IMG/VR virus record: IMGVR_UViG_638276483_000001
Span: 46,866-110,865 of that record
Length of the DNA stretch: 64,000 bases
Source: a virus
Taxonomy: Duplodnaviria; Caudoviricetes
Reading direction: 5' to 3' (one strand)
Shown: piece by piece, positions 1-64,000 of the stretch
How positions within the stretch are numbered: position 1 is the stretch's first letter
Layout: each line of letters opens with the position of its first letter
Position numbers and translations under genes: made by a program
Notes under the pieces: model-generated
The model's input: only the letters and a program-made list of their open reading frames with translations
The model's database searches: none
What the model was told of the DNA's origin: nothing

Positions 1-235
1 CGAGCTGGTCGGTCTTGCTGGCCACCGGTTTAGCCTTCGTGGGCGAGGCGTGGTGGGAGCGCTTTGCCCCGCGGATCTTGCGAGCCGACTCGATGAATCC
101 CGCGAGGGCTTTTTCCAGCTCCTCGTAGGTCGAGTTGACAAGATCAATCTCGTAGACCTCACCCGCCAGGGCGAACTCTCGCGTAGTCGCGCCTTCTTCG
201 CCCGTGATGTCGTCTACCAGTACGACCTTCTTCAT
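1..235 (-). CDS. lsr2: Lsr2-like nucleoid-associated/xenogeneic silencer protein (N-terminal part; runs off window start)
   Basis: Manual translation MKKVVLVDDITGEEGATTREFALAGEVYEIDLVNSTYEELEKAL matches the Lsr2 dimerisation domain pattern (LVDD..G, F...G..YEIDL); not in the ORF track. Confidence 0.85.
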   Translation of the reverse strand, partial: MKKVVLVDDITGEEGATTREFALAGEVYEIDLVNSTYEELEKALAGFIESARKIRGAKRSHHASPTKAKPVASKTDQL

Positions 236-270
236 GTGGATCTCCTTTGATAGCCGGAATGGTTATCTAG

Positions 271-299
271 AAGATATAGCGCCTATGGATAAGCGTCAA
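271..299 (-). promoter_or_regulatory. SigA-type promoter upstream of lsr2
   Basis: TTGACG-17 bp-TATCTT on the minus strand; AAGGAG RBS downstream. Confidence 0.6.
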
Positions 300-324
300 C
301 CCTATCCTTGAAAAGAGTTACTGG

Positions 325-3300
325 TCATTCGTCGAATGCCTTCCTGATGAGGTCCAGCTCTTCACGGTTGCGTTCTTCCCGTGCTTTCAGGGCTTCGGCT
401 GCGGCGGCGCCCACGTCGTGGGGGACGTCCGCCAAATGGGCGTAGATGTCTGCGCTCATCTGGCAGAACGCCCGATACTCATCCGGGTCTTGGATGGGGC
501 ATTTTTTGAGGGTGTCGATCGAAGCGTTGAGGTTGTCCCACGCGGCGATCCACGCCTCTACACGAGCATCAGTCATTGTTCCTCCGTAGGTGCTCATCGT
601 CAGGACTGTCGTGCCACCTATCGATCAGATCGTCGAGGTACCGATTCCAGGCCGAGGTGGTGACGGGCACGCCCTTACATGAGTGGATCACTTCGAACAC
701 CCATTTGCCGCAGCGCTGACATTCTTTCCGGCCGTCGCCGGGGTCCGTAGTCGGATGACTCACTCCAGCGGCCTCACTTTCGTGCTCTTCACCGCCACCG
801 TCTGATACGGGGATAGGCGGGAGGTAATGGACCCGTAATCCGCCTCCGGGTCCACTTTGATCGTGCAGAACACCCAGCCGCGCTCAACTTTCTCGACGTG
901 GCCCCGGTGTTCTAGGCCTTCGAATTCGACGATGACGTCATCGCCAGGCTTGGGTTTCACGCCTTCTCCAAAAGTCGGGTGAGCTCGGCGCGCACCGATC
1001 GGTAAACATCGTCCAGCGCGTTGATCGCGTCGGCGACTGTTGTGTAGGTGGGCGGGGCCGGAAGTCGGTAGGTCATCTCAATCTGACCTCCGCCAACGAC
1101 GGACCTGCTCCGGGTTTGTCCGCTCACAGTTCTTGCTCCCGCCAGTTAGGGTTGGCCGCCTCTACCGCGGCCGAGAAGTCTGCCAATTCGTCTCGCATCC
1201 AATCCGCGATCTCGCCATTGCGGCTGTAGTGCTTGAAGTGCTTGCCCGGGCGGGTGGCGGCCATCCAGCACGTGTGATCAGAGAACAAGTCCAGGTGGAC
1301 CGAGCGGTCGCCGCCGCGCCAATAGAACGTCAGGTCCCCGTTGTCCGGCGCAATCGAGGCGTACACGGTGTCCGGGGTGAAGAGCTGCTCCACCACCCTG
1401 TAGCCCCACTGGGCCATATGTAGGCCGATGTGCCCGCCGCTCCAGAGGTTGGCGATGTCCAGTTTGGCCCGCTCGGTGGCGGAGCGTGTATCAAGCTTCA
1501 CTCTGGCCGGGCCCATGGGATTCAGGTTCCCCGGGCCTGGCCGTTTGGTCACGGTCGCCTTCAGCGCCGGGTCCGCAAGAGTCCATCGTTCGGTCACGGG
1601 CGGAACACCTCGACGTTCCCCCACGGGCCCTTGTGGTCAGAGAGCTCGTCGGCATCCCCGTTCGAGTACAACGTGAGCCACGTCTCGTCATCGACCTTCA
1701 CGTAGACCGCTGCCAGACTGGACAGGAGGAGCGTGGCACGCACCGTGCCGATCGGGTCTCGTGGCTCTGGCTTCTCGGTGATGTCGTACTTCTCCAGCAG
1801 CTTCTCGGCGATGGCGGCGGACGAGGCCCCCCGCACCCTCTGCTCGTAGAGCAGGCTCACGAGCTCCCGCGTGTTGATGTTGGTCATACCTTCTCCTTGC
1901 GATGCAGGCGGCTAGCAGCCGCGACGTTTAACATGGGCTCCACCGGAGCCCCGCGGCACAGGGACCGCGAACCCACCAGCTCCAGCCCGTTCTTCCGCCA
2001 GCGTTTGACGGTGTCCACGTCGACGCCGAGCATCTCCACGAGCTGGGCGGCCGACTCGCACCACTCGCATGGAACTTCTTCTTCCAGCATCTCCTCGGAG
2101 AGGATGTCGGAAGCGAACTGGGTATCGCTCACCGGGAGCCCTCCTTTGGCGGCTTGACCACTGCATAGCCCTCGGCGCCCAGATCCGCCAAAATCACGTC
2201 GGCCGCGGCGCGGCGCACCTCATCACTCCACCCGGCGAGAAGTCCAAGGCTGCGCAGTGTGCGGGCAATCCTTTCGGACGCCCCGACATCAATGAAGTCT
2301 GGGCGAGGATTGGACCGCAGGATATCCTCGATCCATTCGTCTAACTCACTCATCGCTCACCACGTATCCACGCTTGAAGAAGGCCGTCCGGACAATCTGC
2401 TGGGCGAGATGGATTTTGTGGACGGCCCGGGAATGGCCAACGGCGACATGGAACGCCCCATTCTCGTGGGCCGCGTCCGCCTTGTCCACCGCGTCATTCC
2501 AGAGTTTGTCGAGCTCGGTCATGATCTCTTTGAGGATGTCGTTCATCCGAACCCCACATGTTCGCCAGCGTCAATCGCCCTACCCAGTCCTTCTATGAAG
2601 GTGCGTAGTCGCCCCCTCAGATAGTCATCATCATTCGCCAGCCGCTCGTACTCCGGCTCCAACTCTTCGAGCCTGGCCTTCAACCGGGGGAGATAGCCGC
2701 GTCGCAGCTCCCCGTCGCAATCCGAATGGATTAGCAGGTAGAGAACGTCATCCTGCTTGGGGATTCCGTAGATGTCATCCGGCCGCCGCCAGACGGGGTC
2801 CTTCTTGCGCCATCGACCCTGGTAGTTGTCGAGCGTATAGAGATCCCAGTCAAAATCCAGAACCGGACTGCCATGGCTCCAGTGGTCAGGGTCGCTAGGG
2901 ATGATGTAGGGGAGTCCGGCGGCGCGCCCAACAACCTCACGGAACCGGGCAAACCCGCTATAGGCCCCGTGCCAACAGTCGTGCGTAGTGTCTAGTCCCA
3001 TCTTAATCCTCCCGGTACCAGGGCTTGATTTCGCCGACCCGCAGCCGTGGACCGTAGGGGTGGCTAAATCCCCACAGGCCTCCCGCTAGATTGGGGTTGC
3101 GCTGGTCGATCCGGCGCCACATCGACGCAGGCGCGAACGACAACCCGATGCTGGCCAGCTCCAGTGCGAGCAGTACCCAGAAGGCGATCCACAGGGCGCT
3201 CATTCTCGCCACCTCCATTTGCCGTCCTCGCCCAGTTCCTGTATCGCGGTGTTCCACCAGCGCTCGGGCACCGGCCAGTCGGCGGTGCACTCAGCGAGGC

Positions 3301-6190
3301 CGAGTTTCTCGACAATCTCCTTAGCTCCAGCGTCTGCGTCACTGCCAAAACACCCGCCAGGCGTTGAGCGCAGAATGTCGGCTATCATCTTCTCGATATC
3401 GTTCATTTCAGCTCCTTGATCGCGCCCCGCCACTCACACGCGGTAAACCATTCCCGAAGACTGCCGACAAACTCTTCCGCCTCTTCTGGCCCGTCGAGAT
3501 GAAACTCCGCGGCAACAGATACGGTGCGTCCACTGAGAAGCGACCTGCCCTCGGGCCCCAATTCCCGGAGATGACACCAGATGAGGTACCACTCGCGGAA
3601 ATAGTTGAAGATGTTCATGAATTCTCTTTCCCGCAGGCATGGCCCCAGGCACGGTTGCACTCCTTGCAATGAACCTGAATCACCGCACGTACTCCCTCAG
3701 ATACGACAGCGCCAACCGGACGCCCTCAGCTTTGCCCCGCAGCCGGTCGAAATCCGTTCCGTGCGGGAACTTGACGCGCTTCTCGTCGGCCATGAAGTTG
3801 AGTTTCACGATCGCGTCCTCCATGCGGTTGATGAGGTCAGAGACTTGATCAGGGTTCAGGTCAGGCACCAGGCACCTCCCGCCAATCCCGGTACACAAAA
3901 GTCCACAGTGACTCCCGGTACGGCGCCGGTCGGCCTGCGTAGGAGATGGCTTTCGCGAGCACGTGTTCCTCGCCGATCGCGGTGATTTCGATGATCGTTT
4001 CGCCGCGTCCTTCATCGCCGGCGAGCCTGGTGCCGACCTTCCAGCCGTTCTTCCGTGCAGTGTCTGCGTCGCTCATGTCTCGCTCCATCCCGACACCCAG
4101 CGGGCAGCTGTGCGGTCACCGATCCATCCAGGCGGGAGAATCCACCCCTCGCGGGCGGGAACGGTTTCACGGGTGAGTCCTCCGAGGGCTTTATCAACCT
4201 CAGAAGCCACATGCGCGGTGTGTACGCCGTCGCCTGCCGCCGACCACCCGCAGATGCAGTACTCGGCGCGCACCATGTCGAACCCCACGTCTGCGCCGTT
4301 GTACGCGTGCGCATCGATCACCTCGATCATGAGGTTTTGGGCTTCGCTGCTCACGCTTCCTCCCCAACCAATTTGCGCAGACGCTCAACCTCGGCTACCA
4401 ATTCGGCGAGCAGCCGGTAGGACCGGCCCGGTGCGACCGCGACCCGAGACCCCTTCGCCACTTCGTAGTCGACCAGCGCAGCCTTGGCGCGCTCAACAAC
4501 ATCACTCATCAGGTATCTCCATCCAGTGGGTAACGAATCGGGTTGCAGGCTCTGGCACGCCCAGCTCGAAGATGCTCTCGATTACGCGGGTTTCCCGCCT
4601 GAGTCCTCCGAGGGCTCTGTCGATCTCGGCGGCGACGTGGGCCTCGAAATCGTCGAGCGAACCGTCGCGGAAATCACATTCACCCACCCGCGTACCCTGG
4701 CAGCGGGAGTGTCCAGTTTCCAGGTTTAACGTCCGCCGGTGTCGGCGCTGAACCGCGATCATGATCTTCTGCGCGTCGCTCATTGTTCCCCCTCGGCTAC
4801 AACCGCAGCCTTCTCCGCATCCAGCACCGCCAACGTCGCAGGGCTCAACCGAATCCCGTCAGCGACCTTTTGCATGGCTTCAATCGCGGACTGCTTCATC
4901 TGCCGACCGCATTCGCAGGTCCATACGCCATCGACGACCGACCAGGTGCGCGGCACTTCAAGGCAATCGCACGGAACGCCTTCGACCCAACTCACTTGTC
5001 TTCCCCCTCGGCTACAACCGCAGCAGCGGCGGCAGCGAGAAGGGCAGCGGCGATGAACCGAGCCTCAATTATGTTCACCGGCTCGAACGGCTCGCCGTTA
5101 TATGCGATCTGAACCTCGTTCGGGTATCCCCACTGCGAGATGCCGAACAAGCTGCCCGGGCACCACCAGGCCAATCGGTCAGCTGGGGGGAACTCGTCGT
5201 CCTCGTAGCGGGTGGAGTTGGGTTCGGGTAGTTGGACTACCGCCACACCAGGAAGAGACAGGAGGGCGTCAGCAAGGATCTCGCCCGGATCAACTCGGCA
5301 ATCCGACGAGCTACCAACGATCCGGTAGTACGACCGGCTGAGGGCTTCTGTGAGTACTGCACGCAACTCGTCGCTCATCGACCGCTCCGATGAATCTGCG
5401 CCGCCCGCGCCTTGGCCTTGTTCAACGTTGTCCAGTCCCCGCACCACCGCTTCTCCGCGTGCCCGTCGTACAACTCCCAGCGGTTTGATGCCGCGTTCTT
5501 CGGGTGCAGTATTTTCCACCGGCCGTCATCGCTTTCGTAATTGAGATACGGCAGTCTTGAGGGTTCGCGTCGCCAGATGATTGGCATTTTCGGATCGCTC
5601 ATTGTTCCCCCTCGGCAGCATCAGCGGCAGCGAGCAGATCAGCAGCGTGAATGCGCGCCTCGGCCACGTTGACGTGGTTCAACTCCCAGTACTCGGACGG
5701 CTGTTCGGGCAGTTCTACTAGGGCGATACGGTTAGCCCTCAGGGCGGCGATGATGCGCATTGCCACATGCTCATGCGGGGAGTCCGGCCCCCAGCATTCG
5801 CGGATCGGCGCGGCGATGGTGTCGAGAATGTGATCGTTCATTCTTGAATCTCCGCATCCGATGGGGCGAGCGCGGCCAGCAAGCATTGGGCCAGTCGCCG
5901 GGCCTGAACGGGGCCGAGGTTCATCTCCATCCACCCCCACGAGACATTGCATCCCGTGAAAGGCTTTCCGGTCTTCTCTTCAAGCAGGCGCACGCGGTTG
6001 ACCCGGAAGTCGTCATCGTCGCGATCGACATACCATCCGCCGAATTCCCGCTCGGGCAATTCCACTACCGCGATGCGCTCCGCCTCGAATGTCGCGAGGA
6101 TATTGCGAGCCTCGTCATGGTCGAGCGCGGCAACTTCTTCGTCATCCGCCAAGGCTTTGGCAATGGTGTCGAGAATTCGGTCGCTCATCA
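325..6190 (-). other. Leftward operon of about 20 small hypothetical genes (e.g. 325-597, 760-960, 1594-1887, 1884-2132, 2543-3001, 4073-4354, 4502-4783, 4780-4995, 5375-5602)
   Basis: Contiguous minus-strand ORFs with ATGA/GTGA start-stop overlaps; no recognisable catalytic motifs. Confidence 0.75.
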
Positions 6191-6385
6191 CGCCTCCTGG
6201 AATTGCTTCTTGAGCCACTCGCGGGCTTCTTCGCGCTGGACCATCACTCGCCGGCCGATGCGGGCGTACCGCGGTCCGTAGCCCACCTGGCGCCAATACC
6301 GCGCCGTGGCGAGCGACACCTGCGCCTCACGGGCGAAGTCTTCGAGCGTCATGAGGAACGGCTCGTTTGAAGTGTGCTGCTGCAT
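6188..6385 (-). CDS. Excisionase / recombination directionality factor (MerR/AlpA-like HTH); start may be ATG 6352
   Basis: MTLEDFAREAQVSLATARYWRQVGYGPRYARIGRRV pattern; small, basic, divergent from int. Confidence 0.75.
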   Translation of the reverse strand: MQQHTSNEPFLMTLEDFAREAQVSLATARYWRQVGYGPRYARIGRRVMVQREEAREWLKKQFQEA

Positions 6386-6478
6386 GAACCTAACTGTACT
6401 TCACTACGGGGCGTTATGGAATGCAGTGCAGTGTTGAGATTCCTCAACAAAAACGGTTTCCCTGCATACGCTGTCCGT

Positions 6479-7705
6479 ATGCAGAACAGGACCCCGGGGC
6501 GGCACGGCGTCGCCGACATGTGGTACCGAGACGACGGAACCCCCACCAACCTCGCAACCCCCGGGTCCAGCCCCAAAAGCCCCTCGGGTAGCGGCGCCCG
6601 CTGGAGAGCCTGGTACATCGACACCGCGGGCAGGCAGCGCACCAAGAAGTTCCCCAACAAGAAGGCGGCCGAGCGGTGGGCCGACAAGCAGGCCGGCGAC
6701 GTCAATGCCGGAGCCTGGGCGGACCCGCAGGCCCAGAAGGAAACGTTCTCCGTCGTCGCGGAGAAGTGGTACGCCACCAAGTCCAACCGGGAAGCCACCA
6801 CCAAGCACGGCTACCGCAACATCCTCGACACGATCGTCCTACCCAAATGGGGCGACACCCCAATCCGCAACATCGACCACGAGAGCCTTCAAGACTGGGT
6901 GAACGAGCTGTCAACGACGGGGGAGTACCGCACCAAGGGGGAGGGCGGCTTCTCGGCCTCTAGGACCATCCAGATCCACCTAGTGGTCAACGGGGTGATG
7001 AAGTACGCCCTGCGCACCGACCGCATCCTCAAGAACCCCGCAGAGGGCCTGGAGCTGCCCACCAAACGGAAAAACACCCGGCAGCGCTACCTCACCCACA
7101 AACAGCTCCAAGAGTTTGCCGCGGAGATGGGCCGCTTTGAGGGCCTGACGCTCCTCCTGGGCTACTGCGGGGCCCGGACGAGCGAAGCCTTCGGGGCGCG
7201 GGGTAGAGACTTCCGTGGGCGCATCTGGGAGCTTTACGGGGCCATCGTGAGGAACGTCGAGAAGGACACCAAGACCCACCGGGCCCGATTCATCCCCATC
7301 CCCGACGTTGTGTGGAACAAGATCCAGATGCCGGCCAATCCGGACGCCCTGGTGTTCCCCGGCCGCCGCGGGCACATCACCAACGGCGAGTACCGCTGGG
7401 CCTTCGACGGGGCTCTCAGGACGATGCAGGAGCGCACAGAGAAGCTACGGGCCGAGGAGATCGCCGAGACCGGCCGGGCCACCACTCCAGCCTTCCCCCG
7501 GATCACCCCGCACGACCTCCGGCACACCTGCGCCTCGCTGGCCATCTCCTCCGGCGCCAACGTCAAGGCGGTCCAGAACCTTCTGGGACACGCCACCGCG
7601 GTGATGACTTTGGACCTCTACGGGCATTTGCTTTCGGACGATTTGGACCGGGTGATGACCGCTCTCAACGAAGCGGCGGCCGCCGCGTCACCTCGCAGTT
7701 TGTGA
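6479..7705 (+). CDS. int: Tyrosine integrase (start uncertain; ORF open from 6374)
   Basis: Catalytic R (GARTSE), K (TKT), HDLRHT, LLGHA...TLDLY. Confidence 0.95.
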   Translation: MQNRTPGRHGVADMWYRDDGTPTNLATPGSSPKSPSGSGARWRAWYIDTAGRQRTKKFPNKKAAERWADKQAGDVNAGAWADPQAQKETFSVVAEKWYATKSNREATTKHGYRNILDTIVLPKWGDTPIRNIDHESLQDWVNELSTTGEYRTKGEGGFSASRTIQIHLVVNGVMKYALRTDRILKNPAEGLELPTKRKNTRQRYLTHKQLQEFAAEMGRFEGLTLLLGYCGARTSEAFGARGRDFRGRIWELYGAIVRNVEKDTKTHRARFIPIPDVVWNKIQMPANPDALVFPGRRGHITNGEYRWAFDGALRTMQERTEKLRAEEIAETGRATTPAFPRITPHDLRHTCASLAISSGANVKAVQNLLGHATAVMTLDLYGHLLSDDLDRVMTALNEAAAAASPRSL

Positions 7706-7746
7706 TGACTGAAGATGGCTCATACGTACCGTTCAAGCATACTATC

Positions 7747-7971
7747 TGCATACGGCTGAGATTTGCATACCGTCTCGATCTTGAAAAAGTGCCTCTGACC
7801 AGTGCCCTCGGTGAGATTCGAACTCACACTGTACGGGTTTTGAATTTTTTGATCTGGCGTTTTCTACCTGTGGGATTGCAGATCCGCAACACTATTTCCG
7901 CAGGCTGGCATGCGTACGAGCGGTGATTGTTGGCGGCAGCGTGGTCCCATGGTGCATACGATTTGCATACG
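7747..7971 (+). repeat. Integrase arm-type binding sites flanking attP core
   Basis: TGCATACG-like copies at 7747, 7764, 7911, 7953, 7964. Confidence 0.7.
7802..7845 (-). other. attP common core, matching the 3' half of a tRNA-Leu(CAA)
   Basis: Minus strand TTCAAAACCCGTACAGTGTGAGTTCGAATCTCACCGAGGGCAC: anticodon loop CAA, long variable arm, T-arm and acceptor 3' strand, with no 5' half; just downstream of int. Confidence 0.85.
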
Positions 7972-8157
7972 GTTGACCCGATCCGGGGAGTGGCCGAGCG
8001 GGTCTGAGGTCGGCACTCGGGGTGCTGCAGCAAACACTTTGCTGGCCCGCCCCTGCCCTAATAGTTAGCTTGGCTAGGCGGGGCGGAACACTGCTCTCAC
8101 CCGACCACTTGCGGGCCAGAGGTTGCAAACCCTCAAACATCTCCCACTGGGGCTACG

Positions 8158-8634
8158 TCAACCCCAGGGATCTTGCTTCACTGGAACAAGCTCTGACGGT
8201 CTCTCTAAACCGTCAGCTTCTCTTTGATACTTCATAGGCATAGTCGATTTGACGGCATATGAGGGTCTCTTGTATGGAGTCGATCCGACGGCACGTGCCG
8301 CGGGTGCGCAGACCCTCCTGGCCCGGTGCATGACGTACTCGTGTTTGTAGATCCGGTCGCCATGCTTGTACTCGTTGTGGCGGAGCCAGCCGGATTGGAT
8401 GAGCAGTTTCATGGCGTTCCCGACGCGCTTGCTATTCGTCGGCCAGCCGAGCCCGGCGGCGATGCTCCGCTGACTTACATCCCAGCCGTCTTCCAGCGAG
8501 AGTAGGTATGCCCCGACCATGCGAGCGTCGGATGTGAGTTTGCCATCCCGGATGAGCGCCGTCGGGATGACGACGTACCCAGAGTTGGGCATGTCACCCA
8601 GTAACTTGAGCGTGGTTCGTTGCATGTAACCCAT
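8158..8634 (-). CDS. HTH DNA-binding protein (replication-initiator-like N-terminus)
   Basis: VVIPTALIRDGKLTSDARMVGAYLLSL..GW.VSQRSIA pattern typical of winged-HTH Rep-like proteins. Confidence 0.55.
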   Translation of the reverse strand: MGYMQRTTLKLLGDMPNSGYVVIPTALIRDGKLTSDARMVGAYLLSLEDGWDVSQRSIAAGLGWPTNSKRVGNAMKLLIQSGWLRHNEYKHGDRIYKHEYVMHRARRVCAPAARAVGSTPYKRPSYAVKSTMPMKYQREADGLERPSELVPVKQDPWG

Positions 8635-8694
8635 GGAGCCTCCAATTGCGATGGAACAGTAGCTTCAGCGTACTGTGGTACGATTAGGGTTGCA

Positions 8695-9195
8695 ATGCGA
8701 TCTTGTAGCCGGAAGTGGTGTCAGCGCCCTCAGTGGCGCGCCTCGGTATGCAAGCGGCACTGGTTTGAGTACGCCGCCAGCCGCTGCGTGGGCGGCACCA
8801 AGGCGGATTTGAAACTCATCCTTCTAGAGGAGCAGGAGCACCGATGCGCCAACCCCGGGTGTCGAGCGCCGCTAGCCGCCGGTCGCGGCGCCCACCTCGA
8901 TCACGACCACGACTGCTGCGGATCGGGCAAGGCGTGTGTCGCATGCACTCGAGGGATTTTATGCCCGGCCTGCAACCTCATGCTCGGCAGCGCCAAGGAT
9001 GACATCGAGCGGCTTCGCGGCGCTATCGAGTACCTAGAAACCTTCAGGCTGTACGGAAAGCCGATCGCCATCGTGAACCGCGGCAAGCGCGGCAACAGGA
9101 GATTCCGCACGCCCCGCGAGCGCCAGGCAATCAAGGACGCGCTCAGGCCCGAGGGGCAGCTGCCAAGCGAGTGGGAATACCGGCCAGCGCCATAA
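8695..9195 (+). CDS. Endonuclease VII-family HNH protein (start uncertain)
   Basis: QEHRCANPGC...HLDHDH...RGILCPACNLMLG. Confidence 0.8.
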   Translation: MRSCSRKWCQRPQWRASVCKRHWFEYAASRCVGGTKADLKLILLEEQEHRCANPGCRAPLAAGRGAHLDHDHDCCGSGKACVACTRGILCPACNLMLGSAKDDIERLRGAIEYLETFRLYGKPIAIVNRGKRGNRRFRTPRERQAIKDALRPEGQLPSEWEYRPAP

Positions 9196-9266
9196 ACCGT
9201 AGTGTGATCTAGCTAGCATCACACTGTGGTACGATCATGGTTGAAACGTACTTTTAAGGAGTTGAA

Positions 9267-10946
9267 ATGAAGATCATCATCGAGATCGACTACGACCCAG
9301 ACTTGGCCCGCTATCCGGCCGAGGTGACCACCAAGTTGGAGGCCCTTCTGTTTGAGGTGGCCGCGCTGGAAGCCGGCGACTCGGATATCGGGATGTTTCT
9401 CGACAACATGGGTGATATCTACGTGGTGGACGATGATGGGAACCGGGTCTAGTGAGGTATACCGACTACGCCATCGACAACGCGATCCAGGTTCTTCAAG
9501 GATTGGGGCTCGACGTTCCCGATGAGCTTCTAGAGCTTCGCCGGCGCGCCCTGACCCTGCAGCGCTGGCTTGAGGCCGAGGCGGACTACAAGCGTAGGGT
9601 CAAGGCGTGGCTGGACGCCGAAGAACTCTGGAACAACCAGCAGTGGGCCCTCGATAACGTCATGGCCTACCGCGCCGCCAAAGAGGGATGGCTTCGAATG
9701 AAGGAAGTCAGCCCGGCGTTTGACGGGCAGGATGAGTTCGAGAAGCTCGGCATCCGTCTTCAGAATCGGTATGCGCGATTCGCGGTCGGCGCCCTCGAGT
9801 CGATCGGCATCTTTGACGAGGATGCCTGGACTTATATCGACGCAGCGGAGTGTCAGTGATCTATATCCTCGTCCGATCGTTGGCCCCGCTACTCATGCTG
9901 CCGTATGGGCAAGTTGTCATTCGGCCGCTGATCGACGCCGGGCTTAGTCCGTGGGTGATAGGGACCGCGATGGCCGCCCCCATCGTGGGATTTTTGTTCG
10001 GGTGCTTTCGAGAAGGTCGCTCATGAGCTGGCTTAACGAACCCTGCCCGCCCCCGGTGAACACAATCCACAACACCGTCAACCGGGTGGAGCTGATCGAC
10101 CACCGCGAATCCTCCGATAATCGGGGATTGGTTTTTAGCGCCTGGGATGCGAAGTCTGTCCTGGTGTCTATTCAGGATGACCGGACATTGAAGGTGTTTC
10201 TCAGTTGACTAGATATTTCTATGTTCCAGGCATGATGTACCCGTACTGGATCGTGTCCGAGGATAAGGACTGGCCCCGCCCGGGTGATGCGACGACGGTG
10301 GCGATGAATTCGGCCGCGAGCACCGACATGGGCAACCTGTACGGGGATGAGTTCTCCCAGCTCTTTCCGCACGCCGTGGAGATCACGAAGGAACAGTACG
10401 AGGCGCGCGCATGAGCCCCCTGCAATTCAGCCTCTTAATGAAGGAGATCACCGAGCGGGCCGACCGGATTCATCGCGCTGGCCGTGAGCAGAATTCTCCC
10501 GAGAAGATCGCTCGGGCGCGCGGACTCTACACTGCCGTGAAGATGATGCGGAATGCGTGGGCGATGGGGGCGGTTGAGTGAGCGACTTCCCATACGGAAT
10601 CTGTCCCGCTCAGGTGGATGGGTTTACTGCCGACGGGCGCCCTTTCTATTACCGCTGTCGCCATGCCCGCTGGACTATCGCCATAGGCGAGGTGGGCTGG
10701 GGAGCGAACTGCCTGTCTTGGCCGGGGAGCTACCGCGAACGAATCGAGTTCTCCGGTAAAGGTGACTACGCGTCCAAGGTTGAGGTGGACGCCCTTCTGA
10801 CCGAGCACCTGGGCGAGGGGTGGCGCCAAGCCACGTGGGAAGAGTGCCTCTTCACCGAGACGTGCAAGTGCGGAAAAGACTTTGAGTCCAGCGGCAGCAC
10901 GATCTGCACGGAATGCATGGTGAAGAAGTTCCGGGGAGACGGATGA
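9267..10946 (+). other. Cluster of small hypothetical genes (9267-9452, 9452-9859, ~10023-10208, 10205-10414, 10578-10946)
   Basis: Coupled ORFs with RBS; ACTGTGGTACGAT (extended -10-like) repeated at 8672 and 9223. Confidence 0.65.
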
Positions 10947-11133
10947 TCTGGGATTACGCGCTGGACACCGACGACTTCGCCTACACCGCCACAGGCCAGC
11001 AGCCCCGAGGTGCCCCCGGGCCGCGGTCTGCGGAGAGTGTGGAGCCCCCGCCGGCCCGTACTACTCGTTAACGCGTCGAGCTTGATTTGGCAAATATTGC
11101 CGCACCCGTAGGTTATGTCCGGTAGCCTGGGCA

Positions 11134-11385
11134 ATGATGCTACGAGGGGTTTTAGCAGTAGCGATCATGGTGGGGATTAGCGTGGCGGGGGCCGCGCCCG
11201 CAGGTGCGGATGGCTGTTCTCGACCGGTCGTGCTACTCAACGGTGAAGAAGTGCAGCAGCACCAGCCGACGTTGCGGTGCAACGGCGTGGGTGGTTCATT
11301 GGGCGGCGGTGGAGCGCGCCCCAGGGGCCTCCTGGGCGACTTTCCGATAGTGGGCAACCTACCCGGGCTAGGTGGCATCCTTTAA
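11134..11385 (+). CDS. Small secreted protein
   Basis: Signal peptide ending APAGA, two Cys, Gly-rich tail. Confidence 0.6.
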   Translation: MMLRGVLAVAIMVGISVAGAAPAGADGCSRPVVLLNGEEVQQHQPTLRCNGVGGSLGGGGARPRGLLGDFPIVGNLPGLGGIL

Positions 11386-12075
11386 GGCTCGCCGCAGCTT
11401 GCTGAAGCCCTTCATCTTTTGCTGCCACGAATAGGCGGCCGCCAGGGCGAAGCCCGCCAGCCACACCGCGGTGCCCATGAGGATCACCCAGTAGGCGCGC
11501 TCCCCGCCCCATAGGTTGACGTCGGTCATCATACACACGAGGGCGGCCATCTGGCCGAGCTGGGCCAGAAAACCTGCGGCGCAGGGCACCAGGAACAGGA
11601 TGGCCATGCGCCGCTGCCGCTCATCGCAGACGAGGACCAGTAGCGCCAGGATCGCAAACCCTAGAAGGTACGCGGTGGTTGCGGTCATCACCGTGGAATA
11701 GATCTCCAGGTACAGCGGGATGCTCCATCGCCGTCCGTGCAACTCGGCCGTAAACCCTCCGCCGAGGAATAGCGCACCCAGCATGGCGAGCACGCCCACG
11801 ATCATCGGATTGGCCACCCACCGTCGGACGATGTGCCAGGTGTCTCCTTCTATGCGGGAGACCGCGGTGGTGGCGATGGCCCCGGCGCCGGCGACGAGGC
11901 AGATGTGTCCGGCCACCTGGAGCAGGCCGAGACAAAAGGTGAGAACGATGCTGAGCCCAAGGAGGGCTACAGCGATGGTGGACGCCAGCTCCCAGCGCAG
12001 GGACCAGGTCATCCATCGCACCCGGAGGCTCCAGCCGAGGCAGGAGAGGGCAGCGATCGTTAGGGCGGTTGTCAT
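11368..12075 (-). CDS. Multi-pass membrane protein downstream of the repressor
   Basis: About 7 hydrophobic segments. Confidence 0.75.
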   Translation of the reverse strand: MTTALTIAALSCLGWSLRVRWMTWSLRWELASTIAVALLGLSIVLTFCLGLLQVAGHICLVAGAGAIATTAVSRIEGDTWHIVRRWVANPMIVGVLAMLGALFLGGGFTAELHGRRWSIPLYLEIYSTVMTATTAYLLGFAILALLVLVCDERQRRMAILFLVPCAAGFLAQLGQMAALVCMMTDVNLWGGERAYWVILMGTAVWLAGFALAAAYSWQQKMKGFSKLRRALKDAT

Positions 12076-12181
12076 GCTTGGCCTTCAGAAAAAAGAAGCG
12101 GAACGGTCACGGCCAAGTAAACCCTTTATTAAACAAGATCAACAGGGGCTTAAGAAGATATTAAGGCCCGTTGCCGAATTG

Positions 12182-12601
12182 TTATATGGGCGGAGCATCC
12201 TGACGGGCGCGGAACCTAGCCAGCCTGCCCGTCGTCTTCCTCGTCGCCACTTTTAAAGAGCTGGGCTCAGTCCTGTCCAGGACCTCTTCCAGCAGCCGCT
12301 CGGTCTCCACCATGCCGAGGTCGGGCTCATGCCGCACAACGGTGTCGTACTCCTCTTTCCGGCCGTAGCCGGCGGCGGCCATCGCGTCGGGCAGGGTGGA
12401 GCCCTCGCCGAACTGGCGCCAGAAGTTCACCACCTTGTCGGCCGACGGGCGCTTGAAACCCTCGGCCTTGATCCAGTTGCCGACCATCGATCCCGATGCG
12501 TCGACCAGTTCGCCGATCTGTTCGTTGGTTAGATCGCCCCGGTGTGCCTCTAGTTGACGCAGCACGTACCGGGACCATGTCTGCGCGTAATCCTCATCCA
12601 T
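12182..12601 (-). CDS. Putative immunity repressor (XRE HTH)
   Basis: LTNEQIGELVDASGSMVGNWIK HTH; divergent from a Cro-like gene. Confidence 0.7.
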   Translation of the reverse strand: MDEDYAQTWSRYVLRQLEAHRGDLTNEQIGELVDASGSMVGNWIKAEGFKRPSADKVVNFWRQFGEGSTLPDAMAAAGYGRKEEYDTVVRHEPDLGMVETERLLEEVLDRTEPSSLKVATRKTTGRLARFRARQDAPPI

Positions 12602-12880
12602 GGTGATAACGCTACTCCATCGTATTGAGATGTTGCAACAGTGTCGATTTAACTGCAGTGCGGATTTCGTAGCCAAAACCGCTGCTCAGGAACTAATCCG
12701 TTGTCTCGCAACAATGTAACTCGACGCCCGAAAGCGTTGCGGCAACGCAACATTTCGAGGCTGGGGCGTTTGCCAACTCCTTGCGCAGGGTAGGGCCATC
12801 GCACTACAGTGAAGCGCATCACGAAGTGCAGTTCACTTGCACAGCAACACCAGGGCAGTACCTGAAGGGGATGGTGACTG

Positions 12881-13105
12881 ATGGCTTATTTCCGCGTGAA
12901 TCACAGGGGTTTTCAAAGCCTCAAGGAGCAGGGCGTCGCGAAGAGCGATCGGGCGATCGCTCAACTGCTCCAAGTTGATCCCGCAACAATGTCCCGCGTT
13001 CTACGAGGGAAGACGGAGCCAACCGGGCGCTTGGTCGCCGGCGCGGTGGCAGCCCTCGGGCCGAGCTGGCTGGGCATCCTCTTCGACGTTGTGGAAGAGA
13101 AGTGA
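12881..13105 (+). CDS. Cro-like HTH protein
   Basis: SDRAIAQLLQVDPATMSRVLRGKTEP HTH; first gene of the rightward operon. Confidence 0.75.
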   Translation: MAYFRVNHRGFQSLKEQGVAKSDRAIAQLLQVDPATMSRVLRGKTEPTGRLVAGAVAALGPSWLGILFDVVEEK

Positions 13106-13362
13106 AGACCTGCTACCGCGGTCACGAGCGGTCCGAGGCAAACACCTACATCTTCTTCGATTCGCAGACCGGCCAGAAGAAGCACATGTGCCGGGAATGC
13201 CGCAGGAAAGTTGGCCGAGTGTGCGGCTACTGCAACACCGCGTTCACCACGACCCTGCAACACGATTCGTGGGTCTGCCCAACCTGCACCGCGGGCGGGG
13301 CTTCCACCACTGATTACGCACCCTTGGGTTCCACCTGGGTGACGAGCGGCTAGGAGACAAAC

Positions 13363-13728
13363 ATGAGGAACAAAGCCCTGCTCAACGAGGTCATGGACTT
13401 CATCCTGAAGTACCCCGAGGCGCACAATCAGGGCGTCTACTTCAACGAGTGCGGTACAGCCGCCTGCTTCGCGGGCTGGACCTGCTACCTGGCGGGATAC
13501 GACAGGTTCCCAGGAGCCTGGAACTACGTCGCCGACCCCGAATCCCCAGAGGGATTCGATCACGCTTCGTACAAGGCCCGGGACCTTCTCGGACTTACCG
13601 TGGCGGAAGCGATCGAGCTCTTCGATGGCGACAACACCCCGGAGGATCTCCAGCGGATGGTTGCCAACCTCGTTGCTGACAGGCCCGTCGATAGCGACAG
13701 CCGCTACTGGCAGAGTGCGGATCAGTAA
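13363..13728 (+). CDS. Hypothetical phage protein
   Basis: AGGAG RBS; CGTAACFAGW motif. Confidence 0.7.
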   Translation: MRNKALLNEVMDFILKYPEAHNQGVYFNECGTAACFAGWTCYLAGYDRFPGAWNYVADPESPEGFDHASYKARDLLGLTVAEAIELFDGDNTPEDLQRMVANLVADRPVDSDSRYWQSADQ

Positions 13729-14529
13729 ATGATCCCCGCACTCGCGCATCTCGAAGCCCGCCAGAGGCACCTCTGGGACACCGTCGCCTACAGCGGCAAC
13801 CAGAAGCTCGACATCTGGCTTCCGGAAAGCCCGGAGAACGCGCCGGTCTTCATGTTCATCCCCGGCGGGGCCTGGACCATTGGCGACCGCCGCGGCCAGG
13901 GCTACGCCATCATGTCCCACCTCGTCCAGCAGGGCTGGATCTGCGTGGCGATCGACTACCGCACCGCCCCCAAGAACCATTGGCCGGCCCCTTTCGAAGA
14001 TGTGTCCGCCGCTTTCCACTGGGTGAGGGCCAACATCCACCAATACGGTGGGGGAGACTTCCTGGCCGTCGGCGGGGCCTCGGCCGGAGGTCACATGGCC
14101 TCACTTCTCGGATTGACTGACTGGTCCTTCTCTAAACCTGATGCAGTGGTTTCTTTGTACGGGGTTTACGACTGGACCTCGAAGAGCCTGGATCACTGGC
14201 TGATCAACCGTTACGTCCAGCACGTGGTGGTGGGCCGGCGCGACCACGACACCCTCCGGATCTCCTCGCCGATCCACCAGATCCACCGCGACGCCCCGCC
14301 CTTCCTCATCATCCAGGGCGACTGCGATCTGGTTACCCCACAAAGCGGGGCGAAGAAGTTCTTCAAGAAGCTGAAGGAAACCTCTCTCAACCACGCGGTG
14401 TATCACCGGGTGCCGGGCGGTATTCACGGCTTCGACCTTCTCCAGGGGTGGCAGACCGATAGGGCCATCGACGCGATCGACGACTTTCTCACCACAGCTC
14501 GTATTCCCGGTCTTTTGGAGGCGTCATGA
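13729..14529 (+). CDS. Alpha/beta hydrolase, HSL-family esterase/lipase
   Basis: IPGGAW oxyanion loop, GASAGG nucleophile, GDCD Asp, HGF His. Confidence 0.9.
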   Translation: MIPALAHLEARQRHLWDTVAYSGNQKLDIWLPESPENAPVFMFIPGGAWTIGDRRGQGYAIMSHLVQQGWICVAIDYRTAPKNHWPAPFEDVSAAFHWVRANIHQYGGGDFLAVGGASAGGHMASLLGLTDWSFSKPDAVVSLYGVYDWTSKSLDHWLINRYVQHVVVGRRDHDTLRISSPIHQIHRDAPPFLIIQGDCDLVTPQSGAKKFFKKLKETSLNHAVYHRVPGGIHGFDLLQGWQTDRAIDAIDDFLTTARIPGLLEAS

Positions 14530-14796
14530 CCGACAGCACCATGCTCCGCGAAGCGGCCATCAAGAAGCTGATGGACATTCAGGAGGCGTGTCGCGCCGAA
14601 CTCTTGCAGCACCCGATGCGGGCGTACCGCGGTATCAGCCTCGCCAACGAAATCCTCGACATCATCAAGGGGGAGTGATGACTACCCAGGCGATCATCTT
14701 CTTCTCTTCCGTGGCAATGGTTCCGGCCCTCGCCTTCGTTATCGGTGGCGCGCAGGCCTGGGCTGAGCGGTGGTCTTATCGACGGGACTTCTGGCG

Positions 14797-15174
14797 ATGA
14801 GGACCTGCACAATTCCGGGGTGCGAGAAGAAGCACCACGCTCGCGGCTTCTGCGTCGTGCACTACGGCCGCTGGACCCGCAGCTCCGACGAGCCCCGCGG
14901 CAACTACCGCCGCAGCCACCGGTCGGATTGCAAGCTGGAATGGTGCAACGGGCGGTTCTACGCCAAGGATCTCTGCCGGTTCCATCACCAGCGTCTCCTC
15001 CGCGGCAAGGCCATGGACGACCCGCGCGGCAACGTCGGGATCTTCGATTGGGCGGCGTGCGGGACGCCGGCGCAATACAGGAAGCACTTCCGGCACGGCA
15101 TCCCCTTGTGCGACGCATGCCGGAAAGCTGAGAGTCGACGTCAGAAGGACCGCCGCGAGAAGGCAAAGCGATGA
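14797..15174 (+). CDS. Cys/His-rich zinc-finger protein
   Basis: Repeated C-x4-C...C..H units and CGT..QY.KH...G.PLCDAC. Confidence 0.65.
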   Translation: MRTCTIPGCEKKHHARGFCVVHYGRWTRSSDEPRGNYRRSHRSDCKLEWCNGRFYAKDLCRFHHQRLLRGKAMDDPRGNVGIFDWAACGTPAQYRKHFRHGIPLCDACRKAESRRQKDRREKAKR

Positions 15175-15489
15175 AAGATTCTTCCGAACCTTTACGGGGA
15201 TCTGATCATCCCAATGCTAAAGTTGACCTTGAGCAAATCCTCGGAAACTGGAGGCCAGCGTGTGGATTGCGGGAGGACATGCCAGCGCTTTCGGTGTGTG
15301 GGAATCCCGCCACGCATGTACTCAACTTTCATGGCGGACATTTTGTTCATCTGACTTGCATCCCCTGCTACCTCCTCTACATGGAGGCAATCCGTCAGTG
15401 GATTGAAACATCCCCCAAGGTGGAATGCACCGCCTGCGGAGAAGGCGTAGATGCACTCGTTCATCTCAAGCTAACTCCGCTCTAAGAAA

Positions 15490-15872
15490 CTTCCCCGGCC
15501 AAGAGCCGGCGGGCAAAACTTAAAAGCTTCAACCGGCGGAATGCCAGCTCCCTCCCAAGTAGACGGGGGTGACGATTCCATCAGCCTTTAGGTGCCGTAC
15601 GAAGCGTTATATGTGTGACGGGTTAAGTGCTACAGGGGCCTGAAAAGGCCGCCCGCGGGGACATAGAAACCTCGCCGTTAGCCGCAAGGCGCGTAGACCC
15701 ACCTCGGTGGAGGATTAAGCTTACCCAAATCTTTTTGCAGAGAAATCTGCAGCGCACGGCCGGAATGGTTCGGCACGAATTCGTCAAGGTTCAAATCCTT
15801 GCGTGCGCACCAGTCGCGGGGAGTCGAGCCGGCTTGTTCTAGCCGAGTGTCGGTTCCTCCCCGCGATTTTTT
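15490..15872 (+). ncRNA. Putative structured ncRNA locus A, ending in a mini-tRNA and a terminator
   Basis: No credible ORF; GNRA hairpins at 15637-15650, 15681-15690, 15736-15751; TCGCGGGGAG/CTCCCCGCGA + T6 hairpin at 15814-15872. Confidence 0.55.
15752..15812 (+). ncRNA. 61-nt tRNA-like element lacking an anticodon arm, CCA encoded
   Basis: Acceptor GCGCACG/CGTGCGC-A-CCA; T-arm CAAGG-TTCAAAT-CCTTG; D-like hairpin GCCG-GAATGGTT-CGGC. Confidence 0.7.
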
Positions 15873-16909
15873 GTACCCAAAATCAGGGAGGTTCGCCCAT
15901 GCTCGGACGTTTCACTGAAGATCAGCAAGTTCTGCTCGCCTGCTACTGGGCGCTCTCCGACGCCCACCCGCCTCACAAGGGCGAGCTGCGAAAGATGTTC
16001 CGCAGCAAGGTGGATACCTCAACCGCGGAGCACGCGGTGATCTCCGCCCGCCGCGCCGAGGACTTCCACATCGGCATCGCCGGTGCCCTCACCGAACTCT
16101 CCAAGGCCACTCAGAAATACCCCCGCTACGCCTTCGACCGTTTCCGTCGGGGGACGGGCGTTCCCAACCATCGCAAGGTGCGGGTCCGTGACAACTGACC
16201 AGGCGGCGAAGATCCTTTATCTCGCCTATCACAAAGACCGCTACGCCCCGCATTGGGAATCCGCCCCGGACCAGTCGCGGTGGCGACAGACTGCCGCAGC
16301 ACTCCTCCGGGAGATGAAATGATCTTCGTTGAGATCGAATGCGACAACCCGAGCTGCCCCAACGGCAGTGAGTATGTTGACGTCTACCTCGACGCGTGGC
16401 GCCGGGGCGCGCCCGTAAACACCTACCTCCCCGAGGGATGGCGTGTGGCGAACGCGGTGGAGCGCCCTGATTGCGCGGGGATCGAAGAGTGAACGCGGCC
16501 GAGATAATGCAGCGCCGGATCGACCTCTATGAACACCTGACCGATATCGATCAAGCATTGCGGCTACTGGTCGGCGGGCCCATGACCCCAGGGGCTGAAG
16601 AAACGGCATTCGAACTCCTTGAGGAGAGGGACATGGTGTGCCACCTCATGCGAGAGGTCGGCTACGAACCTTGGGATTCCCCTTTCTCCGAAGATGAAAC
16701 GAAGGTCTTATGAACTACGAATACGAACTGGTGATCGCCAAGAACGCCGCAAGGGAAACTGAGGCGTTGATCCGCAACGCCCTCGAATACCTGGCGGAGG
16801 CCCGCTCCACGGTGATCGATCACCTCTCCGCCCCCAATGACATCTACGCCCGGCTGACCATTGTTCAGGACCTCGGCCTGGTGGAAGACAATCTCCGAAA
16901 GGCTCTGAA

Positions 16910-17050
16910 TTGAAGACCCTGAAAACCTTCGCTATTGCCGGCGCGGTTGCCACCGCATTCACCGCGGTCGGCCTTGTTACGGCACGCCCCGCCGAGGCGG
17001 TCCCCGGCCAGTGTGGGGGCGCGATCGTGTTCGGCAGCGGCGGGTGCTAA
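16910..17050 (+). pseudogene. Short secreted-peptide gene, probably truncated
   Basis: MKTLKTFAIAGAVATAFTAVGLVTARPAEA-VPGQCGGAIVFGSGGC*, overlapping the HNH start. Confidence 0.45.
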
Positions 17051-17586
17051 CCGAGCGCTGGATGCCGATTCCGGGCCTTCCGGGGTATGAGGCCAGCTCG
17101 CTCGGCCGTGTCAGGTCCCTGCCCAGGCGGATTACGCAGATCAGGTATGGCAAGTCGCATGCCATTACAGCGAAGGGGCGGGTGCTGAAGCCCCGGATGA
17201 TCAACGGATATCTTGTGGTTCAGCCCCGCAGACCCGACCATTCCATTTGGTCGGCGGGGGTTCACCGCCTGGTGCTCATGGCCTTTAGCGGGGTCCATCA
17301 CCCGACGCTGGACTGCCGCCACCTAAATGGCGACCGGATGGATAACCGCCCAGAGAATCTTGAATGGGGCACCCGGCTAGACAATCTAGAGGATCAGAAG
17401 CTGCATGGCACCCACCCCTCTCAGCGCCTGGTGACTCATTGCCCCGCGGGCCATGAGTACACTTCCGAAAACACCGCACGGCGCAAATCGGATGGGTCAC
17501 GGCGCTGTAGGCAATGCGATCGAGAGTATGCGCGCGAATACCAACGAAGGAAGCGCCGAACCAGGGGCGGATTGAGGCAAGAATGA
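17044..17586 (+). CDS. NUMOD4-HNH homing endonuclease
   Basis: ERWMPIPGLPGYEASSLGRVRS; VHRLV..AF; HLNGDRMDNRPENLEW. Confidence 0.9.
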   Translation: MLTERWMPIPGLPGYEASSLGRVRSLPRRITQIRYGKSHAITAKGRVLKPRMINGYLVVQPRRPDHSIWSAGVHRLVLMAFSGVHHPTLDCRHLNGDRMDNRPENLEWGTRLDNLEDQKLHGTHPSQRLVTHCPAGHEYTSENTARRKSDGSRRCRQCDREYAREYQRRKRRTRGGLRQE

Positions 17587-18031
17587 CCGTCTACAACCTC
17601 TCGTACGACCGCAAAGACGTCCGCTACGAGGTCCACTACGGGGATAAAACCGAGGTGTTCACCTCCCCGTACATCATTCAACTGTGGTCGTGGCTCGGGA
17701 ATGTCATGGAGCCGGGCGACACCCTTCACTGGCTCTCCGGAGGAGATGATTGATGAGCGCTACCAGAGAATACCTCCGGGACTTCTGCAAATGCTGGACC
17801 TGGTGGGCGACCCTCACACTGCTGATGGCGTTGAGTTGTGCGGTCGATCTGGCGATCAACCCAAGTAAGGACGCGCTCGCCTTCACGCTGATGTGGGCGG
17901 CGTTGACGATCGTCGAGCTCAACCGTAAGGCCGACAAGATCTATATCGAACTCCTCGAATCCCAGATCGAGGAGCTGGTGGCTGAGCAATGACCGGCCTC
18001 GACGCCCCGAACTTCCAGAAAGCGAAAGTGA

Positions 18032-18415
18032 ATGAAGAAACTCATTACCGCGGCGGTGGCCGCTGCCGCCATTATCGGCCTATCCGCTTGCTCCTCTGAT
18101 GCCGACGTCGCCTCGGAGAACCTTTCCAAGGCGGCCGACAACTTCCAGGTCCCCCGTCGGATCGTGTTCTTCAACGGCATCACCGACAAGTACCTGCTGG
18201 AGATCCAGGGCTTCTGCTCGATCAATGCCGATACGGGCTCAAAGAAACTTGACGTGACCTGCAAGGTCAATGACGGCTACAAGAAGCATTTCCTGGGCCT
18301 GTCGGACAACGTGTCGTATTTCGTGGAGCAGATCAACGGCGCGAATGTCAGCACCGACTTCTACCAGGTAAATTTCAAGCCAGCGTCCATCCTGCCGGAT
18401 GTAGAGTTACGGTGA
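18032..18415 (+). CDS. Lipoprotein
   Basis: Signal peptide with LSAC lipobox. Confidence 0.8.
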   Translation: MKKLITAAVAAAAIIGLSACSSDADVASENLSKAADNFQVPRRIVFFNGITDKYLLEIQGFCSINADTGSKKLDVTCKVNDGYKKHFLGLSDNVSYFVEQINGANVSTDFYQVNFKPASILPDVELR

Positions 18416-18771
18416 TCGACCGCCCCGTCCCGCAAATGGTCGTGGTAGACCACGGCACCGAAGCCGGCATCGACTGGGCCACCTGCGAAGCCCCGCTCTA
18501 CGGGGCTATCAACGGATACGTCCGCATCCCGGAGGGCCACCCGTGGCACGGCCTGAATTATGAAGAGATCTACGTCGAGGCGCCCGGCGGATTGACCTAC
18601 TCCGAGAACGGCTGGATCGGCTTTGACACCCTGCACCTCGGGGATTACTGGCCGGGGATGCGGCAGGCGGGGTACGGCCCGCCGAGCTTCCACGACATGG
18701 AATGGGATGCAGGAATGGTTGCCGAGGAGGCGCGCCTGTTGGCTCAGCGCGTCGCCGAGGCCGCAAGCTAG

Positions 18772-19100
18772 GCGCCGGGCGACCCCGGCGTTGCCCCGAG
18801 GAGTTCCCGAGCGTAAAAGTCGGGCCGGGGAACGGGACGCCCGTAGCGGGGCGACACTAGCAGTGAGGTAACAGCCCGTATAAAGCCCTCACTCAGCCCG
18901 TCGTAGGGGTCGCTACATCCCTGGTGAAACATTTGTCCCGCGTCGCCGCGACTTGGCGCGGGGCCCTTAAAGACCCACCGGAGTGGGTGCCGGTTTGAGG
19001 TCCGGAGATAAACAAAACCTCACCCCCAATTCCCCCAAGCCGCAGGATTGCGCAAACCCCAAGGATAAACGATTACCGTAAAGGTAACTCTCGGGGCAAC
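18772..19100 (+). ncRNA. Putative structured RNA locus B (leader of the exonuclease gene)
   Basis: 18790-18805 pairs with 19086-19100 (15 bp, one bulge), enclosing several hairpins. Confidence 0.55.
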
Positions 19101-20007
19101 AATTCCAGTTGTCCAGTACGGAAATCTCCAGCCCCAAGTCGAGGCAGAGGCCGAGACGCATGAAGAGGCCTTGGAGCTGGCTCTGGCGCAAATCAAGGCG
19201 CTGTGGGACCGCACCTCGCCCAAGCCCCTGGATATCGACAGGGGCCAGCCTCAGCAGGTGCCGGTCAAGCCCACGGGCGTCATCAAAAAGTGTCGAGTGT
19301 CCGGGGCTGAGGTCATTTTCGACCCGGTCGCTCACACTTATCACGACAAGCAGGGTCGCAAGTACCGCGGCGGTTCCAGTTTCGCCGCCGAGTACAAAAG
19401 CCCCTTCGAGGCGGACATTATCTCCGGGAAGATGGCGGCCAAGCACGGCGTTCCCCAGGAAGACATCCTGGCGATGTGGAAGCTCAACTCGGAAGCCTCC
19501 ACGACGTTCGGGACATCCCTCCACGCGGCGTTGGAACTCTACGGCCGATACCTGGAGCTGTCCAAGATCCTCAAGGACGGTACTGACGAATCCTGCCTAA
19601 CGAAGAACCCGGTGCTGCGGCCGATCGTCCAGAAGTTTTTCACCGAGGAGCGCATCGCGGAGAAGGCCTACTACGAGGAATTCGTGGCCGACCCCGACAC
19701 ACTCTCTTGTGGATTGATCGACCGGCTGGTCGTCGACGACGATGGCCTGTGGGTAGAGGACTACAAAAGTAACGCGTCGGTAACGGACAAAAAAGAGACG
19801 TACCTAGCTCCGTTTAAGGATCTCGTCGAGCCTAATGCGCTCGGCGGCTACGTCATACAGCTTAGCTACTACGCCGCGATCCTCAAGAAATACGGCCGCA
19901 ACGTCAAGGGCCTCCGCATCCATCACTGGGATGGCGAGGACTGGACTACTTATGAGCGGGAAATGATCGACATTTCCGGGGAACTTAAGTCCATCAAGGA
20001 GAACTAA
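19072..20007 (+). CDS. PD-(D/E)XK / Cas4-like exonuclease; proposed ATT start at 19072 (first canonical start TTG 19171)
   Basis: GTSLHAALE, EE, GLIDRL, VEDYKS, QLSYYA motifs. Confidence 0.8.
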   Translation: MTVKVTLGATIPVVQYGNLQPQVEAEAETHEEALELALAQIKALWDRTSPKPLDIDRGQPQQVPVKPTGVIKKCRVSGAEVIFDPVAHTYHDKQGRKYRGGSSFAAEYKSPFEADIISGKMAAKHGVPQEDILAMWKLNSEASTTFGTSLHAALELYGRYLELSKILKDGTDESCLTKNPVLRPIVQKFFTEERIAEKAYYEEFVADPDTLSCGLIDRLVVDDDGLWVEDYKSNASVTDKKETYLAPFKDLVEPNALGGYVIQLSYYAAILKKYGRNVKGLRIHHWDGEDWTTYEREMIDISGELKSIKEN

Positions 20008-20598
20008 TGAGCGAACTCGGGCAGAAACTCATCAATGAGATTCGCATGGTCGCCGCGGGCAATCCCGACTACGTTTACGAATACGAGGAGGGGGGCCTCT
20101 GCCGATACATCATGAATGGGCAGCCGTCCTGCTTGGTGGGCCACGGTCTCCATCGGCTCGGATTGATCGATGCCGCGCTGGAGCCGCACGATTACAACTA
20201 CTCCTGCTTCGAAGACCTGGAGGAGCGCCTCGACCTCGGCCTTGACTCCGACGAAGTCCACTGGGTCGAGCGAGTCCAGATAGCCCAGGACGGTGGTCGG
20301 ACTTGGGGTGAAGCGGTGGGCATCTCATGACGGCGCCCATCTTCTCCCCGGTCGAGCTCAGCCTCTCGGAATTCGAGTTCACCGTCCCTTGCGGGATCGA
20401 GGGCTGCGACCACGACGCCGATTGGATGAGCTGGGGGGACCACTCAGCTTTCGGCTGCCCAGGGTATGGCCCGGTATGTGAATGGCACCGCCGCCTCACC
20501 TTGCGCTACGTCGAAGGCATCGAGGGACAGGTCGGGCCCTGCAGCCGCTGTAAGCAGCCCCGAGTAATCGGGCCGGATGAATTTAGGTTTATCGAACT

Positions 20599-21027
20599 GT
20601 GAGCCTTTCTCGACCCTCGACACCGCGTAGAGAACCCGAGAAGCCAGCCGAAAAGGTGGACCTCAGCCCGCCGACCGCCGCCGACGACCTCCTGCCCGTA
20701 ACGGTGGAACGTCGCATTCAGGAGTTGGTCGGGGCACTCGACAAGGCACTCGAAGGCTGGCGCACCCTCTTCGGGGAGTACAAGCGGGCCGAGCGCGAGT
20801 ACGACGCGGCCTACGCCATGGCGAAGATCAACGTCGATAAGGACGTGCCGTACAACGACCGCGGTCAACACGCCCAGCTCGCAGTGATGGAGCAGCGCGA
20901 GGCCAAGGATATTGCCGAAGAGGCCTTGAAATACGCCGAACATCGGCTGGACGCCATCAAAAAGGCTTTGTCCGCTTGGCAGTCGCTGAACAGGTCGGTT
21001 CAAACGGCCTACCTCAACGCTCGATAG
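20599..21027 (+). CDS. Coiled-coil hypothetical protein
   Basis: Helical heptad-rich ORF, coupled to neighbours. Confidence 0.65.
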   Translation: MSLSRPSTPRREPEKPAEKVDLSPPTAADDLLPVTVERRIQELVGALDKALEGWRTLFGEYKRAEREYDAAYAMAKINVDKDVPYNDRGQHAQLAVMEQREAKDIAEEALKYAEHRLDAIKKALSAWQSLNRSVQTAYLNAR

Positions 21028-21034
21028 GGGAACG

Positions 21035-21778
21035 ATGACTTTAACGCACGTTGACCTGTTTGCGGGCATTGGCGGCTTCTCGCTCACGCTTCAGCGGGCG
21101 GGCGCAAAAACCGTCGCCAATGTCGAGATCGACAAGAATTGCCGCCAGATTCTCGCGCGGCACTACCCCGATGCTGTCCAGTTTGACGACATCAAGAATG
21201 TGAGCGGCGATGACCTTCGATCAGTTGGATTTGTTCCCGAGCGCGGAATCCTCACCGGCGGATTCCCCTGTCAGGACATCTCCGCCGCTGGGAGGGGTGC
21301 CGGACTCGCTGGCGAGCGATCTGGCCTCTTCTGGGAAATCGTTCGACTTCTTAATGAGCTTCATCCAAAGTGGTTCATCCTCGAGAACGTCCCCCGCCTC
21401 CTGTCAATACATGGAGGACGGGACATGGGAACCGTCGTCGGGGCGTTGGCAGGTAGCGGGTATGGCCTCGCCTGGCGAGTGCTGGACGCTCAGTTTACCG
21501 GAGTCCCCCAACGACGTCGTCGAATCTTCATTGTCGGACATCTTGGAGACTCCGGGCGAGCATCTGCGGAAATACTTTTTGAGCGCCAAGGCGTGTCAGG
21601 GGATTCTGCGGAGGACCGCGAAGCGGGGGCGGAAGCTGCCGGAGCCACTAGAGCAAGCGCTGAGAACGATCGCGGGCGAATGACGGTCTCCACCCTACAA
21701 GGGGGGGGCAAGCGCGGCTATCGGATAGACGCAGAGGCAGCAGCGGGCGGCCACTTGCAGATCCAGTCGCCGCTTTGA
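21035..21778 (+). CDS. C5-cytosine DNA methyltransferase, N-terminal catalytic part (motifs I-VIII)
   Basis: DLFAGIGG, GGFPCQD, ENV, PQRRRRIF. Confidence 0.92.
   Translation: MTLTHVDLFAGIGGFSLTLQRAGAKTVANVEIDKNCRQILARHYPDAVQFDDIKNVSGDDLRSVGFVPERGILTGGFPCQDISAAGRGAGLAGERSGLFWEIVRLLNELHPKWFILENVPRLLSIHGGRDMGTVVGALAGSGYGLAWRVLDAQFTGVPQRRRRIFIVGHLGDSGRASAEILFERQGVSGDSAEDREAGAEAAGATRASAENDRGRMTVSTLQGGGKRGYRIDAEAAAGGHLQIQSPL
21210..21683 (+). CDS. Overprinted small methyltransferase subunit in an alternative frame (M.EcoHK31I beta-like)
   Basis: 157-aa nested ORF ending SSLSDILE...KYFLSAKACQGILRR..KRGRKLPEPLEQAL. Confidence 0.65.
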   Translation: MTFDQLDLFPSAESSPADSPVRTSPPLGGVPDSLASDLASSGKSFDFLMSFIQSGSSSRTSPASCQYMEDGTWEPSSGRWQVAGMASPGECWTLSLPESPNDVVESSLSDILETPGEHLRKYFLSAKACQGILRRTAKRGRKLPEPLEQALRTIAGE

Positions 21779-21784
21779 CAGCCA

Positions 21785-22339
21785 ATGGTGTCGGAACTTG
21801 CGGCGCGGATGACAACCAAGCACAGGCGGGACACCTCGTTGTTGATATATCCGGTAGCCCTTCGGGGCCGTAAAGATGGAGCCGAATTGGAATGGGACGA
21901 GGCCGGGCGCCCGGCCTATGCGATCAGGACCGGTTCGGGCGGATCGAGCAAGCCAATGGTCTGCGTTACCGGCAGTAGGGCCCACGCCTTGGCGTCTGAA
22001 GGTGCGGACGCTTCGGAGGATGGCACAGAAAGAGGTACGCCAATCGTTACGGCATTTCATGAGAATTCCAGGGCCGAGCTCCGACTCACCGATGTTGCGG
22101 GGAACCTGTCCACTGGGGGCGGGAAGCCGGGGCAGGGTTATGCGGCCATCATGGATCAGTATGGAGTCCGCCGACTCACCCCGCTTGAGTGCGAGCGGCT
22201 TCAGGGATACCCCGATGGATACACCGATAGGCAAAGCGACGCTCAGCGATATAGGCAGCTCGGAAATTCCGTTGCGATTCCATGTGTTCAGTGGATCGTC
22301 AACAGGCTTGTGGCGTTTGACCAGAAGGAATCGGAATAA
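21785..22339 (+). CDS. C5 methyltransferase C-terminal part (TRD-like modules plus motifs IX-X)
   Basis: RRLTPLECERLQGYPD, RYRQLGNSV. Confidence 0.85.
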   Translation: MVSELAARMTTKHRRDTSLLIYPVALRGRKDGAELEWDEAGRPAYAIRTGSGGSSKPMVCVTGSRAHALASEGADASEDGTERGTPIVTAFHENSRAELRLTDVAGNLSTGGGKPGQGYAAIMDQYGVRRLTPLECERLQGYPDGYTDRQSDAQRYRQLGNSVAIPCVQWIVNRLVAFDQKESE

Positions 22340-22659
22340 GCGAGAAGTGGTGCCGTCAGGTTGTCCAGGATCGGGCCGACGGCCTGTGTGAGCGCTGCGG
22401 CCGAGGCGGGGGCACCACTCTTCACCACCGGAGAAACCGCAGTCAAATGCCCAAGTCACGCCATTGGGAGCCGGCGAATTGTTCGATGCTCTGTGGCGAC
22501 GGCGTGCGTGGATGTCACGGCTGGGTCACCGCTAATCCCAAGTCTGCGGCCGAAGAAGGCTGGCACGTCAAGCCCTGGGAGGAGCCCGAGGAAATCCCGG
22601 TGAAGCGCCTCGGCGAATGGGTCCTCTTGGGCCAGGACGGCTCGATCAACAAACCATAG
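22336..22659 (+). CDS. Small HNH endonuclease; proposed ATA start
   Basis: Frame upstream of ATG 22447 encodes DRADGLCERCG...LHHRRNRSQ, completing the HNH fold with NCSMLCG...CH. Confidence 0.7.
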   Translation: MSEKWCRQVVQDRADGLCERCGRGGGTTLHHRRNRSQMPKSRHWEPANCSMLCGDGVRGCHGWVTANPKSAAEEGWHVKPWEEPEEIPVKRLGEWVLLGQDGSINKP

Positions 22660-24271
22660 GAGAAGCGATGACCGCTCCAGCGACCATCTCCGTAACCGAG
22701 ATGGAAGAGATGTTCTCGTGGGAGATCCCCTGTGGGGGGAATCGATTCCCCTTCGCCCGGGAGTGCCCGGAGCAGGCCGCTGCCACCCTGGTGAACTCCC
22801 ACTCCATCGAGTGCGAGGGCGACAAGCCGGTTTTCTATAAGTGCGACTTCTGCTATTCGATCTGGCTGCGCGGCCACCGAGACAAGAAGGTTACCGCGAT
22901 CACCTGCCTCTGCGGACTTGTAATCCCCTTGGAAGACCTTTACGTGAGGATCTGATGCACAAGCAAACCACCCTCACGCACTGGTCGGGTGAGATCGAAG
23001 TCGACGAGGGTATCGCCGGCCTCATTCAGAAACTCTGGGTTCGCGGGGTTCTGACCGAATTCTCCTGTCAAGGCCACGGGGATAGCCCCGCCTACATCAT
23101 GTTCACCGACCTGGATGAGGCGATTGAATTCGCCACCGAATCGGTGGAGGCCACGGGGATGTACGAGTTCGACATCGCCGTCTTCCCACCGTCGAGAAAT
23201 GACTATCCCCGCGGGCGGGTGACATTCCCCACGGACTATATCGAAGCATTGGAGCAGGTTTGGTGAGCGACGCCCTGGGTGATCGAATCAAGCGCACGCC
23301 CGGCGGAGCGCTGGCGACATGCCAGGTTAGTGGTTGCTCGGTTTCCGGGCGCCAATGGAAGCATGACACCGGCCTGACATTAGATCAGGTCCGTCAATAG
23401 ATTGAGGTTTGACATGTACGGCAGCTATGAGAACTTCGGCCTCACCGAGGTCGTCGAGGCGTCCACCTATCGGGAGTACTACGACTGGCGTTGCCTCGGC
23501 GTCTGGTGGCATGAAGAAACCCAGTCCTATCGCGTCTCCACCGACGGGGGTTGCTCCTGCTCCTCCCCGTGGGAGTATCACCGGGCGCTGGACGACTTCG
23601 GCCGCCCCCTGACCTTCGCTGAGGCCCGCAAGGCCATTCAGGATGAGTACTTCGACGCGAATTGCTTCGACGATAAGCTGCGCGCCATCGACAAGCTCAC
23701 TGAATTCGAGCAGGCCCGGTGAGACTTGAGGCGACCATTGACCTCGGGGGCGACTCCGACTGCGAAACCTGCGGATATTCGTACAACCACATCGCCTACA
23801 CCTATGACACGGTGACGGGCCTCCACACGGCTGGTGCACAGTACGGCTGCACGGGGTCCGATGGTGTCAGCAATGTCGACGGGCGCGAGATGGTGAAATT
23901 CCTCGCCGCGCACCTCAACAACGAGGGTCGCGCCGAGGTCCAGGAGCTTATTGAATGGGTGAAGTCTCAATGAACCTTCAGCCCGGATCTCAAATCATCT
24001 ACAAGCGCGGCAATGACGAGTGGTCGGCAGTTGTCGACAGCGTTGAATACACCTCGTCAACCCCTGCCGTCTACGCGGAGTTGACGAGGCGGCAGAAGAT
24101 CCTGCGCGCGCTCACCCCCAAGCGCTGGCGCAAGCCCATTCCGATCGTTCGGGAGGCCCGGGGGCCGGAGATCCGAATCAACACCGTGGACATGTGGCAT
24201 CAGCGGCGGCGCGATGAGCGTCTAGCCGAATGGCTGGACGCGCCCCCGGCGCCCGATGAATAGGAATTGAT

Positions 24272-25225
24272 ATGGCCACAAAGCTGTGGGCAATGAGGGG
24301 CTTTAGCGGAAGCGGGAAGAGCCGCCGGGCCCGGGAAATCGCCGACCAGAACGACGCCGTCGTCGTCAACCGAGACATGCTCCGCATGCAACTCCTCGGC
24401 GAATGGTGGACGGGAGATAAAGAAGATGAGGATCGCGTTACCATTGCCGAGGAGGCGCAAGTTGTCGCTTTCCTCAAGTCCGAGACCTCGGTCGTTATCG
24501 ACAATACGCACATCAACCCTGCTTATCTCCGTAAGTGGGCGCGCCTTGCGACGCGTCTGGGTGTTGAGTTTGAGGTAGTCGACGTCCACGCCGACGTGGA
24601 TGAGTGCAAGCGCCGCGTCTACCAGCGCTGGGAAAACGAGATGGGCACACCCCTCGCCCGGTATCTGGACCCCAAGGTGATTGAGCAACAGGCCAAGCGC
24701 TTCCCGGTGGAGAAGTGGCCGGTGGTGACCGCAGAGCCGTTCATTCCGGAGCCCGCGGAATACGACGGCACCCTTTTTAAAGCTATCTTGGTGGACATCG
24801 ACGGCACCGTTTCCAGGAACGTCAGTCGGTCGCACTACGACTACACGAAAGTCCTCGAGGACGAGGTTCACGAGGAGATCGCCTGGTTGGTGAGGGTGCT
24901 GTTCCAGCTTCGGTACTTCACCCACGGCCAGGAAGAGCCCGAGATCATCTTCATGTCGGGCCGCGATCACACCTGTTACGACGACACGGTTGCATGGCTG
25001 AATCAGCATGACATCCCGTTCGATCGTCTGATCATGCGCCCGGCCGACGCCAAGGATGAGTGCGGAAATAAGCTCCCCGATTACCTAGTCAAGTACCGGC
25101 TTTTCAATGAGCATATCCGGGACAAATTCGACGTTCTTTTCGTGCTGGATGACCGCCAGCAGGTTGTGGACATGTGGCGAAAACTCGGACTGAAATGCCT
25201 TCAGGTAGCCCCGGGGGATTTCTAA
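24272..25225 (+). CDS. pnk: Polynucleotide 5'-kinase/3'-phosphatase (T4 Pnkp-like)
   Basis: GFSGSGKS P-loop plus RD; HAD motif DIDGT; SGR; DDR. Confidence 0.92.
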   Translation: MATKLWAMRGFSGSGKSRRAREIADQNDAVVVNRDMLRMQLLGEWWTGDKEDEDRVTIAEEAQVVAFLKSETSVVIDNTHINPAYLRKWARLATRLGVEFEVVDVHADVDECKRRVYQRWENEMGTPLARYLDPKVIEQQAKRFPVEKWPVVTAEPFIPEPAEYDGTLFKAILVDIDGTVSRNVSRSHYDYTKVLEDEVHEEIAWLVRVLFQLRYFTHGQEEPEIIFMSGRDHTCYDDTVAWLNQHDIPFDRLIMRPADAKDECGNKLPDYLVKYRLFNEHIRDKFDVLFVLDDRQQVVDMWRKLGLKCLQVAPGDF

Positions 25226-25328
25226 ATGGAATTTCTCAGAATGTGGTTAATGCTGGTGATCATTTTCTTCTTATCGGTTATCGCCGCAAAGCTTGATCAG
25301 ATCATCGAACTTCTTTCAAGGTAGGCCA

Positions 25329-25811
25329 TTGAGCGACGCTGCAAAAGGCAACCCCGGATACCGAAGCCGGGATCGCCAACACAAGCGCAAACCGTGTGTC
25401 GATTGCGTAGCGGAGGGGATAACCACCAATCGTCCCGCCGATTATCCTGGGCCGCGCTGCTGGAGTCACGACAAGGCGAAGAAGCGTGAGCGTAAGGCTA
25501 AGGCCAGAGCGCGGCGCTGGGATAGCATCTACGGGATAACCCCTGATGAATACGCCGCAATTCTAGAAGAGCAGGGTGGGCGTTGCGCCCTATGCCAGAG
25601 GGCCAATGGGACCACGAAGGCATTAGCAGTTGAACATGACCATAAAACCGGCGTGGTGAGGGGCATTTGCTGCGGCCCCTGCAACCTCGGCGTGCTTGGC
25701 CATGCTCGCGACGATATCGCGTTCTTCGAGCGCGCGATCGACTACCTGAATTCCCCGCCGGCGGTTCGCGCCATCGGGATCAGGGTTGTCCCTGACCATA
25801 TCGAGGAGTAA
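25329..25811 (+). CDS. Endonuclease VII-family protein
   Basis: YGIT..EY..IL..QGGRCALC, VEHDH.TG.VRGICC..CN. Confidence 0.85.
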   Translation: MSDAAKGNPGYRSRDRQHKRKPCVDCVAEGITTNRPADYPGPRCWSHDKAKKRERKAKARARRWDSIYGITPDEYAAILEEQGGRCALCQRANGTTKALAVEHDHKTGVVRGICCGPCNLGVLGHARDDIAFFERAIDYLNSPPAVRAIGIRVVPDHIEE

Positions 25812-25814
25812 TTC

Positions 25815-26045
25815 ATGACCACAACCCCCTGCTTCGGGAAATCGGACATCTTCTGCGATGAAAACGAGAACGGCGGGAAGGGCGCCGCGGAGGCCAAGAA
25901 GATCTGCTGGTCCCAATGCAACCGCCGAGAGAAGTGCCTCGAGGAGGCGTTGAGGTTCGAGGAGCATGAGCCGGTGCGCCTCGGGGTGTGGGGCGGCCTC
26001 AGCGCCAATGAACGAAACAAGATCTACGGCCGAAAGTCTTCATGA
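25815..26045 (+). CDS. whiB: WhiB-family transcription factor
   Basis: Four Cys, AKKIC..C....CL..AL, GVWGG. Confidence 0.9.
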   Translation: MTTTPCFGKSDIFCDENENGGKGAAEAKKICWSQCNRREKCLEEALRFEEHEPVRLGVWGGLSANERNKIYGRKSS

Positions 26046-26842
26046 GTCAGTGCGCTGCATCTCCGAATTGTTCCAAGACTCCATCGAAGTTTAAGCGGGG
26101 CATGTGCGGCGCCCACCATCGAGCTTATCTGCGGCGCGCCAGGGACGAGGGGGTGTGGCGGGGGCATGTGCCCGCTGGGCCAGTCCAGGAGCATCTAAAA
26201 GCCCTGGCCGATGCCGGGGTGAGCGCTCAACGCGTCTCGTGGGTTACGGGGTTAAGCCTGAACACTCTCCTTCAGATTCCCGAGCGGGAGACTCTTTGGT
26301 CGACGACCGCCGACAAGATTCTTGCCGTCCGGGTGGATGGGAATTTCCGCGAGGGCGGCAGGGGCATGATCCCCGTTCTTGGGTCTCGGCGGCGGCTGCA
26401 GTCCCTGCACTCCCGCGGCTTCACGGTCGTCCACTTGGCCGAGCGCCTCGGCATGAGTATTACCGCTACGACCAGAATTTTGCGCCCTGATGATCCGCGC
26501 TCGGTGGACAGGGTGGAGTCGGGGACGGCGCGCAAGATCGACGCCCTGTGGCGCGAGCTGCAACTTGCTGCCCCGCCGCAGGGCGCGGCGTGCACCAAGG
26601 CTCGCAGGCGTGCGGCAAAGCTCGGCTGGCCGGACCCCCTGGCCTGGGAAGAGAACGAGATCGATGACCCGCGGGCCCGGCCCCGCATCGATCCCACCCT
26701 CCTCACCAAGGGGCGACTCGAGGAGTACAAGAGGCTCCGCGACGAGGGCCTCACCAAGAAGGAAATCGCCAAGCGGTTCGGCCTGAATGAATCCACTCTC
26801 TACGACTGGATCAACCGCCAGAAGAAAAAGGGAAACCTATGA
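26042..26842 (+). CDS. Multi-HTH DNA-binding protein
   Basis: C-terminal GLTKKEIAKRFGLNESTLYDW HTH plus two internal HTH-like segments. Confidence 0.7.
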   Translation: MSQCAASPNCSKTPSKFKRGMCGAHHRAYLRRARDEGVWRGHVPAGPVQEHLKALADAGVSAQRVSWVTGLSLNTLLQIPERETLWSTTADKILAVRVDGNFREGGRGMIPVLGSRRRLQSLHSRGFTVVHLAERLGMSITATTRILRPDDPRSVDRVESGTARKIDALWRELQLAAPPQGAACTKARRRAAKLGWPDPLAWEENEIDDPRARPRIDPTLLTKGRLEEYKRLRDEGLTKKEIAKRFGLNESTLYDWINRQKKKGNL

Positions 26843-27063
26843 GCATCTACTTCGAGATCCCCGAAGGGCAAATGATCGAAGGCGTATTCGAGGTGGGGCC
26901 CGGCGCCAACATCCGGGAATTAGCCCCCGGTAAGTATGCGATCCTCCCCGACCTCAACGCCCCCTCGGGGGGCTGGACCCCATTCAACGCCGACGGCGAG
27001 ATTGACTCCGAACGCCTCGCGGCCGAGGGCTGGGCGGTCCTCGGAACTATGCAGGAGGAGTAA

Positions 27064-27612
27064 TTGGACGACAGCGATCACCGCTGCCATTCCGGAGAAT
27101 ACTGCGTAGCCCTCACCCCCGATGGGGCGGCGCTCACCACCCGCATGGACACCCTGTGCCACGGATGCATCACGCGACTGCAAGAGCAGTACGACGAACT
27201 CCGGGTCATCAGGAAAGTCCTGGAGATGTTCAAGGGCGGACTGTGGGGGCAATCCGGCGAGGCCAAAGTCTCGTCCTCGTCGGAGCCCTCACCGCCGCTG
27301 AATGTCCACGCATTGGACGTCATCAACGAGGTCGAAGAAGTCCTCGAGGATGTCGGCTCACTGCCCGTGGCGGATTTGGTGAGACATGAGAACGGCGTCT
27401 CCCGATCGTTGCGCATCGGGAAAGCGTGGCGCCAGTCCGACGGCATCATCGGCATCTCCCGGGTGTGGAGCCGGCGCTTTGCCAACTGTCCGGAATGCGA
27501 GCAAAGAACCCTTGGGTGTTATGCGGGGAGTGAATCAATCGAATGCGCTTCTTGCAACATCCGACTGACCCGGGACGAGTATTCCGTCCTCTGCCTTCAA
27601 TCCCTTAAATAA
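27064..27612 (+). CDS. Zn-binding hypothetical protein
   Basis: CxxC pairs at both ends. Confidence 0.6.
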   Translation: MDDSDHRCHSGEYCVALTPDGAALTTRMDTLCHGCITRLQEQYDELRVIRKVLEMFKGGLWGQSGEAKVSSSSEPSPPLNVHALDVINEVEEVLEDVGSLPVADLVRHENGVSRSLRIGKAWRQSDGIIGISRVWSRRFANCPECEQRTLGCYAGSESIECASCNIRLTRDEYSVLCLQSLK

Positions 27613-28062
27613 GGAGGGCCCGTGACGGATGTGGCCCAAATCCCCTTCAAATACGTCCAAGACCGGATCGTCGAACTCGCCAAAGAACAGCCCTGGCGGA
27701 AGTCCATCGGCGCGTACTTCATCTCCGGTCAACCCGAGTGCATCATCGGGCATGTCCTGGCCGATATCGGCATCGGCGCCGACGGCACCCGCCTGGTCAA
27801 CCGGAAAGGTGTCCCCACGTTCTCGGTCGGCCACCTGGCGGACACCTTCGACTGGAACGAGCTCGGCGTCCAAACCCCCACCCGCCGACAGATCGGCTGG
27901 GTACAGGTCGTCCAGTCCCGCCAGGACTGCGGGGACACCTGGGGCGAAGCCGTAAAGAGAGCGGGAAAGCGATGAAGAAACTGTATCGCCGGGTCTCGGC
28001 ATATCTCTGGTACCTCTACTGGCGAATCACCGGCCGGTAACTCCAACAAAAGAAGGAAATCA

Positions 28063-28749
28063 ATGAGCCTTAGCAAGCCTCACACCAGCAACTCGCCCGT
28101 ACGCCGGTGGTTCAAAATCAAGGGAACCAAGGGTGGCGGCATCACCTACTGGGATAAGTCCGCGGAAGCGGAGCGCGAGGTCGCCACCCCGTTCCATTTC
28201 GTGGTGCTCGACACCCTGAATGCCATCTCGGGGTTCCACAAGCCAAGCAACACCGGCATCCGCAGCAACGAGATCCGCGACACTCGCAACGAGCGTCTGG
28301 TGGTCCGCGCGGGTGCCACCGTGCTCGCCGAGGGCCTCTACAACGACATCAAGGACGTAATGAAGGGCAAGGGCGGCAAGTTCGCCAATAGCGTTTACAT
28401 TGCGTTCAAGGATGGCGACGACCTGGCGATCGGCAACATCCTTCTCGCCGGCGCCGCCCTGTCCGAGTTCTTCGACTTCAAGAAGGGCAAGAATCTCGAC
28501 AACGAGCCCGGTGTCGCCATTACCGGATTCGACGGGCCCCACCTTTCCGGGACGAACGAATACTGGAAACCCGTCTTCGGCTCCTGGACCCCGAGCGACC
28601 TGAACTCGGCCATCGCCCTCGACGAGACCCTTCAGGCGTACCTGGATGGCTCGGGTCAGCCGGAGGAGTCCGCGGCGGCCGACACCCCGTCGCAGGGGTC
28701 GTTCGGCGCTGCCGACGAGAGCCCCTGGGACGACACCCCGCCCTTCTGA
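28063..28749 (+). CDS. Probable ssDNA-binding protein
   Basis: Acidic tail ending DDTPPF; next to the primase. Confidence 0.55.
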   Translation: MSLSKPHTSNSPVRRWFKIKGTKGGGITYWDKSAEAEREVATPFHFVVLDTLNAISGFHKPSNTGIRSNEIRDTRNERLVVRAGATVLAEGLYNDIKDVMKGKGGKFANSVYIAFKDGDDLAIGNILLAGAALSEFFDFKKGKNLDNEPGVAITGFDGPHLSGTNEYWKPVFGSWTPSDLNSAIALDETLQAYLDGSGQPEESAAADTPSQGSFGAADESPWDDTPPF

Positions 28750-28767
28750 CAGTTTTGAGGAATCTCA

Positions 28768-29427
28768 TTGCTTACTTACAGCCAATGCCAACAATGCAAC
28801 GGGATTCTCCAGGTGACCTGGGTGGGTCAGCAGACCCATCCGGGTTGCCCACAAACCGAGGAAGAGTTGAAGCTTCGGGAATTCGTTGACGCCATTCAGC
28901 GGGGCGACGAGGCCGCGGCCGACAAACTCGAGGCGGAACTCAATAGGCCCAAGCCCGCGAAGCTGGGGCCCGCCGCCCTCTGGTACGCGAAGAGGGCGGG
29001 CTGGGCGGTCTTCCCACTCGTGCCAGGCGAGAAGCGGCCGGCCACCAAGAACGGCTTCAAGGATGCGACCCGCGACGAGGCTCAGATCCGGAAGTGGTGG
29101 ACGGAGAACCCGAATTACAATATTGGCCTCCCGACCGGGAGGGCCGCGGGCTTCGACGTGGTAGATATCGACGGGCCCGAGGGGATGAAATCCCTAGCCG
29201 AGCTGGGCGAGGGCGTCCTGCCCGACGTGCATGGAAAAGTCGCAACCCCGAGGGGCTTCCACTTGTATGTGGCGGGGACCGACGACGGCAATCGTGCCGG
29301 CGTGCGCCCCGGTATCGACTATCGATCGACTGGCGGCTTTGTTGTCGCCGTCCCCTCGGTCGTAAACGGGAAGCAATATTCGTGGGTCGTGAGACCTTCG
29401 CCGGAGATCCTGAAGGGCGCGAAATGA
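28768..29427 (+). CDS. Bifunctional primase/polymerase (Prim-Pol) domain protein
   Basis: GWAVFPL.PGEKRP, NIGLPTG, VVDID, TPRGFHLY, GIDYR..GGFVVA. Confidence 0.9.
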   Translation: MLTYSQCQQCNGILQVTWVGQQTHPGCPQTEEELKLREFVDAIQRGDEAAADKLEAELNRPKPAKLGPAALWYAKRAGWAVFPLVPGEKRPATKNGFKDATRDEAQIRKWWTENPNYNIGLPTGRAAGFDVVDIDGPEGMKSLAELGEGVLPDVHGKVATPRGFHLYVAGTDDGNRAGVRPGIDYRSTGGFVVAVPSVVNGKQYSWVVRPSPEILKGAK

Positions 29428-30110
29428 CCACCCGCTTCAGAACCTGGTGGCTGGGCCTCCCGTTCCCGCTCTGGACCCTCAGCGCGTGTAAGCCCTTCTC
29501 GCCTTGGTGCTTTGTCGAGGAGGTGCTCTCGGCCGCGTTCCCGCTCACCTTCGGGTGGTGCGATCCGGATAACGGGCTGTGGCACGAGACCTTTATGGGC
29601 GAGTGGATTCACGACAAGCACAACGCCGCCATTGAGAAGCATTACGACAAGAGGGATCGGTGACCGTCGAAGATATCGAAGACTCCGTCGGCGTATTCGT
29701 CGGTAGCGAGATCCTCGACTACGACGAAGAAAACGACGTCATCTACTACGTGATGTATTACCGCCCGATAGGGGATTGAAAATGAAAACGGTCATTAGCG
29801 AAATGATTAATTGGCCAGTGGCGGAGCCGGGCGACTTCGACACCATCGACCTCGATCAGCGCTTCTTCGTTATGGAGGATGAGGATGGCGACCGCTATTA
29901 CGCCTTCGGCCACGTGTCAGAGCAGGAAATGTACGCCGAGGTTAATCGCTACCTACGTCACATGCTTCCGTCTGGCGATTTCGATGATGCCGAGTGGGGC
30001 GGTCTGCAGCATGTCTACGCGAAGTTTGTTGACCGCGATGGCGAGCGCTTCAGATGGGGTGCGGCACCCGAGGACCCACACGCCTTCCCGATGACGGTAG
30101 CGACACTCTG

Positions 30111-30449
30111 ATGGCCGGAACAATCCAGATCGAATTTCCCGACTGCGGGGAAATCAACAGCAACGACACCGGCCAGCACATCGTGGTGCAGACCGATAAT
30201 TGCGTGGCCGTGCCGCCGGGGCCTCCACCGGTCATCTCTTGGTGGGAAACCCTGATTATCGGCATTGTTGCATTGTCGGTGATCATCGGCGCCGCCATCG
30301 TCCGATACCGCGCCCACGAGCTGAAGCCGGAGCGTCTGGAGCAGAAGCGCCTCGCGCGCAAGCAGGAGATCGACGGACAGGTCGAGATAGCCAAGGCGCG
30401 CAAGGTGTGCCGCACCTGCGGCGACAAATACGAACCGGAGCTGAAGTGA
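30111..30449 (+). CDS. Membrane protein with C-terminal Zn ribbon
   Basis: One TM helix; CRTC at C-terminus. Confidence 0.6.
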   Translation: MAGTIQIEFPDCGEINSNDTGQHIVVQTDNCVAVPPGPPPVISWWETLIIGIVALSVIIGAAIVRYRAHELKPERLEQKRLARKQEIDGQVEIAKARKVCRTCGDKYEPELK

Positions 30450-31344
30450 TGGAATCCGCAGAAGACATTCTCCGTGAACTCGCCCAACCCCTCGACCCCG
30501 ACGCCCGGATGCAAGCCTACTACTACGGCTTTGAGCCCACGGGGCTGGCGGTGATCGACCGCATTCTCTCAGCAGTGGCTATCGCAGGGAAGCGATGCCA
30601 TCGCACGGAGGACTGGAACGACCCGTGGGGTGACGAGATGACCGAAGAGGATCGAATTCAGATGGCGGCCGAGGAATCTGCCGAGCAGATCCGCAAACTC
30701 CTCGCCGTGGCGGAGTTGCTTCTCGTGGATCAAATGGAGCGGGAATGACATTTGGATGCGCGCGCTGCGACAAGCGCTGGGGCGGGATGAACACCGCCCA
30801 CTGTGGCGGGTGCCATGAAACCTTCACCGGGCTGTCCGCTTTTGACAAGCACCGCATCGGCCCACACTCCGACCGGTCATGCCTCCACCCCGCCACAGCG
30901 GTGAATGAAATCCCCGACTCGGACGATTTCGGCGAGAAGTTGTTCAAGCGGTCCGGCCGCGATTACCCCTGCTGGTCCCTGGCGGGGGATATGCCCGAAT
31001 TCTGGAGCAAGGCGTGAATACCATCCCGCCGCCGCGGCCACCCATCGAACCCGAATACGAGGATGTCGACTCATTCCCCGACCAAGCCCACGACTGGGGT
31101 GGCGAATGGGAAGAGGGTTACCACGGCGGATTCGTCTGCAACGCCTGCAAAGAATGTTCCGATTGCTCATGGTGCGATCAGGACGTCCCTGACGGTGTGG
31201 ATTGCCTCCGGAATCAAGCCGATATGCGCAACCGGATAAAGCGCATCGCTTACAACAGGGCCCTTTTGCGCTACGAAGCCCAGATGGACTACTACCGCGA
31301 GATCACGGGGTCCGATTAATCGCTCGACTCAGGAGGGTTTCAAA

Positions 31345-32763
31345 ATAGACGGATTCCTTTCCCGGATTGAGCCGAAGAAAGAACCCTCTCCACGCCCGTC
31401 CGGGCCCGTAACCCTACCCAATGACGCCTACACCAAAAAGGCTGTTGAAGATGAGTTGAGAGACCTTTCCCTCATAGGGGAGGGCGGACGCAATTCCGCC
31501 CTCAATAATGCTGCGCTGAAACTCGGACGCCTTCCTATTTCCAGGGAAGATCTCCGGAAGCTGCTGATCGACGCCTGCTACTCCAACGGCCTCGTTGACG
31601 ACGACGGGCTCAACTCGGTCGAGGCCACCATCGAATCGGCCTTCAGCAAGGCCGACAGGGATGGACCGCGGATGATCCCTGAGCGCCCCGATAAACCTTC
31701 CCCGGTGTCGACACCTTCAGCGCCGGCGAAACCCTCGGAGAATTCGCCTGAGCCCGCAGATAACCCGTTCGGCGACTTCCCGCCGATCGATGCGGCCACG
31801 TGGATGTTTGATTCGGGCGAGCCGCCGAAGCCGATCTGGGGCACCGACTCGGAGTGTTTATGGGCATCGGGGGAGAGCCTAATGCTGGCCGCCCCGCCCG
31901 GGCTAGGCAAGTCAACCCTTGCCGGCCGACTGGTTAGGGCTCAGCTGGGGCTGCAGGACTCCGTCCTGGGGCTCCCCGTGGCTCCGTCAGACAAGCCGAT
32001 CCTCTACCTTGCAGCCGACCGTCCGCGGCAGCTTCAGCGGTCGATGCTGAGGCAATTCAGCGAGGATGAGCGTTCCCTTATTTCTGGGAAATTGTTCATC
32101 CGCCCGGGGCCGCCCATCAACAACATTGCATCGGACCCGAGCCTTCTGCTGAGGATGGCGGAGGCGGTCGGGGCGGGCACCGTCTACATCGACTCCGTAA
32201 AGGACTTCGCGATAGGTCTGTCTAGCGACGAGGTCGGCGCGCTCTACAACCAGGCGCGCCAGTGGCTGGTGAGTGCAGGCATTGAAGTGTGTGAGTTGCA
32301 TCACATGAAGAAATTCAATGTCGATAGCACTGGTGGCATGGGGGATGTCTACGGCTCCACCTGGATCACCAGCGGAACGGGTTCCGTCATCGTTCTCGCC
32401 GGCGAGCCTGGCGACTTGGCAATCAGATTTCGCCATGTTCGCCAACCCGCGGACGAGGTTGGTCCATTCCACCTGCTTCTCAATCCCGACACGGGCGACT
32501 TTGAGGTGCGGCGGTGTGATCTCCTGGTCTCCGCAAAGAATGCCGGAGCGGGTGGCCTATCAGCCGAGACCGCGGCGATGGACCTTTACGAAACGAAGAA
32601 GCCGCGCCCCGCGCAAAAGGCGGCGGCCGAGCGCCAGCTGGGAAAGATGGTCGCAAAGGGGCTACTGATCAAGATGGATTCCCCTCACGGGGGCCCCGTC
32701 TGGTACCCGGCTGAGAGGCGATTCGACGAGCAGCCCCCAGCAAAGATGAACGGAATGTTCTAG
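31345..32763 (+). CDS. PriCT + AAA/RepA-type (SF4-like) helicase; proposed ATA start at 31345 (first canonical start TTG 31456)
   Basis: EGGRNSALN primase C-terminal motif; Walker A APPGLGKS; VYIDS; LHH.KK; GS. Confidence 0.85.
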   Translation: MDGFLSRIEPKKEPSPRPSGPVTLPNDAYTKKAVEDELRDLSLIGEGGRNSALNNAALKLGRLPISREDLRKLLIDACYSNGLVDDDGLNSVEATIESAFSKADRDGPRMIPERPDKPSPVSTPSAPAKPSENSPEPADNPFGDFPPIDAATWMFDSGEPPKPIWGTDSECLWASGESLMLAAPPGLGKSTLAGRLVRAQLGLQDSVLGLPVAPSDKPILYLAADRPRQLQRSMLRQFSEDERSLISGKLFIRPGPPINNIASDPSLLLRMAEAVGAGTVYIDSVKDFAIGLSSDEVGALYNQARQWLVSAGIEVCELHHMKKFNVDSTGGMGDVYGSTWITSGTGSVIVLAGEPGDLAIRFRHVRQPADEVGPFHLLLNPDTGDFEVRRCDLLVSAKNAGAGGLSAETAAMDLYETKKPRPAQKAAAERQLGKMVAKGLLIKMDSPHGGPVWYPAERRFDEQPPAKMNGMF

Positions 32764-33365
32764 TGGAACCTGACGCTGAACTGTGGCGCGACATACCCGA
32801 CTACGAAGGCCTTTATCAGGCCAGCAACCAGGGTCGCATCCGTTCCATCGACAGGGTCATTAAGCAGGCGTCGCCGCATGGCGGCATCATCGAACGCAGG
32901 ATGCCAGGTAGGGTGCTCGCACCTTGGGCCCACTCGGCCGACGGGCGCCCGTGGGTGTCGCTCAGTTGCGGCGGCAAGGTCAAGAGGTTGGGCGTTCACG
33001 TCCTCGTTGCCCGTGCGTTCTGGGGCGTGGCGCCGTCCGACAAGCCCATGGCCCTCCACCGCAATGGCGATCCGTTCGACAATCGTCCAGAGAATCTCTA
33101 CTGGGGCGATAACGCCGACAACATGAACGATGCGGTTCGGCATGGCACCCACGTGGCCACGCGGCGCACCGAATGCCCCTATGGCCATGCGCTGGCCGAT
33201 CCGAATATCAAGTGGACCAGCGATAGGCGCGGTCGGGAGTGCAAGGCCTGCTGCAATGCGAACGGGTGGGCGCGAGCCCAGCGCAAAAAGGGGTTATCTC
33301 CCGCCGAGTCGGATAAGCGGGCGTACGCCGACCGGCGATACGCCGAGATTATGAACCACCAATGA
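32763..33365 (+). CDS. NUMOD4-HNH homing endonuclease
   Basis: ELWRDIPDYEGLYQASNQGRIRS; HRNGDPFDNRPENLYW. Confidence 0.9.
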   Translation: MEPDAELWRDIPDYEGLYQASNQGRIRSIDRVIKQASPHGGIIERRMPGRVLAPWAHSADGRPWVSLSCGGKVKRLGVHVLVARAFWGVAPSDKPMALHRNGDPFDNRPENLYWGDNADNMNDAVRHGTHVATRRTECPYGHALADPNIKWTSDRRGRECKACCNANGWARAQRKKGLSPAESDKRAYADRRYAEIMNHQ

Positions 33366-33380
33366 ACGGAATGTTCTGAA

Positions 33381-34691
33381 GTGAATAAAGTTGATATCCG
33401 CCTCGGCGACTGCCGGGGCGTCTTAGCGAGTTTTCCTGACGCCAGTGTCGATGCAATTCTCACAGACCCGCCCTACGAACTGGGATTCATGGGCAAGAAG
33501 TGGGACGGCTCGGGCATCGCCTTCGACGTCGAGATGTGGGAGCAATGCCTGCGGGTCCTCAAGCCCGGTGGGCACCTGCTCGCCTTCGGCGGCTCCCGCA
33601 CCTGGCACCGGCTGACCGTGGCCATCGAGGACGCCGGGTTTGAGATCCGCGACTCGATCGCCTGGCTGTACGGCAGCGGGTTCCCGAAGTCGCTCGACGT
33701 GGCGAAGGCGATCGACAAGGCGGGGGGCGAGTCCCCGCAAAGGCAGGCTGAGGTCCTGCGAAATGCCAGAACTCGGGCGGGGCTATCGAGAGCCGAGGTG
33801 GCCGAGCGGATCGGGTGCACTCCCTCCTCGGTCAGGGACTGGGAGGAGGGGAGATCGCGGGCGGTCGGACGATCCCTCGAATGGATCACACCGTCTCCTG
33901 AGTATCGCGACAGGTTGGCAGATCTTCTCGGATACACATCCGACGAGCGACGTATCGCCGGGGCGTCTACCGACCGCCGGGGTGACGGGACGGTCATCGG
34001 CCTGGGGCACTCCGGGGTGAAATACGGCACCGACGCCTCAACGGAAGCTGCGAAGCAGTGGCAGGGATGGGGCACAGCGCTGAAACCATCGTTTGAGCCC
34101 ATCGTGGTCGCGCGCAAGCCTCTCGTGGGCACGGTGGCGGCGAATGTCCTGGAGCACGGTACGGGGGCGTTGAACATCGACGCCTGCCGCATCGGCACGG
34201 CTCAAGGACGCTGGCCCACGAACGTTGTTCTCGATGGCACGCAGGCTGCCGAGCTCGACGCGCAGAGCGGCATTCAAAAGTCCGGGACGGCGGTTCAGCG
34301 CAACGGCGGTGGGCAGAAAATCTTCGGCGGCATCGCGGGCGGGGAGAACAGTGCGGGTGCCCGACCTGACGCCGGGTACAACGACGAGGGCGGCGCGTCT
34401 CGGTTCTTTCCGGTGTTCAAGTACCAGGCCAAGGCTCCCGCCAAGGAGCGCCCCAGCTACGTCAACGAAGACGGTGCCAAGGTCATGCACAGCACCGTGA
34501 AGCCCTTGACCCTGATGCGCTGGCTCGCTCGGCTCGTGTGCCCTCCCGGTGGGGTGATCCTTGATCCTTTCGCCGGGTCGGGAACCACGGTGGAGGCGTG
34601 TCTTCTCGAGGGTTTCGACTGTATCGCCATTGAAAGCGAAGCCGACTACATCCCGCTTATTGAGCAGCGGATTGAAAGGGTCGGCGCATAG
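33381..34691 (+). CDS. N6-A/N4-C DNA methyltransferase (beta class) with an internal XRE HTH
   Basis: DPPY near N-terminus; HSTVKP and DPFAGSG near C-terminus. Confidence 0.9.
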   Translation: MNKVDIRLGDCRGVLASFPDASVDAILTDPPYELGFMGKKWDGSGIAFDVEMWEQCLRVLKPGGHLLAFGGSRTWHRLTVAIEDAGFEIRDSIAWLYGSGFPKSLDVAKAIDKAGGESPQRQAEVLRNARTRAGLSRAEVAERIGCTPSSVRDWEEGRSRAVGRSLEWITPSPEYRDRLADLLGYTSDERRIAGASTDRRGDGTVIGLGHSGVKYGTDASTEAAKQWQGWGTALKPSFEPIVVARKPLVGTVAANVLEHGTGALNIDACRIGTAQGRWPTNVVLDGTQAAELDAQSGIQKSGTAVQRNGGGQKIFGGIAGGENSAGARPDAGYNDEGGASRFFPVFKYQAKAPAKERPSYVNEDGAKVMHSTVKPLTLMRWLARLVCPPGGVILDPFAGSGTTVEACLLEGFDCIAIESEADYIPLIEQRIERVGA

Positions 34692-35864
34692 GAGCCCCCA
34701 TGGAGTCATGCTGGCATTGCAATAGGGACGTGCATGAGGCCCCGCTAACCGAGCGAGTGGCGAAAATGTACGACCGCCACTCTTTCGATCTGGAGTATTC
34801 GGCCAAGGAAGATGATTCCCCGATTATCTGCCTTGGGTCGGGTGCGATAGGCCCGGCGCGGCCGAGGACGTGGAGTAACTCCACATGGAAGACTGTCGGC
34901 TACGCCATGGCGGACCTTGCCGCAATCCAAGGAGCCTCGTACGTGTCCGGGGCGTATCTCTCGCAGTTCGCAAGCAGCCTCGAAAAGTTCGCCGCTGCCA
35001 TAGGCGAGTGGTCGGTCAAGACTCAGGGCTCCTCAATCATCTACGAATGGAAACTTCTCGGCGCCACGCCCGAGGAGCCGAAAAAGTGCGAACTCCCCGA
35101 CGATATCCCGGAGATCGAATTCGGCCCCAAGAACTGGGTGAAACCGGAGAGTTATCCGGTGCTGTATCCCATGGCATTGCCGATTGCAGGGTGGGAAGAA
35201 GAGATCCCCCTGCCGGAACTTCCCAAAACCGACTACAAGGAGCTTGGCGAGAAGCTGAGCAAGAAATTGACATGGAGTTTTAAATGAAAACCTCGGAATT
35301 TGTAGCGAGCGCGCGCGACGAGATCTACCAGGGCTGGACGAAGAACAGCTACCGCAATGATCAGGGCGTGTGCATCCTCGGCGCGCTCGACCGGGTGGCG
35401 CTGCACAACCTCCACCTCGATACGGAGGAGACGGTGAAGGCCCGCGCCAAGGCCGAGGCGGAAATCAAGAAGATGGCTGAGGAGCTTTTCCCCGACATCT
35501 GGAGTGGCGACATCCCGGCCCTCAATGACAACTGGAGCACCACCAAGGACGACGTCTTGAACCTTCTGGACAAGACGACGATCGGCCTGGAGGAGCGAGG
35601 GGAGTGATCCCCCGCATCGGCAGCCGCCGCTGGATAGCGTGGAAACTCGTCCAGCTGGCGGCGCGCATCTACGACGCCGAGTATTACGAGCGAATCTATG
35701 TCACAGACCCTGCGGGGCAAGAGGTAGCTGAGGTCGTCGTAATAGGCGATCCATACGGGTGCGGGATTTTTAGCACATCCGGCGGGCTACTTCCGGGTGG
35801 GGCGCGTGCGCTGCCCGACGGCTCCACCATCCATTGGGACGACGACTACCAACCGGACTGGTAA

Positions 35865-36350
35865 ATGACCACCACCCAGCACAAGCACAACCTGAAACGC
35901 TGGATGATGCGGGCCCACGCCATCGAGGGAAAAGTCTTTTGCGGTGAGTGTGGAATAGAACTCACCCAGGAGACGGTGACAATAGGCCACTGGCCGGTCC
36001 CCGCCTACCTCGGTGGAACATGGACCCGCAACAACGTCCGGCCGGAATGCTTCGAATGCAATGTCCACGAGGGTGGGGCGATGTCCGCACTCCCCGCCAA
36101 ACTGGTGTGGGAAATCGTCTACGAGCGGGCCACCGGGTTCGTCTATCTCGAAAAGATGAAGCGCTTGAGGTTGCAGCCCATCAAGGTTTCACCCAACTTC
36201 GGGAAAGTCCATCGCAAGGCGGTGCGCGCCGGCAAGAAGTGGGTGCATCACCCGCGCAACACCCCCAACCGCCCGCGGATGTGGCGGATATCCAACTTTG
36301 GAGAAAGCCATGAGCAAGAAAAAGCTGAAAGTCACCCTGTACTCAGCTGA
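35865..36350 (+). CDS. HNH-like protein
   Basis: CGEC...TIGHWPVP...GGT....NVRPECFECN. Confidence 0.7.
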   Translation: MTTTQHKHNLKRWMMRAHAIEGKVFCGECGIELTQETVTIGHWPVPAYLGGTWTRNNVRPECFECNVHEGGAMSALPAKLVWEIVYERATGFVYLEKMKRLRLQPIKVSPNFGKVHRKAVRAGKKWVHHPRNTPNRPRMWRISNFGESHEQEKAESHPVLS

Positions 36351-36880
36351 CATGGGAATCCGGTCGGCAATCCGCACCGCATTCGAGGGTGCCGGGTACG
36401 CCGTCAAGGAGGTGACCGACTCCTCCAGGCCTCCCCGGGTGGATATCGACGAGGAGCAGCAGCCGGGCACGATCAGCCGCCTCCGCCTGCCCGATCGCGT
36501 AGACGCCGTGGTCACCAAGACCGGGCTGAACTCCCGGGTTGAGGGCTTGGCGGCCTCGTTGGCGCTGAAGCAGGGCCGAAACGATGTCTACTGCTACGTG
36601 ATTCCCGATGCGCTGGACGCGCTGCGAGCCAAGCTCGATCGCATGGGCGAATTAGTCCTCGTGGGCGGCGACCAAGCAAAGTGACCACCCTCCTCTGGGT
36701 ATATCTATCCTTCGGAATCATCTCAGGCGTCCTTGTGGGGGGCGCCTATCTTCTTGAGCACCCCAATAAAGAGGGCGCGCTCGAGTCTTTAGCCATTGCC
36801 CTGGTCACCATCGCCACTTGGCCATGGGTCGCCTGGATCGCCATCGGCGATCTTCTCAATCTTCGATAACGGAGAAAGCC

Positions 36881-38221
36881 TTGAAATTCGATCCGCCCGC
36901 CAACAGCAACTACGCCTGCACGGTTGTGAAGATCCCCGCGACCATTACCCTGTCGGGGTTGGACAATTTGGTTGGGGTTCCAGTTTTGGGCCACCAGGCG
37001 CTCACCCAGAAGGATAAACAGGCCGGCGAGTTGGCCTTGGCGTTCACTGCCGAGACGCAGCTGTCCGAGGAGTACGCCGCGTACAACAATCTGTTCCGCG
37101 ACTCCTCCCTGAACCGCGACCAGGCCGAGAAGGGTTATCTTGAGGCCAATCGCCGGATCAGAGCCCTCAAGCTCCGCGGCCACCGCAGCGACGCCCTCCT
37201 GATGCCCCTGGAGTCCATCGCCTACACGGGCGTGGATGTCTCCCAGCTGCAAGAGGGCGACGTGTTCGACGCCGTCAACGGCCACGAGATCTGCCGTAAA
37301 TACACCCTTCCAGTGAAGCGGCAGCCGCAGGCCAAGTCCAAGGTGGAGAAGGCGTTCAAGAGGGTTGACACCAAGCTTTTCCCCGAGCATATCAGCACAG
37401 ATCAGTTCCACCGCAATCAGCACCTGTTGCGCCCGGGCCGGGAAATCGTGATCACCCAGAAGCTCCACGGGACCAGCATTCGCGTCGGCCGGGTCCCCTG
37501 CCTGCGCCAGAAGGGCCGCCTGGAGCGATTCCTGAATCGCTGGCTCCCGACGCCGGATTACACCTACGACGCCGTGTTCGGCTCCCGCAAGGTGATCAAG
37601 GACGTCAACAACCCGAACCAGAATCACTACTACCAGTCGGACATCTGGACGGACTACGGCAAGAAGATCGCCGACCTCATCCCGGAGGGGTATATCGTCT
37701 ACGGGGAGCTCATAGGGTGGACTCCCGTCAAGGACGGTATGCAGTTCGACACCTCGCCAATTCAGAAGAATTACACCTACAACCTTCCCGAGGGCCAGGC
37801 GGAACTCTACGTCTACCGGGTGGCCACCATCAACACCCAGGGAACCCTTGCGGATCTTCCTTGGGACGCGGTGAAGGAATTCTGCCTCGCCCGGGGGCTG
37901 AAGTGGACCCCGGAGATGGGTCGCGTCTCCTTCGGCCCGCAAACGCTCTGGTCGGCCGAAGACATTGAGCAATATGTCAACGAATTGATGGATATGCGTT
38001 ACGCGGACTACTACGACGAGGTCGTCGCCAAGGACGAGGAATTAGCGGCCATTTTTGAGCGTCCCATTCCATTGTCCGATAAGAAGACGGTGGACGAGGG
38101 CGTGGTGCTGCGCCAAGAGGGCATCGTCCCCGTTTTGCTAAAGGCTAAGGCGCCGGCGTTCCTTCTTCACGAAACGAAGCTCCTCGACGCCGAAGAGCAA
38201 GACATCGAATCCGCCGCATAA
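36881..38221 (+). CDS. rnl: RNA ligase (ATP-dependent) with N-terminal OB-like domain
   Basis: Motif I QKLHGTS, VYGEL, EGVV, K.K; TTG start after GGAG. Confidence 0.85.
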   Translation: MKFDPPANSNYACTVVKIPATITLSGLDNLVGVPVLGHQALTQKDKQAGELALAFTAETQLSEEYAAYNNLFRDSSLNRDQAEKGYLEANRRIRALKLRGHRSDALLMPLESIAYTGVDVSQLQEGDVFDAVNGHEICRKYTLPVKRQPQAKSKVEKAFKRVDTKLFPEHISTDQFHRNQHLLRPGREIVITQKLHGTSIRVGRVPCLRQKGRLERFLNRWLPTPDYTYDAVFGSRKVIKDVNNPNQNHYYQSDIWTDYGKKIADLIPEGYIVYGELIGWTPVKDGMQFDTSPIQKNYTYNLPEGQAELYVYRVATINTQGTLADLPWDAVKEFCLARGLKWTPEMGRVSFGPQTLWSAEDIEQYVNELMDMRYADYYDEVVAKDEELAAIFERPIPLSDKKTVDEGVVLRQEGIVPVLLKAKAPAFLLHETKLLDAEEQDIESAA

Positions 38222-38231
38222 GGAGTTTTGA

Positions 38232-38942
38232 TTGAACGACTGGGACGAGGCCCGCAGAAAGAGCCTGGAACTCCAAAAGCTGGAACTCGATGTCGAGAAC
38301 GCCAAGTTGGATCTCCGTCGGCTCGCCGCGGAGGCGGAGGAGAAAGAGCACCAGGCGGCGCTGGCCGCCATCAGGCTGCGGGAGGCCGAGGCGGAAGAGG
38401 TTGAGCGGGATTCCTCGGATGCCGCCAACTACACCTATCGGTTTGCCGACGAGGTGGATGACGACTCGATCTTCGCTTTGATGGACACGGTGAACGCCTG
38501 GCACCGCCAGGACCCGGAGTCGAAGTGGAATTTGATCGTTGACTCCCCGGGTGGATACTGTAATTCGGGCTTTCACGCCATCGACCAGCTGATCGAGTAT
38601 TCGGCGTGGGGCGGCGGCTCCCACTACATCACCATGACGGTAAGGGGCATGGCCGCCTCTATGGGCGGAATCATTCTCCAGGCGGCGGACGAGCGGGTCA
38701 TGGGAAGAAACGCTCAGATTCTTATCCATCCCATCTCATCGGGGCTATACGGCGGCAGGGGCGAACTCCATGACTACATGGGTCGCATTGAGATGCTCAC
38801 CGCGCAGGCCGAGAAACTCTTCAAGCACCGCGCGGGGAAGAAGCTTCCCAGGAAGAAACTTAAAAACGCGCTTATGTATAAGAACTGGTGGATCGGTGCT
38901 GAAGAGGCGCTGGAGTACGCCCTTGTAGACAGGATTGGATAA
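38232..38942 (+). CDS. ClpP-like serine protease with N-terminal coiled coil
   Basis: DSPGG, GMAASMG, ILIH, W...EEALEY.LVD. Confidence 0.85.
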   Translation: MNDWDEARRKSLELQKLELDVENAKLDLRRLAAEAEEKEHQAALAAIRLREAEAEEVERDSSDAANYTYRFADEVDDDSIFALMDTVNAWHRQDPESKWNLIVDSPGGYCNSGFHAIDQLIEYSAWGGGSHYITMTVRGMAASMGGIILQAADERVMGRNAQILIHPISSGLYGGRGELHDYMGRIEMLTAQAEKLFKHRAGKKLPRKKLKNALMYKNWWIGAEEALEYALVDRIG

Positions 38943-39478
38943 TGAGTCGTCAAATAATCGTGGTGGACACGGAGACCGGGGGGCTCGGTCCCAACGCTCC
39001 GGTGTTGGAGATCGCAGCGGTCAATGTCGAGACCGGGGAGGAATTTCGTGTCGTCCCGTTTGTTACGGCGGCGCAACTCTCCTCCTGCGAGCCCGAGGCG
39101 CTCGCCATCAATCGATTCTATGAGCGCCGGGTGTTCGCGGACATGCTAGAGGACGCCGAGGGGAACAAGAACGCTTTCGACTGGCTGCGCAGCATGCTTG
39201 ACGGAAATGTGTTCGCAGGCTCAAACCCGGCATTTGACGCGCCGCTAATCGCCAAACTGTTGAACGGCGAGCCGTGGCATCATCGCAAACTTGCGCTGGA
39301 ATCGTATGCGGCAGGCGTGCTGGGCCTGCCCCTCGACGAGCTCCCGGGCCTCAACAAGGTCTGCGAAATCCTCGGGGTAGAGAATGAAGACCCCCATTCC
39401 GCACTGGGGGACGCGCGGGCCACGGCCGAGTGTTTCCGGATTCTGCGGGGCATGGCCGAGCAGAATCGGGCGCGATGA
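38942..39478 (+). CDS. DEDDh 3'-5' exonuclease (DnaQ-like)
   Basis: VDTETGGL, NPAFD, HSALGDA. Confidence 0.9.
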   Translation: MSRQIIVVDTETGGLGPNAPVLEIAAVNVETGEEFRVVPFVTAAQLSSCEPEALAINRFYERRVFADMLEDAEGNKNAFDWLRSMLDGNVFAGSNPAFDAPLIAKLLNGEPWHHRKLALESYAAGVLGLPLDELPGLNKVCEILGVENEDPHSALGDARATAECFRILRGMAEQNRAR

Positions 39479-41081
39479 CCGATTATCGCATGGGGCTCTC
39501 CATCGTCCCGATAGCCGACGACCTTGGCAACACGTACGACGGACTCTTTGTGAAGGGGGATCTGTTCGGGGTTGTCAGGAATTTCCGGCCAAATTACGAG
39601 AAATATGAACCTTGGAGCGTCCTGTATGGGTACGAGGGTTCGGAGTACTCCTACTACCGCCCCATAACAATGGAGCTGGCCGTGGCTCCGGTACCCGCGG
39701 TGCGCAAGCCTAAGAAGCGCCGCACCTACACAGAAGCCTATGGATTACGGAGACCTAAATGAGAGACAAAGTGCGTGACGAGCTGGCGGGCTTCGTCATC
39801 AGGGCGCAGTACGGAAGCCCGGGGCAGACGACTGACGAGATCGTTGACGCGATCCTGGAGAAGTTCGACGTCACCGAGAAGCCGGGACCGGCGGTCCCGT
39901 TCGGGACGATCCGGGTGACGGCTTCCAGCGATGGCCGTGCCGTCAACGTCTTCATCAGCAACGGCGACGGCACTTGGGTGACGATCTTCCACGACAAGGG
40001 TCATGGGGAGGGTCACCTGAACTGGAGCGCCCCGTGGGACGGCCTCGATCCAGGGGAGAAGGAGGTCTTCCGGCCGTGATCAGCGACCTGACCTCCGAAG
40101 AGTTGAAGACCCTCGCCGAGGTTGTCGACCTCTATGAGCAGATTGTCCTCAAGCTGTCGAATATCAACGCCTTCGCGCGCGGGGTCCTGCACATCGAAAC
40201 CGAGAATGAGCCTTACTACCTCGGATGGGTGGGATACGGCGAGCATGGCTCTCTGACGTTCCAGCCCGCCACAGACCCGGAGGAATTGTGACCGATCAAA
40301 TGATAGCTCCACCACTAACGGGGTCATTTTCCGACGCCCTGGCGTGGGCGGGGGGGCCTGGAGCCCGGCGGCAATCCCGTATCCATCCGCTGGGGCGAAC
40401 CGATACCGGAGGATGAACGGCCGTGACCTACGAACCCACCTATCGCTACTACACCCTTGACTGCGACGCGTGCAAGAAGACCGTGGGCATGAACACCGAT
40501 GGTCAACTCCCCTCGCGAGGATTGACCATCTGCGTGGACTGCTGGATGAGCCCCGGCGACCTTCCGGAGTATCTGCGCTCCACCCTTCGGTACGACCAGG
40601 CGGGGAAGCTGTGAGTTACATCCTATTGAGCCCCGGAGTGAATTGTGACTGACGAACTCATCTCCCGAGCGGAGCAATCCCTAGAGGGTGTGACGGAGGG
40701 TCCGTGGGAGGTCGTCGAGGAGATCGACGGGTGGCGCGCGGGCCGACCGACCGTGGTTCGGGCGCGCAACCCCAATCCAGGCTGGGAATACCTTCGCGTG
40801 GTAACCGTCGGCCAGACGCGCCCCCACTTCGGAACAATGAGGGGCACCAAAGGGCAGGACGAGGCGAACGTGGCATTCATCGCCGCAGCGCGCTCCCTCG
40901 TTCCCGAACTCCTGGAAGCCCTCAAAGAGGCCCGCGAAGAACTCGCAGAGAACACTGGGGTCATCAAGGCGCTTCGGCGGCAGCGCGACGTGGCCGAAAA
41001 CCGCGTCGCATCCCTGGAGCGGGCCCTGCGGTCGCGGATTCGAGATTGAAGTGATACGCGCTAGCTAGCGGGGGTGGGGCA

Positions 41082-41624
41082 TTGGACGAGGGCGAGAGAA
41101 TTTTCGCGCAGCCTGAAGACGTTATCGCCAAAAGCGGATGGGACGAGAAGCTGGAGAGGGATGCCGCCGAGTGGCTCGCCAAGGGGGTCGGGGCGAATGA
41201 ACGCTCGAATGAGCGCGACATCGAAAAAGCCCTCTATGACCTCGGGAGGCTATCCCGGGAAGATCTCCAGCTCCACAACCCGGACTACGACTGGGATACC
41301 CAATACTCAGCCTTCGCCCTCACCGTCAGCCCGGCCGACCTCGTAACCCTAGAGCCGTCCATCGGGGATGTGGGGGATGGGAACATTCGGGCCAGGAATC
41401 CTAGGTCGGCAGCGCGGCGGGCCCTGATGCGCCATATCGACGATGAAGAGGGCTGGGGATCGGCGGCGGCCGATGAAATACCCCCACTCGGACTCAACAA
41501 GGGCGATAGAAAGACCTGCACCAAGTGCAAGAAGGCGAAGGGCCTGGATTACTTCTACGCCCACCCCAAGACAAGGGACGGACTGCAGTCTCAATGCAAG
41601 GCTTGTCAAAGGGGGTTAAAATGA
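41082..41624 (+). CDS. Hypothetical protein with C-terminal Zn ribbon
   Basis: CTKC...DGLQSQCKAC. Confidence 0.6.
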   Translation: MDEGERIFAQPEDVIAKSGWDEKLERDAAEWLAKGVGANERSNERDIEKALYDLGRLSREDLQLHNPDYDWDTQYSAFALTVSPADLVTLEPSIGDVGDGNIRARNPRSAARRALMRHIDDEEGWGSAAADEIPPLGLNKGDRKTCTKCKKAKGLDYFYAHPKTRDGLQSQCKACQRGLK

Positions 41625-41629
41625 TCTTT

Positions 41630-41925
41630 TTCGCCAGGTATTGAAATATCGTGTTTGACCTGCGCATTCTCCGGATAACCGCAGGTAGCCCGGATTAGCG
41701 AAGATAGGGAAAGGTAAATTTCCTGAATCTTCCTAACGGGGCTGCCGGAGAACCTCGCGTGCTGCGCCAATAATCTCGCGCCGTAAAGCCAAACAACCGG
41801 TACTAAAGCCAGGTCGCTGCTCCCTGCGGGTAGAGCGGCGGCCCCGGCCGGTCCATCATGCCCTGTGCACGGGGGAGAGCAACCTGGTGGACCGGCCATC
41901 TCTTCTTTAGGGGTATTCAATGAAG
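41630..41925 (+). ncRNA. Putative structured RNA locus C
   Basis: About 300-bp gap; long interrupted hairpin 41667-41752; 10-bp stem 41846-41855/41888-41897. Confidence 0.5.
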
Positions 41926-42203
41926 GATGCTGCGTGAACGCCCGGGAGAAGTGGCTGCAGATCGTAGCCGACATTGTCGAATATGAACTGTGTGCCGATC
42001 AGGGCCAACTGCTCAGCGAAGAAGCTGACAGGTGGATTGAACGCTCGCCAGTGCTCGCGAGAGGAATCATCCTGGGGGTCGGTGCGGCCCTCACCCTTCA
42101 TTTAGCCAACGCCATCCCGCCTAAGTGGGATGTCATCTCCAAGGGATTCTTCCTTTGGGGTCGCATTAGAAATAGCTAATCGCCAAATCAAAGGGGAACT
42201 TGA

Positions 42204-42935
42204 ATGGCGAGCTTAAAACGACTGTACGTTGGTGGCCCTATGAGTCCGGAATCGTTCGGGCTGACGGAAACGCCTCCCGATTGGGACTGGAACCATCCAG
42301 CCTTCAACAAGGCTGCGGAGTTCTACCGCTCAAAGGGGTTTGAGGTTGTCAACCCCGCCGAGATGGACGCCGAAGCCGGAGACGTCGGAGAACTCGAATG
42401 GCACGAGTATCTTCGCCGGGACATCAAGGTCCTGGCCGACTGCACTCACATCGCCATGCTCCCCGGCTGGGAGAACAGCAAGGGCGCGCAGCTAGAGCAC
42501 CACATCGCCCAGGAGTTGGGCCTGACTGTGGAATACCTCGGGGACACCCCTCGACTGAATATTCTCGACGGTACGACCGAATTCATGCGCCTGGGTCGAC
42601 AGAATGTCGACGGCGGGCAGTTCAACGACCACGCCATTCGCGAACTTCGCTACTCTCTCCTGAAAGAGGAGTATGGGGAGTGGGAATGGGCCGATCTCCA
42701 TGGCGATCTCGTAGAGGTCGTTGACGGCCTATTGGACATTATCGTGGTCGCCTGGGGCTCCCTTTTGTCGTTTGTCGGCGAGGAGAAGGCCAAGGCTGCC
42801 GCGGCGGAGGTTGTGCGCTCCAATCTAGACAAGGTGAAGGGCGAGGGTCTGCCGATTTTCAACGAAGCAGGGAAGATCCAGAAGCCTCCCGGCTGGCGCG
42901 GCCCCGACATCGCTGGCGTACTGGGGGTGGAGTGA
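42204..42935 (+). CDS. Fusion of nucleoside 2-deoxyribosyltransferase-like (DUF4406-type) and MazG-like NTP pyrophosphatase domains
   Basis: YVGGPMS..N.PAF..NPAE..LPGWENSKGA.LE; then L.EE..E...DLVEVVDGLLD, V.RSNL.K, GKIQKP. Confidence 0.8.
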   Translation: MASLKRLYVGGPMSPESFGLTETPPDWDWNHPAFNKAAEFYRSKGFEVVNPAEMDAEAGDVGELEWHEYLRRDIKVLADCTHIAMLPGWENSKGAQLEHHIAQELGLTVEYLGDTPRLNILDGTTEFMRLGRQNVDGGQFNDHAIRELRYSLLKEEYGEWEWADLHGDLVEVVDGLLDIIVVAWGSLLSFVGEEKAKAAAAEVVRSNLDKVKGEGLPIFNEAGKIQKPPGWRGPDIAGVLGVE

Positions 42936-43436
42936 ATGGATCGACCCATTGGAATCCCCGTCGGCCACGGAAGCGGACCCCGGCCAGGCGGCGAGCCGCC
43001 GCACCCACCCGCGTTCGAGCGCAAAGACACCAACCCCAAGGACGCCGTAGGCACCGGAAAGGTGCCGTTCTCCACGGTTCCATCCGAGGTGATTGCTGAA
43101 CTCGGTTTGGTAATGCTCGAGGGAAGTCGCAAATACGGTAGACACAACTATCGATCGGCCGGAGTCAGGGCCAGTGTCTATTTTGACGCGGCGATGCGCC
43201 ACCTCACCCGCTGGTGGGAGGGCGAAGACCTCGACCCCGATAGCGGGATGCCTCACCTGATCCACGCCATGGCCTGTTGCGCCGTAGTGCGAGACAGCGA
43301 ATTCCGCGGCAACTGGACCGACGACCGCCCGCCGCGCCTCAAAAAGGACTGGATGGTCGAACTCAACGACAAGGCGAAAGCCATTGTCGAGAAATACCCG
43401 GACCCGGTGCCCGCGCATACAGAAAAACCGACCTAA
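42936..43436 (+). CDS. dATP/dGTP diphosphohydrolase-like protein (DUF5664-type)
   Basis: KYGRHNYR, Y.DAAMRH...WW.GED.DPDSG..HL.HA. Confidence 0.75.
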   Translation: MDRPIGIPVGHGSGPRPGGEPPHPPAFERKDTNPKDAVGTGKVPFSTVPSEVIAELGLVMLEGSRKYGRHNYRSAGVRASVYFDAAMRHLTRWWEGEDLDPDSGMPHLIHAMACCAVVRDSEFRGNWTDDRPPRLKKDWMVELNDKAKAIVEKYPDPVPAHTEKPT

Positions 43437-43450
43437 AGGGGGAGCGACCG

Positions 43451-43692
43451 TGTCGCTTACCGACAGGCTTGCCGCTCGTCGGCAGTACGCAACACTTTCC
43501 AACAATGGCTGTGCCACCTGCAAATGGCTGGACAGGCAAACCGAGGATGTCCGGATGGCTGTAGCCGACTGGATTGACGAAGGTTTGTCTTTGACGCCTC
43601 TGCATGAGGAGCTTGCGGCCGACGGACTTCCGGTGGGGCTTTCCGCCTTCACTGGCCATGTCCGTAAGTGTCACAAGGTGGGCCCTAAGTGA
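43451..43692 (+). CDS. Small Zn-binding protein
   Basis: GCATC...H...C. Confidence 0.6.
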
Positions 43693-44909
43693 GCGACGAC
43701 AAACCAAGCCTCGGTGAGCGGCTGGCCGCCCGCGCGATGGAATCGGAAGAAACTGAGTACACCGCGAAAACCGAGTTCGACGGGGTTTCTGGCTATATCC
43801 AGACCGGCCCCGTCGACACCAAGGTTACTCCGGAAGAGTATTCCGACATCCTGGTCCGCTTCGGCTACGACCCGAAGAAGATCCGCATCGTCGGCTATCC
43901 GCGGGTCTCCCGGTGGCAGCAGCGCGCCCGCAAAAAGGTGTGGAGCGACGAGAAGGCCCAGTACATCCAGACGCACGAGTTTGAGACCGTGTGGCTGGAG
44001 GCGTACCGCTTCAGCATCGCCCCCACTCTCCCCGGATTGGATCTCCCGGCCCTGTACGCCGCAGTGGAGCGCGACCACGAGGTCCGCACCTCCGATCGGG
44101 TAGACGGCCAAGCCACTGTCGTGGTGGCGTGGGGCGACGTCCAGACCGGCAAGGTGGATCACCTCGGCGGCATGGAAGAGCTCCTTCACCGTCTTCAGGA
44201 CAAGCGTGACGCTCTGCGTGAGTACCTGGCGCGCACCCCGCATGATCACATCGTGGTTGCCGATGTTGGCGACATCATCGAGGGCTTCGACAACGTCGAC
44301 TCTCAGATTCGCACCAACGGGCTTTCCCTGATGGACCAGGTGGAGGTGGCGGCGACGGAGTTCTGGAAGACCATCAAGTTGTGCGCGGAGTTCGCGCCGG
44401 TTGATGTTCTGTCCATCCCGTCCAATCACTGCGCCTGGCGCCGCGGCAGCAAGCAGATCGCGGGCCTGCCCAACGACGACTGGGGTATCCACATCTCCAA
44501 GCGCCTGGAGGGGCTGAGTAATGAGCTCGGCCTGGGCGTGAAGTTCCACCGCCCCGAGTCCGAGTATCTGGAGATGCTGGAGTTCGACATCCGCGGCACC
44601 CGCCTCGGATTGGCTCATGGTCACCAAGCCCGGAATCCGAAGTCCGTCTGCGACTGGTGGGCGAAGATGTCCCACGCCGGCGAACTGTCTTGCGACGTTC
44701 TCCTCACCGGACACTTCCACTTCCCGACGTTCCGCCCCTCCGGCCGGAATCCTCGCACGGGCCGGACTAAGTGGCATGTGCAGTGCTCCACGCTCGACAA
44801 CGGTTCGGCCTGGGTCCGGAACGCCTTCGGCGAAGACGGTGACCCTGCCTTGACGGTGTTCACCATCGACGAGGGCGGATTCAACGTGAGCGGATTTGCG
44901 CTGCTGTGA
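43689..44909 (+). CDS. Calcineurin-like metallophosphoesterase
   Basis: GDVQ, GDIIEG, SNH, HGH, GHFH. Confidence 0.85.
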   Translation: MSDDKPSLGERLAARAMESEETEYTAKTEFDGVSGYIQTGPVDTKVTPEEYSDILVRFGYDPKKIRIVGYPRVSRWQQRARKKVWSDEKAQYIQTHEFETVWLEAYRFSIAPTLPGLDLPALYAAVERDHEVRTSDRVDGQATVVVAWGDVQTGKVDHLGGMEELLHRLQDKRDALREYLARTPHDHIVVADVGDIIEGFDNVDSQIRTNGLSLMDQVEVAATEFWKTIKLCAEFAPVDVLSIPSNHCAWRRGSKQIAGLPNDDWGIHISKRLEGLSNELGLGVKFHRPESEYLEMLEFDIRGTRLGLAHGHQARNPKSVCDWWAKMSHAGELSCDVLLTGHFHFPTFRPSGRNPRTGRTKWHVQCSTLDNGSAWVRNAFGEDGDPALTVFTIDEGGFNVSGFALL

Positions 44910-45382
44910 TCCACGTCCACGAATACCTCGAATGGATAGAGGAGCCGGGCTGGCAATCGCGGACCCTCGAATGGGTCCGCGTGTGTGAATGCGGTTTTTC
45001 GCCTGATCGCGTTGCCCGGCGGGTCCTGGTCACCGGCTCGCGCGGGTGGATGTCCCGAGAGATGATCTTCGAGGCGTTGGCCCGTGAATTCTTCGAGGCT
45101 GACAAGCTGGGTATGCCCGCCCTCGTGGTCAGGCATGGGGCGGCCCCCGGCGCGGATCTCATCGCCCACGAATGGGCGCTGGAGGCCGAATACGTCGACC
45201 CGGACCCGCATCCGGCCAACTGGAGCGCGGGGTTGATAGCGGGGCATGTCCGCAATCAGAAGATGGTGGATCTCGGTGCCGACGTCTGCCTGGCATTCCC
45301 GACTGCGGATAGCCGAGGCACGTGGGACTGCGTTCGCCGCGCTAAGGAGGCCGGTATTCCAGTGAAGGTATTCGAATCGTGA
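44906..45382 (+). CDS. SLOG/YspA-like nucleotide-binding protein
   Basis: VLVTGSR, HGAAPGAD, AG..RN..MV, SRGT..CV. Confidence 0.8.
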   Translation: MIHVHEYLEWIEEPGWQSRTLEWVRVCECGFSPDRVARRVLVTGSRGWMSREMIFEALAREFFEADKLGMPALVVRHGAAPGADLIAHEWALEAEYVDPDPHPANWSAGLIAGHVRNQKMVDLGADVCLAFPTADSRGTWDCVRRAKEAGIPVKVFES

Positions 45383-48223
45383 CCAACGAGGAATTGATCG
45401 AGAAGTTTGTCGAGAAGCTCGCCGCGGAGCAGCCTGGATTCAAATACCTGGAACCACTGCCCGCCCCGCCCACGGAGGGCGAAATCCTCTGGGAACGCAT
45501 AGAAGACCTGGAGCGCAAACACGAGGAACTCCTCGAGCGCTTCGAGTCTCACCGCCACGTTATTGGCGACGGGATGGTCAACGGCCGGTACGAGAAATTC
45601 GCTACCGGTGAGCCAATCAATGAAAGCTAGGTAGGAATGCACGATCCCGAATGCAACTGCGGCGGAATCCCGGAGGATGCCGTAGTTCTGCGCGAACTGA
45701 GGATTGTCGAATTCCTCAACCCGGAGGACGGGGAGATCTACAAGATCGACCTGTCCCACGATGGCTCGGATAATGAGCTCCCCCTCGGGGGGATGCTCGA
45801 ATTGGCGGAGTGGGCGAAAAGCATGGCGATATCGCCGCTTATCGCCGATCTGGTCTACCAGTTTATGAATATAGAAGAAGAATAACTACCACCTTCAGGG
45901 GAACGAAGTGCGGTACTCAGAAAACAGGCCCATTTTGCTCAAGGGCATCCACGAGCAAGACCACGACAACCCCGCAACGCCCAGGTGGATTTCTCCGCTG
46001 GCGTCGGGATTTCTGATCGCCAAGGAGCTGGGGGTAACGCCCCCGACTCCGAAGCAGAATCGCCGCGGCCGTAGAGCCGCTGGTGTGCGCCGGATTCGCC
46101 GGCGCCTGCCCGGTATGGCCATTCCGAAGTCCCGACAGCCCTGGAGGGTGAAGTGATCTACACGGATTACATCGACGGAGTGTTCATCGTCCACGACGGG
46201 ACTTCGACGCCGAGTGAAGTCTGGATGAAGGAATACGCCGCAGCGCTCGCCAGCGGGCGCCTAGACCTCGGGGAGTCCGAGTGAATGACAAGGTCCGCCA
46301 TCGTGGCAAGCCCGCCGAGCCCTTCGCCGAGGTCGGTGCCCACGGGCGCATCACCCGCACCAAAGAAGACGGCCGGCTGCGCATCACCCCCAAGGGTCAT
46401 GGACTCCCGGCCATGGCGTACGTCTCCTGGAAAGACGGCGAGTTCTTCACCTGGGAGCGTCTCTCGGATTTGACCTTCACGAAGGGCCGCAAATGAGAAA
46501 GTGCTCTACCTGCGACCAGCCGTTCGAGAACGGCGAGCCAACCGTCCTGGTGAGCGGTGAGGCCATGCACCCGTGGTGCGACCTCACGCCCGGCCGCGGC
46601 GGGACATGCGATACGGACAACTGCCATTGGCGGTGGACTTATCACGCTGGGGCGTGCGTCGTATGAGCGCCTTCTCCAACTCCACCGAATTTGAGATCTG
46701 GTCCATCAACTGGTGTGGCCGGTGCGTGCGCGATGAGCATGCCGACTCCGGGTTCGGTTGCCCGATCCTTGACACGGTCTATCTAGAAAACAGAGTCCCG
46801 CCAGAGTGGAGCGAGGGTACCGATGGCCTCAGAGACCGATACCACTGCTCAGAGTTCGAGCCTTCGTAAGTGGCAACAGCCGCTTTCGCCTGAAGCCATT
46901 GAATGGCTGTCGGTGCAGTTCGCAATCCTGCGCGATCGTTTCCGGCCGACTAAGCCCCGGATTCGTTCCCGCAAAGAGTTCTGGGAGCGGTGATGCGCCG
47001 GGGGCTGGCCCTGGCGCTGCACTGGTTGGCGCTGAGGATCTACCGGGATGAGCACACAGAGCGCATCGAAATAACCGACGAGTACGACATTGTCCGCTGC
47101 CGCGTAGAGGTGGCGGGGGATGAATCCGGCCACGGGGTTGATTCGGAGTATGACCTTCTACCCCCGGGCTGGACGATGCGCCAATTCAAGGATGGGGAGC
47201 GGTATCGGTGAATGAACTCACTCCGGAAATGGTCGCCCAGTACGATCAGCAGCTCGCGGCGTGCAACGAGTGTCTTGATAAGTTCGTCGAGACGTTTCAG
47301 ACCTTGTCGTGGTGCGTGGGGTCGGACCTGGTGACGATGGAGTTCGCCAACGATTTTGTTCGGCGGGTCGAGCTTGCCGAGAACGGCGAGGACACCGAAG
47401 ACGACTTCGGGGTGACTACCGAGTTCCTGGCGAACATGTTGACGGTGGCTATCAAGAGATTGGCGCGGGTATGATCCGGCTTCCTAATGGCGACATGATA
47501 GGCCCGCGCGACAGCGTGATCCGGGAATTGCTCACCGGTGAAGAGGTGCCTGTCGAGGACTGGGTTGTGGACCAGTCTGAGTTTGTGGACACCAACGCGT
47601 GGCGCTACTGCAAGTTCTATGACCTTCCCCCGGAGTTTTGGGCCGACATGCTTCACGATTACGTTTGGGAGCCCGAATGATATCCATCGCCCTGGTGGAT
47701 GGGCGCCCAGTCACCCCCTGTAAAATGGGATGGCTGGTGGATGACACGGTAACCAAGGCTGCCCAGGTGGGGTTAACCTGGACCCCGGAAGACGTGCATC
47801 AGCACCTTCTGATCACGATGTTCGATTACCCTATACCGCCCGAGTTTCAGTCTCGCTATGACCAGATGAACGCAGATTTGAAGCGGGTGGGCGATACGGT
47901 TTGTCATTGTGGCGCTCCGGGCGAGCGATACGCGGGTAAGAGGTACGCGGTGTGCCCGCCGTGCGCCTATAGCGTGCATGAAACCTGCTATTGCAGCGAG
48001 GGCGAGTGAACACGATGCAGTGCGACTTCTGCGACCTTGAAGAGGGCCACGAGGGTACCCACATTCTTTATGCCCCGGCCGAGGAGTTTGACTGGCTCGT
48101 GAAGATGCTTGACGAAGAAGAAGAATGAGCATAATCGAAGACCTCATGCTGCTCGAGGATCTTCGCTAGGCATGTGTCAGTTTTGTGAAGATTGATCGGG
48201 ATGAGAAACCCGGATACGGGCCA

Positions 48224-48289
48224 GCGCACGTAGCGATAGGACAGGGGCTGTCGAGAGACGGCCCGGGGGTTCGATTCCTCACGCGCGCT
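48224..48289 (+). ncRNA. tRNA-like element with a GNRA-capped hairpin in place of the anticodon arm
   Basis: GCGCACG/CGCGCGC acceptor (6 of 7 pairs); GGGG-TTCGATT-CCTC T-arm; GGGCTGTC-GAGA-GACGGCCC. Confidence 0.55.
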
Positions 48290-48401
48290 CGCAATGCTGG
48301 GGGATGCGCCGCGAGGCCCACTCCCAGCATCCCTATAGCTGAATATGGTAAAGTAGTTTTTACGACCAGTCCCCGGTACCTCTGCCGGTCATTCGCTGGT
48401 C

Positions 48402-48537
48402 CAGGGTGTAGCTCAATAGAATAGAGCGCCGTCGCATCCCCGCGTTGAGGGCCGTTAAGCGGTGCGGGGACGGGACCGCGGAAGATGCCGGTAGGTGACA
48501 CCTCGCGCTAAATGCGGGGCAAATCCGGCCACCCGAA
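48402..48537 (+). ncRNA. Expanded tRNA-like element with insertions in the anticodon arm and T-loop
   Basis: CAGGGTG-TA-GCTC-AATAGAATA-GAGC ... AAGAT-GCCGG-T[insert]CAAAT-CCGGC-CACCC. Confidence 0.55.
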
Positions 48538-48695
48538 TTTGCCCCGCATTTGCGGATGTAGGGGAAGCGGCCTCCGGGATTACCCGCCGGAATGGCGGGG
48601 CCTGGGGGTTGCGCCACTCCGGCGGCCCCTGGCCGCCTAGGAACCCAGCCCAAGCTTCGGAGGCCGCTCCCGAGAAGCCTCTGGGCCGGGCTTGT

Positions 48696-48767
48696 GCGCT
48701 TGTGGTCGAATTGGAAAGACTCCTGGCTTCCACCCAGGTTATGCAGGTTCGAGTCCTGTCGAGCGCT
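48696..48767 (+). tRNA. tRNA-Gly(TCC), CCA not encoded
   Basis: Canonical cloverleaf: GCGCTTG/CGAGCGC, CCTGG-CTTCCAC-CCAGG, GCAGG-TTCGAGT-CCTGT, U73. Confidence 0.92.
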
Positions 48768-49662
48768 CGGAGGCTTAAGCTAACAAGCCGCCAGAAACTA
48801 AATTAGCCGATAGTTGGCAGACCTAGACGTCAAATCACTCTGCCCGGCGTCCGCTTCCGTCGTGAACCAGAAGCCTCGACTTTAAGGAGGTCTTCCATGC
48901 GTTAGGTAACTAACAATGGAAGGAGCGGTAATGAGCCGCACATACAGAGATCAGAAGAAGTATCTCTACAAGCACCATCACGAGGTCTGCATGCGCAGCC
49001 ATTTCTACCTAGATGACGGCTCCATGCGGTGGGCCTGGCGCGCGCACGACTGCGAATGCGCTGACTGGTGGGACTGGAGCATGAAACACTGTCCGGTCCC
49101 GAGTTGGTGGAATCGCGATATTCGTAGGGCGGAGCGCGCCTTCACCCGCAACAAGATGCAACGCGCCCGCGCCGGTCACATCGACTGGTCGGCCGTGGAT
49201 GAAAAGCGCGGAGATGACTATTTTTGGTGACTTCTACTTCATGCCCTGCGCCGCTTGCGGTGGCCGGATGCTGAGGTCCAACATGACCGCCATCTACCCC
49301 GCCGAAGGGATGATTCACAGCCAATGCGCCAAGAGGTTTGCGGAATTGGGCTTCGGCGAGTATCCGGAGGTGAATGATGGCTGACTACTTCACCCGCGGG
49401 GGCCGGGGACCTTTCGCCTCCTATTCGGAGGCCGCGGAGGTTGGCGCGCCCCTTCTGGACCTCTCCACCATCAGCGAAGACGGCTCCGAGATGATCCGCC
49501 TACTCGCCGATGATCCGGTGCTGTTCGCCATCTTCGAGCTTGGCCGGCGGCTAGGTGAAGAGGGTCTCTAGAACGGTACGCAAATCCCGAGGTGCTGCCA
49601 CCTCTCCCGTTAAGTCGGTCGGATTGCGTCGGCTGGCCCCCGCCGACTGAAGTGGGGCGGTG

Positions 49663-49735
49663 TGGCCCGTAGCTCAATTGGCAGAGCAGCCGGCGGTAAT
49701 TTCGGCGCGTCTCGGTTCGAGTCCGGGCGGGCTAC
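49663..49735 (+). tRNA. Non-canonical tRNA with an 8-nt anticodon loop (CGGTAATT); identity uncertain
   Basis: TGGCCCG/CGGGCTA acceptor, GCTC/GAGC D-arm, GCCGG/TCGGC anticodon stem, CTCGG-TTCGAGT-CCGGG. Confidence 0.75.
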
Positions 49736-49757
49736 CTACTTTTCCCGTGAGGTGTCG

Positions 49758-50198
49758 ATGATCCGGCCGGAAATCAGCGTAGAAAAAAGCCTGTGGTGCA
49801 TCGCCCTGCCGGGGGTGCCTATCGCGGCCGAGGCGTGGTTCTGCGATACCTGCGTGACCGATTTTATCGACGCTGCCCGCGAGTACGCGTGGGATTGGAC
49901 GGATCACCTGCACCGGGCGCCGAACCACGGGCAGAACGCCGACCTGGTGTGCTTCATTCAAGCCTCCACCGACCGGCAACTCCGGAATTGGGTTTTCTCG
50001 GGTCTACGGTGCGTCTGTGGGGATGTTTACGAGGATCACGAGCCCAAAGACCTCTCGGTCCCGTTGGTGAACGATAATCCGCTCTACCCGATCCCGAACG
50101 GCTCGGTTTCGACTATCGCCACCACCAAGCCTTTCTCCACCTACGATATCGCCGCCTGCCACTGCGGCTGCACGATTTTTGATTTGTTGACCGACTAG
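49758..50198 (+). CDS. Possible antitoxin-like (HicB-fold) protein
   Basis: LPGVPIAAE...FIDAAREYA.DW...L..APNH pattern (resemblance from memory). Confidence 0.45.
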   Translation: MIRPEISVEKSLWCIALPGVPIAAEAWFCDTCVTDFIDAAREYAWDWTDHLHRAPNHGQNADLVCFIQASTDRQLRNWVFSGLRCVCGDVYEDHEPKDLSVPLVNDNPLYPIPNGSVSTIATTKPFSTYDIAACHCGCTIFDLLTD

Positions 50199-50805
50199 GG
50201 GAACATGTCTGTCTACGATGAGGCTGTAGAGCTTCTGAGAAGCAATATCGGGTCGCTACCCGATGAAGACTTCGGCCATCTCAACCTTTTTCCATTCACG
50301 TACGAATCCGACGAGACCAACGGCATCAAACTCAAGGTTTGCATAGCCATTGTGAAGCTTCTCCAGGATCACGGCTTTCTCGCCGCAGACGACGCCAAAC
50401 CGCTTGATACGAGTCGTTCGGTGCGGGTGGCCTGTCAGTCCTGCGATACCGCATTGTTCAGCGTGGTGGCGGGGGAGTCGGGCGCGCTGGTGCCGGCGTC
50501 GTACTTGATTCAGCAGGTGGGCCGCTTGGACCCGAATTGCCCGCACAAGCCGATGACGCTGGATGATCAGCGCCGGCTGATTCAAGAGGCACTCGAGGAA
50601 GCGGGGAAGCAGTGAACGAAGAAGAAAAGCTCCAGATGATGGGCTCATTGATGAGCCGGATGACCGCGGCATCGGCCGAGGAAGCCCGCTTCACCGATGA
50701 GCAGATTGCAGCCCTAGTGGAGATCTTTATCCCACGGTTTGTAACCGGTGCTCCAGGGGTTGCCCCCGCCAAGTTGTCTTGCACGGTCGATAGGGATGAA
50801 AAAGG

Positions 50806-51495
50806 TTGGACGATTCGCATCGATCGCTAAAGCGATGCAGCGCTTGTGGCGAACTTAAGCCCCGAGATTGCTTCCATAGGCGGTCGTCATCTAAGGATGG
50901 CCTTGTCGGTAGGTGTAAGGACTGCGTTAGCGCCTACTGTCGCCGCTGGTATGAAAATCGTGAAACCGTCGCTACTGAGCGTGAAGAGCGGGAGCGCCTA
51001 GCCGCCGAGAGGCACCGCGCGGGGCGGCGGGAGTGCGTCGACTGCGGCGACGTGAAAGGCCTTTCGGCCTTTGAACGGCATGCCTACAGCAAGGATGGCT
51101 ACCGGGGGCAGTGCGTCGACTGCTACGCCTCCGCAAAGCTGCGCAGCAAGTTTAACATCACGCTCGATCAGTATAATCATCTGCTATACGAAGTGCAGGG
51201 CGGCAAGTGTGCGAATCCGGGGTGCGACGCCCGCCCGAAAGAGGGGGCGCGTCGCTTTCCTGTTGACCACGATCACGCGTGCTGCCCGGATCGTGCCGTT
51301 TCGTGCGGCAAGTGCGTTCGCGCCATCCTATGCCCACCCTGCAACACGACGTTGGGCCAAATGAGGGATAGCCCGAAGCGCCTCCGGGGTCTTGCGGATT
51401 TCGTAGAGAATCACCACACTCAATATGCGCTGCGTTTCTGGGGCGTCGACGACTGGCGGGAGCTTTTAGTCAAGTCTTTAATCGAACTAAACTAA
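50806..51495 (+). CDS. Endonuclease VII-family protein with two Zn ribbons
   Basis: QGGKCANPGC, VDHDH, VRAILCPPCN. Confidence 0.85.
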   Translation: MDDSHRSLKRCSACGELKPRDCFHRRSSSKDGLVGRCKDCVSAYCRRWYENRETVATEREERERLAAERHRAGRRECVDCGDVKGLSAFERHAYSKDGYRGQCVDCYASAKLRSKFNITLDQYNHLLYEVQGGKCANPGCDARPKEGARRFPVDHDHACCPDRAVSCGKCVRAILCPPCNTTLGQMRDSPKRLRGLADFVENHHTQYALRFWGVDDWRELLVKSLIELN

Positions 51496-52029
51496 AAGCC
51501 TACGTCCCCGTTTTTGAAGTCGGCAATGATTTGGCAGTATTCACACAGCCATTTGTTGTCGGTGGCCGCGCCCACGTAGATGACGCGGTTACATTCTGAG
51601 CAGCGAGGCTTTCCCGCCTCGACGGACGCCGCATGCAATGGTGGGCATGCGGCGCGCCTGTTGAGACACCGCCAATAAGGCTCACCGCATGACGGGCATC
51701 GCTTGGTCATCAATCCACCTCACCACTCCAGCACCCGAAGCAGTACAACTCGTCGGGCGCGTCCGTCCAGACCTCTCGGGGCGCGTAGGCGATGGGATAT
51801 CCGCACCGCTGGCACTTGACCTCGTAGTCGTCTTCGGTGAGGGCGGGCGCCTTGTCCATTTAGTCCCTCACTTTCGCCAGGATTGCCAGCGCGTCAGCCA
51901 GCCCGCTGGCCCGCCCCCCGCTGACTAGGCAGTCCTCTTTGTCGCCGCGGGCCGTGGCCGCTTCGCAGGATCGAAGCCACTTCACGCGCTCGGCGTTGAT
52001 CAGGTCTATTGCATCGCTCCATGCGCTCA

Positions 52030-53358
52030 TCAGATCTCTCTCAATGCCTGGTCCCGCAGGACCTTCAATTGCCCGGCGAGATAGAGCAGGGTGTCCGCCG
52101 CGTGCCCCAGCATTTCCGGGGTGCGGGTGAACATGTCCAGCTTTTTGTTTCTCCCGAGATACTTTCCTTCGAGGCTTTCCATCTCCGTCAGGAAGCCTCC
52201 GTGGTGATGCCCCGCCATTTCGGCGGTCTCGATCAACTGGTCGAGGAAGAATTTCACCGGCACCATGTTCGCGAGATCCTCCGGCTCGGGGTTGAGCTCG
52301 CGCACCTTCTCTTCTACTCGCGCGGTCACCCGAACGTTGTTGACCGCGGCCTCGATCTCCCCATCGGAGACGAACGCGCCCTGTATCCGGATGGCGCTGC
52401 GCGCCCCCACTGGCAGAAATAACCCGTCACCCATTCCCATGAGTTGCTCGGCTCCGCCCTCGTCCAGGATCACCCGGCTATCGGTGAGGGACGCTGTGGC
52501 GAACGACAGCCGCGAGGGCACGTTGCTCTTGATGAGGCCCGTCACCACATCCACGGAGGGCCGCTGCGTCGCCAGGACGAGATGAATGCCGGCCGCACGC
52601 GCCTTCTGCGCGATGCGGACAATGTTGGCCTCAACCTCTTTCTTGTAGCCACCCATCATGAGATCAGCGAGTTCATCCACCACTACCACGATGTAGGGGA
52701 GTCCGAGTTTCTCGGCGTGGCGCACGCCAGCCTCCTGCATCTGCCGGTATCGGTCGTCCATCTCTACGGTGAGCCACCGCAGCGTTTTCACCGCCTCGTC
52801 AGCCTCTGTAACCACGGGCTGGAGAAGGTGGGGGATACCGTTGTACGGGGTGAGCTCGACACATTTGGGGTCGATCATGATGAGTTTGACCCGATCAGGG
52901 GTCGCCCGGTAGAGCAGCGAAACCAGCATTGAGTTGATGAAGCTGGACTTGCCCGATCCGGTCGCGCCAGCCACCAGCAGATGCGGCATCTTAGCCAGGT
53001 TCAGGGAGATGTCCTTGCCCTCGACGTCCTTGCCCACTGCCACGGTCAACGGATGGTCGTCTTCGGGAACGATGTGCTGCAACCGCACAGTCTGCCGTTC
53101 CGGCCGGGGGAGCTCGATTCCTACGGCTGTTTTCCCGGGGATGGGGGCAACCACCCGGACGCTCTCTGTTGCGAGCGCGTAGGCCAACTGGGACTGTAGT
53201 TGTGCGACTTTCTGGATGCGCACACCCGGCCCCAGTGTGATCTCGTAGCGTGTGACGCTCGGTCCATCGGTGCGGCCGGTGACCTTGGCCTCGATGTCGA
53301 ACTCTCGGAGCGCGGAGATGATCTGTGCGGAGATGTCCTGCTCAAGCATTGCGGTCAT
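52030..53358 (-). CDS. ftsK: FtsK-like DNA translocase (alpha/beta motor only)
   Basis: GPSVTRYE, MPHLLVAGATGSGKS, MIDPK.VEL, VVVDELADLMM, ATQRPSVDV. Confidence 0.95.
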   Translation of the reverse strand: MTAMLEQDISAQIISALREFDIEAKVTGRTDGPSVTRYEITLGPGVRIQKVAQLQSQLAYALATESVRVVAPIPGKTAVGIELPRPERQTVRLQHIVPEDDHPLTVAVGKDVEGKDISLNLAKMPHLLVAGATGSGKSSFINSMLVSLLYRATPDRVKLIMIDPKCVELTPYNGIPHLLQPVVTEADEAVKTLRWLTVEMDDRYRQMQEAGVRHAEKLGLPYIVVVVDELADLMMGGYKKEVEANIVRIAQKARAAGIHLVLATQRPSVDVVTGLIKSNVPSRLSFATASLTDSRVILDEGGAEQLMGMGDGLFLPVGARSAIRIQGAFVSDGEIEAAVNNVRVTARVEEKVRELNPEPEDLANMVPVKFFLDQLIETAEMAGHHHGGFLTEMESLEGKYLGRNKKLDMFTRTPEMLGHAADTLLYLAGQLKVLRDQALREI

Positions 53359-53828
53359 TTGTCTGCCTCCAGGTTCATGATGAGCTTCTGGCCCCACTTG
53401 TGTCCGCAGTCGCGGCACGTGCGGAGTACGTCGTCGTTGTGTTTAATGGCTTCACCTTCGGGTGTGGCTAGATATAAGGGCCAGATATCGATCTTGTAGT
53501 CGGGGATTGGACCGTCGTAGAGCGCCCGTCGATTCTTGCGGAGCGTCTTGCGGAGCGCCTCTACCGACTCGATCCAGTGCAGGTCTTCCGTGTCACACTT
53601 CGGGCACACGCTGTAGGGCATGAAGAGTCTGGGGGAGATGGGCTCGGGTTCGGCGGCCGGCGCGGGGGGCCGCAGTATCGCCGCAAAGAAGCCCCCCAGG
53701 GCGGTGAGCGCCAGCGCCAGCAGTAGCAGAATCGCCTGCCATGCCCCGCCAGTTACCCACGTCAGCACGGCGATTGTTGCCGCCGTCAGCGACAGCCCCG
53801 CGAACATATCCGCCCAGTCGACCTTCAC
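53355..53828 (-). CDS. Membrane protein with Zn ribbon, coupled to ftsK
   Basis: Two N-terminal TM helices; CPKC and CRDC. Confidence 0.7.
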   Translation of the reverse strand: MKVDWADMFAGLSLTAATIAVLTWVTGGAWQAILLLLALALTALGGFFAAILRPPAPAAEPEPISPRLFMPYSVCPKCDTEDLHWIESVEALRKTLRKNRRALYDGPIPDYKIDIWPLYLATPEGEAIKHNDDVLRTCRDCGHKWGQKLIMNLEADK

Positions 53829-54011
53829 TCCGCCTCCACGCTCTCAATCGCTTCCAGATTCCAGATACACCCACTGGCGCAATCCCATGTGCAGTAGACT
53901 GTGTTGCGACATTGGTAAGACTCTCTCTCGTGTGTACCGGTGTCGGGTGCCGTCCGATTGCCGTCGGGCGGCACCGCCTTTAGATCCAGCCGTCGTTGTC
54001 GTAGATGCGGC

Positions 54012-54860
54012 TCATGCCATTGCCCCCTCGTACTTGTCCACGATATCTTTCGGGATTCGGCCGCGGGCCGAAATCTTGAACCCCTGAGCCTTGGCCCACG
54101 TCCGGATATCCGGCTTGGCCTGCTTGGGCTTCACGCTGGCCTCCAGCTTCGCCAGCAGGCCCGAGACGTCCTCCGGTACCTCTACGGGCTCCAGCTTGGA
54201 CTCCACCAGCGCCCGCAGCTCCACCTTGTAGGTGTCCTGGTGCTTGTCCGGGTTGAACGGTGCGGACAGCTCATCAACGAGCATCGCCGCCACCTTCAAC
54301 TCGGCCTCGGACAGTTCCGGCTTGTTGTCGAGCTTGGGAAAATCCGGCTCGCGAACCTCATCCGGCCACCGCAGCGTCTGCAACGTCAGGACCTCATTCT
54401 TGCCCGTCACACGCAACACTGCCAGGTGCTCCTTGCTCCGCAGGGTCACCCGTACGATGGCGACCTTGTCGGCGTCAGAGAGCGTCCTAGCCAGCAGAGC
54501 GTAGGGCCGCACCGATCCCTCTGCGTTCAGGTAGTAGGGTTTGTCGAGCAGGATCGGATCGACCTCCCCGGCCGGCACGAACTCCACGACGTCAATCACC
54601 TTGTTGTTTTCGCTGGGCAGCTCTGCCAAGTCCTCATCGGTCAGTAGGGCGGTTTGCCCGTCGACCTCGAACACCTTGCCCAGATCGGCCGTGTGGACCT
54701 GCTCCCCACACGTCTCACAGACCTTGTGGTAGCGAATCCGCCCGCCGTCCTGGACGTGCGCCAGATGGCCCTTCAGGTCATGTTCCTCGGTGGCCGCGTA
54801 CATCTTCACCGGCACGTTGACCAACCCAAAGTTGACCGCGCCTGTCCAAACTGCTCGCAT
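54012..54860 (-). CDS. ku: Ku NHEJ end-binding protein with C-terminal Lsr2-type DNA-binding domain
   Basis: MRAVWTGAVNFGLVNVPVKMYAATE, L.WPDEVR, F.PDK..D.Y; tail IRTWAKAQGFKISARGRIP. Confidence 0.95.
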   Translation of the reverse strand: MRAVWTGAVNFGLVNVPVKMYAATEEHDLKGHLAHVQDGGRIRYHKVCETCGEQVHTADLGKVFEVDGQTALLTDEDLAELPSENNKVIDVVEFVPAGEVDPILLDKPYYLNAEGSVRPYALLARTLSDADKVAIVRVTLRSKEHLAVLRVTGKNEVLTLQTLRWPDEVREPDFPKLDNKPELSEAELKVAAMLVDELSAPFNPDKHQDTYKVELRALVESKLEPVEVPEDVSGLLAKLEASVKPKQAKPDIRTWAKAQGFKISARGRIPKDIVDKYEGAMA

Positions 54861-54889
54861 GATTCCTACCCTCTCTCGATTTACCGGTA

Positions 54890-54917
54890 AGTCTACCTAG
54901 TTGCCGCTAGGTGTCAA
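54890..54917 (-). promoter_or_regulatory. SigA promoter for ku
   Basis: TTGACA-16-TAGACT. Confidence 0.75.
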
Positions 54918-56692
54918 TACTTAATTACGTCGACCTCGGTGCCTTCGCTGAACCAAATCTCATCGCCGGATGGATCGTGGAACGCCAACGTTTCCCAGTC
55001 GGGCGTGGTGATGCGCGCGACCTCGAACAACTCCCCGTTGCGCCGGCGTATCACGGCACCGATGGTTACCTCGTCGGCTCTCATGCCACCCACGTCCTCA
55101 TCTCGTATTCCAACTGCCCTTTGGCAATCTCACCCACAGCGTTCAGCGCCAGCATGAGCGTCGGGAACTCTCCCCGGTAGTCCTCACCCACCCATAGATG
55201 GGTTCGGCCGTAGTTGTCGGACCCGAGTACTGCAAGCTCCCCATCGGGGAGGTAGCGCGTCCAGTATTCGTGGAGCGCCTCGGGCTGATCCCACGGTTCC
55301 CAGTGCTGGAGCTCGGTTGCGAGTGCTTTCATGGCGCCCATTAGAGGCCCCACCAATGAGCGCTCAACCGCTGCGCCAACCATTCGGCATAGCCAAGCTG
55401 GGTATCGCCGTTGACGACTTCCTGACGCCAGTCCTCGAGGGGATATTTGGCGGTGTCGTCGCCCTCGCAGTAGACCGGCCACACCTGCTCCGCCGGCCAC
55501 ACCTGCTCAACGGTCAGGTCGGGCGGGTTTTCGGCGATGTACTGCGCGATAGCGTCGGCCTCATCGTTCGCGGCCCATGCGGTATAGGCGTCGGTGTGCT
55601 GGTCGTAGATCTGATAGACCTTCTTGGTTGCGTTCATAATTTCCTCCTAGAAGTCGAATTGATCGGCAATCAGGCCGGCGAGTTGTTCGATGCTGGACAC
55701 TTCCCGGCCGGGGTGTCCAAGATGATTTAGCGCGCCTATCGAGTTCGGCGGGTACTGACCGTTGTCTACGCTGGTGTCGACCAGTTCGATGGAGTCGCCC
55801 GCGCGTCGGAACATAAGGAACGCGAGTGCGTTATCGTCGGCATCCTCAACAAAGATGTACGTGTTACTCGGGATGCCAAACGGGCCACTGGCGCGGACGC
55901 TGTAGTCAGGGAAGTGCGCCGCCAATTCTTCGGCAATAGCGCTCACGATCGCCAGCGGTCCGGTCTCCTGGTACCGCCGCCAAACCTTGCCCGCCCGCTT
56001 GCTTAGGTTCGCCGCCCGCTTATCCAGTCGCGCCCGCGATAGCTCTAGCCGATCCTCGGCGGCGCGGATGGCGGCTAAATCCGCGTCGATACTTGTGCGG
56101 ACCTCAGCCTCTCTGCTTAGTATCTCGTCGAGCGTCACTTGTACTCCTCCGGCGCCTCGTCGTAGAGCGGACCGGTGAGGTAGTCGAGCACCGTTGGGAA
56201 CTCGTCACCGTAGCGGTAGACCTGCTCACCGCCCCAGTAGCCGGCGAGCTTGGCAGAGCCGTTCGACAAGTCTTGGACAATCTCGATGTGCGGACCACCC
56301 GTGCCGATGACTACAGCCAATGGTCGGCCAATCTTGACCTCGACCGACAGCGGCCATTCGCTGATGGGGGATTCATTGCCGTACTCGTCCACGATGGTCG
56401 GCTCATCGAACGAGTCCCGCTCAACCTCCCAGTCTTCCGCTTCACCGACGATCACCGCTCGATGCTCGGCGGTGTCATAGACGGAATCCAGCGCGTCCGA
56501 CTCAGTCGCTCCGCAGACGGTAACGACGTTGCCCTCGCTGTCGATGACGGTCCAGCGATTGCCGTACTCGCCCGACTCGATCTGTCGCGCGTATTCGCGG
56601 ATGGTCTCGGCGGCGCTCTCCACGTAGCCGGTGAGCATGTCCCTGGTCGATTCGCTCATTGTCCCTAACTTTCTGTCGGTTGGTATGCGTTA

Positions 56693-56721
56693 AGTCTATG
56701 TCAGTGTGGGTTAGGTGTCAA
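56693..56721 (-). promoter_or_regulatory. SigA promoter
   Basis: TTGACA-17-TAGACT. Confidence 0.8.
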
Positions 56722-56724
56722 CAC

Positions 56725-57018
56725 CTAGACAAGATTGAATTTCAGCTCTTGCCCATTGACGCTCACCACGAGCTCGGCAGAGCCGCCGGCCGCATTGATG
56801 AACGCTGCCAGTCTGGACACCAGAAAGTCCTTACGGCGCTCCATTTGGCGCACCGTAGACGCAATCTCCGGCCCGCCGCGGTATCCCCAAGCCTTACCTA
56901 GTTCGTACGGCGTGAGGCCGGCAGCCTCACGTATTTGTGTCAAGTTGACGTGTTCGGCCGATACATAGGTGTCGGTGAAAAACTCTTGCTCGGTATCCAT
57001 ACCTAGAGTGTAGGTCAC
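56725..57018 (-). CDS. XRE-family HTH protein
   Basis: LTQIREAAGLT..ELGK.WG.....STVRQMERRKD..VS.L..FI.A.GG. Confidence 0.75.
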   Translation of the reverse strand: MTYTLGMDTEQEFFTDTYVSAEHVNLTQIREAAGLTPYELGKAWGYRGGPEIASTVRQMERRKDFLVSRLAAFINAAGGSAELVVSVNGQELKFNLV

Positions 57019-59280
57019 GACTCAACCTCGAGCGATGCCATGGCGAATAGATATGGCGACATGAACGTACCTGGGTCTGTGACGTTGCGCAGTGTCGCGA
57101 CGATGGGCCAACCAACACGGTCGAACCAATGGTCGAACGTCTCGCCATCCTCGTATGACGTGACGATTTCAAACGTGATATTCGGCTCGTCGCCGCCATA
57201 CTCCAGCTCATAGACCTCGCCGCGGGCACCAATGCAGCCTTGCAGTCTGGCCACGATTGCGTCCGCTACCGCGCGCGTGAGCCACCCATCAGCGTCGACA
57301 TGGGCAGACCAATGGTCGGGCATGGCCTTGTCGACGAAGTAGCTAGATGTCGCTACATACTGGCGTGGGCCGTTGAACTCCGCATGGAACGCCAATGGCT
57401 CAACCCATACGATGATGGCTTGACGCTCTTCTGTGTCTACCTCTAGGTAGCAGTTGGCCTCATCGTCCAACGGTTCGCCCAGGTCCGCGAAAGCAGAAAC
57501 GAGAGTGTCGGCTGTAGCGCTCATCGCTGGACCTCCACCTTCTTGAGGGCGTCACGGAATCGGTACTCGTCGCAGGTGTTAACCGTGCGGACGTCCGCGG
57601 GTGACATGAAGTCGCCGGGTCCGCTGTCCAGCTCCACCCACACGTAACCGCTGGTCGGATGAATATAGGTTGCCCATCCGGTATTTTCCGGATCGTTGTA
57701 CACAAAGACTGCGTAGTAGATGTCCATCGCTCTTAACTCTCTTGGCTGGGGAGTGGTGCGACTCCCAGTGTGGCAGCGTGCTCGACTGCGTGGGCAATGC
57801 TCATCGGATCAGACACTTGGATGTCCGACACCCTGTTGGGCAGTATGGTCCGTTTGACCACGATGCCGGCATGGTTCGCCAGGTAGACTGTATAAGAGTC
57901 TCCCAGTAGTTCGTGCATCATGGCTTTGCCACCTGCTCGATCCATGCGTGGATACCGTGACTGCGTAGATCATCCAAGATCTCATCGCCGCGCGGTGCCA
58001 CATCCCAGTGGTCAAAATCCTCGATAAAGCTATCGGCCACCGTTTCCAGCGCTTCGCCGTAGGAGTTGTGCAGGGTGACCGCCGGGGGATGGGCGTACCC
58101 ATCGGCTTCATGATCAACGATAAGCACCCAGTAGAAATCGCTCACTGGTAAATCCTCTCCTTGTGCATTTACGAGTCTTGCACGACGTAGTAACGCTGAT
58201 TGGGGTAGCGACCGCGCCACATGTTCACCTGTTCGCGCAATTCCTCCCAGGTGGTTGTTTCGCGCGTGTGAGTAGTAGTGCTCTCGCTAGTGCGTAGCGT
58301 TTCCTCATGTCCGCGCTCGGATACCACGATGGTTGCGCCGTTCTCGAACGCGCGCTTGGCCTCGTAGTAGGTCACTCGCACGGCAGTTGGGTAGTCGCGC
58401 GCCACCACAGCCACGCCGTAGTCCTGCAATTCTCTGTTGAGCTTCTGGACGTCCAGCGGCTTGTAGCCGTGCGCTAGCGTCACGGTGACGGTCCGCCGAC
58501 CCTTGCCGCAATGGTCATCATCGGTAAGCTTGACGGGTCCGCGCTCGTAACTGGTAATCACTGTCGACCCCTTAGCGTGTGGTGCGCCGCGTCTAGCTCG
58601 CCGGCAAACTTCATGGCGCGCTTGCGGTTCATCGGGCCGGCCACCTTGACCTCTGACGTTTGCGTTGGATAGATGGTCCGTTTCATCACGTTGCCCGTAC
58701 GGTCTGCCAGATAGACCGTGTAGGAGTCTCCCAGTAGTTCATGCATCATTGGTCCGGGTCTCCATCCCATAGCGTCGTCTCGTTCAGGTTGACGCGCATG
58801 CGTCCAGTGAGTGTGTTTGTATCGATCTGCACCACAGGGACGCCGTCGTGACCCATCCACACATTTACGGCGATGATGGGAAAATCGGCTCGCGCGTCGG
58901 CCGTGTTAAGCTCGCGCTGGTACTCGATGGTTACCGGGTCTTCATCATCGTGCGGCCCCGTCAAATGCACGCTCACTGGTAGATCCTCCCCGTGTCCATG
59001 AGGTACTCGGACCACGACTGGAGGCCGGCGCGCATCTCTGCGGCCATCTCGCGTGCGTCCAGCTCATCGCGCAAGTCGCGCGGCGTGGGTTGACGCTTCT
59101 GGTATCGGATAGCTGCCTTGCTCATTGTCACTTACCCTTCCGAATCTCGGTTACGCGTTGCTTGACGTACTGCATAGCGCCGGCGATTTCCCTGCGGACC
59201 TCGACCGGAGCATCTTCATAGGTTTCGTAACCCATGTCTCGCGCTAGTTGGTTGGCTTGTTCTGTGATGCTCATATCTAG

Positions 59281-59309
59281 AGTCTAATCCCGATAGAGCT
59301 ATGTGTCAA
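59281..59309 (-). promoter_or_regulatory. SigA promoter, leaderless transcript
   Basis: TTGACA-17-TAGACT-6 nt-ATG (59274). Confidence 0.8.
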
Positions 59310-59581
59310 TACCTAGAAGCTAGATTTCAGTATCTTCTCCATGCGGTTGGCCATGGGCATGTTGTCCCGATGGAACCATAGACCACGCCAGCGCGAGTCT
59401 AGATCCATCACCACATACCCCAGGCGCCGCGCGATAGACGCTGCCAGCTCTGCATTGCCCATGATGCACGGATGTCTGGACGCGTCCGACAGGAAATCCT
59501 GTATCCGGTAGACCTCACTAGCCGGCGCGCTAGCGATACGCGCGCGGAACTCCGCATCGGTACCGGAGAGTTCGGGAACGA

Positions 59582-59935
59582 TCATCGCACGTGCACCACG
59601 AGGGCCGCACCGTACGGGTTGCTACCCACACAACGCTTCACTCCGGAGTGATAGACACCGTAGTTATCGACCACCCAAGCGTTCGGATCGCATGTCATGG
59701 TGTAGACGCGTCCGGTCACAGGACTGTAGGCCTGTACCGACATTCCTGACTGGCTGTACCAAGCGACAGCTACGTTGTCCGCGAATGCGCACGACGTGTC
59801 AGCGGATGCTACGGCACTTCTGCCCGACGGGCAGATAGACACCGACTCCGCAGCATTAGCTTGCGGCGATAGACCGATGGCGCCACCGATGATGACGGAC
59901 GCGATACCGAGTGATGCGATACCAAGCTTGCTCAT
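59582..59935 (-). CDS. Secreted Cys-containing protein
   Basis: Signal peptide ending QANA; TSCAFADNV...AYSPVTGRVYTMTC. Confidence 0.7.
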   Translation of the reverse strand: MSKLGIASLGIASVIIGGAIGLSPQANAAESVSICPSGRSAVASADTSCAFADNVAVAWYSQSGMSVQAYSPVTGRVYTMTCDPNAWVVDNYGVYHSGVKRCVGSNPYGAALVVHVR

Positions 59936-61446
59936 TGTTCTACTTCTCTCTCGTGTTGTACCCGTTGCCGCGGGTTAGGTTCGGCTGGACAGTTCGGCCG
60001 CGAAAGCTTCTGCCTTATCGCGGATGAATCGGTTTGGGTTGAGTGTCGCGCGGTAGTTCTCCAGCCACGCTTCGAGCTGGCTAGAGGACAGTTCTTTAGC
60101 GACTATGCGCCACGTGACGCTCATCGCTTACTCACTACGTAGTGATCTGTTGGTTGAGTAAGCGGGTTGACGTATGCCACCCCGATACCCAATGCCATGG
60201 CAATAGGGATGGCGATTGTGGTCAACGTGGCTATGGCATAGCGGTTCATCGGATTGCCCGATGAACGTTCATCGTGAGCATAGTTCCCATACTCTTGGCG
60301 AAGTCGCGCGCGGCGGCGATCAACTCTCGCTCATCGAGGGACGAGATGACCGTTTCATGTAGGCGCGCGAGCCACGCGCTACCCTCTGGAGTGAGTCGGG
60401 TAGGTTCGGTCATCGTCTCGTTGTGCGCGCAGATCACCTTGCCCGCCGAGAATAGCTCATCCCAGTAGTCATTCAGCAGTTGCTCTACGTTCTCTCGTTT
60501 GAGAATGTCCAGCGCTGCATACTCTGTGAGCGTGACGTGTGACCAATCGGCGCGATAGATGGTTGTCATTGTCCCGTTCCCTTGCTAGGCGATTACAAAC
60601 CGCGCAACCACGTCACTACTGTTGTCGGTTGCGTAAAGCTTGTCGGCCGCACGTTCCGCAGCGGACAACGTTGCGTAGGTCTTGATAGCGTCTGCCAATG
60701 TGTAGTTACTATCGCCGCGCCAATGCGCAATGATGGCATGCCCGGTAATCGCATGGACTGGACCCTTGCAACCCTTGCACTTGGCACGCTTACCTTGGTT
60801 GAACGTTCTGCACTGCACCGTGACGTTACGGTCGTACCCGTAGAGGCACTGATAGATGGTTGCCGGCGCAACAACTTGCGTGCTCATGCGATCAACATCC
60901 CTTTACCATTGTCGTGCAATTCATCGGCGGAACCGTAGCTGTCAGCAATGCGGGTGAGGTATTCTCCCAACTCACCCAAACCACGGTCCCAGAATCCTGC
61001 ACCATGATGCTCGCGGGTGAGATAGAAGTCATAGCCAAATGCGCTAGACCATTCGCTACCCTCCCAATCCAGTCGAACGTTGCGCGCATTGAGGTACATC
61101 CGTACGGCTAGCGGATGCTGCGCCACTACCTCAGACAGTTCCGCCCGCACGTGTTCGACGTACTCCGGCGAGATATCCTCGAGTGAGTAGTTCTCATCGT
61201 AGTGAACGGGTTCGCTATCCTCGTCGCGGTAGTCCAGACCTGCCCACAATTGAGCCTCGAGGTATCCGGCAACCATAGCGTCAATGTCCGCGCCGCTAAG
61301 TTCGATGCTGCGCGCGTAGTCCTCACGATCAACGGTGTACATTGTCCTCATCCTGTCTAGTGGTAGGTGATGCCGATGCCAGCGATTACCCAACCAATCG
61401 GGATAACCGAGATGAGTAGGTAAATCGCTGTGATATTCATGTCTCT

Positions 61447-61475
61447 ATTATGCGCCTATCGTGGCTAGGTGTCAA
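61447..61475 (-). promoter_or_regulatory. SigA promoter, leaderless transcript
   Basis: TTGACA-17-CATAAT-6 nt-ATG (61440). Confidence 0.8.
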
Positions 61476-61499
61476 TACCTATTTGGGTCAGTTGCCGGC

Positions 61500-61515
61500 T
61501 CGAACGCTTGTTCGA
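61500..61515. promoter_or_regulatory. LexA (SOS) box
   Basis: TCGAAC-GCTT-GTTCGA, perfect actinobacterial consensus. Confidence 0.75.
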
Positions 61516-62650
61516 ACACTTTCGCAGTCCCTTGCGCTGGTATGGATGGCATACGCTACCGTTCCGCACGCTGCAATGAGCTGTACCACGGACTGGTGTT
61601 CGCTGTCGCTGGACGCGAACAAGCGTGCCCGCTCTGCCGTCTGTCGCGCACTCAACGTGTAGCCGATCTTGCGCTCCGACTCGGCGCGGTCGAGTAACCC
61701 TTGCGCGCGCCGGATCAGTCGGCCGAATTGCTCGCTCATCGTTCCCACCTACGGCGGTAGCGGTCTACTGCGGTCCCGTTGACGCGCGCCGACATGATTG
61801 CGGGCAACGGTTTGCGGATACCACGCCGCTCGAGTTCGGTTCCCAGCTCGCAACCGCGACCGTACGCAACGTCCATGTCTGCCCTGTCCCAAAGTTCCGC
61901 GCGAACCTCGATATCGTATGGCGCGTCCGTTGCCAACCGAATCAAATCTGCATCACTGTAGCTGTCGAACATTGTCCCTATCCCTTCAACTGTCCGTATG
62001 CCCAATGATGAGCACCGTACTTGTCGGTTGTCATGTATCGACTCACACCGTAAGCCGATTCATCTTTGCGCACGATGGTCAATCGTTCCGCCCAATTGGC
62101 ACCGACCGCATGGAGTCCATCGATACCGTTGGCGAACGTCTGCCCGATCATGACAGCACCCAAACGATCAGTGCGAGCATTGCCCAAGCTGATGTTGTCC
62201 ATTGTTCCGACTCTCTCTCGTGTGTTGCCGCTGGACAGAATTTTCAGGACTCGATGGTTTCGAGGTAGAACGTCACGAACTCCGCTGCCTCGCTGGCAAA
62301 GCAATCGTTCATCTCGAAAAGGATGCGCCCGCCCGACGTGATCGTGAGGCCTGCGTAGCCTGCCTCGTTGACGTTGAGTTCGACGCTGTAGCCGCCCGCG
62401 CCGACGTAGATTGCCAAATCTTCTGCTGCCCACAGTTCGGTCTCACGCGAGCCTTCATCTCCGACGTACTCAACCCGCACGTACTCGTTGCCGTAGTGGT
62501 CAGCCTCGAGGATTTCGATGACCGTGAACAGGTCCACCATTCGGCGATCGACGCCCACGGGCGAGCCGACCTTATCGCCAATCCGGTACTCGTTGTGGTT
62601 TGCGTCGAAAACGGTCATTGGAGTTTCCTTCCGTGTGGGCTGATACTTCA

Positions 62651-62679
62651 ATTATGCGCTCATCGTGGCTAGGTGTCAA
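62651..62679 (-). promoter_or_regulatory. SigA promoter
   Basis: TTGACA-17-CATAAT. Confidence 0.8.
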
Positions 62680-62713
62680 TACCTAAATGTCCCACGAGAT
62701 CGCCGGGGCCGGC

Positions 62714-62729
62714 TCGAACATCCGTTCGA
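62714..62729. promoter_or_regulatory. LexA (SOS) box
   Basis: TCGAAC-ATCC-GTTCGA, perfect consensus. Confidence 0.75.
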
Positions 62730-62745
62730 ACGATTCGAAACGCAT

Positions 62746-62782
62746 AAAAAAGGGCAACCGGACATTGCTGCCCGGTTGCCCT
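62746..62782 (-). terminator. Intrinsic terminator
   Basis: AGGGCAACCGG/CCGGTTGCCCT stem followed by a T run on the minus strand. Confidence 0.85.
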
Positions 62783-62809
62783 ACTGCCCTCAGAATTCGT
62801 GCTCCATTG

Positions 62810-63022
62810 TCACCTCCCCAACTCATCGATGTGGATGCAACCCACACGGTCTGGTCCGAACCGTGGCGCGTACCCTAGTACCTCGTCTTCATTGCACGGA
62901 AACTCTGATTGCGGCATCCCTCGGTCGTCCGCTAGAGCTGGCGCGGCAAGCGTCAACAGTGCGACGATGGGCACGATGGCGATACCTTCGGTTGCTTTGT
63001 TGATCAGTGCTGCAATGTCCAT
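62810..63022 (-). CDS. Small secreted protein
   Basis: Signal peptide ending APALA; PCNEDE...GCIH. Confidence 0.6.
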   Translation of the reverse strand: MDIAALINKATEGIAIVPIVALLTLAAPALADDRGMPQSEFPCNEDEVLGYAPRFGPDRVGCIHIDELGR

Positions 63023-63590
63023 TGTCCCTGTTCCTTTGCTCTCGATTAAGCGTTGACTGCGTTGCGGATGATGGTTTCTGCGTTCTGCCACGTGCCTGCG
63101 TCGTAAGTGTTGAGGCGAACTGCTTCACCTACCTCATCGATCAGACCCCAATCGTCGCGTTCGATGGCCACCATTACCACATTCAAACCCATGGCGTCAT
63201 ACACATAGAACCGTTGACCCTTGCTGGCATCTTCAGCGATAACGTCGTACCGCCGTGCTGTCATGTGCTTGTAGGTGGCGCGAGTCCAGCGGGAGAGAGT
63301 GATCATTTTCGAGGTTTCCTTTCTGTGGTGGTTAGAGACCGGACTTCATGTCTTCTGGGAGCGCATACTTGCCCGTAGTGAAGGGCCATAGGGCATTCTG
63401 CAGATTGTTGTAGGCCTCCCGACGTTCGAGGTCAATCGGACTACCGGTAATGTGCGCGGCGGCCGAATGCTTGGCCATCACTGCTTCATAAGCGGCCATC
63501 GCCTTGCGCAGGCGATTGACGGCGCGAGCCTCGGCGCGATCAGACATAGCGGTAGCCTTTCGGTCGGAAGCGGAAACGATCATAGCCTTA

Positions 63591-63619
63591 AGGCTACGCT
63601 CACATGCCATATGTGTCAA
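63591..63619 (-). promoter_or_regulatory. SigA promoter (outermost)
   Basis: TTGACA-17-TAGCCT. Confidence 0.75.
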
Positions 63620-63917
63620 CACATACTCGCATGCCATGCGTACTCGATACGCACACTGCTAACTGTTGCAAGCGCGCTGCTAGCATGGCATCAAACAGTT
63701 CGACGTCAATGCAACGCGTTGACCAGCGGAAACGACGAACACGCAGTGCCCTATGTGACCGTACCCGCCGATAGGGTCCCGTCGCTCCACGTGGCTCTCA
63801 GGCGGTCGCAATCGCCATGCCACGCGCGCCCGCAGTGCTAGCAGCCCGCACGTCAGCTAATCCTTGCAAACGCAAAACCGCAGGTCAAAGGGCCGCCGGC
63901 CGAGCTGTGGCAAACAT

Positions 63918-63981
63918 TCGCACACGCGTTCGAACACTCGCACACATGTTCGATGGGGGGGCGGGTCGAAAGTATGTTCGA
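63918..63981. promoter_or_regulatory. Three tandem LexA-box-like sites
   Basis: TCGCAC-ACGC-GTTCGA (63918), TCGCAC-ACAT-GTTCGA (63938), TCGAAA-GTAT-GTTCGA (63966); one mismatch each. Confidence 0.65.
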
Positions 63982-63996
63982 CCGCCGGCGGCTGAC

Positions 63997-64000
63997 ATCC
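63997..64000 (+). other. Probable right genome terminus (4-base 3' overhang ATCC)
   Basis: Window ends in ATCC after about 360 bp of non-coding DNA; matches my recollection of cluster J ends. Confidence 0.6.

Follow-up and report, generated by a model that had tools for sequence, protein, structure and literature searches.

The window analysed here is a stretch of 64,000 nucleotides (positions 46,866 to 110,865 of IMG/VR record IMGVR_UViG_638276483_000001) from the genome record, 110,865 bases in all, of a Cluster J (Omegavirus) mycobacteriophage. Two small rightward ORFs are separated in it by a 414-nt gap (15486-15899), and a tRNA-like module is located at the 3' end of this gap. The upstream ORF, taken from the ORF list (15171..15485, plus strand), encodes a gp95-like, Cys-rich protein of 104 aa that belongs to PHROG 6825, a family of unknown function; this neighbour is variable, an HNH endonuclease gene occupying the position in WXIN and a WhiB gene in Gaia. 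The downstream ORF (15899..16198, plus strand) encodes a gp96-like protein of 99 aa with three predicted helices and an Arg-rich C-terminal tail. The gp96-like gene is the invariable downstream neighbour, being found 3' of the RNA described below also in WXIN, Gaia and two uncultivated viral contigs, L019 and L021.

A tblastn search with gp96 yields 53 phage records, and about 20 further representatives emerge from an HMM search with the gp96 family, which is characterized by a conserved basic C-terminal motif. The family corresponds to PHROG 6612, where it carries no functional annotation. The AlphaFold model has a pLDDT of 75.5; no significant Pfam match was detected, Foldseek returned 0 hits against the PDB, and the Atlas gave no usable lead. 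A search for related loci with six gp96-family proteins found nothing.

In the related phage Courthouse, a repressor gene (gp87) and an HTH gene (gp88), divergently oriented, are located about 3 kb upstream of the same gap, which there lies between gp95 and gp96 and precedes a long run of genes on the same strand. In KashFlow, a 282-bp insertion separates the hairpin at the 3' end of the RNA from the T run and gp96, and Hannaconda shows a similar two-piece BLAST match. None of the related records that we opened has an RNA annotated at this locus; instead, hypothetical ORFs are annotated over it, namely, LittleE gene 104, KashFlow genes 96 and 97, and the start of Baka gene 106. Replacing these spurious ORFs with a non-coding RNA feature could improve the annotation of the locus. 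The only tRNAs that ARAGORN detects in the window are tRNA-Gly (48696) and one other (49663); the window also holds a second tRNA-like element that lacks an anticodon, at 48224-48292.

The module (15752..15812, plus strand) comprises, in this order, the 5' strand of an acceptor stem, a D-like hairpin, a 10-nt stub, a T arm, the 3' acceptor strand, A73 and CCA. All 7 of the 7 acceptor pairs are formed (15752-15758 with 15802-15808), and the D-like hairpin, with GG in its loop (15759-15774), directly follows the acceptor 5' strand. The T stem (15785-15789 with 15797-15801) has 5 of 5 pairs and closes a 7-nt loop, UUCAAAU; the A at position 73 is nucleotide 15809, and the CCA occupies 15810-15812. 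Thus, every feature listed in the initial annotation of this element (the perfect acceptor and T stems, the D-like hairpin with GG, A73 and CCA) is indeed present. Compared with a canonical tRNA, the 7-bp acceptor, the 5-bp T stem, the UUCRANU T loop, the GG of the D loop and the discriminator base are all found, whereas the anticodon arm, with its 5-bp stem and 7-nt loop, and the variable region are missing, only the 10-nt stub (15775-15784) being left between the D-like hairpin and the T arm. The stub is self-complementary and can form 3 bp with a 4-nt loop. The minimum free energy fold adopts precisely this cloverleaf-like arrangement (-26.4 kcal/mol, z = -3.13), a stability that 0 of 200 dinucleotide shuffles attain. 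The first four acceptor pairs are identical to those of the tRNA-Gly that the phage encodes. Within its 61 nt, the element truly mimics the 'top half' of a tRNA: it retains the acceptor/T stack and the elbow formed by the D and T loops but lacks the anticodon arm.

This mimic is not the stand-alone 61-nt mini-tRNA gene that it was initially taken for; it makes up the 3' module of a conserved and structured non-coding RNA that is much larger, spanning about 280-340 nt (about 15533-15872, plus strand). The 5' part of this RNA, domain A (15533..15598), was delineated from Cluster J alignments and folds and resembles a three-way junction. It is conserved within Cluster J only; by our own reading, it has no alignable sequence in WXIN, Gaia, L019 or L021. 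A presumed resemblance to RNase P RNA or to the sarcin-ricin loop was dropped as an interpretation given that these features are not conserved between the subgroups and give no Rfam signal.

Domain B (15615..15727), which is supported by both the RNAalifold consensus and a covariance model (R2), is a five-way junction consisting of a closing helix, P1, and four hairpins. It is the most conserved part of the RNA, with near-invariant joining strands, and its covariance model matches 9 of the 9 loci searched, with a single match in the window. Of its 28 pairs, 13 changed on both sides (5.7 +/- 1.5 in shuffles, with 0/500 reaching the observed value, and 1-4 when the partners are slid), and 96.8% of the cells are paired, these counts coming, like those for the module below, from a model-fitted alignment. 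The hairpin loops of this domain swap between the GNRA and UNCG types, which is typical of structured RNA.

Domain B is followed by a single-stranded linker (15728..15735) that is U-rich in all Cluster J variants, and then by a hairpin of 5-6 bp identified in the folds, H6 (15736..15751), which abuts the first acceptor nucleotide, G1, with no spacer. Cluster J phages have H6 in this simple form; its counterpart in WXIN, Gaia, L019 and L021 is a three-way junction. Three nucleotides after the tRNA-like module, a 3' hairpin begins that, together with six T (15867-15872), makes up an intrinsic terminator (15815..15872), that is, a G+C-rich hairpin with a U run. Its 9-bp outer stem is formed by the arms 15815-15823 and 15857-15865; a simple terminator scan missed it because of the 8-nt loop limit. 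The fold z-score of this hairpin is -5.3 in the window and ranges from -2.2 to -6.9 across six lineages. The inner-stem motif GAGCCGG is shared by the window, WXIN, Gaia and L021 and occurs as a one-base variant in L019; the hairpin of the Baka type is simpler. A clear U run after the hairpin is present only in Cluster J, being absent in WXIN, Gaia, L019 and L021. The ribosome-binding site of gp96 is located about 25 nt past the hairpin. Two further features of the window were examined and rejected: a domain B strand that repeats the 5' arm of the 3' hairpin, suggestive of antiterminator pairing, does so in the window and not in Baka or WXIN, and the stop of a potential tmRNA-like tag reading frame is not conserved in the aligned sequences of Thibault, Bobby or WXIN.

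We traced the RNA through the available phage genomes. A 1030-nt query around the gap matches 50 phage records, 14 of these at 95% identity or more and the rest near 70%; a 311-nt non-coding query retrieves the same 50 records, 49 of which are covered over at least 80% of the query, the distant, Baka-type subgroup of Cluster J being 80.6-81.5% identical. The gp96 protein of that subgroup is about 60% identical, so that, between the subgroups, the RNA (about 81%) is better conserved than its coding flanks. Beyond Cluster J, the RNA core is shared by WXIN, and the search with gp96 added Gaia and Nebkiss (Gaiavirus), in which the RNA occupies the space between the WhiB gene and the gp96 homologue. 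Homologues in the two uncultivated viral contigs, L019 and L021, were found with degenerate DNA patterns. Across the RNA-carrying phages, the neighbouring protein is 38-60% identical. Altogether, the lineage sample includes five lineages with the tRNA-like module and one without it. Exact DNA patterns detected only the known phages, L019 and L021 among viral contigs, and had 0 matches in two scans of genome contigs; diverged copies would be missed by such patterns, so that these zeros do not establish the absence of the RNA elsewhere. The sole match in a metagenome contig lies inside an unrelated, apparently coding sequence and is due to chance. A BLAST search of the phage collection with the Gaia RNA yielded only Gaia, Nebkiss and weak Cluster J matches, apart from chance matches to enterobacterial phages (34 nt, E 0.4).

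The absence of the anticodon arm is common to all five module-carrying lineages, in which the corresponding position is occupied by 3-16 nt. In the Baka-type subgroup, it is filled by a 16-nt hairpin, with 6 bp closed by a UCCG tetraloop (UUCG in Bobby). In the subgroup to which the window belongs, a 6-nt deletion within that hairpin leaves the 10-nt stub, and one stem pair has changed from C-G to U-A. Hence the stub that the initial annotation described in place of the anticodon and variable arms does reflect the lack of an anticodon arm, whereas its length is a subgroup-specific, 6-nt shortening of the 6-bp UNCG-type hairpin of other Cluster J phages. In WXIN, Gaia and L021, the same position holds 9, 8 and 3 nt, respectively, and the modules of these lineages consist of a 6-7-bp acceptor, a D-like GG hairpin and a T loop UUCGAUU or UUCAACU, followed by A and C. 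The scenario of a private deletion from a full tRNA that is retained in the relatives, which had been raised as a possible objection, is not borne out: 0 of 5 module lineages have an anticodon arm, and ARAGORN reports 0 genes in the 13 related loci. The encoded CCA, also singled out initially, is present in the window, Thibault, Bobby and HokkenD but is not conserved, CCG being found in Baka, Constella and Wanda; in most lineages, CCA is not encoded, with CCG, CUC, CGA or CUA in its place.

The T loop (UUC-R-A-N-U), the GG of the D loop, A73 and C74 are retained in all five lineages with the module, and the same cloverleaf-like fold is predicted in five relatives (z from -3.3 to -4.3). The stack of acceptor and T pairs amounts to 12 pairs in Cluster J, WXIN and L021 and to 11 in Gaia. 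In a model-fitted alignment of 8 distinct sequences (6 Cluster J variants, Gaia and WXIN; the L021 module was left out), which, being fitted to the model, leans towards structure, 98.9% of the cells in the 24 pairs are paired, and 7 of the 24 pairs changed on both sides, compared with 1.7 +/- 1.0 in 500 shuffles (0/500 reach 7) and with 0-2 in the slid-partner control. The pairs with changes on both sides in WXIN or Gaia include acceptor pairs 5 and 7 and T-stem pairs 2 and 3. The acceptor of L021 differs from that of Cluster J at pairs 2, 4, 5, 6 and 7, and pairing is nevertheless kept, with one G-U. The L021 module is only weakly matched by the sequence model (R1; 17.4 bits, E 0.14, below one unrelated match in the same locus), and its assignment as tRNA-like rests on position and predicted fold. 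Within Cluster J, the single changes in Wanda and HokkenD keep the module paired as G-U, and those in Thibault fall in loops. The compensatory changes thus bear out the original surmise that the structure of the module is maintained by selection rather than being in decay.

The RNA does not belong to any family that we could identify. At the gathering score, Rfam 15, its tRNA model included, has no match at the module and nothing for any part of the larger RNA, and ARAGORN finds neither a tRNA nor a tmRNA there. The cmscan comparison with Rfam that was initially proposed as a check accordingly returned no family at the gathering score; the best permissive match is the mascRNA-menRNA family (RF01684), with 25.5 bits and E 0.023 against a gathering score of 42.5. 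The scores of this model are 25.5 bits for the window, 25.5 for LittleE and 20.7 for WXIN, all below 42.5, which indicates analogy, neither membership nor homology. Thus, of the two likenesses proposed at the outset, that to mascRNA holds as the nearest formal, if sub-threshold, match, whereas that to Y RNA fails on architecture and on the lack of a Ro/TROVE gene: the TROVE domain (PF05731) has 0 matches in the 110,865-base genome record, with positive controls. At E <= 10, there is no match to the Rfam models of tmRNA or of YrlA, the latter being presumably among the Rfam families. The module is not the end of a tmRNA either, as had been concluded from the sequence: pair 3:70 is G-C in 8/8 sequences of the model-fitted alignment and, by our own reading of sequence and fold, also in L021; both acceptor strands lie within 61 nt; and no tmRNA is detected by ARAGORN.

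An informative exception is the contig L019, which keeps domain B (94.7 bits with its covariance model), the H6 junction, the 3' hairpin and the gp96 gene. The module is replaced by a hairpin of 16 perfect base pairs (-39.7 kcal/mol, z -7.8), and the model of the module (R1) has no match in this locus at E <= 10. From this swap, it seems that what the position requires is a recognisable helical module and not specifically a tRNA. We infer that the 16-bp hairpin would be a site of the RNase III type, suited to a double-strand-specific nuclease. The replacement fits equally well with the module being a mere stabilising helix or an optional, independently acting unit.

The comparisons described above establish the structure, conservation, covariation and context of the RNA. 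The interpretation that we favour, with a probability of about one half, is that the module serves as a tRNA 'punctuation' handle for the host RNase P and 3' processing enzymes, by analogy with known tRNA-like processing signals. For the transcription, cleavages and products of the RNA, we infer the following scheme. The RNA would be transcribed rightward in the early region, between the variable upstream gene and the conserved gp96-like gene. The host RNase P would cut between H6 and G1 (15751|15752), and the host 3' tRNA-maturation enzymes would trim after A73, with the CCA-adding enzyme acting where CCA is not encoded. The predicted products are an upstream structured RNA of about 220-270 nt that would end in a protective hairpin; a small, non-decoding tRNA-like RNA of about 58-64 nt; and, from read-through transcripts, a gp96 mRNA that would begin at a stable hairpin.

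The processing handle is suggested by the conservation of the acceptor/T stack, the elbow, A73 and C74, by precedents for RNase P, and by the hairpin swap in L019. Bacterial RNase P copes with tRNAs that are extensively truncated, and its L15 loop pairs with R73-C74-C75 (PMC4919922, excerpts). The conserved features of the module are those used by tRNA enzymes that read shape, and the variable ones are those needed for decoding or by a sequence-specific partner, a partition that points to a handle. The same can be said of its location, invariably between the conserved body of the RNA and the hairpin directly before gp96. However, the folds of Cluster J, WXIN and Gaia place the presumptive 5' leader in the H6 helix, paired up to position -1, so that this is not an ideal RNase P substrate, which counts against a handle. 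H6 may instead be a fixed part of a single uncut RNA and stack on the acceptor stem.

The principal alternatives differ in the part of the element that would do the work. The mini-tRNA itself, released or tethered, might be the effector, a decoy or mimic that occupies a host reader of the acceptor end or the elbow, with the larger RNA as its carrier; the candidate targets are an acceptor-end-modifying toxin or defence enzyme, the CCA-adding enzyme, EF-Tu and a synthetase. We regard this as unlikely. The strong conservation of the elbow, G1-C72, G3-C70, A73 and C74 fits such a role, and this host already possesses a tRNA mimic, YrlA (PMC4201824, excerpts). The phage encodes two tRNAs, a polynucleotide kinase and an RNA ligase, and the kinase and ligase have been proposed to repair tRNA (PMC3706429, excerpts); the additional anticodon-less element of the window can be counted on the same side. 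However, L019 lacks the module and yet keeps everything else, CCA is not encoded in most lineages, and no partner emerged from the analysis. Furthermore, acceptor pairs 2:71 and 4:69 to 7:66 vary in sequence, which argues against one specific synthetase or another sequence-reading partner. Alternatively, the whole element could be a cis-acting leader that controls read-through or translation into gp96 and the long rightward operon, conceivably a put- or nut-like antitermination RNA at the boundary of the immediate-early and delayed-early genes, possibly bound by the Arg-rich tail of gp96. This, too, appears doubtful. In its favour, six lineages share one and the same order of RNA, hairpin, about 25 nt and the gp96 ribosome-binding site, whereas their upstream genes differ; by our reading of the sequence, a promoter would not fit into the tight space between the hairpin and gp96. 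The U run of Cluster J, the divergent repressor/HTH pair about 3 kb upstream, the long same-strand gene run that follows and the conserved basic C-terminal motif of the gp96 family are all compatible with a leader. Such a leader offers no reason for the tRNA shape, though, and, in our reading, no alternative antiterminator pairing is conserved across the lineages. Moreover, most lineages lack the U run, KashFlow has its insertion between the hairpin and the T run plus gp96, and gp96 shows no detectable similarity to known antiterminators or RNA-binding folds.

Two further possibilities appear far more remote. A decaying, functionless tRNA pseudogene that lost its anticodon arm could account for the resemblance of the 5' part in WXIN to an ordinary tRNA acceptor and D arm and for the match of the first four acceptor pairs to the phage tRNA-Gly. 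Decay is, however, hard to reconcile with pairing kept through two-sided changes in 7 of the 24 pairs, with single changes in Wanda and HokkenD that give G-U rather than mismatches, with a loop change in Bobby that stays within the UNCG type, with an RNA about 81% identical between subgroups that differ in the flanking protein (about 60%), and with persistence in five lineages and at least two virus genera; we consider this origin highly improbable. The RNA is equally hard to accept as a divergent phage tmRNA or Y RNA (YrlA). Some mycobacteriophages encode tmRNA, and, like tmRNA and Y RNA, the RNA combines a tRNA-like domain with a larger structured RNA. Some mycobacteriophages are also reported to encode Ro60 (PMC4201824, excerpts). 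Nevertheless, the module has no G3:U70, and its acceptor is closed locally, not by the two ends of the RNA; the ARAGORN, Rfam (tmRNA and YrlA at E <= 10) and TROVE searches described above were likewise negative. The topology of YrlA is the opposite one, without a free acceptor end.

Processing modules that resemble tRNA, and tRNA mimics, are already known. Within Rfam 15 and the text of open-access papers and preprints, we found neither a description of this RNA family nor any anticodon-less tRNA mimic that forms the tail of a large structured RNA in a phage DNA genome. The 10,006 viral structured-RNA candidates in the supplement of PMC10690425 might include this RNA. The phages of Cluster J are among the best-annotated mycobacteriophages, and yet the RNA is unannotated in the related records that we opened; in the Cluster J paper (PMC3706429), the terms 'non-coding', 'noncoding' and 'small RNA' have 0 occurrences. 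A sophisticated RNA function may reside in the five-way junction of domain B by itself. A pair of bolder ideas, which we consider quite improbable, is that the RNA represents a new ornate class that forms a ribonucleoprotein with gp96, and that its tRNA tail recruits or titrates a host factor that reads tRNA ends. The ornate class may comprise the five-way junction, the junction hairpin, the tRNA mimic and the conserved 3' hairpin, and gp96 and the RNA may constitute a switch at the early-gene boundary of mycobacteriophages; the titrated factor could be, for example, a defence nucleotidyltransferase toxin or the CCA-adding enzyme. If so, this would be the first phage-encoded 'anticodon-less tRNA decoy'.

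Returning to the favoured processing handle, should RNase P indeed cut at the tail, the phage RNA would be the bacterial-virus counterpart of the strategies of MALAT1-mascRNA and the t-elements. Phages would then shape their own transcripts by tRNA mimicry, and the module, as a defined natural 'top-half tRNA', could serve as a substrate in studies of how mycobacteria carry out RNase P cleavage, 3' processing and CCA addition. The mascRNA and menRNA of MALAT1 and MEN-beta are likewise cloverleaf-like, have a reduced anticodon arm and are located 3'-terminally in a longer non-coding RNA. There, cleavage by RNase P makes the mature 3' end of the long RNA and frees the small tRNA-like RNA (PMC4919922, excerpts). 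In contrast to the phage RNA, these are vertebrate nuclear lncRNAs; we see no triple-helix element in the phage RNA, where, unlike in MALAT1 and MEN-beta, the plain hairpin H6 precedes the predicted cut site. The t-elements of plant mitochondria are tRNA-like, non-decoding and adjacent to mRNAs, and act as RNase P processing signals (PMC4919922, excerpts). They differ in being organellar, with a protein-only RNase P, and show no sequence relation to the phage module, which follows a large conserved structured RNA. The broader tRNA punctuation model is a comparison of the same kind.

[quoted passage not shown] The ends of YrlA, however, form the Ro-binding stem at the position of the anticodon stem, and its gene adjoins that of Ro60, whereas the ends of the phage module lie at the acceptor stem. 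tmRNA, too, links an acceptor and T arm that lack an anticodon arm to a larger structured RNA; unlike in tmRNA, the phage acceptor strands are contiguous within the module rather than being the two ends of the RNA, and the aligned sequences contain no conserved tag frame. The C4 antisense RNA of phages P1 and P7 may form an overt tRNA cloverleaf. Its precursor is an RNase P substrate, according to a title cited in PMC4919922; this is likewise a phage regulatory RNA, albeit from different phages and hosts. Finally, GOLLD and ROOL are large structured RNAs of phages and prophages that often lie beside tRNAs and whose function is unknown, ROOL averaging 581 nt (PMC5737381, excerpts). The Rfam models of GOLLD and ROOL do not match the RNA described here. 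Those RNAs are much larger, whereas here the tRNA-like unit is fused to the structured RNA itself and dispenses with the anticodon arm.

The structured RNA whose 3' module in the window is the anticodon-less tRNA-like element is followed by a gene of the gp96 family in each of the six lineages with available DNA. In the window, this gene occupies positions 15899-16198 (+ strand), and homologues are encoded at 1961-2242 (- strand) and 5202-5492 (- strand) of the uncultivated viral contigs L019 and L021, respectively, and at 1775-2026 (+ strand) of the related locus L020. The family consists of small proteins of 74-118 aa, with 28 representatives detected at E <= 1e-3 among 1.84 billion proteins; common to its members are a conserved helix at the N terminus and, at the C terminus, a basic motif of the G-T-G-L-P-x-x-R-K-V-R type. 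In phage KashFlow (locus L022), a 282-bp insertion (1064-1345), which carries small annotated ORFs and corresponds to window position ~15867, separates the 3' hairpin of the RNA from its T run and from gp96. KashFlow is a natural variant in which most of the U tract of the 3' hairpin is lost. A two-piece match like that of KashFlow was also observed in phage Hannaconda.

Upstream of the RNA, the window encodes a gp94-like protein (14797-15174, + strand) that matches PHROGs of HNH endonucleases and, over its C-terminal third, also PHROGs of WhiB-like regulators; in Gaia, a WhiB gene is located immediately upstream of the RNA. Inspection by eye additionally revealed a short CTAGAG-containing motif that recurs in four lineages on the 5' side of the RNA, namely, at ~1286-1295 in L008 and ~1523-1530 in L018 (both related loci), at ~2742 and ~2618 in L019 (- strand), and at ~5960 in L021 (- strand). 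The motif may belong to a promoter or an operator, or it may have arisen by chance.

The window harbors a second anticodon-less tRNA-like element at 48224-48292 (+ strand), which is matched by R1, the covariance model of the tRNA-like module, with 19.6 bits. Its first seven bases are identical to those of the module at 15752-15812, and six of the seven acceptor-stem positions are paired. The place of the anticodon arm is taken by an 8-bp stem with a GAGA tetraloop, the T arm combines a UUCGAUU loop with an imperfect stem, and a hairpin follows on the 3' side. This element is confined to the subgroup of Cluster J phages that includes the window, with matches in 16 phage records (14 of these at a coverage of at least 80%).

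Further downstream, within a non-coding gap of ~520 nt located 5' of tRNA-Gly, the stretch 48405-48510 (+ strand) resembles a tRNA in its 5' half, including a typical D arm, and then continues into non-tRNA sequence. It is conserved in Courthouse, the annotated relative; ARAGORN called no tRNA within it, and it folds no better than shuffled sequences (z -0.3). In the alignment with Courthouse, the window contains ~73 additional G+C-rich bases (~48561-48633) in the same gap. For the tRNA gene at 49663-49736 (+ strand), ARAGORN reports an anticodon of four bases and assigns no amino acid; its Courthouse counterpart is annotated as tRNA-Tyr.
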